Shown here: positions 1-64,000 of the stretch, piece after piece
Layout: the number at the start of each line of letters is the position of its first letter
How positions within the stretch are numbered: position 1 is the stretch's first letter
NCBI GenBank assembly: GCA_040285825.1
Contig: JAUPSS010000004.1
Coordinates: forward strand, 3,080,550-3,144,549
Direction of reading: 5' to 3'
Length of the DNA: 64,000 bases
Source: Eukaryota sp. TZLM1-RC
Lineage: Eukaryota > Protista > Metamonada: BaSk clade
Made by a program: the position numbers and the translations under genes
The notes under the pieces: model-generated
What the model was told of the DNA's origin: nothing
Seen by the model: only the letters and a program-made list of their open reading frames with translations
Database searches by the model: none

Positions 1-845
1 AAGGGTGTTTGTGAAAACAAGTCATCAGATTCTTCACTTTTTGTAACCATTGTACCACGAAGATTTGGATTGTGTGCCACTAATGAAGCTTTTGTAACAA
101 AAATGAGATTGTATTTGAATATCCCCATTAATCAATTATTATCAAAAGAAAAATGTATTTGTTCGAATTCACCTCAACTCACTTTGCGCCATGCTCTGAA
201 TTGCTCTAAATTGAAAACTTATCGTTCTTCATTACATGATCCTGTTAGAGACACTGTTTTCAATATGGCACAAACTGCAAGAATATCGTGTATCAAAGAG
301 CCCCTGCTGAAGGAAACACTTTCTCTAAATATTTTTGGTTCTGATGATAGAGGTGATGTATACTGTGATTGGATTGATAATTCTGAAGCTGTTGTTGACT
401 TTGTCTCATGTAATGTTGCAAATGATACTTTGGTTCACAGAAGGAAACTTAATCATGTGGCTGATCTTGATTTTAAAGCAAAAGAGAAACATAGAAAATA
501 TAATAAAGATATTGAAGAGGCTAATGCCGATAGAAATACACAGCTGGTTTTTATTGCTTTCCCATTTTCGATAAATGGAAGATTATCAGATGAAGCAGAA
601 ACTTTTTTGAATGACTTCCAAAAAATGGTGCAAGAAAAAACAATGAAAAGATTTGATATTTTTTTATGGCGTTCACGGATTCAATTTGCCATTATTAATA
701 GATTACCTCGGTTTTTCAATCGAATAAGAGAAGCTTTAGCTAGACAGCAAGCAGATCAACATTTTGTAGAAGAAATCTTGGCTCAATGATTGTCGTCCCA
801 TTAGTTATGAGTTAATTTAATTAAGTGTGCAAATTCAATAAATAC
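1..845 (+). mobile_element. CRE-like RLE non-LTR retrotransposon, family A, 3' portion (ORF 70..789: CxC..H..C knuckle plus restriction-like endonuclease)
   Basis: ORF has CICS..HALNC, LHDPVRD, EP, RGD..D..DFV, K..KY, FPFSING: the RLE layout. It ends in AATAAA and is nearly identical to 59839..60684. Confidence 0.85.
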
Positions 846-1089
846 ATTCTATTTAAAGGTCTTTCTCGTTGTATTAACTCATTTTTAATGTTACTGATTA
901 TATTAACAAGCGATTTGTGAGTGGAATTGATAACGCAGGGGTCCAGTGGTCGTAGTGGTCGTAGTGGTCCATACGGTATCGAGAGTTCACCTAAAATTCA
1001 GAAAATTGAGGAAGAAAGAGTATATTTTACATAGTCACTGGTTGATCGATGATGATGGAAAACCTGTTTATCTTCTAGTTTTGTTTTAA

Positions 1090-1310
1090 TTATATTCTAC
1101 TAACATATAATCATAGCTCGCACACACCACTGGGGTAACAACTGACTCAGAAAACTGTTTCTTCAAGATATACACGTCTCTGATTTCCATTTAAATTGGT
1201 TTCAAAATCTCTGATCAGGTAATAATTCTTATATTAAATAAAATAGGTACAACGACATTCCAAAATTGTCCCAAACCTGGAGAGGTGTTTGTAGAGTGTA
1301 CGAACATCAA
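1090..1310 (+). pseudogene. Degenerate relic of an LTR-retrotransposon integrase C-terminus
   Basis: Across frameshifts reads TYNHSSHT-TGVT ... FKISDQV ... KLSQTWRG, resembling the YN..H..TG.TP, F..GD.V and KL.P.W.GP integrase motifs. Confidence 0.4.
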
Positions 1311-2149
1311 AATGAAAATGTGATCACCATGTTTTATGATAGAAAGTCGATATGTGAGTTGAGCTCCCAAAAAGAAGGCATCTTGAGAACCATAACAAAT
1401 GTCAATAATTCAAATCGGCGTAGGGAGAAGATTTGTCATAACCATTCTCATGCCTGGTGATATTAAAGATTTTACAGATGAAGAAACAGTCCATAACAAT
1501 TTCTTAATCCACAATCTGCCGTGAATCAATTGGGAGTGAATGAAGCACATGGCTGTAAATAGTCAGTATGATTCAGATGAGATCCAATATGTAGGTATCA
1601 TCAAAAAAAATCGTGAACCACTGATACACTACCAGCAGCAGTTACAAGACTTTCAGGAATTGGAGACGTATGGTGATGTAATTTGGCGCTATTTTTCAGA
1701 AGTTTACACAAGTGAATAAGAAGAGTGGGAGACTTTGGTAACAGTAACAGTTGAAAGGTAAATCGAGCTGATGCTGCTGAACACTAATAGAGATACATCG
1801 GATAGTCATTTGATATCTTTGTGAAAATTTGCAACCATTTTGAAATTACAATTTGCAATCAGCATGTCAGACATTTCTCAGCGAGATTCTCCCGACACTT
1901 CACATTCTTTTAACATCACGCAGCAAAAGGAGAAAAAGGATAACGATGTAACGGACTCAATTGTGACCTCCTCTTTCAACTTCTTCTTCACAGAACTGCA
2001 GAGTACTTCCTCCCGATCTCCTCAGTCCGGAACAGTAATCCTGCTTTACAAGAATAAACGGAAAGTCAGAGTCTCGATTTTCTATCGGAATCGTCGTTCT
2101 GTTTTTTCTGTGGGTGTAGAGTATTACACTTTTTTCAGTCATCTTGTGA

Positions 2150-2560
2150 GTCATGATATGTGTGCTATTGAATTAGCCGTGCTGATATTCACCTTGGATA
2201 TGGGATGTTCTTGATTGTGTTTTGTTTTGAATTGTTATTTTGATGTTTTTGATTTTGTTGATTTCTTTGTTTTAGGTACTTGCACTTTGAATATGAGATG
2301 TTTTTCTTGTTTATGTATTTTTTTTTGAATTTTTATCTTGCTGTAATTGAGTTTGTTGTTTTTTGTGATTTAGCTACTTGTACTGTAGATATGGAATGTT
2401 GTTTTTGTTTGTGTTTTGTTTTATATTGTTGTTATTTTGATGTTTTTGATTTTGTGGATTTTTTTGGTTTAGATACTTGTACTTTAGATAAAGGATGTTG
2501 TGTCTTAAATTGTTATTTTGATAATATTGAGTTTGATGATTATGTTAATAATTTATGTTT
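2150..2560. repeat. Imperfect tandem repeat, about 4 units of roughly 90-100 bp, T/G-rich
   Basis: Recurrent ttgttattttgat...gattttgt.gattt..tacttg.act.t.gata.gg.atgt blocks. The minus strand reads as K/Q/S-rich low-complexity peptide with stops. Confidence 0.6.
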
Positions 2561-2767
2561 TGAATCCTGTAGCTGTCAACATTTTCTATCAACAAACCCA
2601 TTTACTGTTGATTAACAACGAGATTTTGAAACAAATCCTGGTCCCAGAAAAAGAAGATCCATTTGTAAATCAACTATTTCATCAAAAATTATTACCAACA
2701 AACATCAAAGTGTAAGCGGAAAGAACAACAAAATGTACTAAAGAAACAAATTTGTGTTGAAAATACA

Positions 2768-5700
2768 ATGTTGAAAATCGAGAACAGAAAAATTTTGACA
2801 AAAGAACCATTGAAATTGAGTATGGTCAAAAAAATTAAGCCAAGTCTCAGTGGCTTCAAGCCTGATCCTTTGATTCAATTCAAATCAACGACAACAAATC
2901 AAAATCTTCTTGTGGTTATGTGCATTGATCTTGAAACATATCAGGATGGTTATCTTAACCAAAATCATGATGACCATTTTCTCCCTCCTGGTGAAGTTGT
3001 CAACAAAAAGAGAAAAGAGGGTGCAAAACTTTCGAAAAAGAAAACTGATGAGCAAATGGATGAGTGGATTTCCAATCAAAAAGTGTTTTTAATTTCGATT
3101 GTTATTGGCAGATTTGACCAACACAATTTCTTTTTAAAAAGCAAATATTCGTTATTATTGAAGATGAGTTCCCAAATTAGATCTTTACCTGAAATTAATA
3201 TGAATGTTCATGCAGAATTATTCTTCAACGAGGAAACTTTGCTTCGTAGATTTTCAAACCTTATTGACAATTGTCAACCACATTGTTTATTGAATCACAA
3301 TTTAATCAAATTTGATTTACAAGTATTGAAAAATCGAGTCAATGAATTTAATTTATCATTTCACACTGTTGCAAATGATCCAATGCACTCAATCAACTTT
3401 CACCAAAATGGAGAAAAATTGTCATCAGGGAAAATGGCTTTAATCTTTTAGATACTCCGGTTTTTGCCAAGAAATTTTATAAAAATCCTCTACGGACATG
3501 GATTAGGTAATCTGGCATATAAAAAGGTTAAGAAAAGAAAACCAAAATTCATCAGGAATTTTCCCATATTTTGCCAATTGATTTCTTTAGCTAATCCTCC
3601 TTTGATACAAAATTCTATTCAATATGGACTTCATGATTGTGTCCTCTGCCTGAAACTTTCCTGCTGTTTTAGGAAGACAAATTCATTTTATCATCTTATA
3701 AAACCATTCATGCAACCGTCAACTCAATGGTTAAACATTCAAATGTGATACTCAAATTGAGAAAAACTGCTGTAAAATTTCAACAGTTGCGAATTCATAC
3801 TAAATGTTGCCTGAAGGTGTATTGACAGTCCACATTTGAAGGTAATTTACTATTACCTCAAACATTTGCCAAATTATACGAATCATTAATGGCCAGAATT
3901 CGTTATATTTCAGCTGAGTATTATGGGCAAGAAATGGTGAAACCAAAAAGTGCATTTCCACAGGACTTTGAAGACTTTGTTTATGGTGAAGGAGTTTATA
4001 CTTTAAGAACTACCTTTGAGCAACATAAGTTAAACAAAACATTGAGTTATCTTGATCATTTGAGACAGAAGCCTGAACAGTTTCCACGATTTCCAACTGA
4101 TGGTTTCAGTATACCACCTGAGTAAATGGCCCCAGTATTGTTTGAAAATAATTTGAAATTAAATTATGAAAAACATATTAATCGATTTATCAATGTTTAT
4201 TTTGACAAAACAGATGTGGAAAATATGTTAGCAGAAATGCACAAACCGGGTAAATACTCAACGCCATTATCTACAATTATTTCACTATATAGATTCAGGC
4301 TTCGTCAGTACAAAAACTTGTGTTTAGTTGAAGATAGAAATTGTTCTTTGTTTCATCATCCAGAAAATATTTCAGACCTTCTTAATGATGAATTTTTCTA
4401 TTTATGTGAACAACATGATATAAGAAATAATGAACTTATAGACATCTTTGAGGGTCTTATTGAGCCATTCACTTGTCAAATTGAGAATTTGGTCACTGAC
4501 GAGAATTTAGTTGATAACATATTTCCAGTGGATATACATTTTCTTGCAGACGCTGTTGAAAAAGATCATCAAGTATTCCTAAAACCAGCAATTACAATTG
4601 CCCAATATATTTCCAGTAGGGAGAAAACCTTATCAAATTTCTCCTGTTTCAACCACGGTAGGTCCTGGATATTTTCCTATTGATACAAGAACAATATGGA
4701 CAATTGTTAAACAAACAATAATTGATGATTTATCATCAACACAGATGCTGAAAATGTACAATACACAGGCCCAAATTACGAAATTCAAACCACCTGAGCA
4801 ATTTGACTTTTGGTCTAATATTCTAGATTTAAACCAACCAATGTTCAAACAGAAGAGCTATAAATTCAACAACATTATCCACACAAATGGATTTAATATT
4901 GCAGTAGAATTTGTTCGTCAGGATTTATGAGGTCAGAAATGTAAGCCAAACAACAAGGCCAGTGTTTCTGATTTATATATTAATGACGTTGATTTTGATG
5001 CTTTTCAAGACAAACGAATTGTTGTTTGTGATCCTGGAAAACGTGATTTATTGTATTTTGGGAGTAAAAAAACGGATCAAGAATTAGCATGGTTCCTGAA
5101 CATTAAACTGAACAGCAAAGTAATAGTTGGGTGATGAATCAAGACAAGAAATTCAAATGGTTGAGAATGACTCAGATGTCTTGGTCTTTGAAAAGTAGGA
5201 TGAATGAAAAACAAAAACGATGGGTGATAAAGTATACTGAGGTAGATTACGACAGGAACCAAATGATAAAATGTAACGAAATGACAATTGAAGATGCAAA
5301 CACCGAATTGTCCGTTTTTGCTGCCAATTCAGCAACTTTTATAGATTTTTCCAACTTTGTCGTTGTCAAACTTCAGCAAGCTTATTTGAAAATTGACTTT
5401 TACAGTCTTGACTTGTGGAGCATTCATAAGATGCAAGCTTTTATTCACAAGCAAAAGACTGAAAGTTGGTTGTTAAAAAAACTTGTTCAGCAGTTTGGCA
5501 ATCCAAAAGACACTTTAATACTAATGGGTCATTATGGTAAAAAAAGTTCCAAGAATTTGAAACAACAGAGACCTACTCCAGGCAGTGGATGGACTCAATT
5601 TCTGAAAATGAATGGATTTGAAGTATTGATGATTAATGAAGCTTTCAATTCGGCAAAATGTCCTGTTTGCTTTGAAAAGGTTGCTACGTCTTTTGAGATT

Positions 5701-5917
5701 AACAGATCCCAGATTCTATAGAAGAGAAAAGACTCCTGTTACTACATGTCATGGTTGATTAGCTTGTAACAGTGACAGATGCAAACTCAGTAAGAAAGGC
5801 TCAACAAAGCTTTTCAATAGAAATAAGCTGGCTTGTCTGAATATGTTTGCAATTGCTGAAACCAGAATGAGTGGCAACGAAAGGCCTCAGTACCTGTGTA
5901 GTAGATTGTTTTGGTAA
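2768..5917 (+). pseudogene. Fanzor1 (TnpB-like RuvC) with N-terminal PolB-type DEDDy 3'-5' exonuclease domain, copy 1 (frameshifts and stops)
   Basis: ExoI DLET 2927-2938, ExoII HNLIKFD 3296-3316, ExoIII YGLHD 3623-3637. Fanzor N-term YKTIHATVNSMVKH from 3697; FNNIIHTNG; RuvC-I VCDPGKRDLLY (DPG 5030-5038); QFGNPKDTLILMG; RuvC-II INE (5638-5640); CPVC...CHG*LACNSDRC zinc finger; RuvC-III FNRNKLACLN (5816-5824); RPQYL C-terminus. Confidence 0.85.
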
Positions 5918-5990
5918 TTGTTCTACCCATGTGTGTGGGGAATTCCATTTTCAAACTCTCAACTCCCCCAATCTATATTGTCTTCATTAA

Positions 5991-7022
5991 ATGTTGACCA
6001 TAACTCAACTGGATGCGCTCTATGACTGGCAGCATCAGTCTTTTTCTTCCTCCGAAAGCTCTCTCCTCGAGTCGTTACATCATTTACATTCTTTTATAAC
6101 TCATGAGTCTTTGTTTTCAAGCAATGAGGAGCTAGACGACGTCAGTACCTCCTCTCTCCCTTATTTGCTTGTTCCTTTCTTCCTTGGTATAGCTACCTCC
6201 AACTCATCATCCTTATCCCGCCTACAAGCCATTTCACACGGCAAGTCTTACCTCAACACCTTCACTACTCTTGCCTATAACTACAATATCCTCTCTGAAT
6301 CTCTCATCTCATCATTTTCTTTGCTCTCCGATGACCTGAAACCAAAAGAGGTAGACGCTTATGAGAAGAGGAAGTTTCTGGTGCTGAGGCAGAAGAGAAT
6401 TAAGGAACTGCTTTCCCTTATTGAGCCAATTAATGTAAATACATCTGATGAAGAAAACATTCGCCAGCATTACATCATTAAAATAGAATTAGCAGTTGTA
6501 GTTACGTTCAAAACCTTGGAATTTTTGGTTCAGGAAGAAAATATGCTAAAAGAAGTCGAAAAAATGAAAAGTGAAGGTCGAGATGTGGTTTCGGAATATC
6601 AATCAGAAAAGGCCAAAATGTTTAGAAAACCTTTGACCAAATTGACAAGAGAAGACTTGCAAAAGAAATCTTTAGATTTAGGTCAAAATAGTAGGTCAAA
6701 TCTCCCTCTTAGTCACGTCATGGGTCAAGGCAGGTCAAGGCAGGAGGTCAATAATCAAGTTTTTGATGTCAGTCACCGGTTATTTACTATTAGTTCAGAA
6801 GAAGCAGATCAAATGGAAGCTGAAAGAATATTTAATAGAATGGAAAAAGAAGAAAAAGAGAAAATTCAACAAGAAATTCATCAGCGGCAACTACAGAATC
6901 AATCATTTTACATCGATTCGACTATTGATTCGACTGATTTTCAAACTTACAAAGATCGTTATTGGGATGATTGGAAGGATGCAAATCCCAAAGGGACCGG
7001 TAACAGTTTGAGGGGGAAATAA
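5991..7022 (+). CDS. TAP42: TAP42/IGBP1 (alpha4) PP2A-associated protein
   Basis: LFSSNEELDDVSTSSLPYLLVPF N-terminal motif and C-terminal WDDWKDANPKGTGN. Confidence 0.9.
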   Translation: MLTITQLDALYDWQHQSFSSSESSLLESLHHLHSFITHESLFSSNEELDDVSTSSLPYLLVPFFLGIATSNSSSLSRLQAISHGKSYLNTFTTLAYNYNILSESLISSFSLLSDDLKPKEVDAYEKRKFLVLRQKRIKELLSLIEPINVNTSDEENIRQHYIIKIELAVVVTFKTLEFLVQEENMLKEVEKMKSEGRDVVSEYQSEKAKMFRKPLTKLTREDLQKKSLDLGQNSRSNLPLSHVMGQGRSRQEVNNQVFDVSHRLFTISSEEADQMEAERIFNRMEKEEKEKIQQEIHQRQLQNQSFYIDSTIDSTDFQTYKDRYWDDWKDANPKGTGNSLRGK

Positions 7023-7976
7023 ATGTTATAATAATATTTAATTAAAATTTTAAGATATTGGAAAAATTAAAAAACTTTATTAGAATGCTAAGAAATGTTA
7101 TAAATGATAATTTAATTGTTTTAATAAATTCTGGGTTGTTGTTAGTTTTTTTCACATTATGAAATCCAATCTTTTCAAAAAAAATTTGCCAATCAGACAT
7201 TTTTTTATTTCTTGACTTTTTCAAACAAATCAACTATAGAAAAATTATTTTGGAAATGAGGAAACGAGAATTATCAATTACTCAACTAGTAGACAATTCG
7301 TTCAAGCCTTCCTACTGTGGGATAAAGATCAACTTACTTGATGAAGTTATTACTTGTGTAAATCATGATTGAGAGGTTGGTTTATTTGAAGAGGTTATCA
7401 TTATATAGTTTTTGAGAAAGAATTAGCAGTGTGGATCTTCAATTGTCATAGTTTGTCTGGACCATATTTGCCTTTCTTGTGAAGAGTTTTCCCGGAAAAA
7501 TAACCGATTAATGGTTAATGGTATCCGGAAAATGGAAAATTTTCCATAATTTGGTTACTTTCAATAGTTGCACTGAGTCCTCATATTGTACTAATGAAAA
7601 GGGTATCAATCGTAATACCAAATAAAACTCGAATTAATTACGTTTAAAATGATATAGTTTACATATATAGTTTGAATGAAATATTGAATTAATTGTTTTA
7701 TTTTTGAACTTTTATAATATCCCTATTTCCAGAATACAACGTATTGGGTCTCATAAAGAAGTAAATGACAAAAATAGTGTGGAAAATATCCAAAAAAATT
7801 CAAGAAATTCAAGTAAGGAATTCCCAAGTTTAGCAAAGAAAGTACAAATTGATTCAAAAAATTAACTAAATCAATTTAAAATTAACCTTAATCTTTGGTT
7901 AAAAAATTTCAACCAAATAACAACAATGATTTAACTTTAAAGGATCAAAAATCAAAAAGACGTCACAGGACTTCCT

Positions 7977-10709
7977 TCATGTTTTGAACTTATTTTGAAG
8001 CCAAATTGGTTCACTTTGATTTATTTCTTCTTCAATTGAGTTGATGAAATTTTGACGAATTTGAGCCATTTTAAACAAAGTAGTCACTTCATTGAGAACA
8101 ATATCATGAAAAACTATTCTATTTAAATCCATATACTTTGCTGAACTTTCCCTATGTTTAACCAATGATTCGTGATATGAAAGTTGTAAGGAACGTACAC
8201 TACCTAAGATTCCTCGAAGACAACTAACATTTTGGTGGGTGTCAAAAAAGGTCAAATTATCAACATGATTAATAGACTGGCAAAGACTTTTTAAATGATT
8301 TCGTTCACTACTATTGCCGTACTCAGTATTATCCAAAATTTGCTTCACCATTGGTTTTGTTAGTAAAATTATTTTGTAAAGAGGGAAAGTTAATCGATCT
8401 GATTGCGACAAGCTGTCAATTTTCGAAAAGAGATCAATAGAGATCAATCCAGAATTGACAACAGCTGCTGCGAATGGTGAAAATTTCAATTCATTTTCTT
8501 GGGAAATATCATTTGGAGTTGGACTAAACAAGATTGACTTCCTGAACAAGGACAGCACATCAGAAATGGTCAAAAATTTGAATTGAGTAGTGATAAACTT
8601 CATAAAATTTATTAAAGGTACCTTTTTGCTTTTTTGTTCCAAAAAGAGCTCGAATAAAGATTTTCTCAAGTTTTTAATGAATTTTCTTTGATATGAATTA
8701 ATATAAAAATTCAGCAATGATTCTATAAGAACAAAAAATGGATAGTTGTTGTTGGAAATCAACCTTGAATCAAATAAGTCATCTGTATGTAACCCAAAAT
8801 CTGACAAACAATGAATGATATTGGAATTTAATACGAAATTAATGTCTACTATTGGAGGTAAGGAGTCATTTGATAGAGAATCAATGGAAAAAGATTGTAA
8901 ACATTTGAAAAAGAATAGTAAGACATCTGGGGAAAATTCTTCTGTCAAAAATTTCAGCAAAGTCGATAGTTCTGATCTTGTCGACTGTTGTTGGATTGAG
9001 TTGGAATCGAAATTTTTAAAATTTAAGGCTGTAACAATAGCTCGCTGACAGTCAAAGGAGTCAAAATGTAGGGCAAAAAGTTCAGAAATGCGAGGAAAAT
9101 TAAAGAAAGTTGAAGAATTTAAATCATTTTCAGTTAAATAGAAATCACTTCTTCCAACACCACTACCATAGGCTAAAGGTGAAAAATTCAAACAATAAAT
9201 ATTTTGCAAATTATTTAAAACTTTTCTGAAAGAAAGCTGAATATCAGACAATTTCCAATCACTTATTTGATTACTTCCCGAGCAAAGACAGCCAAAAGGT
9301 AAAAATAAGAAAAATCTAGAAAATTCAGTTAAAGAATTACCTTGGCCTAAATGATCTTTTACCTCAGGATCAATGGTGACAAGATCAAAATTTGATTTGT
9401 TTTGAGCTCTTTTCTCTTCTTGCTCTCTTATATATGCTTCAAGCTCATCAACTTTGTATGACAAATTTTTAGTTTTTGACTGTAACATGTCAATCATCCG
9501 ACTGTCAGCAAGACTTTGCTTGACTAGTTTCCGATTTTCTTCAAAAACATCATTGATATTCTTGACCTTATTGGACCCTTCGGACGACATACTCTTTTTT
9601 ACCATATCTTCAAGCCTTCTCATTCGTCCTACTAATTCTCCCAAGTCTTTCCAATTCCAACTGACTTCCTTTGACCCAACCCCCACATCAAATCCAAGAA
9701 GTTTCAAGGAAGTTTCTAATTCTAGAGACTTGGTTGCCAAATCATTGATACCAGGATTTAGTTTATGATTATACTCAGCACATTCAGGGCAAATTTTGGT
9801 CAATTCAATCAAATTTTGGTCGTTTTCATTTTCAGAAGGTATTTCGTTGCTTGAAATGGATGGAGTTAAAGTTTTAACTGAATAGCTGTTTCTTAATCTT
9901 TTAGGTTCATTTGAACTTTTTTTAAATTTGGAAATCTCTTCTGAAAGCTCAACTATTTTGTTTTTATACAAATCTAACTGAATTAATTCACCAGAAACAG
10001 AATTCTTATAATTTAAATGTTCTGATTTCAGAGACTTAAATAATTGATGCAACGATAAAATAGTGGCATGTAATTCATTTCTTTTGGCTTTTTCAGAACT
10101 TAATTGTTTTTTTAATTCAGATTCTCTATTGCTAAAATCTTTAATTATTGAATTTTGAGAATTTTTATTTCTCGTCGATAGAGTTGCAATTTCTTGTTTT
10201 AAAACATGAATTTCCTTCTTATATTCCCCCTCCATATTAGAATAAGCCTCCTTAAATTGAATTCTCTCTTGTTTTCGCAGACCCTTCTCCTTCTCCAATG
10301 ACTGATGGATCTTATTCAGCACAGTGACTGAAAGTTTCCCCACAGCGCTAGCCTCGGAGCACCAAGATGTGAGAATGGACGAGAAGGAAGAAAAAACAGA
10401 CGATAGGCGAGAGATCCAACGCATAGAAGAGTCAAGATTGACAAAAGAGATTGAGGTTTGTGAACGATTGTGGTGGGAGGAAGAGGGCCTGGCATCAATT
10501 TCTAAAAGAATTTCCTTGATTTGGGAGGTTAGCAAGTGGATGTCCCCACGATGAAGAGACATTGAGGTATTTCTTGCATTAGGAGTGTCAGTGGGAATTC
10601 CTAACGAAGAATGAGATCTTTTGGGAGTAGTACGGAAAGAATTAGATAACGAAGATGCATTAGATGTGCTTACTGGCATATTATAAGAAGAAGATCCATA
10701 GCATTGCAT
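7977..10709 (-). CDS. Hypothetical 910-aa protein with N-terminal coiled coil
   Basis: Long intact ORF, head-to-head with ALG1. No family recognised. Confidence 0.75.
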   Translation of the reverse strand: MQCYGSSSYNMPVSTSNASSLSNSFRTTPKRSHSSLGIPTDTPNARNTSMSLHRGDIHLLTSQIKEILLEIDARPSSSHHNRSQTSISFVNLDSSMRWISRLSSVFSSFSSILTSWCSEASAVGKLSVTVLNKIHQSLEKEKGLRKQERIQFKEAYSNMEGEYKKEIHVLKQEIATLSTRNKNSQNSIIKDFSNRESELKKQLSSEKAKRNELHATILSLHQLFKSLKSEHLNYKNSVSGELIQLDLYKNKIVELSEEISKFKKSSNEPKRLRNSYSVKTLTPSISSNEIPSENENDQNLIELTKICPECAEYNHKLNPGINDLATKSLELETSLKLLGFDVGVGSKEVSWNWKDLGELVGRMRRLEDMVKKSMSSEGSNKVKNINDVFEENRKLVKQSLADSRMIDMLQSKTKNLSYKVDELEAYIREQEEKRAQNKSNFDLVTIDPEVKDHLGQGNSLTEFSRFFLFLPFGCLCSGSNQISDWKLSDIQLSFRKVLNNLQNIYCLNFSPLAYGSGVGRSDFYLTENDLNSSTFFNFPRISELFALHFDSFDCQRAIVTALNFKNFDSNSIQQQSTRSELSTLLKFLTEEFSPDVLLFFFKCLQSFSIDSLSNDSLPPIVDINFVLNSNIIHCLSDFGLHTDDLFDSRLISNNNYPFFVLIESLLNFYINSYQRKFIKNLRKSLFELFLEQKSKKVPLINFMKFITTQFKFLTISDVLSLFRKSILFSPTPNDISQENELKFSPFAAAVVNSGLISIDLFSKIDSLSQSDRLTFPLYKIILLTKPMVKQILDNTEYGNSSERNHLKSLCQSINHVDNLTFFDTHQNVSCLRGILGSVRSLQLSYHESLVKHRESSAKYMDLNRIVFHDIVLNEVTTLFKMAQIRQNFINSIEEEINQSEPIWLQNKFKT

Positions 10710-10762
10710 CTTTTGGAGGGGAATTTATTTAAAGTTACAAATCCCCAACCTAATCAGTAGCA
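10710..10762. promoter_or_regulatory. 53-bp bidirectional promoter region
   Basis: Divergent ATGs at 10709 and 10763, with oppositely oriented TCCCC..CAA motifs (10713-10722 minus, 10742-10748 plus). Confidence 0.55.
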
Positions 10763-12028
10763 ATGAGAGCTGCGGTAGTGGTTCTTGGTGATCTGGGACA
10801 CTCTCCTCGTATGTCGTATCATGCACACTCTTTGTCTTCCAATGGACTCACTGTTGATCTTATTGGATACAGTGGCTCTGAACTTCATCCTCTTATTTCC
10901 AATGACGAAAACATCATAGTTCATCAGAAAACTTCTCCTTTCAAGGTTTCAAGGAACAAGCTCTTATTTATTCCCACAGCATTACTGAAAATTATCTTTC
11001 AATTCTTTCAGTTCTTGTTCTGTCTATTGTCTGTTCCTCGATCTGATTATATATTAGTACAAAATCCTCCTTCAATGCCAATTCTAACTGTTGTTTTTAT
11101 TGTTAAATTAATAAGAAATTCCAAAGTCATTATTGATTGGCACAATTTTGGTTATACTATTCTTGGGATGAAACACAAGGGTTTGGCGCCTTTGTTGTTA
11201 AAGCAGTATGAAAAGTTTTTTGGCAAATGTGGAGACTTACATTTCTGTGTTTCTTTTGCAATGAAAACATTTTTACACTCACATTTTGGAATACCACAAT
11301 CTAAGATCACTGTGTTATATGATAGACCTTCCCCTATATTCAAACCCCTTTCGCTAAAAGAAAAACATGATTTTATGGAGGAAATATCACCCAGTCTTGG
11401 TTTTGACACCAACCCTATAACTTACAAGAAAGGGAGAGAAGTTAAACGGAAACATAACTCGGTGTTTGCTGTTTCTTCAACTTCATGGACCCCTGATGAG
11501 GATTTTACTCCTCTTTATGAAGCCATTTGTCAGTATGATCACTTCGCCAGGGAAGAAGATTTGCCGTTATTAAATCTTGTAATCACAGGAAGAGGTCCCC
11601 TTCAAGAGACATTTAAGGACAAGATCAATCAGAGTGGACTGAAGAAGGTAGTCGTTGCATTTGCTTGGCTGCAGGCAAAGGATTATCCGACATTGATAGC
11701 ATCTGCTGACTTTGGAATTTCTCTTCACCAATCAAGTTCTAAGCTTGATCTACCAATGAAGATTTTAGATATGTTTGGTTGTGGTGTTCCTGTACTTGCT
11801 GTTCATTATGATTGTATCGAAGAGCTTGTAATTCCTCTTCAATTTGGCTTTTTGTTTCACAATTCTGATGATCTGTGTAAATTATTAGTCAGATGGACCA
11901 GAGATTTGTATTATAGTAGTGGTGAAATAGACCTTTTCAGAAACAACATCATACAGTATTTTGCTAGTCAATCCTGGCAAAGCAATTGGAATGATGTGGT
12001 TAAGCCTTTACTTGTACATTGCCAGTAA
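10763..12028 (+). CDS. ALG1: Chitobiosyldiphosphodolichol beta-1,4-mannosyltransferase (GT33)
   Basis: VVLGDLGHSPRMSYHA, QNPPSMP, IDWHNFGY, SSTSWTPDEDF, LDLPMKILDMFG. Confidence 0.95.
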   Translation: MRAAVVVLGDLGHSPRMSYHAHSLSSNGLTVDLIGYSGSELHPLISNDENIIVHQKTSPFKVSRNKLLFIPTALLKIIFQFFQFLFCLLSVPRSDYILVQNPPSMPILTVVFIVKLIRNSKVIIDWHNFGYTILGMKHKGLAPLLLKQYEKFFGKCGDLHFCVSFAMKTFLHSHFGIPQSKITVLYDRPSPIFKPLSLKEKHDFMEEISPSLGFDTNPITYKKGREVKRKHNSVFAVSSTSWTPDEDFTPLYEAICQYDHFAREEDLPLLNLVITGRGPLQETFKDKINQSGLKKVVVAFAWLQAKDYPTLIASADFGISLHQSSSKLDLPMKILDMFGCGVPVLAVHYDCIEELVIPLQFGFLFHNSDDLCKLLVRWTRDLYYSSGEIDLFRNNIIQYFASQSWQSNWNDVVKPLLVHCQ

Positions 12029-12143
12029 TCAATCAATAAATCATTTGTTGATAGCGTTTTTACCCAGTTGCACTAATTAATTACACTCCACTTGACTTTC
12101 ATCCCGCTTCTTTTTGTTTGTACAAATAGTACACTAATTCTCA

Positions 12144-12527
12144 ATGTCTGAGTCTTCAGACTATTCATCAGAAGAAGAATCGGTCCCCAAACTTGTTTTT
12201 CGTGATCGTGACAAACGATCTTCCAACATACATTCGCTTCAGCTTTCGTTTTCCAGTCAATCAGCCACCACGCCTACTTATGGAATGACCGTATTGAAAT
12301 CTGCTTTAGGTGAACAGGAAGAAGGATCCACCTTGCAGTCGAGTGCAATTCCAGATGATGATGACTCTGACGAATTGGCCGAGTTTGAAGCATGGAAATT
12401 TCGTGAGATTCAACGACTTGCCGAAGATCATCAACGTCAATTGTTACAGGAACAAGAATATCAAGAAAAACAACGCAGGAGAAGACTTACTGATGAACAA
12501 TTAATAGCCCAATTGAAGACCAAATAA
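12144..12527 (+). CDS. MFAP1: Miniature MFAP1/Spp381-like spliceosomal protein
   Basis: DDDDSDELAEFEAWKFREIQRL matches the MFAP1 core motif EEYEAWKVRELKRI. Acidic N-terminus with PKLVF. Confidence 0.7.
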   Translation: MSESSDYSSEEESVPKLVFRDRDKRSSNIHSLQLSFSSQSATTPTYGMTVLKSALGEQEEGSTLQSSAIPDDDDSDELAEFEAWKFREIQRLAEDHQRQLLQEQEYQEKQRRRRLTDEQLIAQLKTK

Positions 12528-12789
12528 GTTCATGGCATTATTGTTTTCCCAGCAGTTTGGCAGCAGTTTGGTTTAACGTCATATTTAACATCATTTTTTT
12601 TTGGTTTTAACCCAAATCACTGTTTATCTCAAAGTTTGTAGTGGAAGCAGTTTGTCTGTCTTTGGTACCATTTGTAGTCTGTTAATTTTGATATTCATCA
12701 GAATAAACGTATATGTTCTCTATATCAACTCTTTTTAATCAGGTATCTATCACTGAACTCACTGAAACCCTTTCAATTCAAAGTCAGCT

Positions 12790-14776
12790 ATGCTATGCTT
12801 TCCCGTTACATTCTTCCTAGTCCTACTGTTTTGTCGTGCATGTGTTGCCGATCTCACTTATGGTGTCTCAATATTCCAATGGGATCCACTAGGAATTTTC
12901 AGTGGAGTGCTGCTTTTTATACTACTAGTACTTGTCTTTTCCCTCACTGTTCGACTTCTTTTCCATCGATATTACATAACATTCCTTCCTGAACCAAGTG
13001 TTTTGATTCTTTTGGGTATAGTTATAGGATTATTTCTCTGGGGAATTCCTGCTTTTCCTGTTGATTTCCTAGCTTTTCCAGCAGAAATATTTTTTATTGT
13101 TTTAATTCTACCCATCATTCTTGAAGAAGGATATTTTATGACGAGAGCAAAGTTCTTTTCAAACTTTGGAACTATTTTTCTTCTTTCTTTTGTTGGAACA
13201 ATAGTCAATGCTCTTGCTATTGGTCTCTCCCTCTTCGCCTTATCTTCAATGGGGGCAATGTTTACCTCCATAAGACTAGCCCAAGCCATGGCGTTTGGTG
13301 CAGCAATGAGTGCCGTAGATCCAATTGCAGTTATTGCTATCTTTGAAGAAATTCATGTTAACGATACTCTCAATAGTTTGGTTTTTGGTGAATCTGTTAT
13401 TAACGATGTAGTTGCAATCACTCTATTTAGGTTGCTCATAGGTATTACTGCTCCTTTGTCAACTGCTCTAGTGTTTGAAGCTATTGTTGCTTTCATTGTG
13501 GTCGTTATTGGAGGTGTATTGGCTGGTGTCATTGTGTCATTGATAGCAACATGGGCAACTAAGTTTACATATGTTATTTCTGTATTGGAAGCCTTGTTTA
13601 TTGTCGTTATGGCATATTTAGCTTTTGTTTTTGCAGAAATCTTTCATTTTTCAGGGGATATGGCTATTTTCGTTTTTGGAATCATTGCTGGTCTCTATGC
13701 AGAACAAAATATTTCCTTCTACAGCTCAATTACCGTCAAGTATTTCTTAAAACTACTTGCTAGTGTAACAGAGACAATTATTTTCGTTTTTCTTGGATTG
13801 ACATTGTTTTTAGACTTGCCAGTGTTGTTTTGTATGTTCTCTTTTCTATTTATTACTCATTTCAGTTGATTTTGCACTTATTGGTTGGACACTGCTGCTC
13901 ATTCAGGTGACTAGAACTATTACTATAATTTCTATTGTCAAAATTGTCAATCCGTATAGGATTTTGAAAATATCGAAACGAGATACATTTATTCTCATAT
14001 ATAGTGGGTTGAGAGGGGCAATAGCCTTTGCTTTAACGTTTTCAACCCCAGATATACCAGAAAGACCTGCTTTTGTTGCTACGGCGCTATCTGTAGTAAT
14101 TTTCACTATTTTTGTTCAAGGTAGTACGATCAAACCAATCTTGAGAATTTTACAAATTAGACTTGCTACCAAAATGGATAAATCAGCTATTGGTGGGCTT
14201 GTTTTTGATAGGGGCTTGAGCTACGTTAGGGAAGCTTTTGAATCCATTGTAGGAAAGCATGAAGGCTTTTTGTTTACAATAATGAATTGGCTTCATGTAC
14301 GAATTGAGAAGTACTTGCTTCGAGCGCCTTTGGCGAAGGACGATGCACTGTATTCAGCTGTGGACGACATGCTTTACAAGGAAGCAATTGACCAAGTAGC
14401 AAAGCAGTACGAAGTCACTCCTCTCACACCAAAAAGAAAGGATTCTTTATGGAGCCAAGCTCAAGCAGAGCGAAAGCAGGCAAAACTCGAAGGAAGAAGT
14501 CCTTTAGCATCACCACGTGTACAATCTAAAGAAGCAGCTTCTCCAACTCCCGCTCCACCCACACCACCTCCCTCTGCTCCGCTACCTCCACAGCATCCAA
14601 TACCAAAGCGAACTCGTGGACCATCTGCTGTACCCATCAAAAGAGTGTCTAAACCTTCTGAAAAAGGAGAGGTGAGTATCCCAGTTCCTGATTCACCGGT
14701 AACCTTTGCTAGATTTGACAGATTAACAGATCCTAACAGAAAACTTCCACTTCATGATGTCAAAAGGAAGAGGTGA
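12790..14776 (+). CDS. Na+/H+ exchanger (CPA1/NHE family), one intron 13832..13865
   Basis: FFSNFGTI, SAVDPIAVIAIFEE, VFGESVINDVV, SGLRGAIAFAL. Removing the 34-nt GTATGT..TTCAG intron joins ORFs 12790 and 13907 in frame. Confidence 0.92.
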
Positions 14777-15642
14777 TCTATTTTAGAGTTTTGAACATCA
14801 CTAAATCTCTACTAAATCTCCACTACCGATACATCACATCTGGGAACAATATCCAAGTTTTCTTTAATTTTGGCTGCAAATGGCTTATTTATCAAACTGA
14901 TTGATGTTTTGCTTAAAGTTTGTTGTTTTCATGATTTTACAGATTAATGTTATAATAATAATCCTATTGAAAATGGTTCTGGGATAATGGCTAATAAACT
15001 AATTAAATGCACTTAGTTTTTCTTTCTTTCTTATTGATCATTCATTCATTGGATCATTGAATTTAGGTTTGAAATTAATTTTGCTTATCTAGTTTATAAC
15101 TCCATTTATAACTCCTGATCATCACTGGTTGTGCATGTTGAATCTACCTCCTAGATTCATTAAGTTTGTAATTAATTCTTCATTGGATGTAATATCTACT
15201 GCTGATAACCTTTAACGACGGAAAGTTTGTCCGAAAGTGCCTGATTGGTCTAGACTTTTGTCTTGTGTGTGTTCATTATGTAAACCTGGACCTGCTACAT
15301 TGTGTCACATTTTATGCAGTTGTCCAATTTATCAAATTTGCGAAATACACCATAGATCTAAATGGTAATAATTTAATTAAAAATTAAAAAATTAAATTAA
15401 AGTATGGACTCAATGATCATCTCCATTTCTTGTGTGCATTTGGTCGAAAAATTTTTTGAAAAAAGATTCATCATCAATCCTTTGAATGATGAACTAGATC
15501 AACAAGCCGGTTATGGATTACTTTGGCGTTTAGCAATTATTGATGTTGAGCTGAAAGAATGCATCATTTTGAGACCTCAGTTTATTCATTTACTTCTGTT
15601 CAAATTGTCAAAGTGTCTCCTTTGTCTAAAATACTTACAAAA

Positions 15643-18600
15643 ATGGAAAACGATAGTCGGACCCAAAAAGAGGGAGTCAACATTAAAATCAACCCCTCCG
15701 TCAAAAATGGTAAGACAAGAACCTTCTACTCAGTCAGGAAAGCGCAGAAAAATTACCTCAAAGGCCACTAGAAAACCAAAACTATGCCTAAAAGGCACAT
15801 ATGGGTGATTCAACTTCTGTACAAATTAATACAGAACAAAATGAAATATTCAAGAAGTTCATTAAAAATTTACCATCAAATCTATCTGCGAGACAGAAAC
15901 GACGTAAACTTAATCTTCATGTGACTCAAAGGGACTTACAGTCAGCTGAGGAAATATTGCTAAAATATTCTAACGATGGTGTAATTTCTAATTCCTCATC
16001 GATACCTCGAGTTGATGTAAAGACCCCATAAATTGATCTTTTTTTAATTGATCTTTAGGCCAAAAATTTCAAGGCCAGTGGGAAAAACTAAAGAAAAACC
16101 AAAAAAGGAAAAACTGTCTATAAAAAACACATAATAAAAATGAACATTATTGCTCAACTAAAAGATACGACAATTACAAAATCAATTCATTTTAATTGAT
16201 ATTGAAACTAAAACAAACAATCAACTTTCCCCTAAAACATTACTCAAAAGCTGAATGAAATGAGGAAGACAGAGGCTGAAGACTTGAGAAATCTGACTGA
16301 TGAAGAAAAAGTACAGGGGGTCAATAACCAAGAAGTTTTCATAATTTCTCGTGTTTTTGGGTTCTTTAAAAAAGATGATTTTTATATACAAGAAAATTTT
16401 ATTGCTTCGTGTGCAATATAACCTGAAGGGACGTTGAAAATCCCCCATCATTGTAAAAAGATCCATTTTTTTGATACAGAAAATAATTTATTATCATTTT
16501 TCGTTCAATTTTTAATTGATCACAAAAAAAGATGTTTGGACGTGTTGATATATTCAAAAATTTGATGTTCCAAAATAATTCAACCGAAGATATTTTACCA
16601 TTTTTATCCTCTTTTGGCAGCAGATTTCCTGTAATTTTAATGGTTTTACCATCTGTGATTTATTCTTTATTTAAAAAAATTTATAGCATCAAAATCGAAT
16701 AAGTCCTTGCGGTCTCTGAGTTGGTTCTTATTAAATGAGTCTAAAAGGTATCTTCATGATACATTTGAAAACTTTTTACCAATTGATTGTGTCAGAAGAA
16801 GACCCCAAGATACAATTAATTTATTATTCAAAGATAGTGTTTTTGCCTTAAAACGATTTTTACCGTTTCAATGAAACAAAGTGCTTCAACCCATTTTTGT
16901 AACACACAAAACCACATTGAACTCTATTGTCAAGCATAGAGGATTGGAACTTTTGTTGAATTACTATGCTCAGTTGGTTCACAAATTGAAAATTTGCACG
17001 TCATATTGACTTAAATTATTTCTTTTAAATTTAACTGAAAATGACCAAGATTTTCCTGTTGCAACTCGAATAGTAGAACAAATTCAAATGTTGCTCAGTA
17101 AAATTTCTGCCACTGAACACAATATTGAATTCAATGAGGTTGTAGACCTACGCGAATTTATGAGGACTTGAAAAATTTTGTTGAAAATAGTTGTAAGCAG
17201 TTAATGGAAACAAATGGTGGTATTTCTTTTTTTCCCATTAATCATGGTGCTAGATTGAGGTCTTTTATCGCCAAATTATTAAAACGAATTTAGTTGTTAA
17301 TATTCAAATGACATATGCTCAATATATTGAAAAATTTGTGAATCTATATTTTGAGAAAATGAAAGTTGAAGAAGAGTTGATCCAAAACGAAAAATCTGTG
17401 TTTTGTTGGAGGTTACCTCAAGTCAACAATCTATTTCTGCAGAGGAATCGAAACAATTTTCCGACTACTGACGATCAAATTGATAATTTCATTAACTTTC
17501 TGATGATGAAATCTTATACGCAGACAATGAAAATTGTTTGAATCAATCAGCAAAATTTGTTCTTTTAGACAGTACTCATTTCAAAATTGGTAGGTTATTA
17601 AAGGATGAAAATTGGATGAATTTAATTTTCCCTGGGTCTATTTTAGTAAACAATTTAAGAAATGAAAAGAAGGCTAGTTAAGTTAAATCATTACTTTTCA
17701 CTGTGCGAAAACATTCCCAATCTTTTAGCAAATAAGCTATCAAAATTAATATTTGTACAGAAAAAGCTGAGAAAAAACACTGAAGGCCATTTCAATTGTT
17801 CGAAATGAAAATTCTGGATTTTTCAAAGTTGATAGCCAAAGATTCTGGGGTGTTTTGCGTCCTTTTTTACAGATGATGAAATTACAGCTAAAAATGCTAA
17901 TTGAAAGTGCAATTCAATGACTGACAGTCAACGTATGGATCCAGAACAACTGAATTTATTTTGGTCATATTTTTTTGAATTTAATAGACCATTTACTAAA
18001 AGAGGCTACAAATTTAACAACGGCATTAAAACTGATGGTTTTGCAACCTGTATTGAGCTTGCAATAGAGGATTGTATTGGTATGTCCCTCAAGCTTGATA
18101 GTGCAAAATTTGCAACCACTGAGAACTATTTGGATAATTTGGTTGTTGAAAATCTATCAACAAAATACAAAGTACATATTGACCCTGGTAAGTGATACAT
18201 TTTATTTTTGAAGTTACAAAAGATTCAAACTGAATGCAGAAAACCAATTAAACCGAGATAAACAATAGGAGTAGCTGAGATTAACAGAATTGGAATGGTC
18301 AAGGGTGACGAGAGTTCACCAAAAACTCAGAAAATTGAAAAACAATGAGTATATTTTACAGAATGGAATCACAGTGGAACAAACAGAAGCTACATTATCA
18401 AAAGAATCATCAAAATCTTCCATTTACAATAATTTCTATTCTTATGTTTCTTCCAAGCTTATAAACATGACATTCACATTAATGATATGACCCATTCAAA
18501 AAATACAAAGATATGTCCATCATCAGAAAACAGAGACTAAGTTATTGAAAAGAATGGCTGAAAAGCAATGGAAGCCAGAAGACACTGTCCTAATGTTTGG

Positions 18601-18779
18601 TGGCAATGGTAATAAGAGACAGAAATCAAAGCATCATCAATCAAGTAAAGGAGTTGGATGGAGAAATTTCTTTAAGAGAAATGGTTATACAGTATGTTTA
18701 GTTGATGAAAAAAAACGTCTTCAAAGTGTCCAACTTGTTATAACCCAGTTGATGTGTTTCTTGATGTTGAGAATCCTAG
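15643..18779 (+). pseudogene. Exonuclease-Fanzor1 fusion, copy 2 (divergent family), 5' part up to the Gypsy insertion; start approximate
   Basis: ExoI LIDIET (DIET 16198-16209); LTDEEKVQGVNNQEVFIISRVFG aligns with copy 1 KTDEQMDEWISNQKVFLISIVIG; FFDTENNLL; KFD 16558-16566; Fanzor N-term FVTHKTTLNSIVKH from 16896; FNNGIKTDG; HIDPGK (DPG 18181-18189); LVDE..TSSKCPTC..ENP. Confidence 0.82.
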
Positions 18780-18858
18780 TGTTGCCTAAAGTCTATTGCA
18801 GTAAAGAAAAGTCTGATTTATTTTCTATTCATATTATATAAGCCTTAGGGCGCCAACA
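18780..18858 (-). repeat. 3' LTR (79 bp)
   Basis: TGTTG...CAACA termini; 2 mismatches to 25875..25953. Confidence 0.95.
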
Positions 18859-18988
18859 CTGCTTCTTCCCTTTTTCAAAATAAATCAGCTTATATGAATA
18901 TGAAATAAAAACTATATACAAATAACGAAATAACTATAAATAAATACATATAATCGATATAATATAAATATTCGATATAAACTAAGAA

Positions 18989-21900
18989 TTAGCTCCTCTT
19001 CCTAATTCTATTACTGCGTCTAGGCTTCTTAGAAGGCGTAGACTCATTGGAGGTACTTTGTCGTCGACTAGTGGTACGTTTTCCAATTTTCTTGTTATCC
19101 TTACTAAATAACTTAGAAGCTTCTGAATGTTTAACCGAATGGAGTGGCTCTTCTGTTGTCTCACCGCCAAACCATTGAACAGTACAGAAACTACCTGAAT
19201 CAGAGTGGTATTCTGAGAGGATTTTCTCTATAACGTGTTTTTCGGAATCGCCTGCAGCGACTGCCTTGAGGAACTCAATGTCCTGTGGATTTTCTGCGTT
19301 ATAGGTTTTGCAATCTTTCTTGGCAGCTTTTAATTCTGTGCCAGTAGTAAGATTCTTCAATAATAAAGTGGATTTGGAAGGAAGGTCAATAACTAAAAAT
19401 GGTCCATTCCAAGATCCATGCAATTTATTATTTTGCTTGGTTTTACGTAAGACGTAGTCACCAATATTGAATGCTAAAAAACACGAATTAGTATTATCTA
19501 CTGAAGACGGAGTATTTAATGTTTGGTGACGCTCTGCTTTTTCCCTTTTTTCTTGTAGACGAGTGTTTTTCATTTTGATGTCATCTAATAAAGGGATATT
19601 AGTTTCAAATTTGGATAAATTTCCTAATATATTAGCAGGGGCTGTTCTTGGACTAATCGAAGAACCGAACATGAGTTCGTATGGGGTAAAACCAGTTTTT
19701 CTGCTTTTAGTAGAATTTATTAATAGTTGGGATATAGGTGCGTATGTAGACCAATTTCCGTAATCATTGAAATCTATTAATAGTTTCCTTAAGCATTGAA
19801 GAACGTCTCTATGTTTACGTTCTACAAGTCCATTACTTTCTGAATAGTGGGGAATTGAGTTACTCATCTCAATCGCTAATCTGTTACACACTATTTTGAA
19901 AGTCTCATTGGCGAACTCAGGTCCATTATCACTATGAATTAACATAGGTATGCCGAAGATAGCGCAAACATTCCAAATTAAAGCATCTGCGGTTTCTAAG
20001 GCATTGAGTTCTTTTAGAGGTACTAAGATTGTATATCCAGTAAAAGAGTCTACAAATACTAATAGATATTTATGTCCTTCGTTGTCAGAATTTAGGGGTC
20101 CAATTGTATCGACGTTTAATCTGGCAAAAGGACGATCTGCCCATAAAGATCCTGTGGAAGGTGTTTTTGATCTTTTAACTGGAGCCGTTTTTTGACAAGT
20201 TGGGCATCTTTTGACATGATCAATAAGGTCCTTTCTCATATTGGGCCAGTAAAAATCGCTTTTGGATAGTTTGTGTAAACTATCGTTTTTGCTAGGGTGA
20301 CCAGATTGAACCAAACCATGTATTAATAGAAGTGCCTGTTTTCTGAGGCTCTTTGGAATCAAAATTTTGTTTTTATTATTTTTCCAAATTTGAGTACTTT
20401 CATCTAGAATTGCATTTTCAAATAACGAGTCGTTGTTGTTTTTGGCTATTTGTTGTTCAGATCTTATCTTAGAGAACCAAGAAGAAAAAATAGGTAGGTC
20501 TTGGTGTCTACATAGAGATGAGATTGTTGGGATGTCTTCAAGATCCGAATCAGAATCATCGTCTAGTGGAGGTATCTCGTAATTTGAAAGTAAAGTATCT
20601 GGTATATTTATACTACAAATAGAAGGAGCTTCCTCGTTTTGATCCAAATCAATATTCCTCGATAACATATCTGCCCAATGGTTGTCTTCACCAGGTTCGT
20701 GGACTATGTCAAAGTCGAATTCAGATAGTATCGGCAGCCATCTCTTTACAATTCTATTTTTCTCTGGGGCTGTAGCCAGGAATGCAATGTTTTTATGATC
20801 TGTGAAAATTGTTAAATGTCTAGTTAACAAGTAGCTTTCTAAACAACTTTCAGTTAAAATCAAAAGTATTGCATATAATTCTTTTTGTAATGTGGACCAT
20901 TTTCTTTGTGTTTCTGTAAGTAATCTACTATAGAATGACAAAGGTTTTACTTTCCTTTTATTTAGCGGGGTTCCTGCAGGGGAGTAGGGTTCAATTTCTT
21001 GCCAAATAACACCTCCTACTGCTACATCTGAAGCGTCAGTACTTATCAATACTCGCTTGCCCGGAGCTGGTAATTCAAGGGGCATGTGGTTTACTATTAA
21101 GTCTTTTATTTGTTTTAAGTAATCGTCATGCTTGCTAGTCCATTTAATTATTCTGGGTTTTCCTTTAATTAGCTCGTTAATTGGAGCAATTAATTCAGAA
21201 ATACCTGGAAGCCAATCTCTAATATAATTGATGGATCCTACCAATGAGCGAACTTCTTTCACTGTTTTTGGTCTAGGGATTCTCATCAAGGCTTCGATTT
21301 TTTTCTTACTAATAAATCTAGTTTTATCCTGGAAGGTACTTCCTAAAATGTCGATAGGGTGTTTTGATGTTACGAATTTACATTTGCGTAAGCCTATATT
21401 TACACGTCTATTTATGGCGCATTGGAGGACTCTTTGTAATCTCTTATAAAATTCTTCGAATGTCGTTCCAACTATTATGATATCGTCAATGTATATAAAA
21501 ACGCCGTCTATTTGGAAAATTTCCATCATTACGTTTTGAAAAACTGCAGGGATGTTCTTTAATCCGAAGCAAGCTCTTTTAAACATGATTGACCTTCCAG
21601 GAATTGAGATTGATGTTTTCTCAATATCCTTATCAGCTACATTCATCTGCCAGAAAGCTTTTGGTAAATCAAGCGTGGCGATGTAATTGGCTCTACTCAA
21701 CAATTCTAAAATATCACTAATCCTAGGTAGATTAGGCTCTACTGAAATCGTATGGGCATTAACTCCATCTTTACCACTAAAGTCTCCAGTTAACCTGGGT
21801 TTCTTGCCGTCAGGATATATAACTAAGACAATAGGAGAGCTGAATTTATAATTAGATTCAACTGCGTAACCCATTTTGATCAGTTCATCAAATATTTTGT

Positions 21901-22279
21901 TTGCTATTTCCATTTTGCTGGGATTTAACCGTCTAGCAGGCTTGTGTACTATAGCATTCTCATCTCTAAAGGGAATTGTTAGAGGATTACAATCGATCCC
22001 TTTTCTATTAGGAGTTTCACTAAAAACATCGCTGAATAATTTTAGTAGACTCGTTAATTTTAATTTATTATTACTATCATCTAAATTTATACCACATCCA
22101 GATCTTGCTAATTGCTCCTCAAAATCAGAAGGACTTGGTGATTGGTTATCTAAGTTCCCAATCGAATGTTGAGCGATCCTAGAGTCGAATTTTGATTCTG
22201 CATTTAGCAAAGTGCGGTGTTCTTTGTCTAATCTAATGAAAAGACCATCATCCGTCTGAAGCCCAAGTGCTTTTAACAT
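18989..22279 (-). CDS. Gypsy pol: RT, RNase H, integrase, chromodomain-like tail
   Basis: LDLPKAFWQ, FGLKNIP, YIDD, TDASD, ELYAI, TDHKN, H..GH..C..C, DTIG..HSDNG..E, GSWNGPF, VIEKIL..VQWFG..TEEP. Confidence 0.93.
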   Translation of the reverse strand: MLKALGLQTDDGLFIRLDKEHRTLLNAESKFDSRIAQHSIGNLDNQSPSPSDFEEQLARSGCGINLDDSNNKLKLTSLLKLFSDVFSETPNRKGIDCNPLTIPFRDENAIVHKPARRLNPSKMEIANKIFDELIKMGYAVESNYKFSSPIVLVIYPDGKKPRLTGDFSGKDGVNAHTISVEPNLPRISDILELLSRANYIATLDLPKAFWQMNVADKDIEKTSISIPGRSIMFKRACFGLKNIPAVFQNVMMEIFQIDGVFIYIDDIIIVGTTFEEFYKRLQRVLQCAINRRVNIGLRKCKFVTSKHPIDILGSTFQDKTRFISKKKIEALMRIPRPKTVKEVRSLVGSINYIRDWLPGISELIAPINELIKGKPRIIKWTSKHDDYLKQIKDLIVNHMPLELPAPGKRVLISTDASDVAVGGVIWQEIEPYSPAGTPLNKRKVKPLSFYSRLLTETQRKWSTLQKELYAILLILTESCLESYLLTRHLTIFTDHKNIAFLATAPEKNRIVKRWLPILSEFDFDIVHEPGEDNHWADMLSRNIDLDQNEEAPSICSINIPDTLLSNYEIPPLDDDSDSDLEDIPTISSLCRHQDLPIFSSWFSKIRSEQQIAKNNNDSLFENAILDESTQIWKNNKNKILIPKSLRKQALLLIHGLVQSGHPSKNDSLHKLSKSDFYWPNMRKDLIDHVKRCPTCQKTAPVKRSKTPSTGSLWADRPFARLNVDTIGPLNSDNEGHKYLLVFVDSFTGYTILVPLKELNALETADALIWNVCAIFGIPMLIHSDNGPEFANETFKIVCNRLAIEMSNSIPHYSESNGLVERKHRDVLQCLRKLLIDFNDYGNWSTYAPISQLLINSTKSRKTGFTPYELMFGSSISPRTAPANILGNLSKFETNIPLLDDIKMKNTRLQEKREKAERHQTLNTPSSVDNTNSCFLAFNIGDYVLRKTKQNNKLHGSWNGPFLVIDLPSKSTLLLKNLTTGTELKAAKKDCKTYNAENPQDIEFLKAVAAGDSEKHVIEKILSEYHSDSGSFCTVQWFGGETTEEPLHSVKHSEASKLFSKDNKKIGKRTTSRRQSTSNESTPSKKPRRSNRIRKRS

Positions 22280-22294
22280 GTCTGTCCCTATTAA

Positions 22295-25204
22295 TTATTT
22301 GTTCGAACCCGGGATTATGGGAAGAGTATGTTTATAATGAACTTGTTGCGCAATGCTTCCTACGTTGAACGACAGAATACCAGTTGCACTCCCTAGCGAT
22401 TTTGTGGATACGTTATTAGCTGGTAAGAACTTAATGGTATCCTTGCTATTGATTGACATATGGCATTGTTCAGCTAAATCTGCAGTAATAACTGAACAAA
22501 ACGCAGCCGAATCTATAGTCGCAATCATTTTAATATCATTTATTGATATCTCCAGTCTTAGAAATGGAGAACGCTGGGACCTGATGTGGTTTTCACTAAC
22601 CGTAGAATTAATATCAAAAATACTATTGATATCAGAGCTGGATTGGTGAATTTGTAGAGGAATTAAAAAATTTTGTTGAGCTGTTGGAAAGTTGTTGACT
22701 GGGTTTCCTAAATCGGTTGTTGATTGATTGTCATTGATTGCGTTGATGTGTACCCGATTAGGTAAGTTGCCTGTCCTGCTGTTCCGGTTGCTGTTGTTGA
22801 TCCGTCTGTGAGGAACCGTACTCGAACGGGTCGGTTTTGACTCAGTAGGGGATGCGTTTGATGATATATCCTCTGTAGTGTTGATGTTATACATAGGTCT
22901 GTACTGACCTCTTCCTTTATGACCTTTAAAACGGCCTCCACGGCCTCTAAATTTGAATCTATGTACACATCTACCACAGCCACCTCGGCCCCTTTCTACA
23001 CTGCCTCTACTAGCAGGCGCCTCCTGTTCTTCTAATCTGAATCTTTCTTCTTTGGGAACTCTGCTTCTAGCACAACGAGGATCTTTGCATTCGAATACAG
23101 TGTGGCCAACAGGATTGTTACCTTCGACGTTGCTGCAGAATGTACAGAATTTTGACCCTTCTCGTTCATGCTTTTCAGGGATGTATTTGTGTTGAGGGGT
23201 TCCTCTTGACTTTCCACCTGATCGTCTTGCTCGTTTTGATGGAGCCTGGGCTGATGGTGTTGCTCCTCTTGAGTAAGTTCTCATCGCCGTGAGTCCCAAA
23301 GGAATATCTTCTTCGTTAGCCCTGTTCCTTAGTACATCCATTGTGGGCTTGTTTCCTGCTGTGTAACACCAAGCGAGGAAATGTCTTCTCGTTGTCGATA
23401 TCAAATCGAGTAGAGTTGTTCTGTTCGGTGAGTCCCACAAGGATTCCCTAGTCCATACTGGGAGGAGTTCGCTCGATATAGCAAAGTTGTCCAAACCCAT
23501 AAGAAAGTACTCGGCTATTAGAGCGGGAGATATGGTTATCAGCCCACTGCTTCCTCTAATTAAATCGGGGATGGTTAGGTCGGTCATGTAGGTGGTCATT
23601 CTCAAGACGTCTCCAAAATCTTCTACATAACGACCAAACTCGTTGTCAGCCTCATGCCTATTGTGGATTTTTCTCCAGTTGATTCTAGGCTTCATTAGAG
23701 CTGTACAAGCCTCATGATATGATGTGAATTGTGTTCTTTTTAACAGAAATACCATGACGTCGGCGTCGGTATAGTCAACACCGAGTAAACCTTGACTCTG
23801 CCATCTGGATAGAAGGCTAGGGTCAATCTTGCTGGATATTCCTGTAGGGCAAGTGCTCATCATCATGCTCCTAAATAAATCATAATGGTGGATTGGGGGT
23901 CCGAGCTTATCTGTTATAGCTGGGTCAATCCTTACCAAAGGCTGTGTTGTATCCCTGGTGATCTCGTCGCGTATGTGTTTGGGGAGATCTTTAATCCTAT
24001 CTTGGGTTATTTCTGCTTGGCCTTCTCCAAATAACTGGGTAGCTATCATAAAGGCTCTGGTCCAATCTGATTGACCTGGGGCTTCAAAGCTTCTATTAGC
24101 TATCTTTCGCCCGTATTTATCCCAAGTTTGATATTTTAAAAGAAAAGCTATGATAGACATTTTGTTGATAGGGTCGTCAGCGGATAATCGAGGTCTTTTA
24201 TAGTCGATATCCTTAGACCGTGGATCAATCTGTCTATGAAGGCTACTAGCTATGCTCATGTCAATAGCTCTTCTTGAGGATTGTAGGTCCTCAATACGCA
24301 TAGATCTGTCGGAAGAAGAGTTTCTTACTGAGGGTTGAGGAGGAGCCGTTTCTCCAACGACTGGCCCGTTCAACTCTATGTCTTCTCCGATTTCACATTC
24401 TATAGGTTGAGAGGAAGTTGGTTCTTCCTGAGGAGCAACGTCTTGTCTAGTTACAGGTTCCGGGACGTTCACTGTTGGAACGTGTTCGGGTATGCTGTCA
24501 ATAGAGCAGACCTGTATTGGTTGGCTTTTTTCAGAAATAATGGGGGCTACAACAGGCAGTTTGGGAAGGTGGAGAGATGTGGATGGATCTCCCGTTACCC
24601 ATTGTCTAAACTCTCGTTGTTTCGTGAACAAGTTACCATGTTGTTGGATGTAGTTGTTAGGACGGCTCCTATACGTGGATACAGCTGATCGTTCCGTATG
24701 AATGTTATTTAAAGCGTCTGCATCAAACCAGGGTGTTACTGGTTCAAGCTTGTCTTGTTCACTACTATCCTCCTGCTCCATAAATTCCCTAAAATATGTG
24801 GGAGCACCCTCTGTCAGCTCCGTGTAATTATGGATTTCCGTATCAAAGTTAGGGTCAAACCAGGCAGGCAATTTGGATTGTAGGATGTCTTCTGAGTCGG
24901 TCCTACTTCTCTGCTCGATGGAGAGAAACCTTATTCTCCTGCCGTGTTGATCTAGGAAGAAGGCCTTCCAATCCAATCTATCTTTGATGGGAAGAGACAT
25001 CATTTCATTGATTCTCTTGTCCATTCCAGAGATTCTGGGGCGGCGCTCTGCGTTACGCCCGAATGTCTCTCTACTCAGTTTATCAAGTGCCTTTATAAGT
25101 TCATTCCTTTCATTGAGGGGATTTCCAATACCTTTTGGGTATCCCCAATCATTCCGAGGGTCTGGAAACCAACGTTTCTGCCTCTTTTTTGAATGTGACT
25201 CCAT
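22295..25204 (-). CDS. Gypsy gag-protease (zinc knuckle, aspartic protease IDSAA)
   Basis: CTFC..GHTVFEC knuckle, RGG tract, MIATIDSAA. In frame with pol through a single TAA at 22295-22297 (NK*LIGTDM). Confidence 0.85.
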   Translation of the reverse strand: MESHSKKRQKRWFPDPRNDWGYPKGIGNPLNERNELIKALDKLSRETFGRNAERRPRISGMDKRINEMMSLPIKDRLDWKAFFLDQHGRRIRFLSIEQRSRTDSEDILQSKLPAWFDPNFDTEIHNYTELTEGAPTYFREFMEQEDSSEQDKLEPVTPWFDADALNNIHTERSAVSTYRSRPNNYIQQHGNLFTKQREFRQWVTGDPSTSLHLPKLPVVAPIISEKSQPIQVCSIDSIPEHVPTVNVPEPVTRQDVAPQEEPTSSQPIECEIGEDIELNGPVVGETAPPQPSVRNSSSDRSMRIEDLQSSRRAIDMSIASSLHRQIDPRSKDIDYKRPRLSADDPINKMSIIAFLLKYQTWDKYGRKIANRSFEAPGQSDWTRAFMIATQLFGEGQAEITQDRIKDLPKHIRDEITRDTTQPLVRIDPAITDKLGPPIHHYDLFRSMMMSTCPTGISSKIDPSLLSRWQSQGLLGVDYTDADVMVFLLKRTQFTSYHEACTALMKPRINWRKIHNRHEADNEFGRYVEDFGDVLRMTTYMTDLTIPDLIRGSSGLITISPALIAEYFLMGLDNFAISSELLPVWTRESLWDSPNRTTLLDLISTTRRHFLAWCYTAGNKPTMDVLRNRANEEDIPLGLTAMRTYSRGATPSAQAPSKRARRSGGKSRGTPQHKYIPEKHEREGSKFCTFCSNVEGNNPVGHTVFECKDPRCARSRVPKEERFRLEEQEAPASRGSVERGRGGCGRCVHRFKFRGRGGRFKGHKGRGQYRPMYNINTTEDISSNASPTESKPTRSSTVPHRRINNSNRNSRTGNLPNRVHINAINDNQSTTDLGNPVNNFPTAQQNFLIPLQIHQSSSDINSIFDINSTVSENHIRSQRSPFLRLEISINDIKMIATIDSAAFCSVITADLAEQCHMSINSKDTIKFLPANNVSTKSLGSATGILSFNVGSIAQQVHYKHTLPIIPGSNK

Positions 25205-25797
25205 AAAGGGGGAAGCTGCTCGAACAGACAGAAATCTGTTGGTTCGAGGTAAGCCTCCGCATCCTCTCTTAATAACTTGTAGAACCCCTCGGAAGAGTCG
25301 TCTTCTCCCTCCATTTCATCCAGTTGAGATTGAATTTCTTCATATTCTCCTAATGGGGAAGACGTGTCTAAGGTGGGATTTCCATCCGTTCCCTTTGAGA
25401 CAGGTTCTAGAATTGGGAGGGGAGAGGGAGCCGGGTCCGTTCTCGTTGCCTCCGAGGACAATTCTGCATACTTGAGGGGAGAGGGAGCCGGGTCCGTTCT
25501 CGTTGCCTCTTCCATTGCTTTGAGGGGAGAGGGAGCTGGGTCCGTTCTCGTAACCCCTTCTGTTTCCTTTTTCCTGAGGGGAGAGGGAGCCGGGTCCGTT
25601 CTCGTTACCTCTTCTGTTACTGAAGATGGAGGGACCTCGTCCACTCTTTCATCTTCTTCTATTTTAAGGGAGGGGGAGGTGGGATCCAGGTCCGTTGCCT
25701 CGTTACCCTCTATATCATGTATCTGTGCCACTGGTACCTGCTGCATATTAAGTGGGGGATTAGAGTCAGAGATATCTGGTTGGGAGATGTCTGACAT
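25093..25797 (-). CDS. Gypsy upstream acidic ORF with TRTDPAPSPL repeats
   Basis: First ORF after the 5' LTR; overlaps gag, which is in the -1 frame. Confidence 0.65.
   Translation of the reverse strand: MSDISQPDISDSNPPLNMQQVPVAQIHDIEGNEATDLDPTSPSLKIEEDERVDEVPPSSVTEEVTRTDPAPSPLRKKETEGVTRTDPAPSPLKAMEEATRTDPAPSPLKYAELSSEATRTDPAPSPLPILEPVSKGTDGNPTLDTSSPLGEYEEIQSQLDEMEGEDDSSEGFYKLLREDAEAYLEPTDFCLFEQLPPLWSHIQKRGRNVGFQTLGMIGDTQKVLEIPSMKGMNL
25418..25703 (-). repeat. Coding tandem repeat (TRTDPAPSPL x4 plus one degenerate unit)
   Basis: ggagagggagc(c/t)gggtccgttctcgt repeated four times. Confidence 0.9.
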
Positions 25798-25874
25798 GCT
25801 GTAAAGTGTCTGGGGATGTTTACTAATGCTGAAGTTATGGTATACCTTTTGACTTTAAAATGGCCAATAATTAT

Positions 25875-25953
25875 TGTTGCCTAAAGTCTATTGTAGTAAA
25901 GAAAAGTCTGATTTATTTTCTATTCATATAATATAAGCCTTAGGGCGCCAACA
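25875..25953 (-). repeat. 5' LTR (79 bp)
   Basis: Direct repeat of 18780..18858. Confidence 0.95.
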
Positions 25954-26152
25954 CTAGGCCATGGAGAAATGCCCAACTGTGAAATGCCATGCTTATTTCA
26001 GATGTCGATCTGATGTGTGTAGAGAAGATTGTGATGGAAAGGATAAGATATATATATGGAATCGTAACAAGTTAGCATGTATCAACATCAATGCAATTGT
26101 AGATTATTTTGTAGAGGATAGTATTGGTGATAGGCCTCCATATTTGTCTTAA
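25954..26152 (+). pseudogene. Exonuclease-Fanzor1 copy 2, 3' part (second half of zinc finger plus RuvC-III)
   Basis: Removing the Gypsy restores ENPRPWR, then KCHAYFRCRSDVC...IWNRNKLACININ...RPPYLS*. NRN at 26060-26068. Confidence 0.85.
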
Positions 26153-26949
26153 GCTAGAGCCTTTTACTACAGTGATTCTGTGGCATTTTTGGATTTTTCC
26201 ACTGATAAAACAATTGGCACATCAAAACTATTGAGGAAATTATTGAAAAAGTAATCCATTGATGGCATTAGAAGGTTTTTCGTTTTTGAAAAAAGAGCGC
26301 GTGGAAAGCTTGTCGTCAGAGTAAACTTACTTAAATGTTTTATCCTTTCAAATTCTCCAATTTCAAGAATAGTTGATGGAATGGATATTCAATCCAAGTT
26401 ATATTCATTTGATGTTATTCGTCATCTAGTTTCACTTTGAGGTAATAATTATAAAATTTCCAAACAGTTATTTGGAAAATTGACCAAATGATGGAATTGA
26501 ATGTAATGTACATAAACACATTAAATTAACTATTAAGATTCTGTTTCAATTCAAATTTCAATAATATATTTCGCTCTATTAAATATCTTATCTCTAGATC
26601 TGTAGCTTAAAAGTTTAATGAATTGCGTGCTAGAGTATTGTTTCAACTGCTAGGGTGTAAAATGTGCCAGTTTCCCAATCATCCTTATCACAATTAGGGT
26701 TGACTAACGTCTATTGTTGCTTCGTGTGCTTTTATTAATGGATGTAGAAATGTCATGTTTGAGTTTTCCGACAGAATTGTAGATTGGAAACATATAGTAG
26801 TGACAACTCAAAATTCAACTATTTTTGCCTTAACAGAAGAAATTTCGAAAATTTCGATAAATTGAAAGAACCGAAAAATAAATGGATTCGATGCTTCCCT
26901 AATAACTTTATGCCAATAATCATGAAACAAATTATTTGAATTCAATATA

Positions 26950-27660
26950 CTCCCTTCGAACATTACAAAAACGAATGACTAAAGTGTATGAAGATGATAT
27001 TTTTAAAATATATGCAGCTCGGCTGTCGTACATCAACATCTCCGCTCATTGTTATAAGAAAGTGGTGTATGTGAGAATAAGTCATGAGACTCATCACTAT
27101 TAGTCACCATTGTGCCACCAAGGTTGGGGCTATTTGCTAATAATGAAGGTTTTGTAACAATAATAACATGATAATAGAGGTTATATTTACTGCGATTGGA
27201 TTAATAACTCCGAAGTTGTTGTTGATTTTGTCTCCTGTAATGTTGCAAATGACACTGTGGTTCAAAGAAGGAATTTTAATCTTGTGAATGCTCTTAAATA
27301 GAAAGCGAATGAAAAACAATGAAAATATGACCATTATTTTGAAGAAGCCAATACTGATAAAAACAGACCACTTTTTTATTGCTTTTCAATTTTCTATAAA
27401 CGAAAGACTATCAGAAAAAGCAGTTGAATGATTTCCAAAGATTGGTTCAAAAGAAAACAATGAAGAGATTTGATGTCTTTTTGTGGTGGTCACGAATTCA
27501 ATTTGCAATAATTAAGAGGTCACCTAGGTTCTTCCATCAAATAAGAGAAGTAATGGTCAGAAATCAAGCAGATCAGGATTTTGTAGAGGAAATCTTGGTT
27601 TATTCAATTTAGTCCCATTAGATCTGATTTAATTTTACTAAGTGATGTAGTTCAATAAAA
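26950..27660 (+). mobile_element. Degenerate CRE-like RLE element related to family A
   Basis: QKKTMKRFDVFLWWSRIQFAII..QADQDFVEEIL; homologous to 59733..60680. Confidence 0.75.
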
Positions 27661-27830
27661 TTTATCGGTACATCGCAATTGGATTAATTCTGAGTTTGTA
27701 AAGTGTTTAAATTCAATCAAAATTGAAGACTTTTTTTGAATTTTGAGATTTTCTTCACATCTTTTGACCTTATTGACCTTTGTTCATTGACTATTCAAAC
27801 ACCTCATCCTTCCACCACCACTACACTTCA

Positions 27831-30635
27831 ATGACTTTTGACATCGAAACCTTCGCTTCAGTCTCTATCACTCCCACTGACTGTGTTCGTTGTACGCGAG
27901 AATGCTCTCGTTGCGATGTTCAGCCTTCCAGAGCTGAACTCTCCAGTGACTGGTCTGCTCCATCTCTTTGGACCGAACCTGAAATTGTCAATGAAGCCGC
28001 CAGGTGCCTCTACTGTAAGGAACCTGCTTGCCAGACTGGTTGTCCCGCAGCTGTCAATGTTCGTGATATGATCAAGGCCGCCGGTGCTAGAAACCCCTTC
28101 TATGGTGGTTACCTCGCTTTCACTGCTAATCCCCTAGCCCTCACCACTGCCTATCTCTGTGAATGTAATGAGGCTCAGTGCCAGTCATCTTGTGTCCTCA
28201 ACAAGACCAACATGGGACCCATTGCTGTCAAGGAAATCCAAAAGTACGTTTGTGATCAGTTTTTGAACCTTGGCATCCCCCAACAGCGCCATCCTGCCTT
28301 CCCTGCTCGCTCTGAACACGTTGCTGTTATTGGATCTGGGCCAGCTGGTCTCTCTGCCGCTTCTTTCCTTGCTAGGGTTGGAGTCAAAGTAACTGTTTTC
28401 GAGAAGGAAGCCACCATTGGAGGTCTGTTAACCACACAGATTCCCTCCCACCGTCTCCCTGCTGATGTTATTGAACGTGAAAGCCGCCTTATCAAGGATC
28501 TTGGTGTTGTATTCAAGCTTGGTACCAGTGTCTCTATTGAGGAACTCGGTGACTATAACGCTGTTTTTGCTGGATTTGGTGCATATAAGGACGTTTTACC
28601 CAGCTTTAATCTGCCTCAAAACCCCAACGTTCACCTCGCTTCTGCTTTCCTTTCTAATGCCAAGAAAGCAGTGGAAATGGACCTTAGAGGCAAGAGAGTT
28701 ACTGTCCTTGGCAGTGGTAACAGTGCTATTGATTGTGCCGAAATTGCTTATCGCCTGGGTGCAAGTCATGTCACTCTTGCTTTTAGAAAAGAGTTTTCCC
28801 AGATCAGAGCTTCTAAAGATGGTTTAATTAAGAGCCTGTCTGAAGGTGTTGAGTTTCTACCATGTGCTAAGCCCATTGGAGTTGTTGAGAAGGATTCCAA
28901 TATTAATATCAAGTTTATTCGAATGATGAGAAGTGGATCTGATTACACTGAAACCTCTGATGTCATGAATGTTACTACTGATGTTGTAGTTTTGGCTTTT
29001 GGTACAAGACAGCATGTTTCCTTCACTGATGTTGATAGAAGTACTGGTAGAGTTGCAGATTCAAATGTCTTCCTTGGAGGTGATGCTTTTGGCTCAAAGT
29101 CTGTCATTGAAGCCGTCAACGATGGAAGAACTGCTGCTGCAGCCATTTATGAGTTGTTTGCTAAACAAAAACTAGATAAGTTCCCTCCAATGCACACTCC
29201 TGTAAATGAAGTTGATATCTCTACAAATATTGATGGTATTCACTACCCCAACCCTTTTGCTATTTCTTCCGCTCCAATATCTTTAACATTTGATCACATT
29301 AAAAAATGTTATGATGCTGGTTTTGGTGCTGCCGTCACTAAAACTATTACGTTAAACTCAATGATTCATGTTGAAAATGCCGTTAGAAGTTTGTTATTTT
29401 TCTCCAACTAACCCCAGTTAATAAACTTGATCACATTACCAGAGGCAACACTGGTTGGTCTAATCTTTGTATGATCACTGATCACACTATCGAAACTTGG
29501 GTAGAATGGGTTGAGCAACTCAAAAAGGAGTATCCGGATAGGGTTTTGATTGTTTCTATTATGGGACCTGACAACAAGGAGGCGTGGGAAAATCTTGCTA
29601 CTACCTTTGAGAAGGCGGGAGCTGATGCTTTGGAACTAAATCTTTCTTGTCCTAACCAATGTTCTTCTGAAGATTCGTTCAGTGATCCAGATGCAGTGAT
29701 GGCCATGGCCCTAGGTAAAATTCCATCTGCCGTAACAAGAAGTTTGTTTTCCTTTCTTTTTTGTTTTAATCTCAGTTACCAACTGGGTGTCCTCCGCAGT
29801 AGACATTCCTGTATACACCAAACTTACACCTAACGTAGAACCAATTGCTGATTTTGCAAAGGCCGCTAGAGCTGGTATTGTTGAAGGAAAACGTGGTGGT
29901 GTTACTTTTAGCAACACATTCTCTGGTCTGGCCGGAATCATGCCCAATGGATTACCTTATCCACAAGTAGGAAAGTCTAGAACAATGCTTGAAAGTTACG
30001 GCATTTCTGGCACTACCATTCGTCCATTTGTACTAGCAGGACTTGTCTCAATTAGACAGGCTTTATCTCCTTCCCAACTCTCAATTCTTGGTGTCGGTGG
30101 TGTTGAAAATGCTAAATCTGCATTAGAATTAATTCAAGCAGGGGCTAATATGGTTCAAATCTGCTCTGCCGTCCAACTCTATGATTATTCTATTGTTCAA
30201 GAATTCATTGCTGGCCTTAAATTCTTCTTATACGCTCACTCTACGCCTCGTCTCCGTGCTTGGTTAGACTCTTGTTATGAGCAATCTAGGCTTCCTCATT
30301 GCAATACTTCATGGGCCAATGAATCACCTATTGCTGATTCCAAGCCTGTTAGTCTTGACTCTCAAGTTGCAAAGGCCCTTGAGTTTATTGTAGGTCGTGA
30401 TGATCTTGAAGGTCCTGACAAATGGTTTTCAAAGGCTCAGATCAACCCATCCCTTTGTATTGGGTGTGGTGGATGTGCTAGCAGTTGTGACAGCAATGGA
30501 GGACAGGCAATTCAAAAGAAGGGTGATGTCTATTTTGTCGACACTGATGCCTGTATTGGTTGCTCTCTATGTGCTTTAGGGGTTTGTCCTCAGAATGCTA
30601 TTGATATGGTTGAAGTATCTCCATTGAAGTTATAG
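27831..30635 (+). CDS. DPYD: Dihydropyrimidine dehydrogenase (NADP+), introns 29389..29417 and 29742..29775
   Basis: EAARCLYCKEPACQTGCP Fe-S, GSGPAG FAD, GSGNSAIDC NADPH, NPFAISSAP/TKT, ELNLSCPN, KLTPN, C-terminal 2x[4Fe-4S]. Both GTTTGT..CAG introns restore the frame. Confidence 0.93.
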
Positions 30636-30972
30636 TTTTTATTCTGTGTTACTGATTCAATATATAATTATTTTTCGTTTCTTTTGTTCATTTTTAAACT
30701 CAATCACAACTGTCAGTTTGAATTTGTATGTTGCTAGTGATGTCGTTCTTGAAGTGACTCAAAAAAAATGAAAAAAATTTCTCATAAAATTGTGACGAAC
30801 ATCGTATTGTGGGGATTAACAAAGGCAAAATAAAACAATTATATCCAATATTTTCATTTCCTTCATGTATGTGTTCAGTGACTCCGAAAACGGAAAATTA
30901 CAACAAAAAATCTCAAACCATATAGTAAAAACTTCAAATAGATTCAAAAAGAACAATCCGATCGATCGGTGC

Positions 30973-31263
30973 TTATTTAGTTGATTCCAAATGACTTATT
31001 TGCTCCACTAGATGAGCATGACCTTCGGCCACGAATTCCAAAGTTTGTCCACAAAACTGATTCCACTGTTGATCCATTGAATCATGGAATGAGTCAATGT
31101 CCTTCAAAAAAGAGTCCATTTCCAGGCATGCAGAATCAAAGGCTTCATCTAAAGAGGAGCAAGAACGTCTGATTTGTGACCATGTGGTGTGAAGTTTAGC
31201 AATGCGGTCATCAACAATCTTTTGGGTACTGGCAAGAGCTCGAAGTTCAGAAAGGGTTGACAT
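30973..31263 (-). CDS. Small hypothetical helical protein (ATG at 31263)
   Basis: Host-like composition in an AT-rich background. No family recognised. Confidence 0.5.
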   Translation of the reverse strand: MSTLSELRALASTQKIVDDRIAKLHTTWSQIRRSCSSLDEAFDSACLEMDSFLKDIDSFHDSMDQQWNQFCGQTLEFVAEGHAHLVEQISHLESTK

Positions 31264-31374
31264 TGGCTTCAACAACGCTGTTCAGATATGAAGAAAAGTA
31301 ACTGGTTGAGATACTATACTAGTTTTTACGGCCTGTGGGAAATTCCCATTAGAACACGATCAATTTTCGTGTGG

Positions 31375-32022
31375 AATAATTACAAAAACTATCTACTAGA
31401 TAGGTACTGAGGCCTTTCATTACCACTCATTCTAGCTTCAGCAATTGTAAACATATTCAGACAAGCCAGCTTATTTCTATTGAAAAGCTTTGTTGAGCCT
31501 TTGTTAGTACAAATTTGTTACGAACAAATTCTATTGCAATATTGTATCAATCTGTGTGGATAATGTTGTTGAATTTATAGCTCTTCTGTTTGAGCATTGG
31601 TTTGTTTTAAATCTAGAGTATTAGACCAAAAGTCAAATTGCTGAGGTGGTTTGAATTTCGTAATTTGGGCTAATGCATTGGACATTTTCAGCGTCTGTGT
31701 AGATGATAAATCATCAGTTATTGTTTGTTTAACAATTGTCCATATTGTTCTTGTATCAATGGGAAAATATTCAGGGCCTACAGTGGTTGAAACAGGAGAA
31801 ATATGATAAGGTTTTTCTCTCTACTGGAGATATATTGGACAATTGTAATTGCTGGTTTTAGGAATATTTAAGGATCTGTTTCCACAGCGTCTGCAAGAAA
31901 ATGTATATTCACTGGAAATATGTTATCAACTAAATTCTCGTCATTGACCAAATTCTCAATTTGACAAGTAAATGGCTCAATAAGACCTTCAAATATGTCT
32001 CTAAGTTCATTATTTCTTATAT
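31375..32022 (-). pseudogene. Fanzor1 copy 3: internally deleted derivative of the copy-1 family
   Basis: 31519..32022 matches about 4418..4920 and 31375..31510 matches about 5790..5925. RuvC-I, RuvC-II and the zinc finger are deleted. KLFNRNKLACLNM retained (NRN 31473-31481). Confidence 0.88.
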
Positions 32023-32140
32023 ATTCATATAAGCTGATTTGTTTTGAAAAAGGGAAGCAGCAGTGTTAGCGCCCTAAGGCTTAGATTATATGAATGGAAA
32101 ATAAATCCTCTTTGTTTTAACTCCACGACTTGAGGCAACT
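32023..32140 (+). mobile_element. 3' end (polypurine tract plus 77-bp LTR at 32064..32140) of a Gypsy related to 18780..25953
   Basis: attcatataagctgattt.ttttgaaaaagggaag..gcag-TGTTaGCGCCCTAAGGCTT...ggcaac matches the reverse complement of 18780..18900. Confidence 0.85.
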
Positions 32141-32551
32141 TTGACACAGAATTCCATCACATACCAGATTCTGTTTCCACTTCCCAATGCCACCACCAAC
32201 GAAGCAAGCTCGTCTGAAGGATGTCATTACAATACCAGACAACCCCCCCCCCCCCACGAAGCAATAATTCTTCAATCTCCACCTTATCTACCATAACAAC
32301 CTCTCCTTTCATTGTTACTCCAAATAAGTTCATTTTATTGAATTGTTGTTTAGTCGAAAATTGGTTCTGTAATTTGTTATTCCAATATTCTGGAATTCAG
32401 CAATTCCAAAATGAAAAAGTTGGAATTTAAAAATATGATTAAACTATCATTTTATCGAAGATGGTTTGTTTAAAATAGGTAAAGTTCTTTACTATTCGCA
32501 ATAATAGTCCAATATCCACACATTATGTACACAATAATCCTAAACCCAACC

Positions 32552-33427
32552 CTAACCTAAATTTGATATGAAGGTTTGAATTAATGATCTAGCTCCTATG
32601 GCAATAACGATTGCTAATGTTGCAACCATCAACACCATCACTTTGGACCCTTTCCCTGTTCGTTTGTCCAGTTCATCCAATTCTTTGACTATACTGCCAC
32701 ACAAAATCTTTACAATATAATCCCCATATGTAAAACCAAACCCTGACCCCTGTGCTTGCCGAATTTCTTGTCTTTCACTCACATAGTCATCTACAACGTC
32801 CAGATTGTTTATTGTATCATCCCAATGGTTGAGGTAGCTCATGGTCCTATCATCATCAGTACATGCTACAATAGAAACAAACACGTTATCAGGCTTGTTT
32901 TTCAATGCTCTTTTGAACGAATTGATATCAGAGTGACCATATTCATCAGAAGGCTGGCCATCAGTAATGACAATTACCAATAATTTCTTACATGCCTCGG
33001 TACCAGTTAACACATCATGCTTATCAGCTACAACTTGATTAAAAACCTTGGTAAGCGGAGTGACACCTGATGGACGACGATTGAAGAGAACTTCGACTTG
33101 ATGTGGTGACGTGACGTTGTTCATACCACTAGAGTTGAGGAAATAGACATCGATGCCATCAGAGTCTAGGGTAGTAGCTAGTTGTGCAATAACAGAAACC
33201 TGGCTTTTAAGTTCATCCCATCTAGTTCTAAATGGAGCAGAACTGTGAGTAGGGGCTACAGGAGTGTTCATGGAACCACTGTCGTCTCCAATAAGTACAA
33301 TATCAAAACCTTCAAGTTGACGCAGATGCATGGCCATTGGTTCGGAGATTTCATAGTCTCGCACTAGTTTAAGGAACCGTTCATGTGGAGAAAGTATAGG
33401 AGCATCAAGACCTTCTGTGTGGTACAT
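32552..33427 (-). CDS. von Willebrand factor A domain protein with C-terminal membrane anchor
   Basis: MIDAS DDSGSM, GVTPL, VITDGQP, hydrophobic C-terminus. Confidence 0.85.
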   Translation of the reverse strand: MYHTEGLDAPILSPHERFLKLVRDYEISEPMAMHLRQLEGFDIVLIGDDSGSMNTPVAPTHSSAPFRTRWDELKSQVSVIAQLATTLDSDGIDVYFLNSSGMNNVTSPHQVEVLFNRRPSGVTPLTKVFNQVVADKHDVLTGTEACKKLLVIVITDGQPSDEYGHSDINSFKRALKNKPDNVFVSIVACTDDDRTMSYLNHWDDTINNLDVVDDYVSERQEIRQAQGSGFGFTYGDYIVKILCGSIVKELDELDKRTGKGSKVMVLMVATLAIVIAIGARSLIQTFISNLG

Positions 33428-33464
33428 TTAAGCAAGAGGGATATTGAGGAAGAAAATATTTTTT

Positions 33465-34378
33465 GAGACTGACTAAATCCAAAACTAGTTACAAAATTGA
33501 CTAGATACAAAATCAATCTCCTCACTTGTTCTTTGATGACTTCAGTCAAATCCAAATGTTCTTGATACTGGATAATAAACACCATTTTATTGTTGACTAC
33601 TGATGACTGTCTCTCTTACATGCTCAAACAACGATGGGTCTCTCCTTTGTCTAATTTGTTTATTCTTTGATGCTGGTGGTCTACCTCTGGTGCGCTTTGT
33701 TGCAACAACAGGTGGTTGTGGACCTTTCAAGCCAATATCTAGAAGTTCTTTGAGCTTTGGAAGAATCATCACCTTGCTGGTTTCTGAAAGCATATGCAGT
33801 TCATTCAACACCACATCATATTCTGACTGCTCTTGTGATTCTTCCTCAACATTCTGTTGCTCGGAATTACAAAATATCAGTGTAATTCCTCCATATGTTG
33901 CTGGGCCCACCAGAGCCGATATCCAGAATATCCTGATAGGTTAGGGAGTTTCGGATGGTTATGTGTTCCGTCACTACTTTTGACCTTCCAAATGCTGTTT
34001 TCCATTGATAAATAAACTCTGAACGTACAATCTTGCTTTATTGACCTAGAATAGTCTACAACATCATGAGTTTCTGTTGAGATTTCATCAAGGACCGAAT
34101 CAACTTCACTAGAAAACTGACCTTGGGTACAATGGAGGTAAGTGAAGATATCACTAGTAGAGGCAGAGATGTAGAGGACGAAGCCTTCTCGGAAACCCCA
34201 CACTTTAATAGCATTGATAAGGGAATCACGACAGGTGGAGGAGAGTAGGGGTGCATGAGTTGTTTCTAACAGTGAGGGATGTGACGTCATGTGTTGGTAA
34301 ACAGAAGTGGAAACAGTGCAGCGAGATTGATTTTGTATCTAGTCAATTTTGTAACTAGTTTTGGATTTAGTCAGTCTC
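33465..34378 (-). mobile_element. Internally deleted Mutator-like (MULE) DNA transposon
   Basis: Perfect 56-bp TIRs (33465-33520, 34323-34378) and 8-bp TSD TATTTTTT. Contains a FAR1-type DNA-binding domain (DCTFRV..W.V...THNHP) and MULE C-terminus (TRGRP..RRDPSLFEHV), but no DDE core. Confidence 0.9.
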
Positions 34379-35328
34379 TATTTTTTTTGCCTCGTCAATT
34401 TTTTCCAAACATTTCCAACCTACCTATGCCTTTCACTGGTATGAGTGTAACTGGGCTGAGGAAAGAGAGCTTCATAAGGGGATGCTGTGATAGTCATTGA
34501 AAAATTGTCTTTATTCATAAAATACATTTTCTTGCTGCCTCCTTAGATTCTTCCGAAACCGAAACCATCCACTTAAACCTCCACAATCACACCGCATTCC
34601 CCTCAGTTTTTATCACTCGCACCGTTAACGCTCTTGTCCGTCATCTTTCTTTTACTCATCCTATTTTAACCCAGTTTGAGGAGATTCTACAATGGAGTCC
34701 AAATACAACACCAAGTGATGACGTGAAAGTTTCTATTACCACCTTCAAACTTAAACTCATAGCCTCTATCAAATATGGAGAGAAGTGCTCTGTATTGAGC
34801 TCAGGCTTTATCTATAAATACATAAACGACTGGGTAATCTTTATTCATTCAGTTTTTGCCTGGTTGAAGTTGATTACGGTCAAGAAATTTGATGAAGTTT
34901 TGTTTGTTCATTTACTGATTCTGTATTCACTGTTGATAATTCAGAGGTTACTTTTGGTGATTCTTCATTTAATAGTCATTTGTCCCAAACTCTTGTTGGT
35001 ATTAACAATTCATCTCCTTTGCCTTTGTTTAATATATTGTTGATATAGATGTTTTAATTTTTTCTACTGATTCTATTATTATTTAAAACCGTTCTTGTTC
35101 GTAATGCTAATGATGGTCACTTTGAATTAACCAAAGCTATTTTTCCTATGAATGATGCCAATTTTGTACAACTTGAAGGTAAAGTTTTTGATATTAAAAT
35201 CAATACTAAAGTTAATGGTACCAATGTTGATATTTCTGATTCAACTTCCAATTTTGATGCCTCAATTGTGCTCAATAAATCTAATCTTACCTTGACCATT
35301 GTTGACCTTTTTCAGTATATAGTAAATT

Positions 35329-38300
35329 TTTTTGTATATTTTTATTTATTCCAACAAAAACAAACTATACGACAGGGTTAAAATTCTATGTCTTTATAAC
35401 CCAAATCAGCCAAGAAGAATTGACTGGAGGTTCTTCTTTCATCAACGCGTCCAAGAGATAACAAATCTGAAGATAATAAGGGAACAACACCATTGAAAAT
35501 TGAAAATACAATTCTGTTCTGCCAAAAACTCTTGTCAAAAACTGTTCCAGTACGTTGTTTCACAAATTCAACAAGATCATCCAGAAAAGATAAAGCAAGA
35601 GGTCCAAGCGAGCCATGAAGGGAAACTGCAAATGGACAGAGGACATAATGAGTATGCGATTCTGCATTTAAGGATAACAATTTTGCTTTATATTTGTCAA
35701 TTTTGGCTTTTTTGGAAACAGTTAAGGGGTCCCTATATTTTGATTGAGCCATTGGAATAAAAGAATCATTACAGGCATCAGTAGATCTCACATCTGTAAT
35801 AATGGTAGTACCTTCAAGACCTTCAAGCATTAAATCACCTCTATTTCGACCAAACGAATTCACAGTATCTTCATCAACCAAACGGGAAAGTAGTGGTTCT
35901 AAATAGGAAACAATTCTATGTGATTTTGACATACAATAGAGTTGATCTCTTACCGCATCATGAACTTTTGATCGGAAAGTAATAAAATGTTTACAATTGA
36001 ATAAATGATTTGGAGAAATTTTTGATCCACATTTACAAATCAAATTATAGGGCACGTTATCAGGCCAAATAAGACAACGAAAGCGCATTGTACAAGAAAA
36101 TTCGGTATCATTTAAAAGAAGACCATATATTTGAGGAATCTGAGTAATTAAACACAAAGAGGAACTGTTTTGGACATCTAAAAAAAGTTGCGAAAGCGGG
36201 ATTATCTTTTTTGGCCGAGCCAAGACGAACATTAAAATCCAAGCCTTCAAAAAATATGGTTAACTTGTGTTGCAATTTTTTAACACAATACCTCAAATTA
36301 ACTAGTGTTCTAGATGGTATTTTCTGTACGTTGTCGGGAAAACAATTACTCCAAATCTCAGAGGGCAAACAATCAAGTGCATTTTGTAAGTCTCTAAGAA
36401 AATTATTGTTTGTAAAATTCAATAAATTAACATCATTGGGACAACGGTTGCAAAATTCAAAAACAAAATTTTTCCCTCCACCAAGAAAAGCAGCTTGACA
36501 GAAAATAGACGATTTAGTAAAATTAAAGCCACCAAAATTTGATGATGACAATACATGACTTCGAATTGGTTCAGGATTGACATCAATCAAAGATGCAAAA
36601 AAATTTTGTTCTCAAATAGTTAAATGAGCGGCAAAACTCACGTGGAATATCAGGAGATGGTGTTCTTAAAATGTGAGTAATTTTACCGGAGTAGCAAATT
36701 TTTAAGATAAAAAACTTGATATGTTTCTCAATTTCAAATGACGAAATTGTGTCAAGTTCAGAACCCAATTCATTAAAAGATTATTCAATTCTTCAGTAAT
36801 TTTCAAATTTTTATTCAACAACAAATATGAAATACACAATTAAAACTCCACATCCTCAAAACCTGCCTCCCCTACATTAAAACAATTAATCGCTAAAGAT
36901 TCAGAAAATTTCCCAAAAGAAGATAGTGAATCAGAAATTAGTGTTACCATTCCCTTAAAAATAGAAAATACAATCCTGTTTTGCCAGTAAACACGATTGA
37001 AAATTCTTCCAGTTCTTTCCTTTACAACTACAACAAAATCCTCAAGGAAAGCCATAGCAGCCTTACCTAGAGATCCAAGCAAAGAAAAAACAAATGGACA
37101 TAAATTATATTGGGCATGAGAATTTTCATTAACCGAGGAAATGGGTTTCGCATATTTAGCAATTTTATATTTTTCGCCTGCAAGAAGAGGATTATTTACA
37201 TCCGAGTTAATGAAATGTTCGTTAGAGGAATTACAAGGGTCAATAGACATGGCGTCCAAAATAGTAAAACTACCATTTAAACCGGGAACAACTAGATCAC
37301 CTCTAGTCAAACCCATAGAAGCTCTGTTGTAACGCGTACTGTCAATATTGGGATCATCAAGAATTAATTTTGATAACAGCGGTTCTAAAAAGGAATCTAC
37401 ACGATATGATTTGCACATTACATAAATTTGGTCCCTGACGTTATTATGCACTTTGCTTCTATACGTAATGAAATGTTTACAGTTCAAAAGATGAGTAAAC
37501 AAAAGAGGTTTACCACATTTACAAGTTAAATGATTGGGCAAATTGTTTGGCCACAGAAAACAACGAAAACGCATGTTTAAAAGCCATTCATTGTCTTTTA
37601 GCAAAAGTCCATAAACAGAGGGAACTTGAGTTACTAAAGCAGCAGCAGAACTATCACGAATATCCTTTAAAAAATTACCGAAAGCGGGATTTTTAGTTTT
37701 GGCCAAGCCAAGTCTTACTTCATAATCCAAGCCTAATCAGTAATTTTTGGAACATTTCCAAGCCAGCATGCTAGGAAACGAAAAGCATCTGCGGAATAGT
37801 TAAGAAAACGAATTTCAACACCATCAATGGTTAATCTATCTTTTACCTTTCCTGTGAGGAGACATTTGTCAGCATTAAGCAAAAGACCAATAGCTCGGTA
37901 AAACAGTGATGCTTCAGAAGCAATTTCAATTAAAACATTTAATGGACCAATAATTGAGATATCATCCATGTATCCTACTATCTTCAACATAGGATAGCAA
38001 TTACTGAAATGAATCAAAGACTTGTAAATTGCTAAACAAAAGAGTAATGGCCCAAAGGGAACACCTTGCTTAACTTCGGAAGACGAAAATAGAGTACAAG
38101 ATTCATAAATTAGTTCACCGGCTTTGCCATAAAATAAATAAAAATAGCTGGATAATTCTGGAAATTCTTTTTGGATAACTTCATAAACTGCACCTCGATG
38201 TATTAACTTATTTCTTAAAATCTTAATTGAAAATAAAATTCTGATTATAAGAATTCAAAAATAAATCAGAAGTCAATGCAGCAACTGATGCACCATCAAT

Positions 38301-39195
38301 TGTTTTAATTCCAAATTGAAGAGGTGCTAAAAGTTTTGCAGCCTTGGAAGCAACACGATTAAACACAATTGAAGCAAGAAGACGAGTAATTGATTCGCCA
38401 ACGGCAATTGGACGAAATCCATCTGGCTTCTTACCATTTCCAGGTTTGACCAAGGCAATTAACCGAGCAGCTAGTAATTCAGTCGGAAAAATGGTATTAA
38501 GACAAACTAGATTTTGAAAATATTCTGCAAGATCGTCACATATTTTAGGAGCTTTCCTGCAATCGGATTTCAATATATCAAACGAAATACTATATGGACC
38601 TGCTGCTTTACCTTTGGGAAGATGGTTGATCGCAGTCTGTACTTCAGATAAATTTATCAGAGCATCAGTCCAAAACTTGCAAATTTTTGGCTTCGGACAA
38701 CAGAAATCTTCCACAGGATGAAGATTTTTCAATTTTCTAATTGTTTTATCAAAGGGCTTAGTCAATTGAGAGGAGAAAATAGCTTTTTTAGCTGAACCAT
38801 ATCGGCCTCTGAGACACATTTTTCTTACCAATTTTGTTTTTTGTGCACGTGACATTGAAAGTCTTGTTTTACGTAATTTCTTCAAAAGAGACTTTTTCTT
38901 TGCAAAAAATTCCCACAAATCAGTAATGGTCCAATTATTATTATTCTTCAATTGAGAAGAACAATTCCGCAGTTCCAAAGACAAACGAACGGAACTTGCG
39001 GGGCTTGTGTCAACAGGAATTTTCACAGGGGGTCTCAAAATATTCTTGGCAGTACATGCAATTTTGCATTTGCAAAATAAAACTGGCCGACCGTTGATTG
39101 ACTCAGTTAGATCTTTTTTGGGAAAAAATACAAGTGTTAGGAAAACGCATTGGAGCATTATGATCAACGTTAGATAAGGTCAAAGAATTAGATTG
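35329..39195 (-). mobile_element. CRE-like RLE non-LTR element, family C (RT plus RLE), containing a nested family B copy
   Basis: LPKGKAAGP, PDGFRPIAVGE, YMDD, RLE ORF 35378..36250. TSD ATAGTAAATT at 35319-35328 and 39196-39205. Confidence 0.9.
36804..37736 (-). mobile_element. 5'-truncated family B CRE-like element nested in family C
   Basis: Near-identical to 41745..42670. TSD TCAGTAATTTT at 36793-36803 and 37737-37747. Confidence 0.9.
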
Positions 39196-40659
39196 ATAGT
39201 AAATTAAGTAAATTCTTTTTTGGTTCTTCCGATATTTCCAACTTATCTTCAGACTGGGTTCCCAGTCATTAAGAGAAGAAAATTAAGAGAACTGGAAATA
39301 TTCTTTTCATCTTTAAATAATATGGAACCATTATCAAGATGTAAGAAATTAACAAATTATTATTATCATACTACCAAATTTCCATAGATTTCATCATTAA
39401 AAGAATTTTATATTTATGGTCCGATTGATGTTGAATCTAATATTTCTCAAATAAAAGTTTTAAAAATTCATCCATCAATTAGATGAAACTGGTCTTTACA
39501 TAAATTAATTGAATGGAGATTTCAATTGAATGATAAACAATCAACTATTAATATCAATTATACTGGTGAATTCAAAAAGTTAATTAACAATTTAGACAAT
39601 GTTTTTAGTGATATGGATTTGCTCATAAGACCTTGGTAAAGGTGATGTTTATTTTTGAAAAAATGGAGGCTTTAATGTTGAAAGTTTGTTTAGATGCATT
39701 ACAAAAAGAGGTTTACTTAATACTTACATTAGGATTTTTCTACATATCTAGATACAACTAGTTGATGAACCGTTCTTACCATCATTTGATAAAATTTCAT
39801 TTAATCATGAATTTATTATTGTTAAGTTCGCAGGTTCAATAAAAAATATTGTATTTTAAACGAAATTTAGCAAGTCAATTTGATGTATGGATTTTAGTTC
39901 ATTAAAATGTGTCAAGGACAACCTGAAATCAGGGTAGTCACTCAAGAACTTTTCGTGCTAGGGCGTATAATATTTCTTACTTAAAATGTATTAGAAATAC
40001 AATTAACTTATTAAAAACAAAGAATATTACACACTAGAAAAACAAAATGACCAACATGGAAAAAATAAAAAAAAATAGAGAAAACATTCATGATAGATGA
40101 TTTGTTCAAAATTTCATTTAGTTATAGTGAAAATTATCTACATATATTCTCAGATTAAGGTAATAAAAATATAGATAAACTATGTCCTTTAAAGGAGACA
40201 AAAATACAAAATACTGAGTTTTATTGTTTTGATATAAGAGATTTAAAAAAAATAAATTTTCTTGGAATGATGGAACAAAGATTTAATAATAGAGGGCGTA
40301 CTATTTTTTACTAGCCAAATTATAAGATTAAACGAAGCAGAAAGTGCTCAAAAGTAACCTGCCAGAGAGAAGCAAGGTTGACCCTACCACATATACTGGA
40401 ATCTGGGAAAACAGAGGGATTGGAATTAGGTATTTTCCCCAGGAGTTAATTGCTACTAATTCAGTTAGTAATTTTGCAGAGTATTTTTATATTCGAAACA
40501 ACTTTTTCCGCAAATAGCAAACAACATATCAAAAAATGGTTGATTTAAGAACTGATATTTAAGACTTTATTTCAACTTTCTGTTGTGATTTGAACCTTTC
40601 TTCATTTTTACCTTTTGTTTGATTTTGTGGTTATGGGTTTAAACAATTTTCAATTGTAT

Positions 40660-43420
40660 TAACCAAACGAAGATTTGGAATGTGTGCTACTAATGAACCT
40701 TTTGTAACAAAAATGAGATTATATTTGAACATACTGTGAAACGTAATTGTATTTTTGATGTGCTTCTTCATGATTTTCCTGAACTTTCTGCATATTTTTA
40801 TTTATTTTATGGAAAAAAATCAGACTTAATTTTTGACTCCTTTACCCTTGAATCTTCTTCTGGTGTGAAACAAGGTGATCCTCTTGGCCCTTTGCTGTTT
40901 TGTTTGGCTATTCATAATATTATTAAAATGACACAACAAGATTTCCCTGATTTGCGTATTGTTGCCTATATGGATGACATTTCTATTATTGGTTCTTTTG
41001 AAAGCATTTCTAGGGTCTCTGAAAACATTGCGGCGAAATACTAGGAAATTGGATTAGCTTTGAACCCATCTAAATGTCTCTTGATTGGTAGAGAAAAACA
41101 ATCTTTGATGATTGGTGGAGCTCAGATTCCTTTTATCAATTATGACCAACAAGCTTTTAAGTTTCTTGGATGTTGGCTTGGCAATTTGGATGAAATTTAT
41201 TCCCAGTTAAACAATTTATTGGAGAAGTTTGACAAGGATCTTAGTTTTATTGCTGAATGTGACATTGAGAAACACATCAAATTTTTTATTTTATAAATTT
41301 GTTATTCTGGAAAATTCACTCATATTTTAAGGTCAACTCCCCCTTCGGTATCTCTCAATTTTTGCAGATCTTTTAACAAACTTCGAGTCAAATTTTTTCT
41401 TTTTATTAGAAGTAAATGAATCTTTAATTCGAAGTCATGTATTTTGTTCAGCAGATTTGGGTGGCATTGGATTCACCAAATCTTCGATTCTGTGTAAAGC
41501 AGCATTTTTGGGAGGTGGTAAAAATTTTGTTTTGAATTTTTCCAAAGGTTCCCTTTTGATGTTCATCTGATCAATGGTGAATCAAATTTTTATTTGAATC
41601 AACTTCAAATCGAATTAGATAATTTGCCTAGTGATATCTGGATTCAGTGTTTTCCTCAAAATGTTCAAGAAATTCCCACCCGATCACTTCCAAATTTACG
41701 TTTTTGCTTGAAAAAGCTTCAGCACCATCTGGTTAAATTATATGAAGGCTTGGATTATGAAGTAAGACTTGGCTTGGCCAAAACTAAAAATCCCGCTTTC
41801 GGTAATTTTTTAAAGGATATTCGTGATAGTTCAGCTGCTGCTTTAGTAACTCAAGTTCCCTCTGTTTATGGACTTTTGTTAAAAGACAATGAATGGCTTC
41901 TAAACATGCGTTTTCGTTGTTTTCTGTGGCCAAACAATTTGCCCAATCATTTAACCTGTAAATGTGGTAAACCTCTTTTGTTTACTCATCTTTTGAACTG
42001 TAAACATTTCATTACGTTTAGAAGCAAAGTGCATAATAACGTCAGGGACCAAATTTATGTAATGTGCAAATCATATCGAGTAGATTCCTTTTTAGAACCG
42101 CTGTTATCAAAATTAATTCTTGATGATCCCAATATTGATAGTACGCGTTACAACAGAGCTTCTATGGGTCTGACTAGAGGTAATCTAGTTGTTCCTGGTT
42201 TAAATGGTAGTTTTACTATTTTGGACGCCATGTCTATTGACCCTTGTAATTCCTCTAACGAACATTTCATTAACTCGGATGTAAATAATCCTCTTCTTGC
42301 AGGCGAAAAATATAAAATTGCTAAATATGCGAAACCCATTTCCTCGGTTAATGAAAATTCTCATGCCCAATATAATTTATGTCCATTTGTTTTTTCTTTG
42401 CTTGGATCTCTAGGTAAGGCTGCTATGGCTTTCCTTGAGGATTTTGTTGTAGTTGTAAAGGAAAGAACTGGAAGAATTTTCAATCGTGTTTACTGGCAAA
42501 ACAGGATTGTATTTTCTATTTATAAGGGAATGGTAACACTAATTTCTGATTCACTATCTTCTTTTGGGAAATTTTCTGAATCTTTAGCGATTAATTGTTT
42601 TGATGTAGGGGAGGCAGGTTTTGAGGATGTGGAGTTTTAATTGTGTATTTCATATTTGTTGTTGAATAAAAATAAATAAGGTAAAAAAATATTTGAACAT
42701 CCCCATCAACCAATTATTATCAAAAGAAAAATGTATTTGTTCGAATTCACCTCTGCTCACTTTGCGCCATGCTCTGAATTGCTCTAAATTGATAACTTAT
42801 CGTTCTTCATTACATGATGCTGTTAGAGACACTGTTTTCAATATGGCACAAACTGCAAGGATATCGTTTATCAAAGAGCCCCTGCTGAAGAAAACACTTT
42901 CTCTGAATAATTTTGGTTCTGATGATAGAGGTGATGTATACTGTGATTGGATTGATAATTCTGAAGCTATTGTTGACTTTGTCTAATGTAATGTTGCAAA
43001 TGATACTTTGGTTCACAGAAGAAAACTTAACTCTGTAGGTGTTCTTGAATTTAAAGTTACAGAAAAACATACAAAATATGACAAAGATGTCGACGAGGCT
43101 AATGCTGATAGAAATACACCACTAGTTTTTATTGATTTCCCATTTTCGATCAACTGAAGACTATCAGTAGAAGCAGAAACTTTTTTGAATGACTTCCAAA
43201 AAATGGTTCAAGAAAAAATAATGAAAAGATTTGATTTTTTTATGGCTCTCTCGGATTCAATTTGCCATTATTAATTGATTGCCTTGGTTTTTCAATCGAA
43301 TTACAGAAGCTTTAGCTAGACAGTAAGCAAATCAAGATTTTGTAGAGGAATTCTTAATTAAATGATTTTCGTCCCATTAGTTATGAATTAATTTTATGAA
43401 GTTTGCATGTTCAATAAATA
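40660..43420 (+). mobile_element. 5'-truncated family A element (40660..40732 plus 42689..43420) interrupted by family B
   Basis: RRFGMCATNEPFVTKMRLYLN continues as NIPINQLLSKEKCIC after the insertion. Confidence 0.85.
40733..42688 (+). mobile_element. 5'-truncated family B CRE-like element (RT C-half plus RLE) nested in family A
   Basis: GVKQGDPLGPLLFCL, YMDD, RLE ORF 41594..42640, A-rich tail. TSD ATATTTGAACAT at 40721-40732 and 42689-42700. Confidence 0.92.
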
Positions 43421-44830
43421 TTTATTAATTAATCAAAATTACTCTATTTTTTTTCTTTCAATTTTATCGAAAGAACCATAGAGACATCATTTGAAACACA
43501 AAGACTGAAAAAACAAAGATTTCGTACATTTCAAAAACCTAAATGAGAAAGACAAAAGGTCTTAATGACTACCACGTGCACATATTAGACGACCAACTTA
43601 TTGATTACTCGAGTCATTTGGTTAACCAACAGCAAATTTATCTCCTAATGTGCCTAAGGTTACCTAACTTACATGTAATTACATTACATTAATTACTACT
43701 AATGTACCTAACCTAACCTAACTTACATGTTATGAATAAACATGAAAAGTATACACTAAATCACTCTTTTATTGCAGCACACACTACATAGAGCCCAGTC
43801 CTTAACTGTCAACAACATATTACAAACCTTAAACCAACAGTTGGACTCAGCAAACGAGGTCTATGGATTGATCTAATCTTGGTTGAATGTCAGTTGAAAG
43901 AGCGAGCAAGATGCAGTTGGTGATGTATGAAGGTAAAAACAACTGTGCGAGTAATGGGACATAAAGGCAATGATGATAGAATCACTGTTTGTTATATTTT
44001 AAACAAATGTAAAAACAATTGCAAACAATGCAAATTAAGACAACAAGCATAAAGTGGAAATTTACAGGCAATTTTACCTTGAAAGTATGAAAATTGTAGT
44101 GCCTTGTTCAATAAAACTGGTTGGATTCATGTTGATGATTTCAATAATCGTTATGGGAAAAATATTGAGCTATTCAATCAGAAAAATAGTGGCAATACAT
44201 GTTTAATAATGGGTTATTCTATTCATTGGCCTGAGAAATCGCTGCATTTCCACCACCATGTGTATCATCAGCATCATCTATTATTGCCATTAGTCTAGGG
44301 GAAAACAGTGAAGATGCTGAATAGCATTCTCGATTGAGGCTGTTTGTCGTAGACTCTCATCCCAAGTAGCACCATGAGCCAACATTTATATCAAATTATA
44401 TAAAATTAATTTTTTTTACATTTTTGTTGTTGTAGTCCAAATAAAACTGATTTTTATTATTTTTCGATCGTTGAAAAATTAGAAAATTATAATAATATTC
44501 GTTAATTATTTTCTACTGAAAAAGCAGCAATTGCAATCTGAAATACTTAACTCTGAGAATAGAATTGATCAGTTGTTAAAAGAAAAGAAACAGTTACAAA
44601 CTTTAATTAGTCAATTAAGGGCAAATTTAATTGAAGATGCTGGTAACCAAGCGAACTCAATTGAACAAAAAAATGGGGAAAAATTAACCAAGTTTCAAAG
44701 CAGTACGCATCCTTAAAAGGACATTTCGGATCCAACAACATATTGACTGTCTAACATAAAGTGATAACAATGAAAGATGTAAAGGTACCAGAGAACATCC
44801 CTAAATTTGTACAAAAGAGTTGCTGCTTCC

Positions 44831-45124
44831 CTACAGACTCTTAGATCGCCAAAGAGAATCATCTATGTCTAAATCACCGTCGTCAGAAGATACCTCGTCT
44901 GCTTCCATGGTGGAAGATGTAATTGTTGTTGTTTCAGATACTTGTGGTACAATCAACTCCTTGAGGGTGTCAAGCCGTTTGGCATACTCTACTTGGTGAG
45001 AAATGTCTTCTTCAGTCTCCAAGTGACTATAAACTTCATCAACATAATCATCAACCGAAGGTTGAATTGAAGCGCTTTCAGTCTTTAACTCATCATCAAA
45101 TTCTTGAAAAGGGTCGCCAGACAT
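44831..45124 (-). CDS. Small acidic protein resembling the C-terminus of ZNF830/CCDC16
   Basis: FQEF..EL, QVEYAKRLDTLK and acidic tail ending LWRSKSL resemble the ZNF830 EQI.CY.RVE.L and DWRAK motifs. Confidence 0.5.
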   Translation of the reverse strand: MSGDPFQEFDDELKTESASIQPSVDDYVDEVYSHLETEEDISHQVEYAKRLDTLKELIVPQVSETTTITSSTMEADEVSSDDGDLDIDDSLWRSKSL

Positions 45125-45829
45125 ATTTGGGAAGTGAAAAGGAATAAGACTTTGTGTTCAAATAACTCTTTTCGAATTTCTTTCTTCTGGATGAAGTTTT
45201 ATTGATCTAAAATACTATCTAATATTCAATATCCTCCAAACAAGCATAACAATTACTAAACCTACTCACAATATTTCGCTCATATTCTACACCAATAGCT
45301 AAAAGAGCTTTGAAATCATTGTCGGAATAGAGTTAAAAATGAAAAAAGCACTTCTATTTAACCAAAATTTGTACTTTTAAAAAAATTTAACCAAAAAGAA
45401 AAATTCAATTTTTGACGAGATCTCTTTTGCAAAACTGACTTGCAATTCTGAAGGTCCAATTTTACCAAAAAGAGAAATAGCAAACGGTACAAACTGATAT
45501 TCACATGTTCGACTCTACCTAAACGTGGCAATGGTTCTTCATATTTTTTAATTTCTATTTTGCGGTGTTGGATATTGGCAATTCAACAGAATACGCCCAA
45601 CGAATTTCGCAGTTTTTCGATATTAACATTTACATAATGAAAGAACTCGTGTGAAATGGACTTATGTTTGTGGGTCCACTTTTAAACCACTGCCTCAGTT
45701 TAAATGTAAGCAACTCTTGTCTGTTGCTAACAAAACTAAATACAAAACACAGCACCTATCCTTGAATGTCCCTCATTGCTGCATGTATCCATTTACTTTC
45801 TCCTTGTCTGGTTTAAACAAAATGTTGAG

Positions 45830-46160
45830 TCAATGAAAATTCTCATGTCCAATATAATTTATGTCCATTTGTTTCTTCCTTGCTCGGAACTTTAGGTGAG
45901 GCTGTGGCTTTCCTTGAGGATTTCAATGTAGTTGTAAAGAAAAGGACTGGAAAAATTTTCAATCGTGTTTACTGGCAAAACTTGATTGTTTTATTATAGG
46001 GCAATGGTGAAATTAAACTCTCATCCACCTTCTGATTTTGGTAAGTTTTCTGAATCCTAGCAATTAACTGTTTTCATGTAAAAAAGGTAAGTTTTGAGGA
46101 TGTGGTGCTTTTGTTTTGTATTTTTTGATTTTTTATTCGTCATTTAATGAACAAATATAA
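45830..46160 (+). mobile_element. 3' fragment of family B element
   Basis: aatgaaaattctcatg..caatataatttatgtccatttg...aatcgtgtttactggcaaaac matches about 42350..42640. Confidence 0.8.
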
Positions 46161-47744
46161 TATATATTTCCATTAGGTTTAGTTAAATTGAGATCAATCA
46201 AGTGTATGCTCTGTGTAACACCCACCACGTTGAAACATGTCGAAGGAACATGTTCAACTAATACACCTTTTCATGACAACCATTTGGCTGAAACGGTTGA
46301 AAACCGAACGTTGGCTTTATTGTGAGATTCCACCTTAAAAATACTGAAAAGATGCAAACTGATTCAAAATATGAACAATGTGTGTCGTCGTAACATTAGA
46401 AAGTGCTCTGAGACTTCAATCTAATATTGTAATTGTGAATAGTTTGCAAAATTCAACTGCTTCTAGTCCTCCTCTTTTGCCCAATGGTTTTGCCAATAAT
46501 GTAATTTTTAGTTTCAATGTTGAACATGGTCAGGTGCCCAAAATTGGTGCCTCTAGTCCTGCTAATTCTATGTCAAAATACGACCATTTTGTAAACAAAT
46601 GTTGACGCCATAAGGCTTATGAAAAAATGAAAAAAAAATCATTTTTATCTTAACGTCACGACTTAAGGCAAAAATAATTAGTGCCAATATTTAAGTCAAA
46701 GTTATACCGCAAGTAACTCCAGCATACATCACCCTGTATGATGAACTCCGTGCTCATTTAAATGACAAAGAAGGGGAAGATGACAATTTAGATTTTAGTG
46801 AAGCTTTCAACGGTGCAAACAGAAAAAGGAATTTACGAAGTGATTCAAAAACATTTTTCGGAACTATTAAGATATTTCAAATTGTTTTACGGTGAATCCA
46901 GTGAATTGATACATCATGCATGTTCTTTAAAATCTTCATTGGATGAAAAACAAGGGGATCCTGTGAGCCCATTATTATCTTTAACGAAAATGCAGAATCT
47001 TTGGTAGCAAATATAGAAAAATTTCTTTAAAAATTGTATCTCCCTTAGTGATCCTTTTAATGTTGTCCAAAAGAGTTCAACTGAAATTGCTTCATAATAT
47101 GAAAATATAGAACTTCACTTGAATTCCAGCAAATGCTTATTGATTGGTGAGGAATTCAAAGATTTTGAAATTAATAAACGTAAAATTCCTTCATCAATTA
47201 TTCTCGAGAAGCTTTTCGTATCTTTAGCTGTTGGTTAGGAAATGTTGATGAAACAACTAGAAATCTTAAAGAAACTGCCGAAAAACTTGGTAAAGAGCTT
47301 GATTCAATTTTTGAATTAGAAAAAAGAGAAACAAATCAAAATTGTTATTCAGGAAGAATAATTCACTTTTTAAGGCCGAAAACACCTTCTTTAACTATTG
47401 ATTTATGGCACTCAATTAATCAACTTCGTGCAACATTCTGTGCTTCCTTACTAGAAGTAAATCCTGGTTTAATTCAAGCCCACTTGTTCTTGTAATATGG
47501 AAGTGTTGGCTTTATCAAATCTTCAATTCTTTGTCAAGCTGCTTTTGTTTGTGGTGGAACAAATTTTACTTTTTAATTTCTCAATCGCTTCCCTGAAGAT
47601 AGTCATTTGCTGAATCCATCATCTTCCAATTATTTGTGTGACTTTGATGCTGCTACTAACAAAATTACACCAGAAATTTGGTGTCTATGTTTTCCCGACT
47701 CAGTTCAAGAGATTCCTCCACGAAATTTAGTTAATTTAAGGTAT

Positions 47745-47883
47745 TGATGCCGTTAGGCAGATGAACACACAAAGAAGAGAGAGGAATCTCAGTTTATTAA
47801 TAAAAGTGATTCATAAACGAGTATCACGTCATCAGTCAAAATACAAAGAAACCTACTAATTCAATTTGAGTTCAACAACAACA
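47745..47883 (-). repeat. Putative 139-bp solo LTR inserted in family E
   Basis: TG...CA ends, internal AATAAA, flanked by GTAT/GTAA. Interrupts LVNLRY|..KKLQ. Confidence 0.55.
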
Positions 47884-48168
47884 GTAATATGAAAAGAAGC
47901 TTCAAAAAAAACTAACAGTAATATTTGAAGGCTTGGATTATGAAATACGTTCTGGCATGTCCAATCAAAAAATCCCACTTTTGCAAATTTTGTATTGGAT
48001 GTTTGTGATAGTACAGCGTCTTACTTAATTAATCAAGTACCAAGATTTTATGGTTTGTTTCTAGATGACCCTTGCTTTTCATTATTCATGCGTCTTCGAT
48101 CTTTATTTTGGCCTGATAATCTTCCCCATGGTTTAATTTGTAAATGTGGGAAGACTGTGACTTCCACC

Positions 48169-51100
48169 TTTTGTTTTAATAATTTTAATTTTATTCTAAA
48201 CCTATAAATCAACATCTAAAAAATCCATCTCTCCCAAAACAAAAACACTAGATGCAACTCTCTCATAGTGAGATCCAAGAGAAAGCAAAGCATCGGAAAC
48301 CATCTTCAACATCCCCTTAAAAATAGAAAACACAATTCTATTTTGCCAAAACAATCTGTTGAAATTTCTGCTAGTTCTTCTCTTTACAATCATTTCAAAA
48401 TCATCCAAAAAACGTAAAGCAGTTGGTGCAAGTGAACCAAAAAGGGAAAATACAAATGGATACAAATTGTATTTTGCATGCTGTAGACTGGACAATTTGG
48501 ACAAAGGTTCATTGTATTTTTTGAATTTAAAATTTTCAGCATTTGAAAGGGGATTATGAATTTCAGAATTAACAAGCCTTTCATTTGAGGCATTACAAGG
48601 ATCAACAGACATTACATCCAATAAAATGAAGCTTCCATCTAATCCAGGTAATATGACATCACCTCTATTATTCTTATGAAAATCATTTTCAGCATCAAAC
48701 AGATTTGACAACAAAGGTTCCAAGAAGGATTCAATTCTATGAGATTTACACATACAATATAACTGGTCTGTTACAGCATCATGAACCTTGCTTCTAAAAG
48801 TAATAAAATGTTTACAATTTAACAAATGAGTAGTTGTAATTTCTCGAGAACATTTACAAATTAAATTATGAGGTAAATTATCAGGCCAGATAAAGGACCG
48901 AAATCTCATATTCAGAGTCCAAGCAGAATCGGATAAGAGAGTACCATAAACTTGTGGAATTGTTGTTACTAAGGCAGAAGAAGTACTGTCACACATATCT
49001 TGTAAAAGATTTGCAAAAGCGGGATTCTTTTTCTTGGCCAAGCCAAGTCTAACATCAAAATCCAAGCTTTCAAAAATCTTTGACAATTTTTGTTGAAGCT
49101 TTTTACAGCAAAACTGTAAATTAAATAGAGATCGGTTTGGAATTTCTTGAATTGATTGAGGAAAACATTTGGTCCAAATTTGTGGCGGTAATTTTTCAAG
49201 TTCACAAGATAACTCATACAAATAGGGACTACAATTGGGGACTAACAGATGAGAATCATCAGGAAATCTACGAGAAAATTCATAAATAAAATTTTTGCCA
49301 CCACCCAAGAATGCTGATTGACACAAAATTGAAGATTTAGTAAACCCAATACCACCCAAATTTGCTGGAAGAAAATAAATGGCTTTTCAACATTCCTGGT
49401 TCTACATCCAATAAATCAGCAAAAAATTCTGTTCTCAATGAATTAAAAGAACGACAAAAATCTAATGCTATGGAAGGAGCACAAGATCTCAAAATGTGGG
49501 TTATTCTCCCAGTGTAGCAAATTTTAAGCATGAAAAATTTAATATGCTTTTCTATATCTAAAGAAGAAATTGAATCAAGTTCAATTTTCATTTTTTCCAA
49601 AATAACTTGCAATTCATTCTGAATTTGAGGCACATTTCCTAACCAACAACCAAGGAACTTAAAAGCATCACTACTATAATTAGTAAAAGGGACAATAGAA
49701 TCGTTTATCACGAGGTCTTGAGCAGAAGAGCCAATCAGAAGGCATTTGCTGGCATTAAGATGAAGCCCAATATTTTCATATGAATCGGCAATTTCTTGAG
49801 CAACCAATTCTAGTAAATCAAATGAACCAATCAAGGATATATCATCCATATAAGCAACTATTTTTATAGAAGGGTATTTTTGCTTAATGATATTTAAAGT
49901 TTTGTGAATAGCTAAACAAAACAATAATGGGCCTAAAGGATCTCCCTGCTTCACTCCAGAAGATGATTTAAGACCAAATGAATTAAAAATTAAATCTGAT
50001 TCTTTCCCATAAAAATGGTAGAAAAAAACTCGATAGCTCAGGAAAATCAGATTTAATAACTTCAAAATTGCTTCTCGCTTTACAGAATTAAAAGCATTTT
50101 TAAAGTCGAGATTAAAAATAAAATTATTTTCCTCTGCATTAAAAAAGGTATCAGAGGCAATAGCAGCAACAGAAGCACCATCAATTGTTTTGATTCCAAA
50201 TTGATGAGGATTCAAAAATGTAGAAGCTTTGTCTTTGACACGATCGAAGACAATTGATGCTAGCAAACGAGAAAGAGATTCACCAACAGCAATTGGGCGT
50301 ATTCCATCAGGTTTGATTCCGTTTCCAGGCTTTACTAAAGCAATCAGACGTGCTGCGAGTAATTCAAATGGAGGATTAATTTTCAAAACAATCAATTGTT
50401 GAAAATAGTGGGCTAGATCATCAGCAATTTCGGGAGCACTGGAACACGCTATTTTTAACAGATCAAAAAAAATTCCAGATGGGCCTGCTGCTTTCCCCTT
50501 TGGCAATTTTTGAATAGCTTTAAGAACTTCAATTGCAGTAATAGGATTTTCAATCCAAAAAGGACACACTTCAGGCTTGCTGCACTTGAAATTTTCTTGA
50601 GGATGCAACTTTTGAAGTTTTTCAAGGGTATCAGAGTTTGCATCAGCCAAAGAAGAGGAAAACAAAGACTGCTTTGCGGCACCATAACGACCACGTAAGC
50701 ACAATTTACGGCAAATTTTTGATTTTACAATTTTTCTATTTCCAAATTTTTTCTTAAAACAATTTTTGTTTTTTCTAGCAAAATATTTCCAGAAGGATGA
50801 AATATTCCACTTATTATTTTTCAATTCAGAAGTAAAATTTCTCATTTCCATTGAGAAGGGGATTGTGCTGGCGGGACTTATTTCTACTGGGATCCGGATC
50901 GGGGGTCTTACGGTATCAACGGCTTTACAATTCGTACAAAACAGAAGTTTTCGACCATTTCGTGAATCTGCAACATCTTTTTTTGCAAAATGGACAACAA
51001 AAATTACTGTTTTCAGAAGGGGAAGAAGAGGGAACACTAGAAGCATTTAACTGTTGATCGTCAGAAACATTATTTTCCAGCACCTTTTACAACGGCAACA

Positions 51101-51538
51101 GCTGGAACAGAACATTTGAGAATTTGTTGAGCAGATTTTAATTCAAATTCTCTTTTTTTGTTTCTCAGGGCACGTTCTCGAATTATGACCACTGATACCA
51201 CAAATCGAACATTTTTTAGAACCTTTTAATGGCAGTGGTTTCATTTTTTCAGTTCTTTCAATTTTGTCAATTTTTGAGTTAAAAGTAGAAATAGACTTTT
51301 GACTTTTTGCAGTTTCAGCTGGAGAAAACAAATTTCGAGAAACGGAGTTGTTAATAGAACGCGCAACAGAACGCAAGGAACGTAATGGTGGTTTTTCTGT
51401 GTTTTTTCTGGTACAATGATCAGTTTTTGAATGAAAATTTTTTTGAGATGAATTTCGAGCATAGCTTGTATTGTGGAGAGAGTGGGGAAGTGGAGTGGAT
51501 GAGCTTGATCTGACTGGTAGAATCTTTGCCTGGGCTTG
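48169..51538 (-). mobile_element. Longest CRE-like RLE element, family D (CCHC knuckle, RT, RLE; frameshifted)
   Basis: CSICGISGHNSRTC, PDGIRPIAVGE, LDFKNAFN, GVKQGDPLGP, YMDD, RGD..D..KKY. TSD GTGACTTCCACC at 48157-48168 and 51539-51550. Confidence 0.92.
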
Positions 51539-52429
51539 GTGACTTCCACCCATTTGTTTAATTGTAATCGTTTCATTATCTTTAAATCAAAAGTGAATGA
51601 TGTCATCAGCTTTGTTGTATGTCCTACAAGATTGAATCTGTTTTAGAACCTTGGTTTTCAAATATGGCTATTGAAGCTGACAGAATTTCTTTTGGTGATA
51701 GTTGCGTTGATGTGTTCTTGGTCTTGATGAATTCATGATCATTATTGACATCAGATCGACTGATGTGTCAAACAGCTCAAATAAAAAATTGGCACCATCC
51801 ATTAATTCACCTTTACGTAGAGCTGAAGAAGCCATAATTATGTAAACCATTAATAATTTGAATTCCATTTTACATATTCAATAACTCTCTTGTCCTTTTG
51901 CTTTTTCTTTATTTGGAACCTTGGGTCAATCTGCGTTATCTTTTGAAGACAATTTTTCGTCTATTGTTAAAAATAGAACTGGAAGAATATTTGGCCGAAT
52001 ATTTTGGCAAAACAGAATTGTATTTTCTATTTTTACAGGAATGCAAAGCCTCTTTTCTACCTCGTTGTTATCATTAGGGAATTAACATGAAGTAAATACT
52101 CTAGGTAAATTTTCAATGGTAGATGCGGAGTTTGAGGAATTTGATTCTTAGTGTTTATTAATTTTGTTTGAATAAAAAAAGGTTTTAAAGATACAAATAA
52201 AATTATTATCTTCTAATTAATTTCGGCAGATCACAATAATATGTGACGAATCACTGCAATAGCTACATTTATAAATTCTTTTCTTTTCAATGTTTGTTTA
52301 GATTGAGTAGAAGAAATAGCAGAAGAATTGTTTAATGAAACTGTAAAGGGTTTGGATCTTAAATGGCACAGGACGAGTGCAGCAGCGAAGAAAAAACGAA
52401 GGGGGTTATGAAGAGAAGGAAGCAAAAAG

Positions 52430-52890
52430 AGGGACTGATTGCATTAAAATATGGATCAGCATTATTTGAAATCAAATTGTCACGACTATCAAACAAGTGC
52501 AGATTTTTTGACAAGAATACTTCAGAACTTTTTCCATTATGATATAACTCTGTTCCTGCTCTTTCCTTCATTAAACATATGAACCCTTGGAGAAATTTAA
52601 TACTAGATATTCTAATGTTACCAAAAAGAGAAACAGCAAATGGAACCAGCTGGTTATTTACATGCTCAACACGCCGAAACTGAGATTGAGGCTCTTTGTG
52701 CTTTTGATTTTGCTCTTCTCAGCAAAGCCAAGTGAAGTTTCATCCTTTTAAGCAAGATCAATTGCTGGCTCTTTACAAACATCAACAGTGACAACATCAA
52801 CAAAGTTGATGACACCATCAGACGCAGGAGTAATTAAATCAGCGCGGCGTTTCAGAAAAGTATCATCATTTCTGTTCTTCTTTATTGGAA
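52430..52890 (-). mobile_element. RLE-domain fragment of another non-LTR family (F)
   Basis: RRADLITPASDGVINFVDVVTVD...LVPFAVSLFG...MKERAG. Confidence 0.6.
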
Positions 52891-52894
52891 GTAA

Positions 52895-54150
52895 ATGAAG
52901 TTTTGACTCGAAGTCATGTATTTTGTTCTGCTGATTTGGTTGGAAGTGGTTTCACCAAATCTTCTATTGTGTGTAAAGCAGCATTTTTAGGAAGTGGCAA
53001 AAATTTGTTTTGAATCTTAGAGGTTCCCTTATGATGTACATCTGATCAATAATGAATCGAATTATTCTTGAAATCAACTTCAACATGAATTAGATGACTT
53101 GCCCAGTAATATCTGGATTCAGTGTTTTCCTCGGAATGCTCAAGAAAGTCTCGACCGATCACTCCCAAATTTACGTTTTTGCCTGAAAAAGCTTCAGCAC
53201 CATCTGGTTAAAATGTAACAAAGCTTGGATTATGAAGTAAGACTTGGCTTGGCCATTACTGATAAGTCCGCTTTCGAAAATTATTTAAAGGACATGTGCA
53301 ATAGTTCTGCTGCTGCTTTAGTAACTCAAATTCCTTCTGTTTATGTACTTTTGTTAAAAACAATGAATGGCTTTTAAACATGCGTTTTCGTTGTTTTCTT
53401 TGGCCAAACAATTTGCCCAATCATTTAACATGTAAATGTGGTAAACCTCTTTTGTTTACTCATCTTTTGAACTGTAAACATTTCATTACATTTAGAAGCA
53501 AAGTGCATAATAATGTCAGGGACCAAATTTCTGTAATGTGCAAATCATATCGAGTAGATCCTTTTTTATGGCCGTTGTTATCAAAATTTATTCTTGATGA
53601 CCCTAATATTGATAGTACGCGCTCAACAGAGCTTCCATGGGTCTGACAAGTGGTGATCTAGTTGTTCCCGGTTTAAATGGTAGTTTTACTATTAGACGCC
53701 ATGTCTATTGACCCTTGTAATTCCTCTAACGAACATCTAATTAACTCGGATGTAAATAATCCTCTTCTTGCAGGCGAAAAATATAAAATTGCTGATTATG
53801 CGCGAAACCTCTTTCTTCTGTTAATGAAAATTCCATGCCAGTATAATTTTTGTTCTTTTTTTTGCCTTGCTCTAATCTCTACTAAGCCTACTTTCGCTTT
53901 CCTTGATTATTTCAATGTAGTTGTACAGGAAATGACTGGAAGATTTTTCGATCGTGTTTACTGGCAAAGCAAAATTGTATTTTCTATTTATGAGGGAATA
54001 TTGAAATTTAATTCTAATACACTTTCTTCTTTTGGTAAGTTTTCTGAATCTTTAGTAATTAACTGTTTCGATTTAGGAGAGGCAGGTTTTGAGGGATGTG
54101 GAGCTTTAATTGTGTATTTGATGATTTTTCATTCGCTATTTAATAAATAA
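52895..54150 (+). mobile_element. Degenerate 5'-truncated family B element
   Basis: Collinear with 41420..42670. Confidence 0.85.
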
Positions 54151-54222
54151 GAATCTATGAAAAAGAATAAATAATAGGACAAGCAATTGGATAAATAAAT
54201 AGAGACTCATAATTCTGCCTTT

Positions 54223-55963
54223 ATGAGACTCTACCTCAGCTTACTACTTCTGGTGGCACTTGCCGTGGCAGATTCTTCTCGTCTATGGCCCACACCTAAA
54301 CATAGCTCTTTTGGTGATCGTTATATCCGACTTTCTACCGATTTCACTTTTGTCAGCAATGTAAACATTCCCATCTTGGGCTCAGCCTTTGAGAGATATA
54401 CAAAACATATCCGTTCATTTAGTCTTGATGCTGAATCTTTACAAGGATCTCCTACTTCCACTGTACAGCGCATTAATGTCAATGTACGGGACAGCTCTGC
54501 TGACTTGTCCTATGGCGTCGATGAATCTTATGAAATCATTGTTTCTTTCTCATCTATAGAGATTAATGCTAAAACGGCATATGGTGCCATGTCTGCTCTG
54601 GAAACCTTCTCCCAACTTGTTGAACTTAACCCCCAGCAAGGTAGTCATGTGATCAGAGCAATTCCACTCACCATCTCCGATTCTCCTAGATGGCCTTGGA
54701 GAGGTTTGTGTCTTACCACATCTCTTTTACTTATTCCAGGACTATTAATCGACACTGCTCGCCATTATCTTCCAATCAACACCATTAAAAGGGTAATTGA
54801 TGCTATGACGTACTCTAAGCTCAATGTTCTTCATATGCACTGGGTAGATGCTCAGTCGTTCCCCCTAGTCGTTCCCTCAGTTCCAGAACTCTCCCGGGAA
54901 GGTTCTTTCTGTGAAGACCTGGTGTACACTCCTGATATGGTTCGGGAGATTACCAAATACGCTAATGAAAGGGGAATCCGTGTTGTAGGAGAGATTGATA
55001 TGCCGGGTTTGTGTCTCTAATCTACCATTCTTATCGCAGGTCACGCTTTTTCTTGGGGTTATGGTATTCCAGAAATCATTTCCCAATGCCCTAGTCGCTT
55101 CCATGGCAATGTCAATAGTTTCCCATTGGATCCCTCTAAGAACAAGACTTTTGAAGTAATTGAAAAGATTGCCAGTGATGTAGCTGGTTTGTTTAACGAT
55201 GCTTATATTCATCTCGGGGCGGATGAACCCAACTTTAGATGCTGGACGGAGTACGCCCCTGTAGCTAAGTGGATGAAGGAACAAGGATTTAAGGATGGTG
55301 GAGACGTTTACAGGTACTTTTGGTCACGTGCGTTGCCTATTTTCAAACAGTTTAAAACTATTCTATGGCAAGAAGCTGTTTTGCTCAATGCACAGCCCCC
55401 TAAATCTTCAATTATCCATGTCTGGGAAGGCTTGGCTAACGTGAAGAAGGTTGTTGCTCAAGGGTATGATATTCTTACATCTGCAGGTTTGTCTTTTGTC
55501 TGAAACACTCACCTCAGGGTTTTATCTCGATCGCCAGCAACCAACAGATAAGGAGCGCTATGGTTTTATTGACACGTGGAAGGTTTGCTGTAATATAGTT
55601 TGTTTGTTTACCATAGGATATGTTTGAAGTGGAACCTACTGATGGGCTGACCACTGAGGAAATTAGCAAGTTAAAGGGCGGTGAGGCTGCCATGTGGTTT
55701 GTTTCTTTTATGAATCTTTTTATCTCAGGGGTGAGGCTGTCGATACCTTTTCCATTGAATCAAGAATATGGCCTCGTGCACTTGCAGTTTCTGAACGTCT
55801 CTGGCATCAACTGGATACTTCTTCTCCTATTGATTGGAACGCCGAAGCCGCAAGGTTGGAGAAGCAACGATGTAGAATGGCCGGACGTGGTGTGGAGGCT
55901 GGTCCAATCGTCCCAGGTCCTGTGGGTGTCTGTAAGTTTACCGTGCCTCCTTTTATGAATTAG
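54223..55963 (+). CDS. Beta-N-acetylhexosaminidase (GH20) with signal peptide; introns 54704..54739, 55007..55039, 55487..55517, 55583..55616, 55697..55728
   Basis: LWPTP, WRG|LLIDTARH, HMHWVDAQSFP, EIDMPG|H, HLGADE, GGEAAMW|GE, IWPR. All five GTTTG..AG introns give a continuous GH20 frame. Confidence 0.93.
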
Positions 55964-56335
55964 ATTGTTTATAATAAATTATTGTTCATTTGAGTAAAAT
56001 GCTTTGTACAACTGTGAAGTGTTTCAGAAGGTCGTTGTCTTTAACTAAGAACTTATTAAGAAGACTATTATCTATTACTATTCTTTTCTCAATTGTAATT
56101 CATTTAATTTTATATATACAACAATTTCTCAACAATTGAAGAAACATTGTCCATGAAAGTTATTGAACTCATTCTGAACAAAAGTCTTTAACTTGTATAA
56201 ATGGTAATCACAGCAGTAAATAACAACAGCAACCGAAGTTCAATCGCAGATTCCTTCCAAACGGGAACACCTTGAGTCTGCACCATTTGAGAAAAGGATG
56301 GGAAATCAGATTTAGAAAATAGTTCTAACTCCCCA

Positions 56336-58552
56336 ATGCCCTCACGTCACACCAAGACAGCCAAGGGTCGTCTTGATAAGTACTATCATTTAGCCAAGGA
56401 ACGTGGTTACCGATCTCGTGCTGCTTTCAAGCTCCAACAAATCAATCAACGTTATGACTTCCTTTCTTCTGCCAAAGTTGTACTTGATCTTTGTGCTGCT
56501 CCTGGTGGATGGTCTCAAGTAGCTGTTCAACACTGTCCAGTACCCTCTATCATCATTGCCATTGATCTTGACCCCATTCCTCCTATCAAAGGTGTCATCA
56601 CCCTCCAGGAAGACATCACAACGCAATCTTGCCGTGCTTCCATTAAGAAGCATCTCAAGGAGTGGCAAGTTGACGTTGTCGTCCACGATGGTGCCCCTAA
56701 CGTCGGTGCAAACTGGGCCAAAGATGCTTATAACCAATCTGAACTCACTCTTCATGCCACTCGCCTCGCTACTGATTTCCTTCGTCCCGGTGGTACTTTT
56801 GTCACAAAGGTATTTAGATCTACTGATTATACTGCTCTCTTGTGGGTATTTAACCAACTGTTTGGTCGTGTTGAAGCCCACAAACCACCCTCCTCTAGAT
56901 CCACTTCTGCTGAAGTCTTTGTGGTTTGTCGCAATTTCAAGGCTCCCTCTTCTATTGATCCGCGAATGTTTGATGCTAAGTCTGTATTTGCTGATGTTGA
57001 TGACAAGACAGACGCGTTGGTCTCTCTCTTTGGGAAATCACATGGAAGAAAGCAAAGAGCTAGTAGGCAGGGTTATGAAGATGAAGATGCAGGAAAGCTT
57101 CCTCGTAGTACTAGAACTCCAATTGAGGATTTCATATGGCCTGTCAGTGGAAATGGTTCTGAACAAAGTAAAGCAGCAGCTGAGGCGGTGTTGCGGTCTT
57201 CTTGTTTCACGTTTGATTCTGAGCTTGGTGACGTCATCAGGTCAAAAATCAAGGAAATATATGACCCTGTTCGTCAGGATTTTCTATTTGAAGCGGTGAA
57301 AGATTTAAAATTGCTAAACCAAGCTGATTTAAAAGTGTTGATGAAGTTTCGTAAAACATTTGCTAATAAATTTAAGGATTTAGCTCCTGAAGATAGGAAA
57401 CCTATGGAAATTACCAAGGAAAAAGAGGAAAGTGACACAGACTCATCTGGCACTGAAGCTGAAGAAGAAGAACTTACGTTTTTGGAAAAACAAGCTTTGG
57501 CCAAAGAGAAAAAGGCCAGGAAAAAAATGGAAAAACAGAAATTAAAAGAAGCCGAACGTAGATTTTACAATATGCAAGAGGACATGACTGTGGGTGCTGA
57601 AGCAGAAGATAGTGAGCTCTTCTCCTTGTCAGAAATTCGAAAATTTGACCCTCAATCTGATAGTGAGCTGTCAGTTGTCGATAGCGAAGAAGATGACGAT
57701 TCTGATGGTTTTGAATATCTCAGACATCTGGAAGCTGAAGCTGATCATCACTATGAATCAAAATTAGGCAAAAAGCCAAAAATTCATTCTGAAGAAAAGA
57801 AGAAACTTCGAAGAGAAGCTCGTCAAGGTTTTGAAGAAGTCGAAGCTGGTAGCAAGAGGCGTAGCAATAGAGATGGTGAGGAGGAATTGAAAGGTATGGG
57901 TGTTGATACTGATGGTGATTCTGATGGTGATACAAGTACGGAGGAAGAGGAAGAAGGAATTGATGCAGTCGACTATGATTCTGATGAAGCTGCTGAACAA
58001 TTGGTTTTGGCCAAGAAAATGCTTTTAAAATCAGAGAGAGAAGGGTTGATTGATGATGGCTATAACAGATACGCATTCAATGACACAGATTTGCCTTCTT
58101 GGTTCGTCGCTGAAGAAAGAAAACACATGATTAAACATAAACCAGTCACAAAGGAAGAAATTCAAGCAATGAAGGAACAATTACGTGATGTAGATGCCCG
58201 TCCAATCAAGAAAGTAGCAGAGGCCACTGCACGAAAAAAATTAGCTTTAAATAGAAAATTAGATAAAATTAAATCCAAAGCCAGGCAAATTGCCCAAGAT
58301 TCAAACCTCACAGGAGCTGAAAAACTTAAAGCTATCACTAGATCATATAGAGCAGTGCGTGGTATGGTTGATAAACCAGAACGAGTCTATGTGGTTTCCA
58401 GAGGTTTTATGCAAGGTACCAAGCATGCAGGAAGTGTTGGAAAGAAGTCATCAAGGGTGAGGTTCGTAGATTCGAGAATGAGGGCAGATAAGAGGGCTAG
58501 TGAGTCGAAGAAAGGGTCAAAGGGAAAAACACGGTATAGAAAAAGGAGATAG
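56336..58552 (+). CDS. SPB1: 27S pre-rRNA 2'-O-methyltransferase Spb1/FTSJ3
   Basis: RLDKYYHLAKERGYRSRAAFKL, DLCAAPGGW, HDGAPNVG, C-terminal RPIKKVAEA..RFVDSRM. Confidence 0.97.
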   Translation: MPSRHTKTAKGRLDKYYHLAKERGYRSRAAFKLQQINQRYDFLSSAKVVLDLCAAPGGWSQVAVQHCPVPSIIIAIDLDPIPPIKGVITLQEDITTQSCRASIKKHLKEWQVDVVVHDGAPNVGANWAKDAYNQSELTLHATRLATDFLRPGGTFVTKVFRSTDYTALLWVFNQLFGRVEAHKPPSSRSTSAEVFVVCRNFKAPSSIDPRMFDAKSVFADVDDKTDALVSLFGKSHGRKQRASRQGYEDEDAGKLPRSTRTPIEDFIWPVSGNGSEQSKAAAEAVLRSSCFTFDSELGDVIRSKIKEIYDPVRQDFLFEAVKDLKLLNQADLKVLMKFRKTFANKFKDLAPEDRKPMEITKEKEESDTDSSGTEAEEEELTFLEKQALAKEKKARKKMEKQKLKEAERRFYNMQEDMTVGAEAEDSELFSLSEIRKFDPQSDSELSVVDSEEDDDSDGFEYLRHLEAEADHHYESKLGKKPKIHSEEKKKLRREARQGFEEVEAGSKRRSNRDGEEELKGMGVDTDGDSDGDTSTEEEEEGIDAVDYDSDEAAEQLVLAKKMLLKSEREGLIDDGYNRYAFNDTDLPSWFVAEERKHMIKHKPVTKEEIQAMKEQLRDVDARPIKKVAEATARKKLALNRKLDKIKSKARQIAQDSNLTGAEKLKAITRSYRAVRGMVDKPERVYVVSRGFMQGTKHAGSVGKKSSRVRFVDSRMRADKRASESKKGSKGKTRYRKRR

Positions 58553-59732
58553 GGTTTATCATTAGTCTTTTTAGTGTTTTATTTCTTTTAGGCTTTTCAA
58601 ATATAGTATTTAATTAATTTTTTTTGTTCTTTTTAATTTTGTTTTATCAATATCATCTTTGGTTCAAAGCATGCTGGGTGTTAGATTCCAAACAGTTTTG
58701 AATAGAGTTCTCTTGCTGTAAATAAAATGTAGTGAAGTTGACTTGATTGATTGAAATTCCCACAGTTCATTTGTATAATCAGTTTACAAAAAAAAATAAA
58801 CCAGAAGAAAAGTTTTTTTCTCTAATTTTTTTTTATTCATTTAATAAGGAATATGAAAGCATGAAATACACAACTAAAATTACACATTCTCAAAACCTGC
58901 CTCCCCTACTTCACAACAATTAATTGCCAAAGATTCAGAAAATTTCCCAAGAAAAGAGAGTGAATCAGAAATTAGTTTTACCATTCCCTTAAAAATAGAA
59001 AATACAATCCTGTTTTGCCAGTGAACACGAATGAAAATGATTCCAGTTCTTTCCTTTACAACTACAACAAAATCCTCAAGAAAAGCCATAGCAGCCTTAA
59101 CTAGAGTTCCAAGCAAAGAAAAAACAAAGGGACATAAATTATATTGGGCATGAGAATTTTCATTAACTGAGGAAATAGGTTATCAATTTGTCAATCCTTT
59201 TCAGTGTTTTATCCCATGTTTTTTGCTTCAAATGAATTTATTTTTGATTATAGTGTTTTAAACCGACATGTTCTATTCGATCGGAAAGTAATCAATCAAG
59301 CTCAATCAAATAACGTGATCCGAAGTATTAAATATTTGTTTGAAGGCCTTTTATTTCCATTTATGTATAAACAATTTTGTTTTAAATTAAGTTTTTCCAA
59401 TGTTGAAGTCATTTTCACTGCTTTTGAAGGAACTAAATGGTTTAACGTTGCCTGTAAAAATCAAGTTGCAGGCAAATCATTGGTCAGTGGAGATAAACCT
59501 TTAACTATTAGTAAGTTTAGTGTTCGTGATGGTAAGACAAGCATGAACACAACTGCTTAATTTATTTGGTTTAATTTAATTTTATTTATTTAATTTAAAT
59601 TTATTTTGGTGTTTTTCAACGCTTTTTTGCTATTAATAAATGAATCAAATCGTTTTTTGCCTTTTAACAATGTTATAGATTTGGCTGTGTGTGAATTTGT
59701 TGATTCTTATGTGACAACATTACATTAACGAG

Positions 59733-60688
59733 GAACATTACAGAAACCATTGACTGGAATGTATGAAAATGATCTTTATAATAATATATGCAGCTCGGCT
59801 GTTTTAAATCAAGATATTCACTCATTGTTTTTGGAAAAAGGGTGTTTGTGAAAATAAGTCATCAGATTCTTCACTTTTTGTAACCATTGTAACCACGAAG
59901 ATTTGGATTGTGTGCTACTAATGATGCATCTGTAACAAAAATGAGATTATATTTGAATATCCCCATTAATCAATTATTATCAAAAGAAGAATGTATTTGT
60001 TCGAATTCACCTCTGCTCACTTTGCATCATGCTCTGAATTGCTCTAAATTGATAACTTATCATTCTTCATTACATGATGCTGTTAGAGACACTGTTTCCA
60101 ATATGGCACAAACTGTAAGAATATCGTGTATCAAAGAGCCCCTGCTGAAGGAAACACTTTCTCTGAATAATTTTGGTTCTGATGATAGAGGTGATGTATA
60201 CTGTGATTGGATTGATAATTCTGAAGCTATTGTTGACTTTGTCTCATGTAATGCTGCAAATAGTACCTTGGTTCACAGAAGAAAACTGAATCCTGTGACT
60301 GCTCTTGATTTTAAAGCAAAAGAGAAACATAGAAAATATGATAAAGATATTGAAGAGGCTAATGCCGATAGAAATACACAGCTGGTTTTTATTGCTTTCC
60401 CATTTTCGATAAATGGAAGATTATCAGATGAAGCAGAAACTTTTTTGAATGACTTCCAAAAAATGATGGAAGAAAAAACAATGAAAAGATTTGATATTTT
60501 TTTATGGCGTTCACGGATTCAATTTGCCATTATTAATAGATTACCTCGGTTTTTCAATCGAATAAGAGAAGCTTTAGCTAGACAGCAAGCAGATCAAGAT
60601 TTTGTAGAGGAAATCTTGGCTCAATGATAGTCGTCCCATTAGTTGCGAGTTAATTTAATAAAGTGTGCAAATTCAATAAATACAATTA
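59733..60688 (+). mobile_element. 5'-truncated family A element (ORF 59908..60627)
   Basis: Near-identical to 1..845. Confidence 0.88.
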
Positions 60689-61397
60689 GCATGAGAATTT
60701 TCATTAACTGAGGAAATGGGTTTCGCATATTTAGCAATTTTATATTTTTCGCCATCAAGAAGAGGATTATTTACATCTGAGTTAATGAAATGTTCGTTAG
60801 AAGAATTACAAGGGTTAATAGACATGGCGTCTAAAATAGTAAAACTACCATTTAAGCCGAAAACAACCAAGTCACCTCTTGTCAGACCCATAGAAGCTCT
60901 GTTGTAGCGCGTACTATCAATATTGGGGTCATCAAGGATTAATTCTGATATCAAAGGCTCTAAAAAGAAATCTACTCGATATGATTTGCACAACACAAAA
61001 ATTTGGTCTCTGACATTATTATGCACTTTGCCTCTAAATGTAATGAAATGTTTACAGTTCAAAAGATGAGTAAACAAAAGAGGTTTACCACATTTACATG
61101 TTAAATGATTGGGCAAATTGTTTGGCCATAGAAAACAACGAAAACGCATGTTTAAAAACCATTCATTGTTTTTTAAATGAAGTCCATAAACAGAGGGAAT
61201 TTGAGTTACTAAAGCAGCATCAGGACTATTAGGAATGTTTTTGGAAAAAATTCCGAAAGTGGGATTTTCAATTCTGGCCAAGCCAAGTCTGACTTTATAA
61301 TCCAAGCTTTCAAACAATTTAAGCAGATGGTGCTGAAATGTCTTCAGGCAAAAACGTCAATTTGGGAGTGATCGGTTGGGAATTTCTTGAACATTCT

Positions 61398-63244
61398 TTT
61401 TTTTGAAAGAATCTTTTTTATTTATTCCAATAAAAAATAAACTATACGACCAGGATAAAATTCTATGTCTTCATAACCCAGGTCAGCCAAGAAAAATTGA
61501 CTGGAGGGTTTTCTTTCATAAACGCGTCCAAGAGATAACAAAGCTGAAGATAATAAGGGAACAACACCTTTGAAAATTGAAAATACAATTCTGTTCTGCC
61601 AAAAACTTTTGTCAAAAACTCTTCCAGTACGTTGTTTCACAATTTCAAGAAAATCATCCAGAAAAGATAAAGCAAGATATCCAAGCGTTCCATGAAAGGA
61701 AACTGCAAATGGACAAAGGACATAATGAGTACGCGATTCTGCATTCAAGGATAACAATTTTGGTTTATATTTGTCAATTTTGGATTTTTCGGAAACAGTT
61801 AAGGGGTCCCTATATTTTGATTGAGCCATTGGAATAAAAGAATCATTACAGGCATCAGTAGATCTCACATCTGTAATAATGGTAGTACCTTCAAGACCTT
61901 CAAGCATTAAATCACCTCTATTTCGACCAAACGAATTCAAAATATCTTCATCAACCAAACGGGAAAGTAGTGGTTCTAAATAGGAAACAATTCTATGTGA
62001 TTTTGACATACAATAGAGTTGATCTCTTACCGCATCATGAACTTTTGATCGGAAAGTAATAAAATGTTTACAATTGAATAAATGATTTGGAGAAATTTTT
62101 GATATACATTTATAATTCAAATTATGAGGCACGTTGTCAGGCAAAATGAAACAACGAAGGCGCATTGTACAAGAAAATTCGGTATCATTTAAAAGAAGAC
62201 CATAAATTTGAGGAATCTGAGTAATTAAACACGAAGAGGAACTGTTTTGGGCATCTAACAAGAAATTTGCGAAAGCGGGATTATCTTTTTTGGCCGAGCC
62301 AAGACGAACATTAAAATCCAAGCCTTCAAAAAATATGGTTAACTTTTGTTGCAATTTTTTAACACAATACCTCAAATTAACTAGTGCTCCAGATGGTATT
62401 TCTTGCACATTGTCGGGAAAACATTTACTCCAAATTTTTGAGGGCAAACAATCAAGAGCATTTTGTAGGTCTCTAAGAAAGTTATTGCTTGTAAAATTCA
62501 ATAAATTAATATCATTGGGAAAACGGTTGCAAACTTCAAAAACAAAATTTTTCCCTCCACCAAGAAAAGCAGCCTGACAGAGAATAGACGATTAAGTGAA
62601 ATTAATTCCACCAAAATTAGATGATGAAAATACATGACTTCGAATTAGTTCAGGATTGACATCAATCAAAGCTGCAAAAAATTTTGTTCTCAAATAGTTA
62701 AATGAGCGGCAAAACTCACGTGAAATATCAGGAGATGTTGTTCTTAAAATGTGATTAATTTTACCGGAGTAGCAACTTTTTGAGATAAAAAACTTAATAT
62801 GTTTCTCAATTTCAAATGACGAAATTGTATCAAGTTCAGAACCCAATTTCATTAAAAGATTATTCAATTCTTCAGTAATTTTTGGAACATTTCCAAGCCA
62901 GCATCCTAGGAAACGAAAAGCATCTGATCAATAGTTAAGAAAAGGAATTTCAACTCCATCAATGGTTAATCTATCTTTTACTTTTCCTATAAAGAGACAT
63001 TTATCGGCATTAAGCAAAAGACCAATAGCTCTGTAATACAGTGAGGCTTCAGAAGCAATTTCATTTAAAACATTCTTGGGCCATTACTTTTTTGTTTAGC
63101 AATTCACCAGTCTTTGATTCATTTCAGTAATCGTTATCCGATGTTGAAAATAGTAGGATACATGGATGAAATCTCAATTATTGGTCCATTAAATGTTTTA
63201 AATGAAATTGCTTCTGAAGCCTCACTGTGTTACAGAGATATTGG
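61398..63244 (-). mobile_element. Family C element with 5' inversion (63075..63248 on the + strand) nested in family B
   Basis: A-rich tail at 61398 (T-run on +), RLE ORF 61422..62501. TSD TCTTGAACATTCT at 61385-61397 and 63245-63257. Confidence 0.9.
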
Positions 63245-64000
63245 TCTTGAACATTCTGAGGAAAACAATGAATCCAGATATCACTGGGCACATTATCAAA
63301 TTGCTATTGAAGTTGATAACAAGAAAAGCAGTGATATTTTTTGGTCCAACAATTATGAAAAAATAGGAAAGTTCTTAGTGCAAAACCCAATTTTCAACAC
63401 TGTTATCTTTAGAGCAATACTATTTATTTCCTGTTTTTTTAACTGGAAATATTACTATCAATATTCAGTGTCCTCGTTGTGATCTGTTCCAATATTGAAA
63501 AGTTTTTCAGTAAAATTTTTACATCAAAAATTTATACATGTTCAACCTTATAAAGCTGTTCTAATTTTCGAACAAAAAGTAAATTGTTGCAATTCACAAT
63601 TAACGATTCTAAATAATCTCTACAAACAAAAATAATGATAAACCCAGCGGGCAAAGGCGTTACATTAATGAACAAAACCTAAAAAATAAAACAAATGAAA
63701 TGATTCTCGTTTTTTGCCCACATTGGAAAGTCTGCCTTGAATTTTCTCAATGATTTTGATAATTTATGTCGTTCAAGTGGTAAGAATTTTGCAGGGAATT
63801 TATGGAAGAATCGTATCATTTTCGCCTTGTACAGAAGTATTTCCAAGTACTTAAGATTAATGATGTCCAAACTTTATAAGGATTCATGAAGAGTTGGCGT
63901 GGAGAATTTTGTTTCTTATGTGTTTTAATTTGTTTTTTTTGTTTCTTCGGAGAAAATAAAATCTTTAATAAAAAAAATAAAACATTGTTTATATCAATAA

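Follow-up and report, generated by a model that had tools for sequence, protein, structure and literature searches.

A Skoliomonas gene family that very likely joins a PolB-type exonuclease to Fanzor1 in one protein

The locus described here lies in a window of 64,000 nucleotides (the whole stretch of DNA analysed) from Eukaryota sp. TZLM1-RC, which we take to be Skoliomonas, the free-living metamonads described in PMC11316075. It is a decayed copy of a multi-copy mobile gene family in which a Fanzor1 nuclease and a PolB-type exonuclease are, very likely, natural parts of the same protein. The element consists of one long ORF, comprising a variable leader, a 2A-like motif, optional Ulp1 protease(s), a basic linker, a PolB-type DEDDy exonuclease and Fanzor1, followed by a 3' hairpin RNA candidate.

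Exonuclease and Fanzor1 domains in one chain

Three sister loci in the window's own genome share 85–87% identity with the window copy. In L004 and L005, both 87% identical to it, the junction between Exo III and Fanzor is in frame, and relative to both the window lacks one base at approximately position 3661. The L004 protein runs from Exo I through Exo III to the Fanzor start without a break, and L005 retains a single 850-codon frame from Exo I to beyond RuvC-I. Nine annotated proteins of the TZLM3-RCL genome combine Exo I, II and III with RuvC-I, II and III in one chain, and unbroken ORFs are present on the DNA at four loci: L002 is a 1312-codon open frame, and direct translation of L007, L009 and L011 gives products of 940, 1571 and 1905 aa, respectively. 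KAL0227444.1, KAL0211769.1 and KAL0213088.1 are among the intact natural copies. A GEM-RC1 protein has the identical domain order, which is constant in five subfamilies and three genomes. Moreover, a short-read contig spans the junction as DNA. Some database gene models include predicted small introns.

The first-pass annotation had proposed one ancestral exonuclease-Fanzor chain of approximately 1000 aa, inferred across frameshifts. This held, intact relatives measuring 940–960 aa from Exo I to the end, and the fusion is now supported by the in-frame L004 and L005 junctions and the intact TZLM3-RCL ORFs. The check for intact single-ORF copies, set as a refutation test, was run and did not refute the proposal, since single-ORF fusions are present in TZLM3-RCL. 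The profile and fold searches that had been suggested supported both a DEDDy PolB exonuclease and Fanzor1.

A search with the exonuclease piece identified close relatives only in Skoliomonas assemblies. Outside Skoliomonas, no fusion turned up in word-index searches, in a 1.84-billion scan that used the exonuclease piece, in viral and metagenome scans or in the Atlas, within their limited length range and sensitivity; the 25 metagenome matches had no Fanzor nearby, and most carried palm motifs. Separately, one gene model (P0018, KAL0221217.1; annotation only) fuses the N-terminus of a DEAH-type helicase to an exonuclease-Fanzor that is intact apart from its 5' truncation. Directly upstream of a 5'-truncated exonuclease-Fanzor copy there is also a Fanzor/TnpB-like ORF of another kind, which has the canonical RD end (L004:6687-7592).

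The exonuclease assignment rests on both sequence and fold. The window piece 2768-3448 alone matched Pfam DNA_pol_B_exo1 (E 2e-9, above the cut-off), and the best sequence match of the domain was yeast Pol delta (E 1e-11). The exonuclease-only model, with a pLDDT of 83, matched PolB proofreading domains with Z scores of 14–15.7 over approximately 180 residues. The Exo I, II and III residues are present within this PolB exonuclease fold, so that the DEDDy criteria are met; 3'-5' DNase activity is inferred. Like the proofreading domains of family B polymerases (Pol delta, alpha and epsilon; ASFV and herpes polymerases; PF03104), the domain has Exo I DxE, Exo II NxxxFD and Exo III YxxxD motifs. 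Unlike those polymerases, it lacks palm, fingers and thumb, shares only 16–25% identity with them and sits on a long branch. Palm motifs, the criterion for a family B DNA polymerase, Polinton or casposon, were absent from all six frames of window positions 2000-6100 and from the intact relatives, as had been claimed for the window copy. In the tree, the family exonucleases form one clade against real polymerases, and the long branch leaves the donor unresolved.

Although the subfamilies are only 28–55% alike, all of them retain the four acidic exonuclease residues and the Tyr. One near-intact copy lacks Exo I by in-frame deletion and another has a Glu-to-Lys change in Exo I; these may be decay. 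At L010:7066, an in-frame deletion of ~1.25 kb takes out the linker and Exo I and leaves Fanzor intact, a natural exonuclease-less variant. Accessory exonucleases are known in some LTR retrotransposon polyproteins (PMC6338049), as are DEDDh nucleases in P and piggyBac elements (PMC3627910); unlike these, the Skoliomonas domain is of the DEDDy PolB type and is joined to a putatively RNA-guided nuclease.

For the Fanzor1 part, the family profile matched SpuFz1 (8GKH, E 8.8e-50), PpFz1 (9CF0, E 1.7e-47) and GtFz1 (9CER, E 3e-42) over WED/REC and RuvC, and its alignment to SpuFz1 and PpFz1 starts at position 246-247, immediately after the exonuclease. The full-length AlphaFold model was weak (pLDDT 51, pTM 0.41) and does not show the domain geometry; a Foldseek search with this low-confidence model returned SpuFz1, PpFz1 or GtFz1 for all of its top seven matches. 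The RuvC-I DPG (as defined in PMC10711439) is found at 5030 and in all relatives, and the RuvC-II Glu lies six residues before the first CxxC (INEAF at 5632, CPVC at 5659) with the same spacing in relatives. RuvC-III has Asn in all subfamilies, the canonical Asp being absent; the motif is NRN and not NRD, a family trait and not decay. Death of the RuvC site through this Asp-to-Asn change was considered and rejected, since GtFz1 is active with Asn: its D-E-N site cuts DNA, and the D606N change raises the activity of SpuFz1 above that of the wild type (PMC11423790).

The family is Fanzor1 by each sequence test run, and RNA-guided, TAM-dependent cleavage is inferred from homology. It shares with SpuFz1, PpFz1 and GtFz1 the DPG RuvC-I, the Glu-zinc finger spacing and, by prediction from sequence, a structured 3' end past the stop codon, and with GtFz1 also the RuvC-III Asn and, at the locus level, the lack of inverted repeats and transposase. 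Unlike known Fanzor1s, it has a 240-aa exonuclease directly at its N-terminus, a 2A-like motif and optional Ulp1 proteases.

The two domains also appear to share a history. The dN/dS values for exonuclease and Fanzor in three subfamilies were 0.08/0.08 (subfamily C), 0.46/0.27 and 0.37/0.24, on small counts, and the exonuclease and Fanzor trees, both small and long-branched and with one sister protein read with X at its stop, each separate subfamilies B, C and E from A and D. One old fusion passed on as a unit is the simplest reading of these ratios and matching trees.

The window copy and neighbouring relics

All features of the window copy lie on the forward strand. Its leader (2083-2621) contains a 98-bp tandem repeat (2206-2506), has no Pfam match and corresponds to an open frame into the 2A motif in sister L005. 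A degenerate 2A-like motif (DFETNPGP, 2622-2645) follows, which in sisters reads GDVEANPGP with the class A features GDVE and NPGP (PMC12338488). The basic linker (2646-2915) opens with RKRR, possibly a nuclear localisation signal by inference. The exonuclease domain (2915-3690) carries DLET (Exo I) at 2927, HNLIKFD (Exo II) at 3296 and YGLHD (Exo III) at 3623-3637. Fanzor1 (3691-5914) begins with YKTIH at 3697, 60 nt past YGLHD, and comprises WED/REC, RuvC-I (DPGK, 5030), the rearranged RuvC-II Glu in INEAF (5632-5646), a zinc finger (5659-5782, with CPVC at 5659 and the second Cys pair at 5747-5782) and the RuvC-III Asn (5816-5833). The element's right end, with the candidate omega-RNA scaffold, occupies 5900-5947 and carries a 13-nt deletion at 5929 in the middle hairpin; short-read cover ends at 5935. 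A TAP42-like gene follows the copy.

Every motif cited in the first-pass annotation was found at its place. Its start at 2768 failed, since the 2A-like motif lies upstream and homology to a sister copy extends back to 2083; it had also overlooked the 2A-like motif, the RuvC-III Asn and the 3' RNA structure.

The window copy is a true pseudogene. Intact relatives align to 2915-5899 in order but over several frames, and the copy contains six in-frame stops, one in the exonuclease region (3670) and five in Fanzor1 (3823, 4123, 4928, 5104 and 5756), plus about eight to ten frame-shifting indels: near 2612-2616 and 2693, in the exonuclease near 3382, 3475, 3531, 3582 and 3661, and in Fanzor1 near 4623, 5087 and 5690. 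Assembly error as the sole source of these breaks is unlikely, given that the six stops arose by substitution and the copy has diverged by 13%. For single indels, long-read error remains possible, and the short-read runs left the unique flank uncovered. Window pieces were searched separately, neither joined nor made into a consensus, and intact natural relatives were used instead.

The window holds further copies. A second one, of the same subfamily and 92% identical, is 5'-truncated and internally deleted with its right end intact (31336-32022, reverse strand). A third, distant and decayed, lies on the forward strand in two parts: a 5' part at 15659-18838 (Exo I 16192, Exo III 16827, DPGK 18181) and a 3' part at 25958-26201 (RuvC-III 26060, hairpin end), parted by a Ty3/gypsy-like element. 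Such elements, with long intact ORFs, interrupt Fanzor copies in two genomes (window 18989-25204, reverse strand, and L003:11404-17454), each within the RuvC half. A 52-nt scrap at 980-1031, 88% identical to the coding region of the third copy (18309-18360), is possibly a fourth relic; it sits in otherwise unassigned DNA between a retroelement and the leader. This retroelement, the 3' end of a non-LTR element at 1-850, repeats at 27117-27659, 42632-43418 and 59892-60680 (RVT_1 gene in L001). Similar non-LTR elements are found just upstream of exonuclease-Fanzor copies L002, L004, L005 and L006, perhaps through mere abundance.

Anatomy of the element and its mobility class

Subfamilies A, B, C and D have a 2A-like motif ahead of the enzyme; in P0001 this motif is in frame with Exo I. 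Sisters and relatives meet the class A consensus GDVExNPGP (PMC12338488), which is degenerate in the window; peptide-bond skipping is inferred. No locus showed more than one such motif, and in none did it lie between exonuclease and Fanzor. In subfamilies B and C it is followed by one or two Ulp1 (C48) domains, the C match being below the Pfam cut-off. Leaders vary between near-identical copies, with 5' modules swapped; where copies have a 5' end in common, an ATG follows 2, 45 or 59 nt later.

The 3' ends are sharp: all copies stop 55–80 nt past the stop codon in a terminal hairpin with outer pairs TGRRA and TYYCA, and the flanks diverge immediately past this scaffold in 12/12 copies. The middle and terminal stems keep their pairing and layout with different sequences in subfamilies A, B and C, whose hairpins have folding z scores of -1.8, -2.8 and -3.2 to -5.4. 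RNAalifold on an automatic alignment gave no consensus fold, the stems being misaligned, and the window 3' end, which has lost 13 nt of the middle stem, folds no better than shuffles. The position and shape of the 3' hairpin are as expected of an omega-RNA, an inference from sequence alone in the absence of RNA data. Carry-over of guides was considered for two subfamily B pairs that share 16–24 nt past the apparent end, and was rejected: these bases pair back into a longer terminal hairpin (z -3.2 to -5.4) and are therefore part of the scaffold, not guide.

Right ends often lie 40–70 nt before a same-strand called gene (window 5947-5991, L004:11066-11129, L005:12209-12279, L007:10876-10917), so that the guide would be promoter or 5' UTR sequence. 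At L006:13656-13851, a 46-bp stretch (terminal hairpin end and first flank bases) is found again 150 nt downstream, beyond a spacer that is A/T-rich and internally repetitive; the arrangement resembles a repair scar.

In the four copies with defined 5' ends, no TIR >9 bp, no TSD >5 bp and nothing above chance was detected, and no poly(A) tail was found at the copies' 3' ends. The earlier statement that no transposase lies nearby held, the gene lists of 12 loci being without a linked DDE transposase. The criteria for cut-and-paste DDE elements (transposase, TIRs, TSD) and for non-LTR retrotransposons or retrocopies (own reverse transcriptase, poly(A), TSD) are thus not met, and action or mobilisation in trans is not excluded in either case. 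A Helitron, suggested by a PIF1 helicase beside L011, was rejected: there is no Rep match, PIF1 occurs at one copy only, and the ends are TYYCA-like without CTRR. In the region concerned (L011:535-5870, reverse strand), which faces an intact copy head to head, a split PIF1 helicase is clustered with a leucine-rich gene and with another gene whose His/Asp/Cys motifs look protease-like without support from Pfam.

A cut-trim-copy proposal, its rivals and its meaning

As the most likely reading, we propose that the guided cut leaves a 3' end which the exonuclease trims, favouring copy-in repair. This, like the trimming or resecting role suggested earlier, is inference, and we put it at about even odds. 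If it behaves like known Fanzors, the protein would bind an omega-RNA that combines the 3' scaffold with the flanking 15–20 nt, and the RNP would cut matching DNA beside a TAM through its D-E-N site; guided cutting by Fanzor falls 14–21 nt from the TAM (PMC10432273). In a cut empty allele, the 3' tail of the TAM-side end would find no match in the occupied allele, and copying could start only after its removal. The tethered PolB exonuclease would remove this tail in cis and spoil simple re-ligation, host repair would then copy the element into the empty allele, and the 2A motif would release the enzyme from any upstream frame where the element lands. During break repair in yeast, the proofreading activity of Pol delta shortens invading 3' ends by up to ~40 nt, and Rad1-Rad10 clears non-matching tails (PMC9477423). 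Cut-and-copy is a model discussed for both TnpB and Fanzor (PMC10432273).

The proposal is backed by the in-frame fusion, the kept catalytic residues, dN/dS values below 0.5, the matching trees, the active D-E-N site of GtFz1 and the Pol delta precedent. Against it, activity, expression and small-RNA data are lacking, and no empty allele, TAM or homing event has been seen. Homing would account for persistence at a locus but not for arrival at new ones, and the analysis found no mobilising enzyme. The poor full-length model, the copies without Exo I or with its Glu-to-Lys change, and the small long-branched trees weigh on the same side.

Among the rivals, self-mobilisation survives best and remains possible. 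Cutting and trimming would here make recombinogenic ends at new sites, where host end-joining or a trans reverse transcriptase would paste a copy. The absence of transposase, TIR, TSD (four copies with defined 5' ends) and poly(A), the sharp 3' ends, the swapped 5' modules, the 5' ends 2–59 nt before an ATG and the plentiful non-LTR elements of the window speak for it; 2A motifs also occur in non-LTR retrotransposons. However, the sequence just past the scaffold differs among all 12 copies, which means that guides do not travel with the element, and a transposase elsewhere in the genome, which was not covered as a whole, could act in trans. A bolder reading, likewise possible but less than likely, is a transposase-free eukaryotic element that spreads by its own RNA-guided cut-and-trim enzyme, is pasted by host repair or a borrowed reverse transcriptase, and is 2A-expressed from any landing frame.

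It is unlikely that the exonuclease works on RNA or side products (omega-RNA 3' trimming, released single strands) and not on the cut target end. Guide 3' ends require maturation, and DEDD folds include RNases; however, every sequence and fold match is to the proofreading domain of a DNA polymerase, and RNA maturation in ordinary Fanzor1s does without such a domain (PMC11423790, PMC10432273). Equally doubtful is a mutagenic or defensive eraser that would cut and trim deletions into rival elements or invading DNA, to the gain of host or element, with no copy-in. Engineered Cas9-exonuclease fusions do raise editing efficiency (TREX2-SpCas9, PMC13370227) and the genome is rich in other mobile elements, but the guides are unrelated flanks without convincing second-site matches among the loci compared, and many decaying dispersed copies suit a selfish element. 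An artefact or passenger, whether from neighbours brought together by chance, from joined gene models or from capture of an inactive polymerase fragment, is suggested by the fragmented window copy and the predicted small introns of some models. This reading is very unlikely: four loci have unbroken ORFs, five subfamilies and three genomes share the domain order, the catalytic residues are invariant, dN/dS is <0.5 and the domain trees match, adjacency by chance being already contradicted.

Returning to the fusion itself, its novelty, suggested in the first-pass annotation, stands within the literature searched: no natural Fanzor-exonuclease fusion appears in the titles or abstracts examined, with subscription papers mostly outside this scope, and the word 'exonuclease' is absent from the main texts of Saito 2023, Yoon 2023, Jiang 2023 and Bao and Jurka 2013. 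The new part is the exonuclease module on an otherwise known Fanzor1 type, a 'cut-and-trim' layout present in no paper found. Like engineered Cas9-exonuclease fusions such as TREX2-SpCas9 (PMC13370227), it tethers a guided cutter to a 3'-5' exonuclease, TREX2 belonging to the 3'-5' DEDD exonuclease class; unlike them, the Skoliomonas fusion is natural, eukaryotic, Fanzor-based and kept by selection. With its D-E-N site and 55–80-nt candidate scaffold, it might serve as a compact editor that alters the outcome of repair, its activity being inferred. The idea is directly testable, since intact natural copies exist, each having its own 3' RNA candidate. Fanzors are known as single-nuclease proteins whose role is still open, and a natural fusion maintained by selection points to end processing after the guided cut as one part of it.

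Follow-up and report, generated by a model that had tools for sequence, protein, structure and literature searches.

An asparagine at the third RuvC catalytic position of exonuclease-fused Fanzor1 proteins in the metamonad Skoliomonas

Introduction

Does an Asn at the third catalytic position of the RuvC nuclease silence a Fanzor1 (Fz1) protein, or can it be part of a working active site? The third Asp is essential in most RuvC nucleases, Cas12 and TnpB included, and nuclease-dead, host-domesticated derivatives of TnpB, the TldR proteins, act as RNA-guided transcription factors. The question is raised by a 64,000-nucleotide stretch of DNA (hereafter, the window) from contig JAUPSS010000004.1 of assembly GCA_040285825.1, which holds three Fanzor copies, each with N-R-N at the RuvC-III motif. 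The proteins of this assembly are named "Eukaryota sp. TZLM1-RC", which is the type strain of Skoliomonas litria, a free-living metamonad (PMC11603281). A literature search turned up no publication describing Skoliomonas Fanzors or a natural fusion of an exonuclease to a Fanzor.

Three decayed exonuclease-Fanzor1 copies

Copy 1 (positions 2768–5910, plus strand) is an Exo-Fanzor1 pseudogene in which a PolB-type exonuclease domain is followed by Fanzor1, as delineated by tblastn with an intact Exo-Fanzor relative, P0006 (KAL0221781.1, Skoliomonas sp. TZLM3-RCL), by Pfam and by the match to SpuFz1 of Spizellomyces punctatus. Residues 321–1281 of P0006 cover positions 2915–5899, and this alignment passes through four frame switches (2>1>2>1>2) and no fewer than 11 in-frame stops. 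The Pfam domain DNA_pol_B_exo1 is recognizable at 2768–3448 (2e-9), and the piece at 5131–5718 matches SpuFz1 (8gkh_P, 3e-7). The TNB zinc finger (KCPVC ... CNSDRC, 5656–5782, plus strand) is broken by a frameshift near 5702–5721 and by an in-frame TGA at 5756–5758. Copy 2, which shares 31%–45% amino acid identity with copy 1 and represents a divergent subfamily, is also an Exo-Fanzor1 pseudogene on the plus strand, in which tblastn revealed many stops and frame switches. Its 5′ part (16239–18777) comprises the exonuclease (16239–17129) and the 5′ piece of the Fanzor (17272–18777), whereas the 3′ part, holding the RuvC-III N-R-N, lies at 25958–26149. Inserted between them on the minus strand are the open reading frames (ORFs) of a Ty3/Gypsy LTR retrotransposon (18989–25204; Pfam RVT_1, RT_RNaseH, Integrase_H2C2, and rve on 18992–22279), which separates the two zinc-finger halves, with the flanking Fanzor pieces at 18715–18777 and 25958–26149. 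Copy 3 (31371–32022, minus strand) is a fragment of the copy-1 subfamily with an internal deletion: in blastn, it matches positions 4418–4918 and 5791–5926 of copy 1 at 91%–92% DNA identity, and the stretch between them is absent. Thus, all three copies are pseudogenes, copy 1 by its stops and frame switches, copy 2 by decay and splitting, and copy 3 by its fragmentary state, and no working protein is expressed from any of them. A PolB-type exonuclease region lies upstream of the Fanzor part in both copy 1 and copy 2.

The initial annotation had reported N-R-N in all three copies and the retention of the RuvC-I Asp and RuvC-II Glu in copies 1 and 2, and both readings held throughout. In copy 1, FNRNKLAC is encoded at 5813–5836, with N-R-N (AAT AGA AAT) at 5816–5824 and the codon of the catalytic position at 5822–5824; in copy 2, WNRNKLAC occupies 26057–26080, with N-R-N (AAT CGT AAC) at 26060–26068 and the catalytic-position codon at 26066–26068; and in copy 3, on the minus strand, FNRNKLAC maps to 31461–31484 and N-R-N to 31473–31481. 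The RuvC-I Asp of copy 1 (codon 5030–5032) is found within VCDPGK (5024–5041) and that of copy 2 within HIDPGK (18175–18192), and the rearranged RuvC-II Glu is found within MINEAF in copy 1 (codon 5638–5640 in 5629–5646; extended context MINEAFNSAKC, of the "DE..TS..C" type) and within CLVDEK in copy 2 (18695–18712). Because copies 1 and 3 are 91%–92% identical in DNA, their shared Asn amounts to one observation rather than two.

Several further features of the window are recorded here for completeness. Between 5910 and 5993, the Fanzor tail of copy 1 stops approximately 80 bp short of the start codon (ATG at 5991) of a TAP42-like host gene, which is intact and co-oriented with it (Pfam, 8e-48). 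Diverged direct repeats (81%–83% identity, offset by approximately 190 bp) occupy 2197–2541, immediately 5′ of the exonuclease ORF of copy 1; when translated, they resemble low-complexity Cys/Phe/Leu-rich sequence. Two long ORFs on the minus strand have no Pfam match: one of 910 amino acids at 7977–10709 and one of 969 amino acids at 22295–25204; the latter, which immediately precedes the Gypsy pol ORF, may encode its gag-like protein.

The Asn occupies the position of the third catalytic Asp

The Skoliomonas proteins display three hallmarks of Fanzor1: sequence and fold similarity to characterized Fz1, a split RuvC that keeps the DPG Asp of RuvC-I and the Glu of the rearranged RuvC-II, and a CxxC...CxxC zinc finger (TNB) located between RuvC-II and RuvC-III. 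The 47-residue tail of copy 1, a short query, yielded no match in a phmmer search against PDB, and the register of the motif was determined through P0006. In phmmer with the C-terminal half of P0006, its "wnrNklaclnf" pairs with "wnrDmlstcnm" of SpuFz1 (8gkh_P; E = 4e-23), in which the aligned Asp is chain residue 1000, that is, native D606 given the MBP offset of 394 residues, and with "wnrDqaavlnf" of PpFz1 from Parasitella parasitica (E = 6e-26). The "INE" of copy 1 pairs with E541 of SpuFz1, the catalytic residues of which are D383, E541, and D606 (PMC11423790, PMC10432273). In these alignments, the second Asn of N-R-N unambiguously corresponds to the catalytic D606.

An AlphaFold2 (AF2) model of the RuvC half of P0006 (residues 913–1281), built from an alignment of 89 Fz1 sequences, reached a pLDDT of 88.5 and a pTM of 0.83; when the 11-sequence family alignment was used instead, pLDDT was 48 and the model was unusable. 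In the former model, D98 ends a beta strand, E283 directly follows strand 277–282, the last strand of the core, and N344 is placed in the first turn of helix 343–359; in the numbering of full-length P0006, these residues are Asp1010, Glu1195, and Asn1256. As modeled, this placement of D98, E283, and N344 matches the canonical RuvC layout (PMC11423790). The best Foldseek matches of the model are PpFz1 and SpuFz1 (E approximately 1e-19, TMq 0.62–0.65), followed by Fz1 of Guillardia theta (GtFz1; E = 2e-8, TMq 0.48).

Conservation and selection in the family

The distribution of the Asn was assessed by a phmmer scan of 1.84 billion representatives with the copy-1 piece 5131–5718 as the query, which gave 346 matches; the census described below is based on these representatives and the members of their clusters. 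Among the scan matches, the closest family is confined to two genomes, those of TZLM1-RC and Skoliomonas sp. TZLM3-RCL, where it is multi-copy, with near-identical copies on different contigs alongside many decayed ones. The PolB-type exonuclease is N-terminal to Fanzor in every long family member, and the exonuclease motifs DxE, NxxFD, and YCxxD are conserved in the long NRN members. N-R-N is present in 30 of the 31 family proteins from the two genomes that cover the RuvC-III region. The sole exception, P0155 (KAL0208358.1, encoded by S. litria TZLM1-RC outside the window), reads KYWNRDKMACLN. This 143-amino acid fragment is 94% identical to P0008, from which it differs by nine substitutions, one of them replacing a zinc-finger Cys with Tyr. 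P0155 is a decayed copy rather than an intact NRD member of the family, and its Asp is apparently the result of a chance mutation of the Asn in a dead gene; the census thus contains NRD only in this fragment and in no intact member.

Alignment of eleven members representing at least four subfamilies (33%–56% identical) revealed the invariance of the RuvC-II Glu (E523), the four zinc-finger Cys (C530, C533, C565, C570), and the W-N-R-N-x-x-A-C motif (W575, N576, R577, N578, A581, C582), with the RuvC-I Asp (column D341) being nearly invariant. Conservation extends to the C-terminal end ("...ERP.YL"), which is present in full and not truncated. Across the subfamilies, the codons vary synonymously, the Asn at the catalytic position being encoded by AAT or AAC and the adjoining Arg by CGA, AGG, CGT, or AGA. 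One locus (L001), which encodes P0006, contains at 1438–5373 an uninterrupted ORF of 1312 codons with the ExoI motif DLET, RuvC-I DPGK, RuvC-II LLNEHNTS, and RuvC-III WNRNKLAC, and its comparison with a 95%-identical copy (L002) yielded dN/dS values of 0.28 over the Fanzor portion and 0.47 over the exonuclease. Such values below 1 indicate that the protein is under selection, although the function being selected need not be nuclease chemistry. Collectively, the invariance of the Asn across subfamilies and two genomes, its synonymous codons, the intact 1312-codon ORF, and the dN/dS of 0.28 bear out the earlier proposal that the Asn is ancestral and selected rather than a product of random decay.

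Within S. litria, no fully uninterrupted copy of the family was found. At the locus of the longest S. litria member, P0159 (locus L003), the coding sequence is distributed over two overlapping frames, 1372–3204 and 3176–5224, such that the annotated 1233-amino acid protein requires a frameshift or a short modeled intron at the exonuclease-Fanzor junction (3176–3204). Another phmmer representative, P0005 (351 amino acids), is 72% identical to the RuvC-II region of copy 1 over its first 92 residues, the remaining approximately 260 residues being unrelated, and may be a gene model joining a Fanzor remnant to an adjoining host gene.

Origin of the Asn

Approximately 100 more distant Fz1 representatives, which serve as the outgroup, read NRD, including P0095 (WNRD) as well as P0030, P0053, and P0058. 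In the FastTree phylogeny of 95 RuvC halves, the NRN proteins of Skoliomonas are monophyletic (SH-like support of 99), and on this basis the Asn has a single origin in the clade, at its root. GtFz1, the third catalytic residue of which is also Asn, is only distantly related to the Skoliomonas family, and the Asn of the latter is thus probably of independent origin. A further Fanzor1 with Asn at this position (WNRNRNGALNI) is P0074, encoded on a 1784-bp metagenome contig from ENA; it falls outside the Skoliomonas clade in the tree, is nearer to SpuFz1 than to GtFz1, and lacks the exonuclease. P0074 therefore appears to represent another independent natural lineage with the Asp-to-Asn change. 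Asn at the third RuvC position has already been published for Fanzor1, and what is new here is a further, apparently independent, natural lineage. With the Skoliomonas clade, GtFz1, and the metagenomic P0074, at least three natural Asn lineages can be counted, which lends support to the proposal of Xu et al. that the Asn is a possible advantage in Fanzors (PMC11423790).

Catalytic state of the RuvC domain

The published chemistry of Fanzor1 bears directly on whether the Asn is compatible with cleavage. In GtFz1, the third catalytic residue is natively Asn (N658, in NRN) and DNA is still cleaved (Xu et al. 2024 Cell, PMC11423790), with cuts mapped to both strands (Saito et al. 2023, PMC10432273). 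Cleavage by GtFz1 strictly requires Mg2+, whereas SpuFz1 accepts several cations; the SpuFz1 D606N mutant exceeds the wild type in activity, and, conversely, GtFz1 N658D has lowered activity (PMC11423790). The corresponding Asp-to-Asn changes in Cas12 and TnpB bring no increase in activity (PMC11423790), so that tolerance of the Asn depends on context. The premise that the Fanzor triad must end in Asp, from which the initial annotation started, is outdated for Fz1. Its suggestion of a RuvC that has died, been attenuated, or turned into a nickase while the chemistry moved to the fused exonuclease is unlikely, given that the Asn is competent in both GtFz1 (N658) and SpuFz1 D606N and that GtFz1 cuts both strands. 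Hence, a Fanzor1 with Asn at the third RuvC position should not be taken for a dead nuclease on that account.

How far these properties extend to Skoliomonas depends on the relationship to each enzyme. Similar to the Skoliomonas family, GtFz1 (PDB 9CER/9CES/9CET) has the Fz1 fold and Asn as the third residue of N-R-N, and it keeps both the Asp of RuvC-I (in DPGK) and the Glu of the rearranged RuvC-II. By contrast, it lacks the exonuclease domain carried by the Skoliomonas family, and its motif ("wwNRNvaGAfNIL" in 9cer_P) keeps "GAxNI" where the Skoliomonas proteins have "KLAC[LI]N". GtFz1 is a distant relative (phmmer E = 9e-4; Foldseek E = 2e-8, TMq 0.48), and its properties are transferred by analogy, whereas the D606N result comes from a closer relative. 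Indeed, SpuFz1 (PDB 8GKH) and PpFz1 (PDB 9CF0) are the closest solved relatives of the Skoliomonas family, with which they have the domain order and the zinc finger in common. Natural SpuFz1 and PpFz1 differ from the Skoliomonas proteins in having Asp (NRD) and in lacking the N-terminal PolB-type exonuclease, but the engineered D606N reproduces the Skoliomonas state, and SpuFz1 shares with the Skoliomonas proteins the Leu two residues past the catalytic position.

At the level of sequence, the Skoliomonas family thus corresponds to the published D-E-N triad of Fanzor1, and, by analogy with the two enzymes, we infer that its intact members are catalytically active. The explanation that we consider probable is that the three loci in the window are dead copies of a Skoliomonas-specific transposon gene in which a PolB-type 3′–5′ exonuclease is fused to a Fanzor1 RNA-guided nuclease. 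Across the clade, the third RuvC catalytic position is Asn instead of Asp through a single basal change, and purifying selection has maintained this Asn alongside the Asp of RuvC-I, the Glu of the rearranged RuvC-II, and the zinc finger. The intact members most likely use a noncanonical D-E-N triad, binding Mg2+ and cleaving both DNA strands, as do GtFz1 with its N658 and, for the triad, SpuFz1 D606N. The family accordingly offers natural, exonuclease-fused candidate D-E-N enzymes for biochemistry and genome editing.

Alternative explanations

Among the alternatives, the one that fares best is that the Asn modulates the RuvC, neither leaving its cleavage unchanged nor abolishing it, imposing strict Mg2+ dependence, slower or strand-biased (nickase-like) cleavage, or altered product release, with the fused 3′–5′ exonuclease processing the product. 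The specific need of the native-Asn GtFz1 for Mg2+, compared with the several cations taken by SpuFz1, is consistent with such modulation, as is the presence of an exonuclease with intact DxE, NxxFD, and YCxxD motifs in every long NRN member of the family. However, GtFz1 cuts both strands, SpuFz1 D606N outperforms the wild type, NRN occurs without the exonuclease in GtFz1 and P0074, and the co-occurrence of the two traits in Skoliomonas represents one clade with one event per trait, and we regard modulation as rather unlikely.

It is very unlikely that the RuvC is catalytically dead throughout the clade and that the proteins are TldR-like RNA-guided DNA binders, with any DNA chemistry being performed by the exonuclease. 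The requirement for the third Asp in the majority of RuvC nucleases, Cas12 and TnpB among them, argues for this possibility. So does the lack of an activity increase upon the Asp-to-Asn change in Cas12 and TnpB (PMC11423790), but two Fanzor1 enzymes are active with Asn at this position. The Skoliomonas family does resemble TldR in that a protein of the TnpB superfamily carries a noncanonical residue in the RuvC active site. Unlike in TldR, the departure consists of one conservative Asp-to-Asn change, conservation extends over the rest of the site and the C-terminus, and the gene belongs to a multi-copy mobile element; neither broad loss of catalytic residues or C-terminal truncation nor a domesticated, low-copy, non-mobile gene was found. 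The TldR analogy drawn in the initial annotation fails on the same points, namely, the invariant Glu and four zinc-finger Cys, the nearly invariant Asp, the untruncated C-terminus, and the near-identical intact copies of a transposon family rather than a domesticated single-copy regulator. Nor could the exonuclease substitute for the RuvC: a DEDDy 3′–5′ exonuclease cannot make an internal DNA break. The dead-binder explanation was accordingly rejected on the retained site, the full C-terminus, the multi-copy mobility, and the active Asn-carrying Fanzor1 enzymes.

Finally, neutral pseudogene decay or an alignment-register artefact, which the decayed state of all three window copies might suggest, is extremely improbable and was ruled out by the family census and alignments, considering that the Asn is found in 30 proteins of two genomes, with an intact ORF among them and with synonymously varying codons, that the lone Asp sits in the decayed P0155, and that invariant residues on either side of the Asn (W-N-R and A-C), as well as the SpuFz1 and PpFz1 alignments, anchor the register.

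The exonuclease fusion

The co-occurrence of NRN with the exonuclease, which the initial annotation had proposed to check, is complete in the family, but a single monophyletic clade accounts for the fixation of both traits, which constitutes a single evolutionary observation. Furthermore, GtFz1 and P0074 carry NRN without the exonuclease, and hence the two traits are not generally linked. Because the DEDDy exonuclease is unable to cut internally, it is more plausibly responsible for downstream processing of DNA ends than a replacement of the RuvC. We consider it quite unlikely that the Asp-to-Asn change and the gain of the exonuclease are functionally coupled, such that the Asn would change how the RuvC cuts DNA or handles its product, for instance through strand bias, metal use, or retention of ends, leaving the exonuclease to process the ends. 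If such coupling were true, the Skoliomonas proteins would be natural "cut-and-resect" RNA-guided enzymes with a chemistry unlike that of other Fanzors.

Two proteins show additional features. P0179 contains an additional Peptidase_C48 domain, and P0165 of TZLM3-RCL carries, at residues 159–166 upstream of the exonuclease domain, "EANPGPSD", which is similar to the 2A StopGo sequence.
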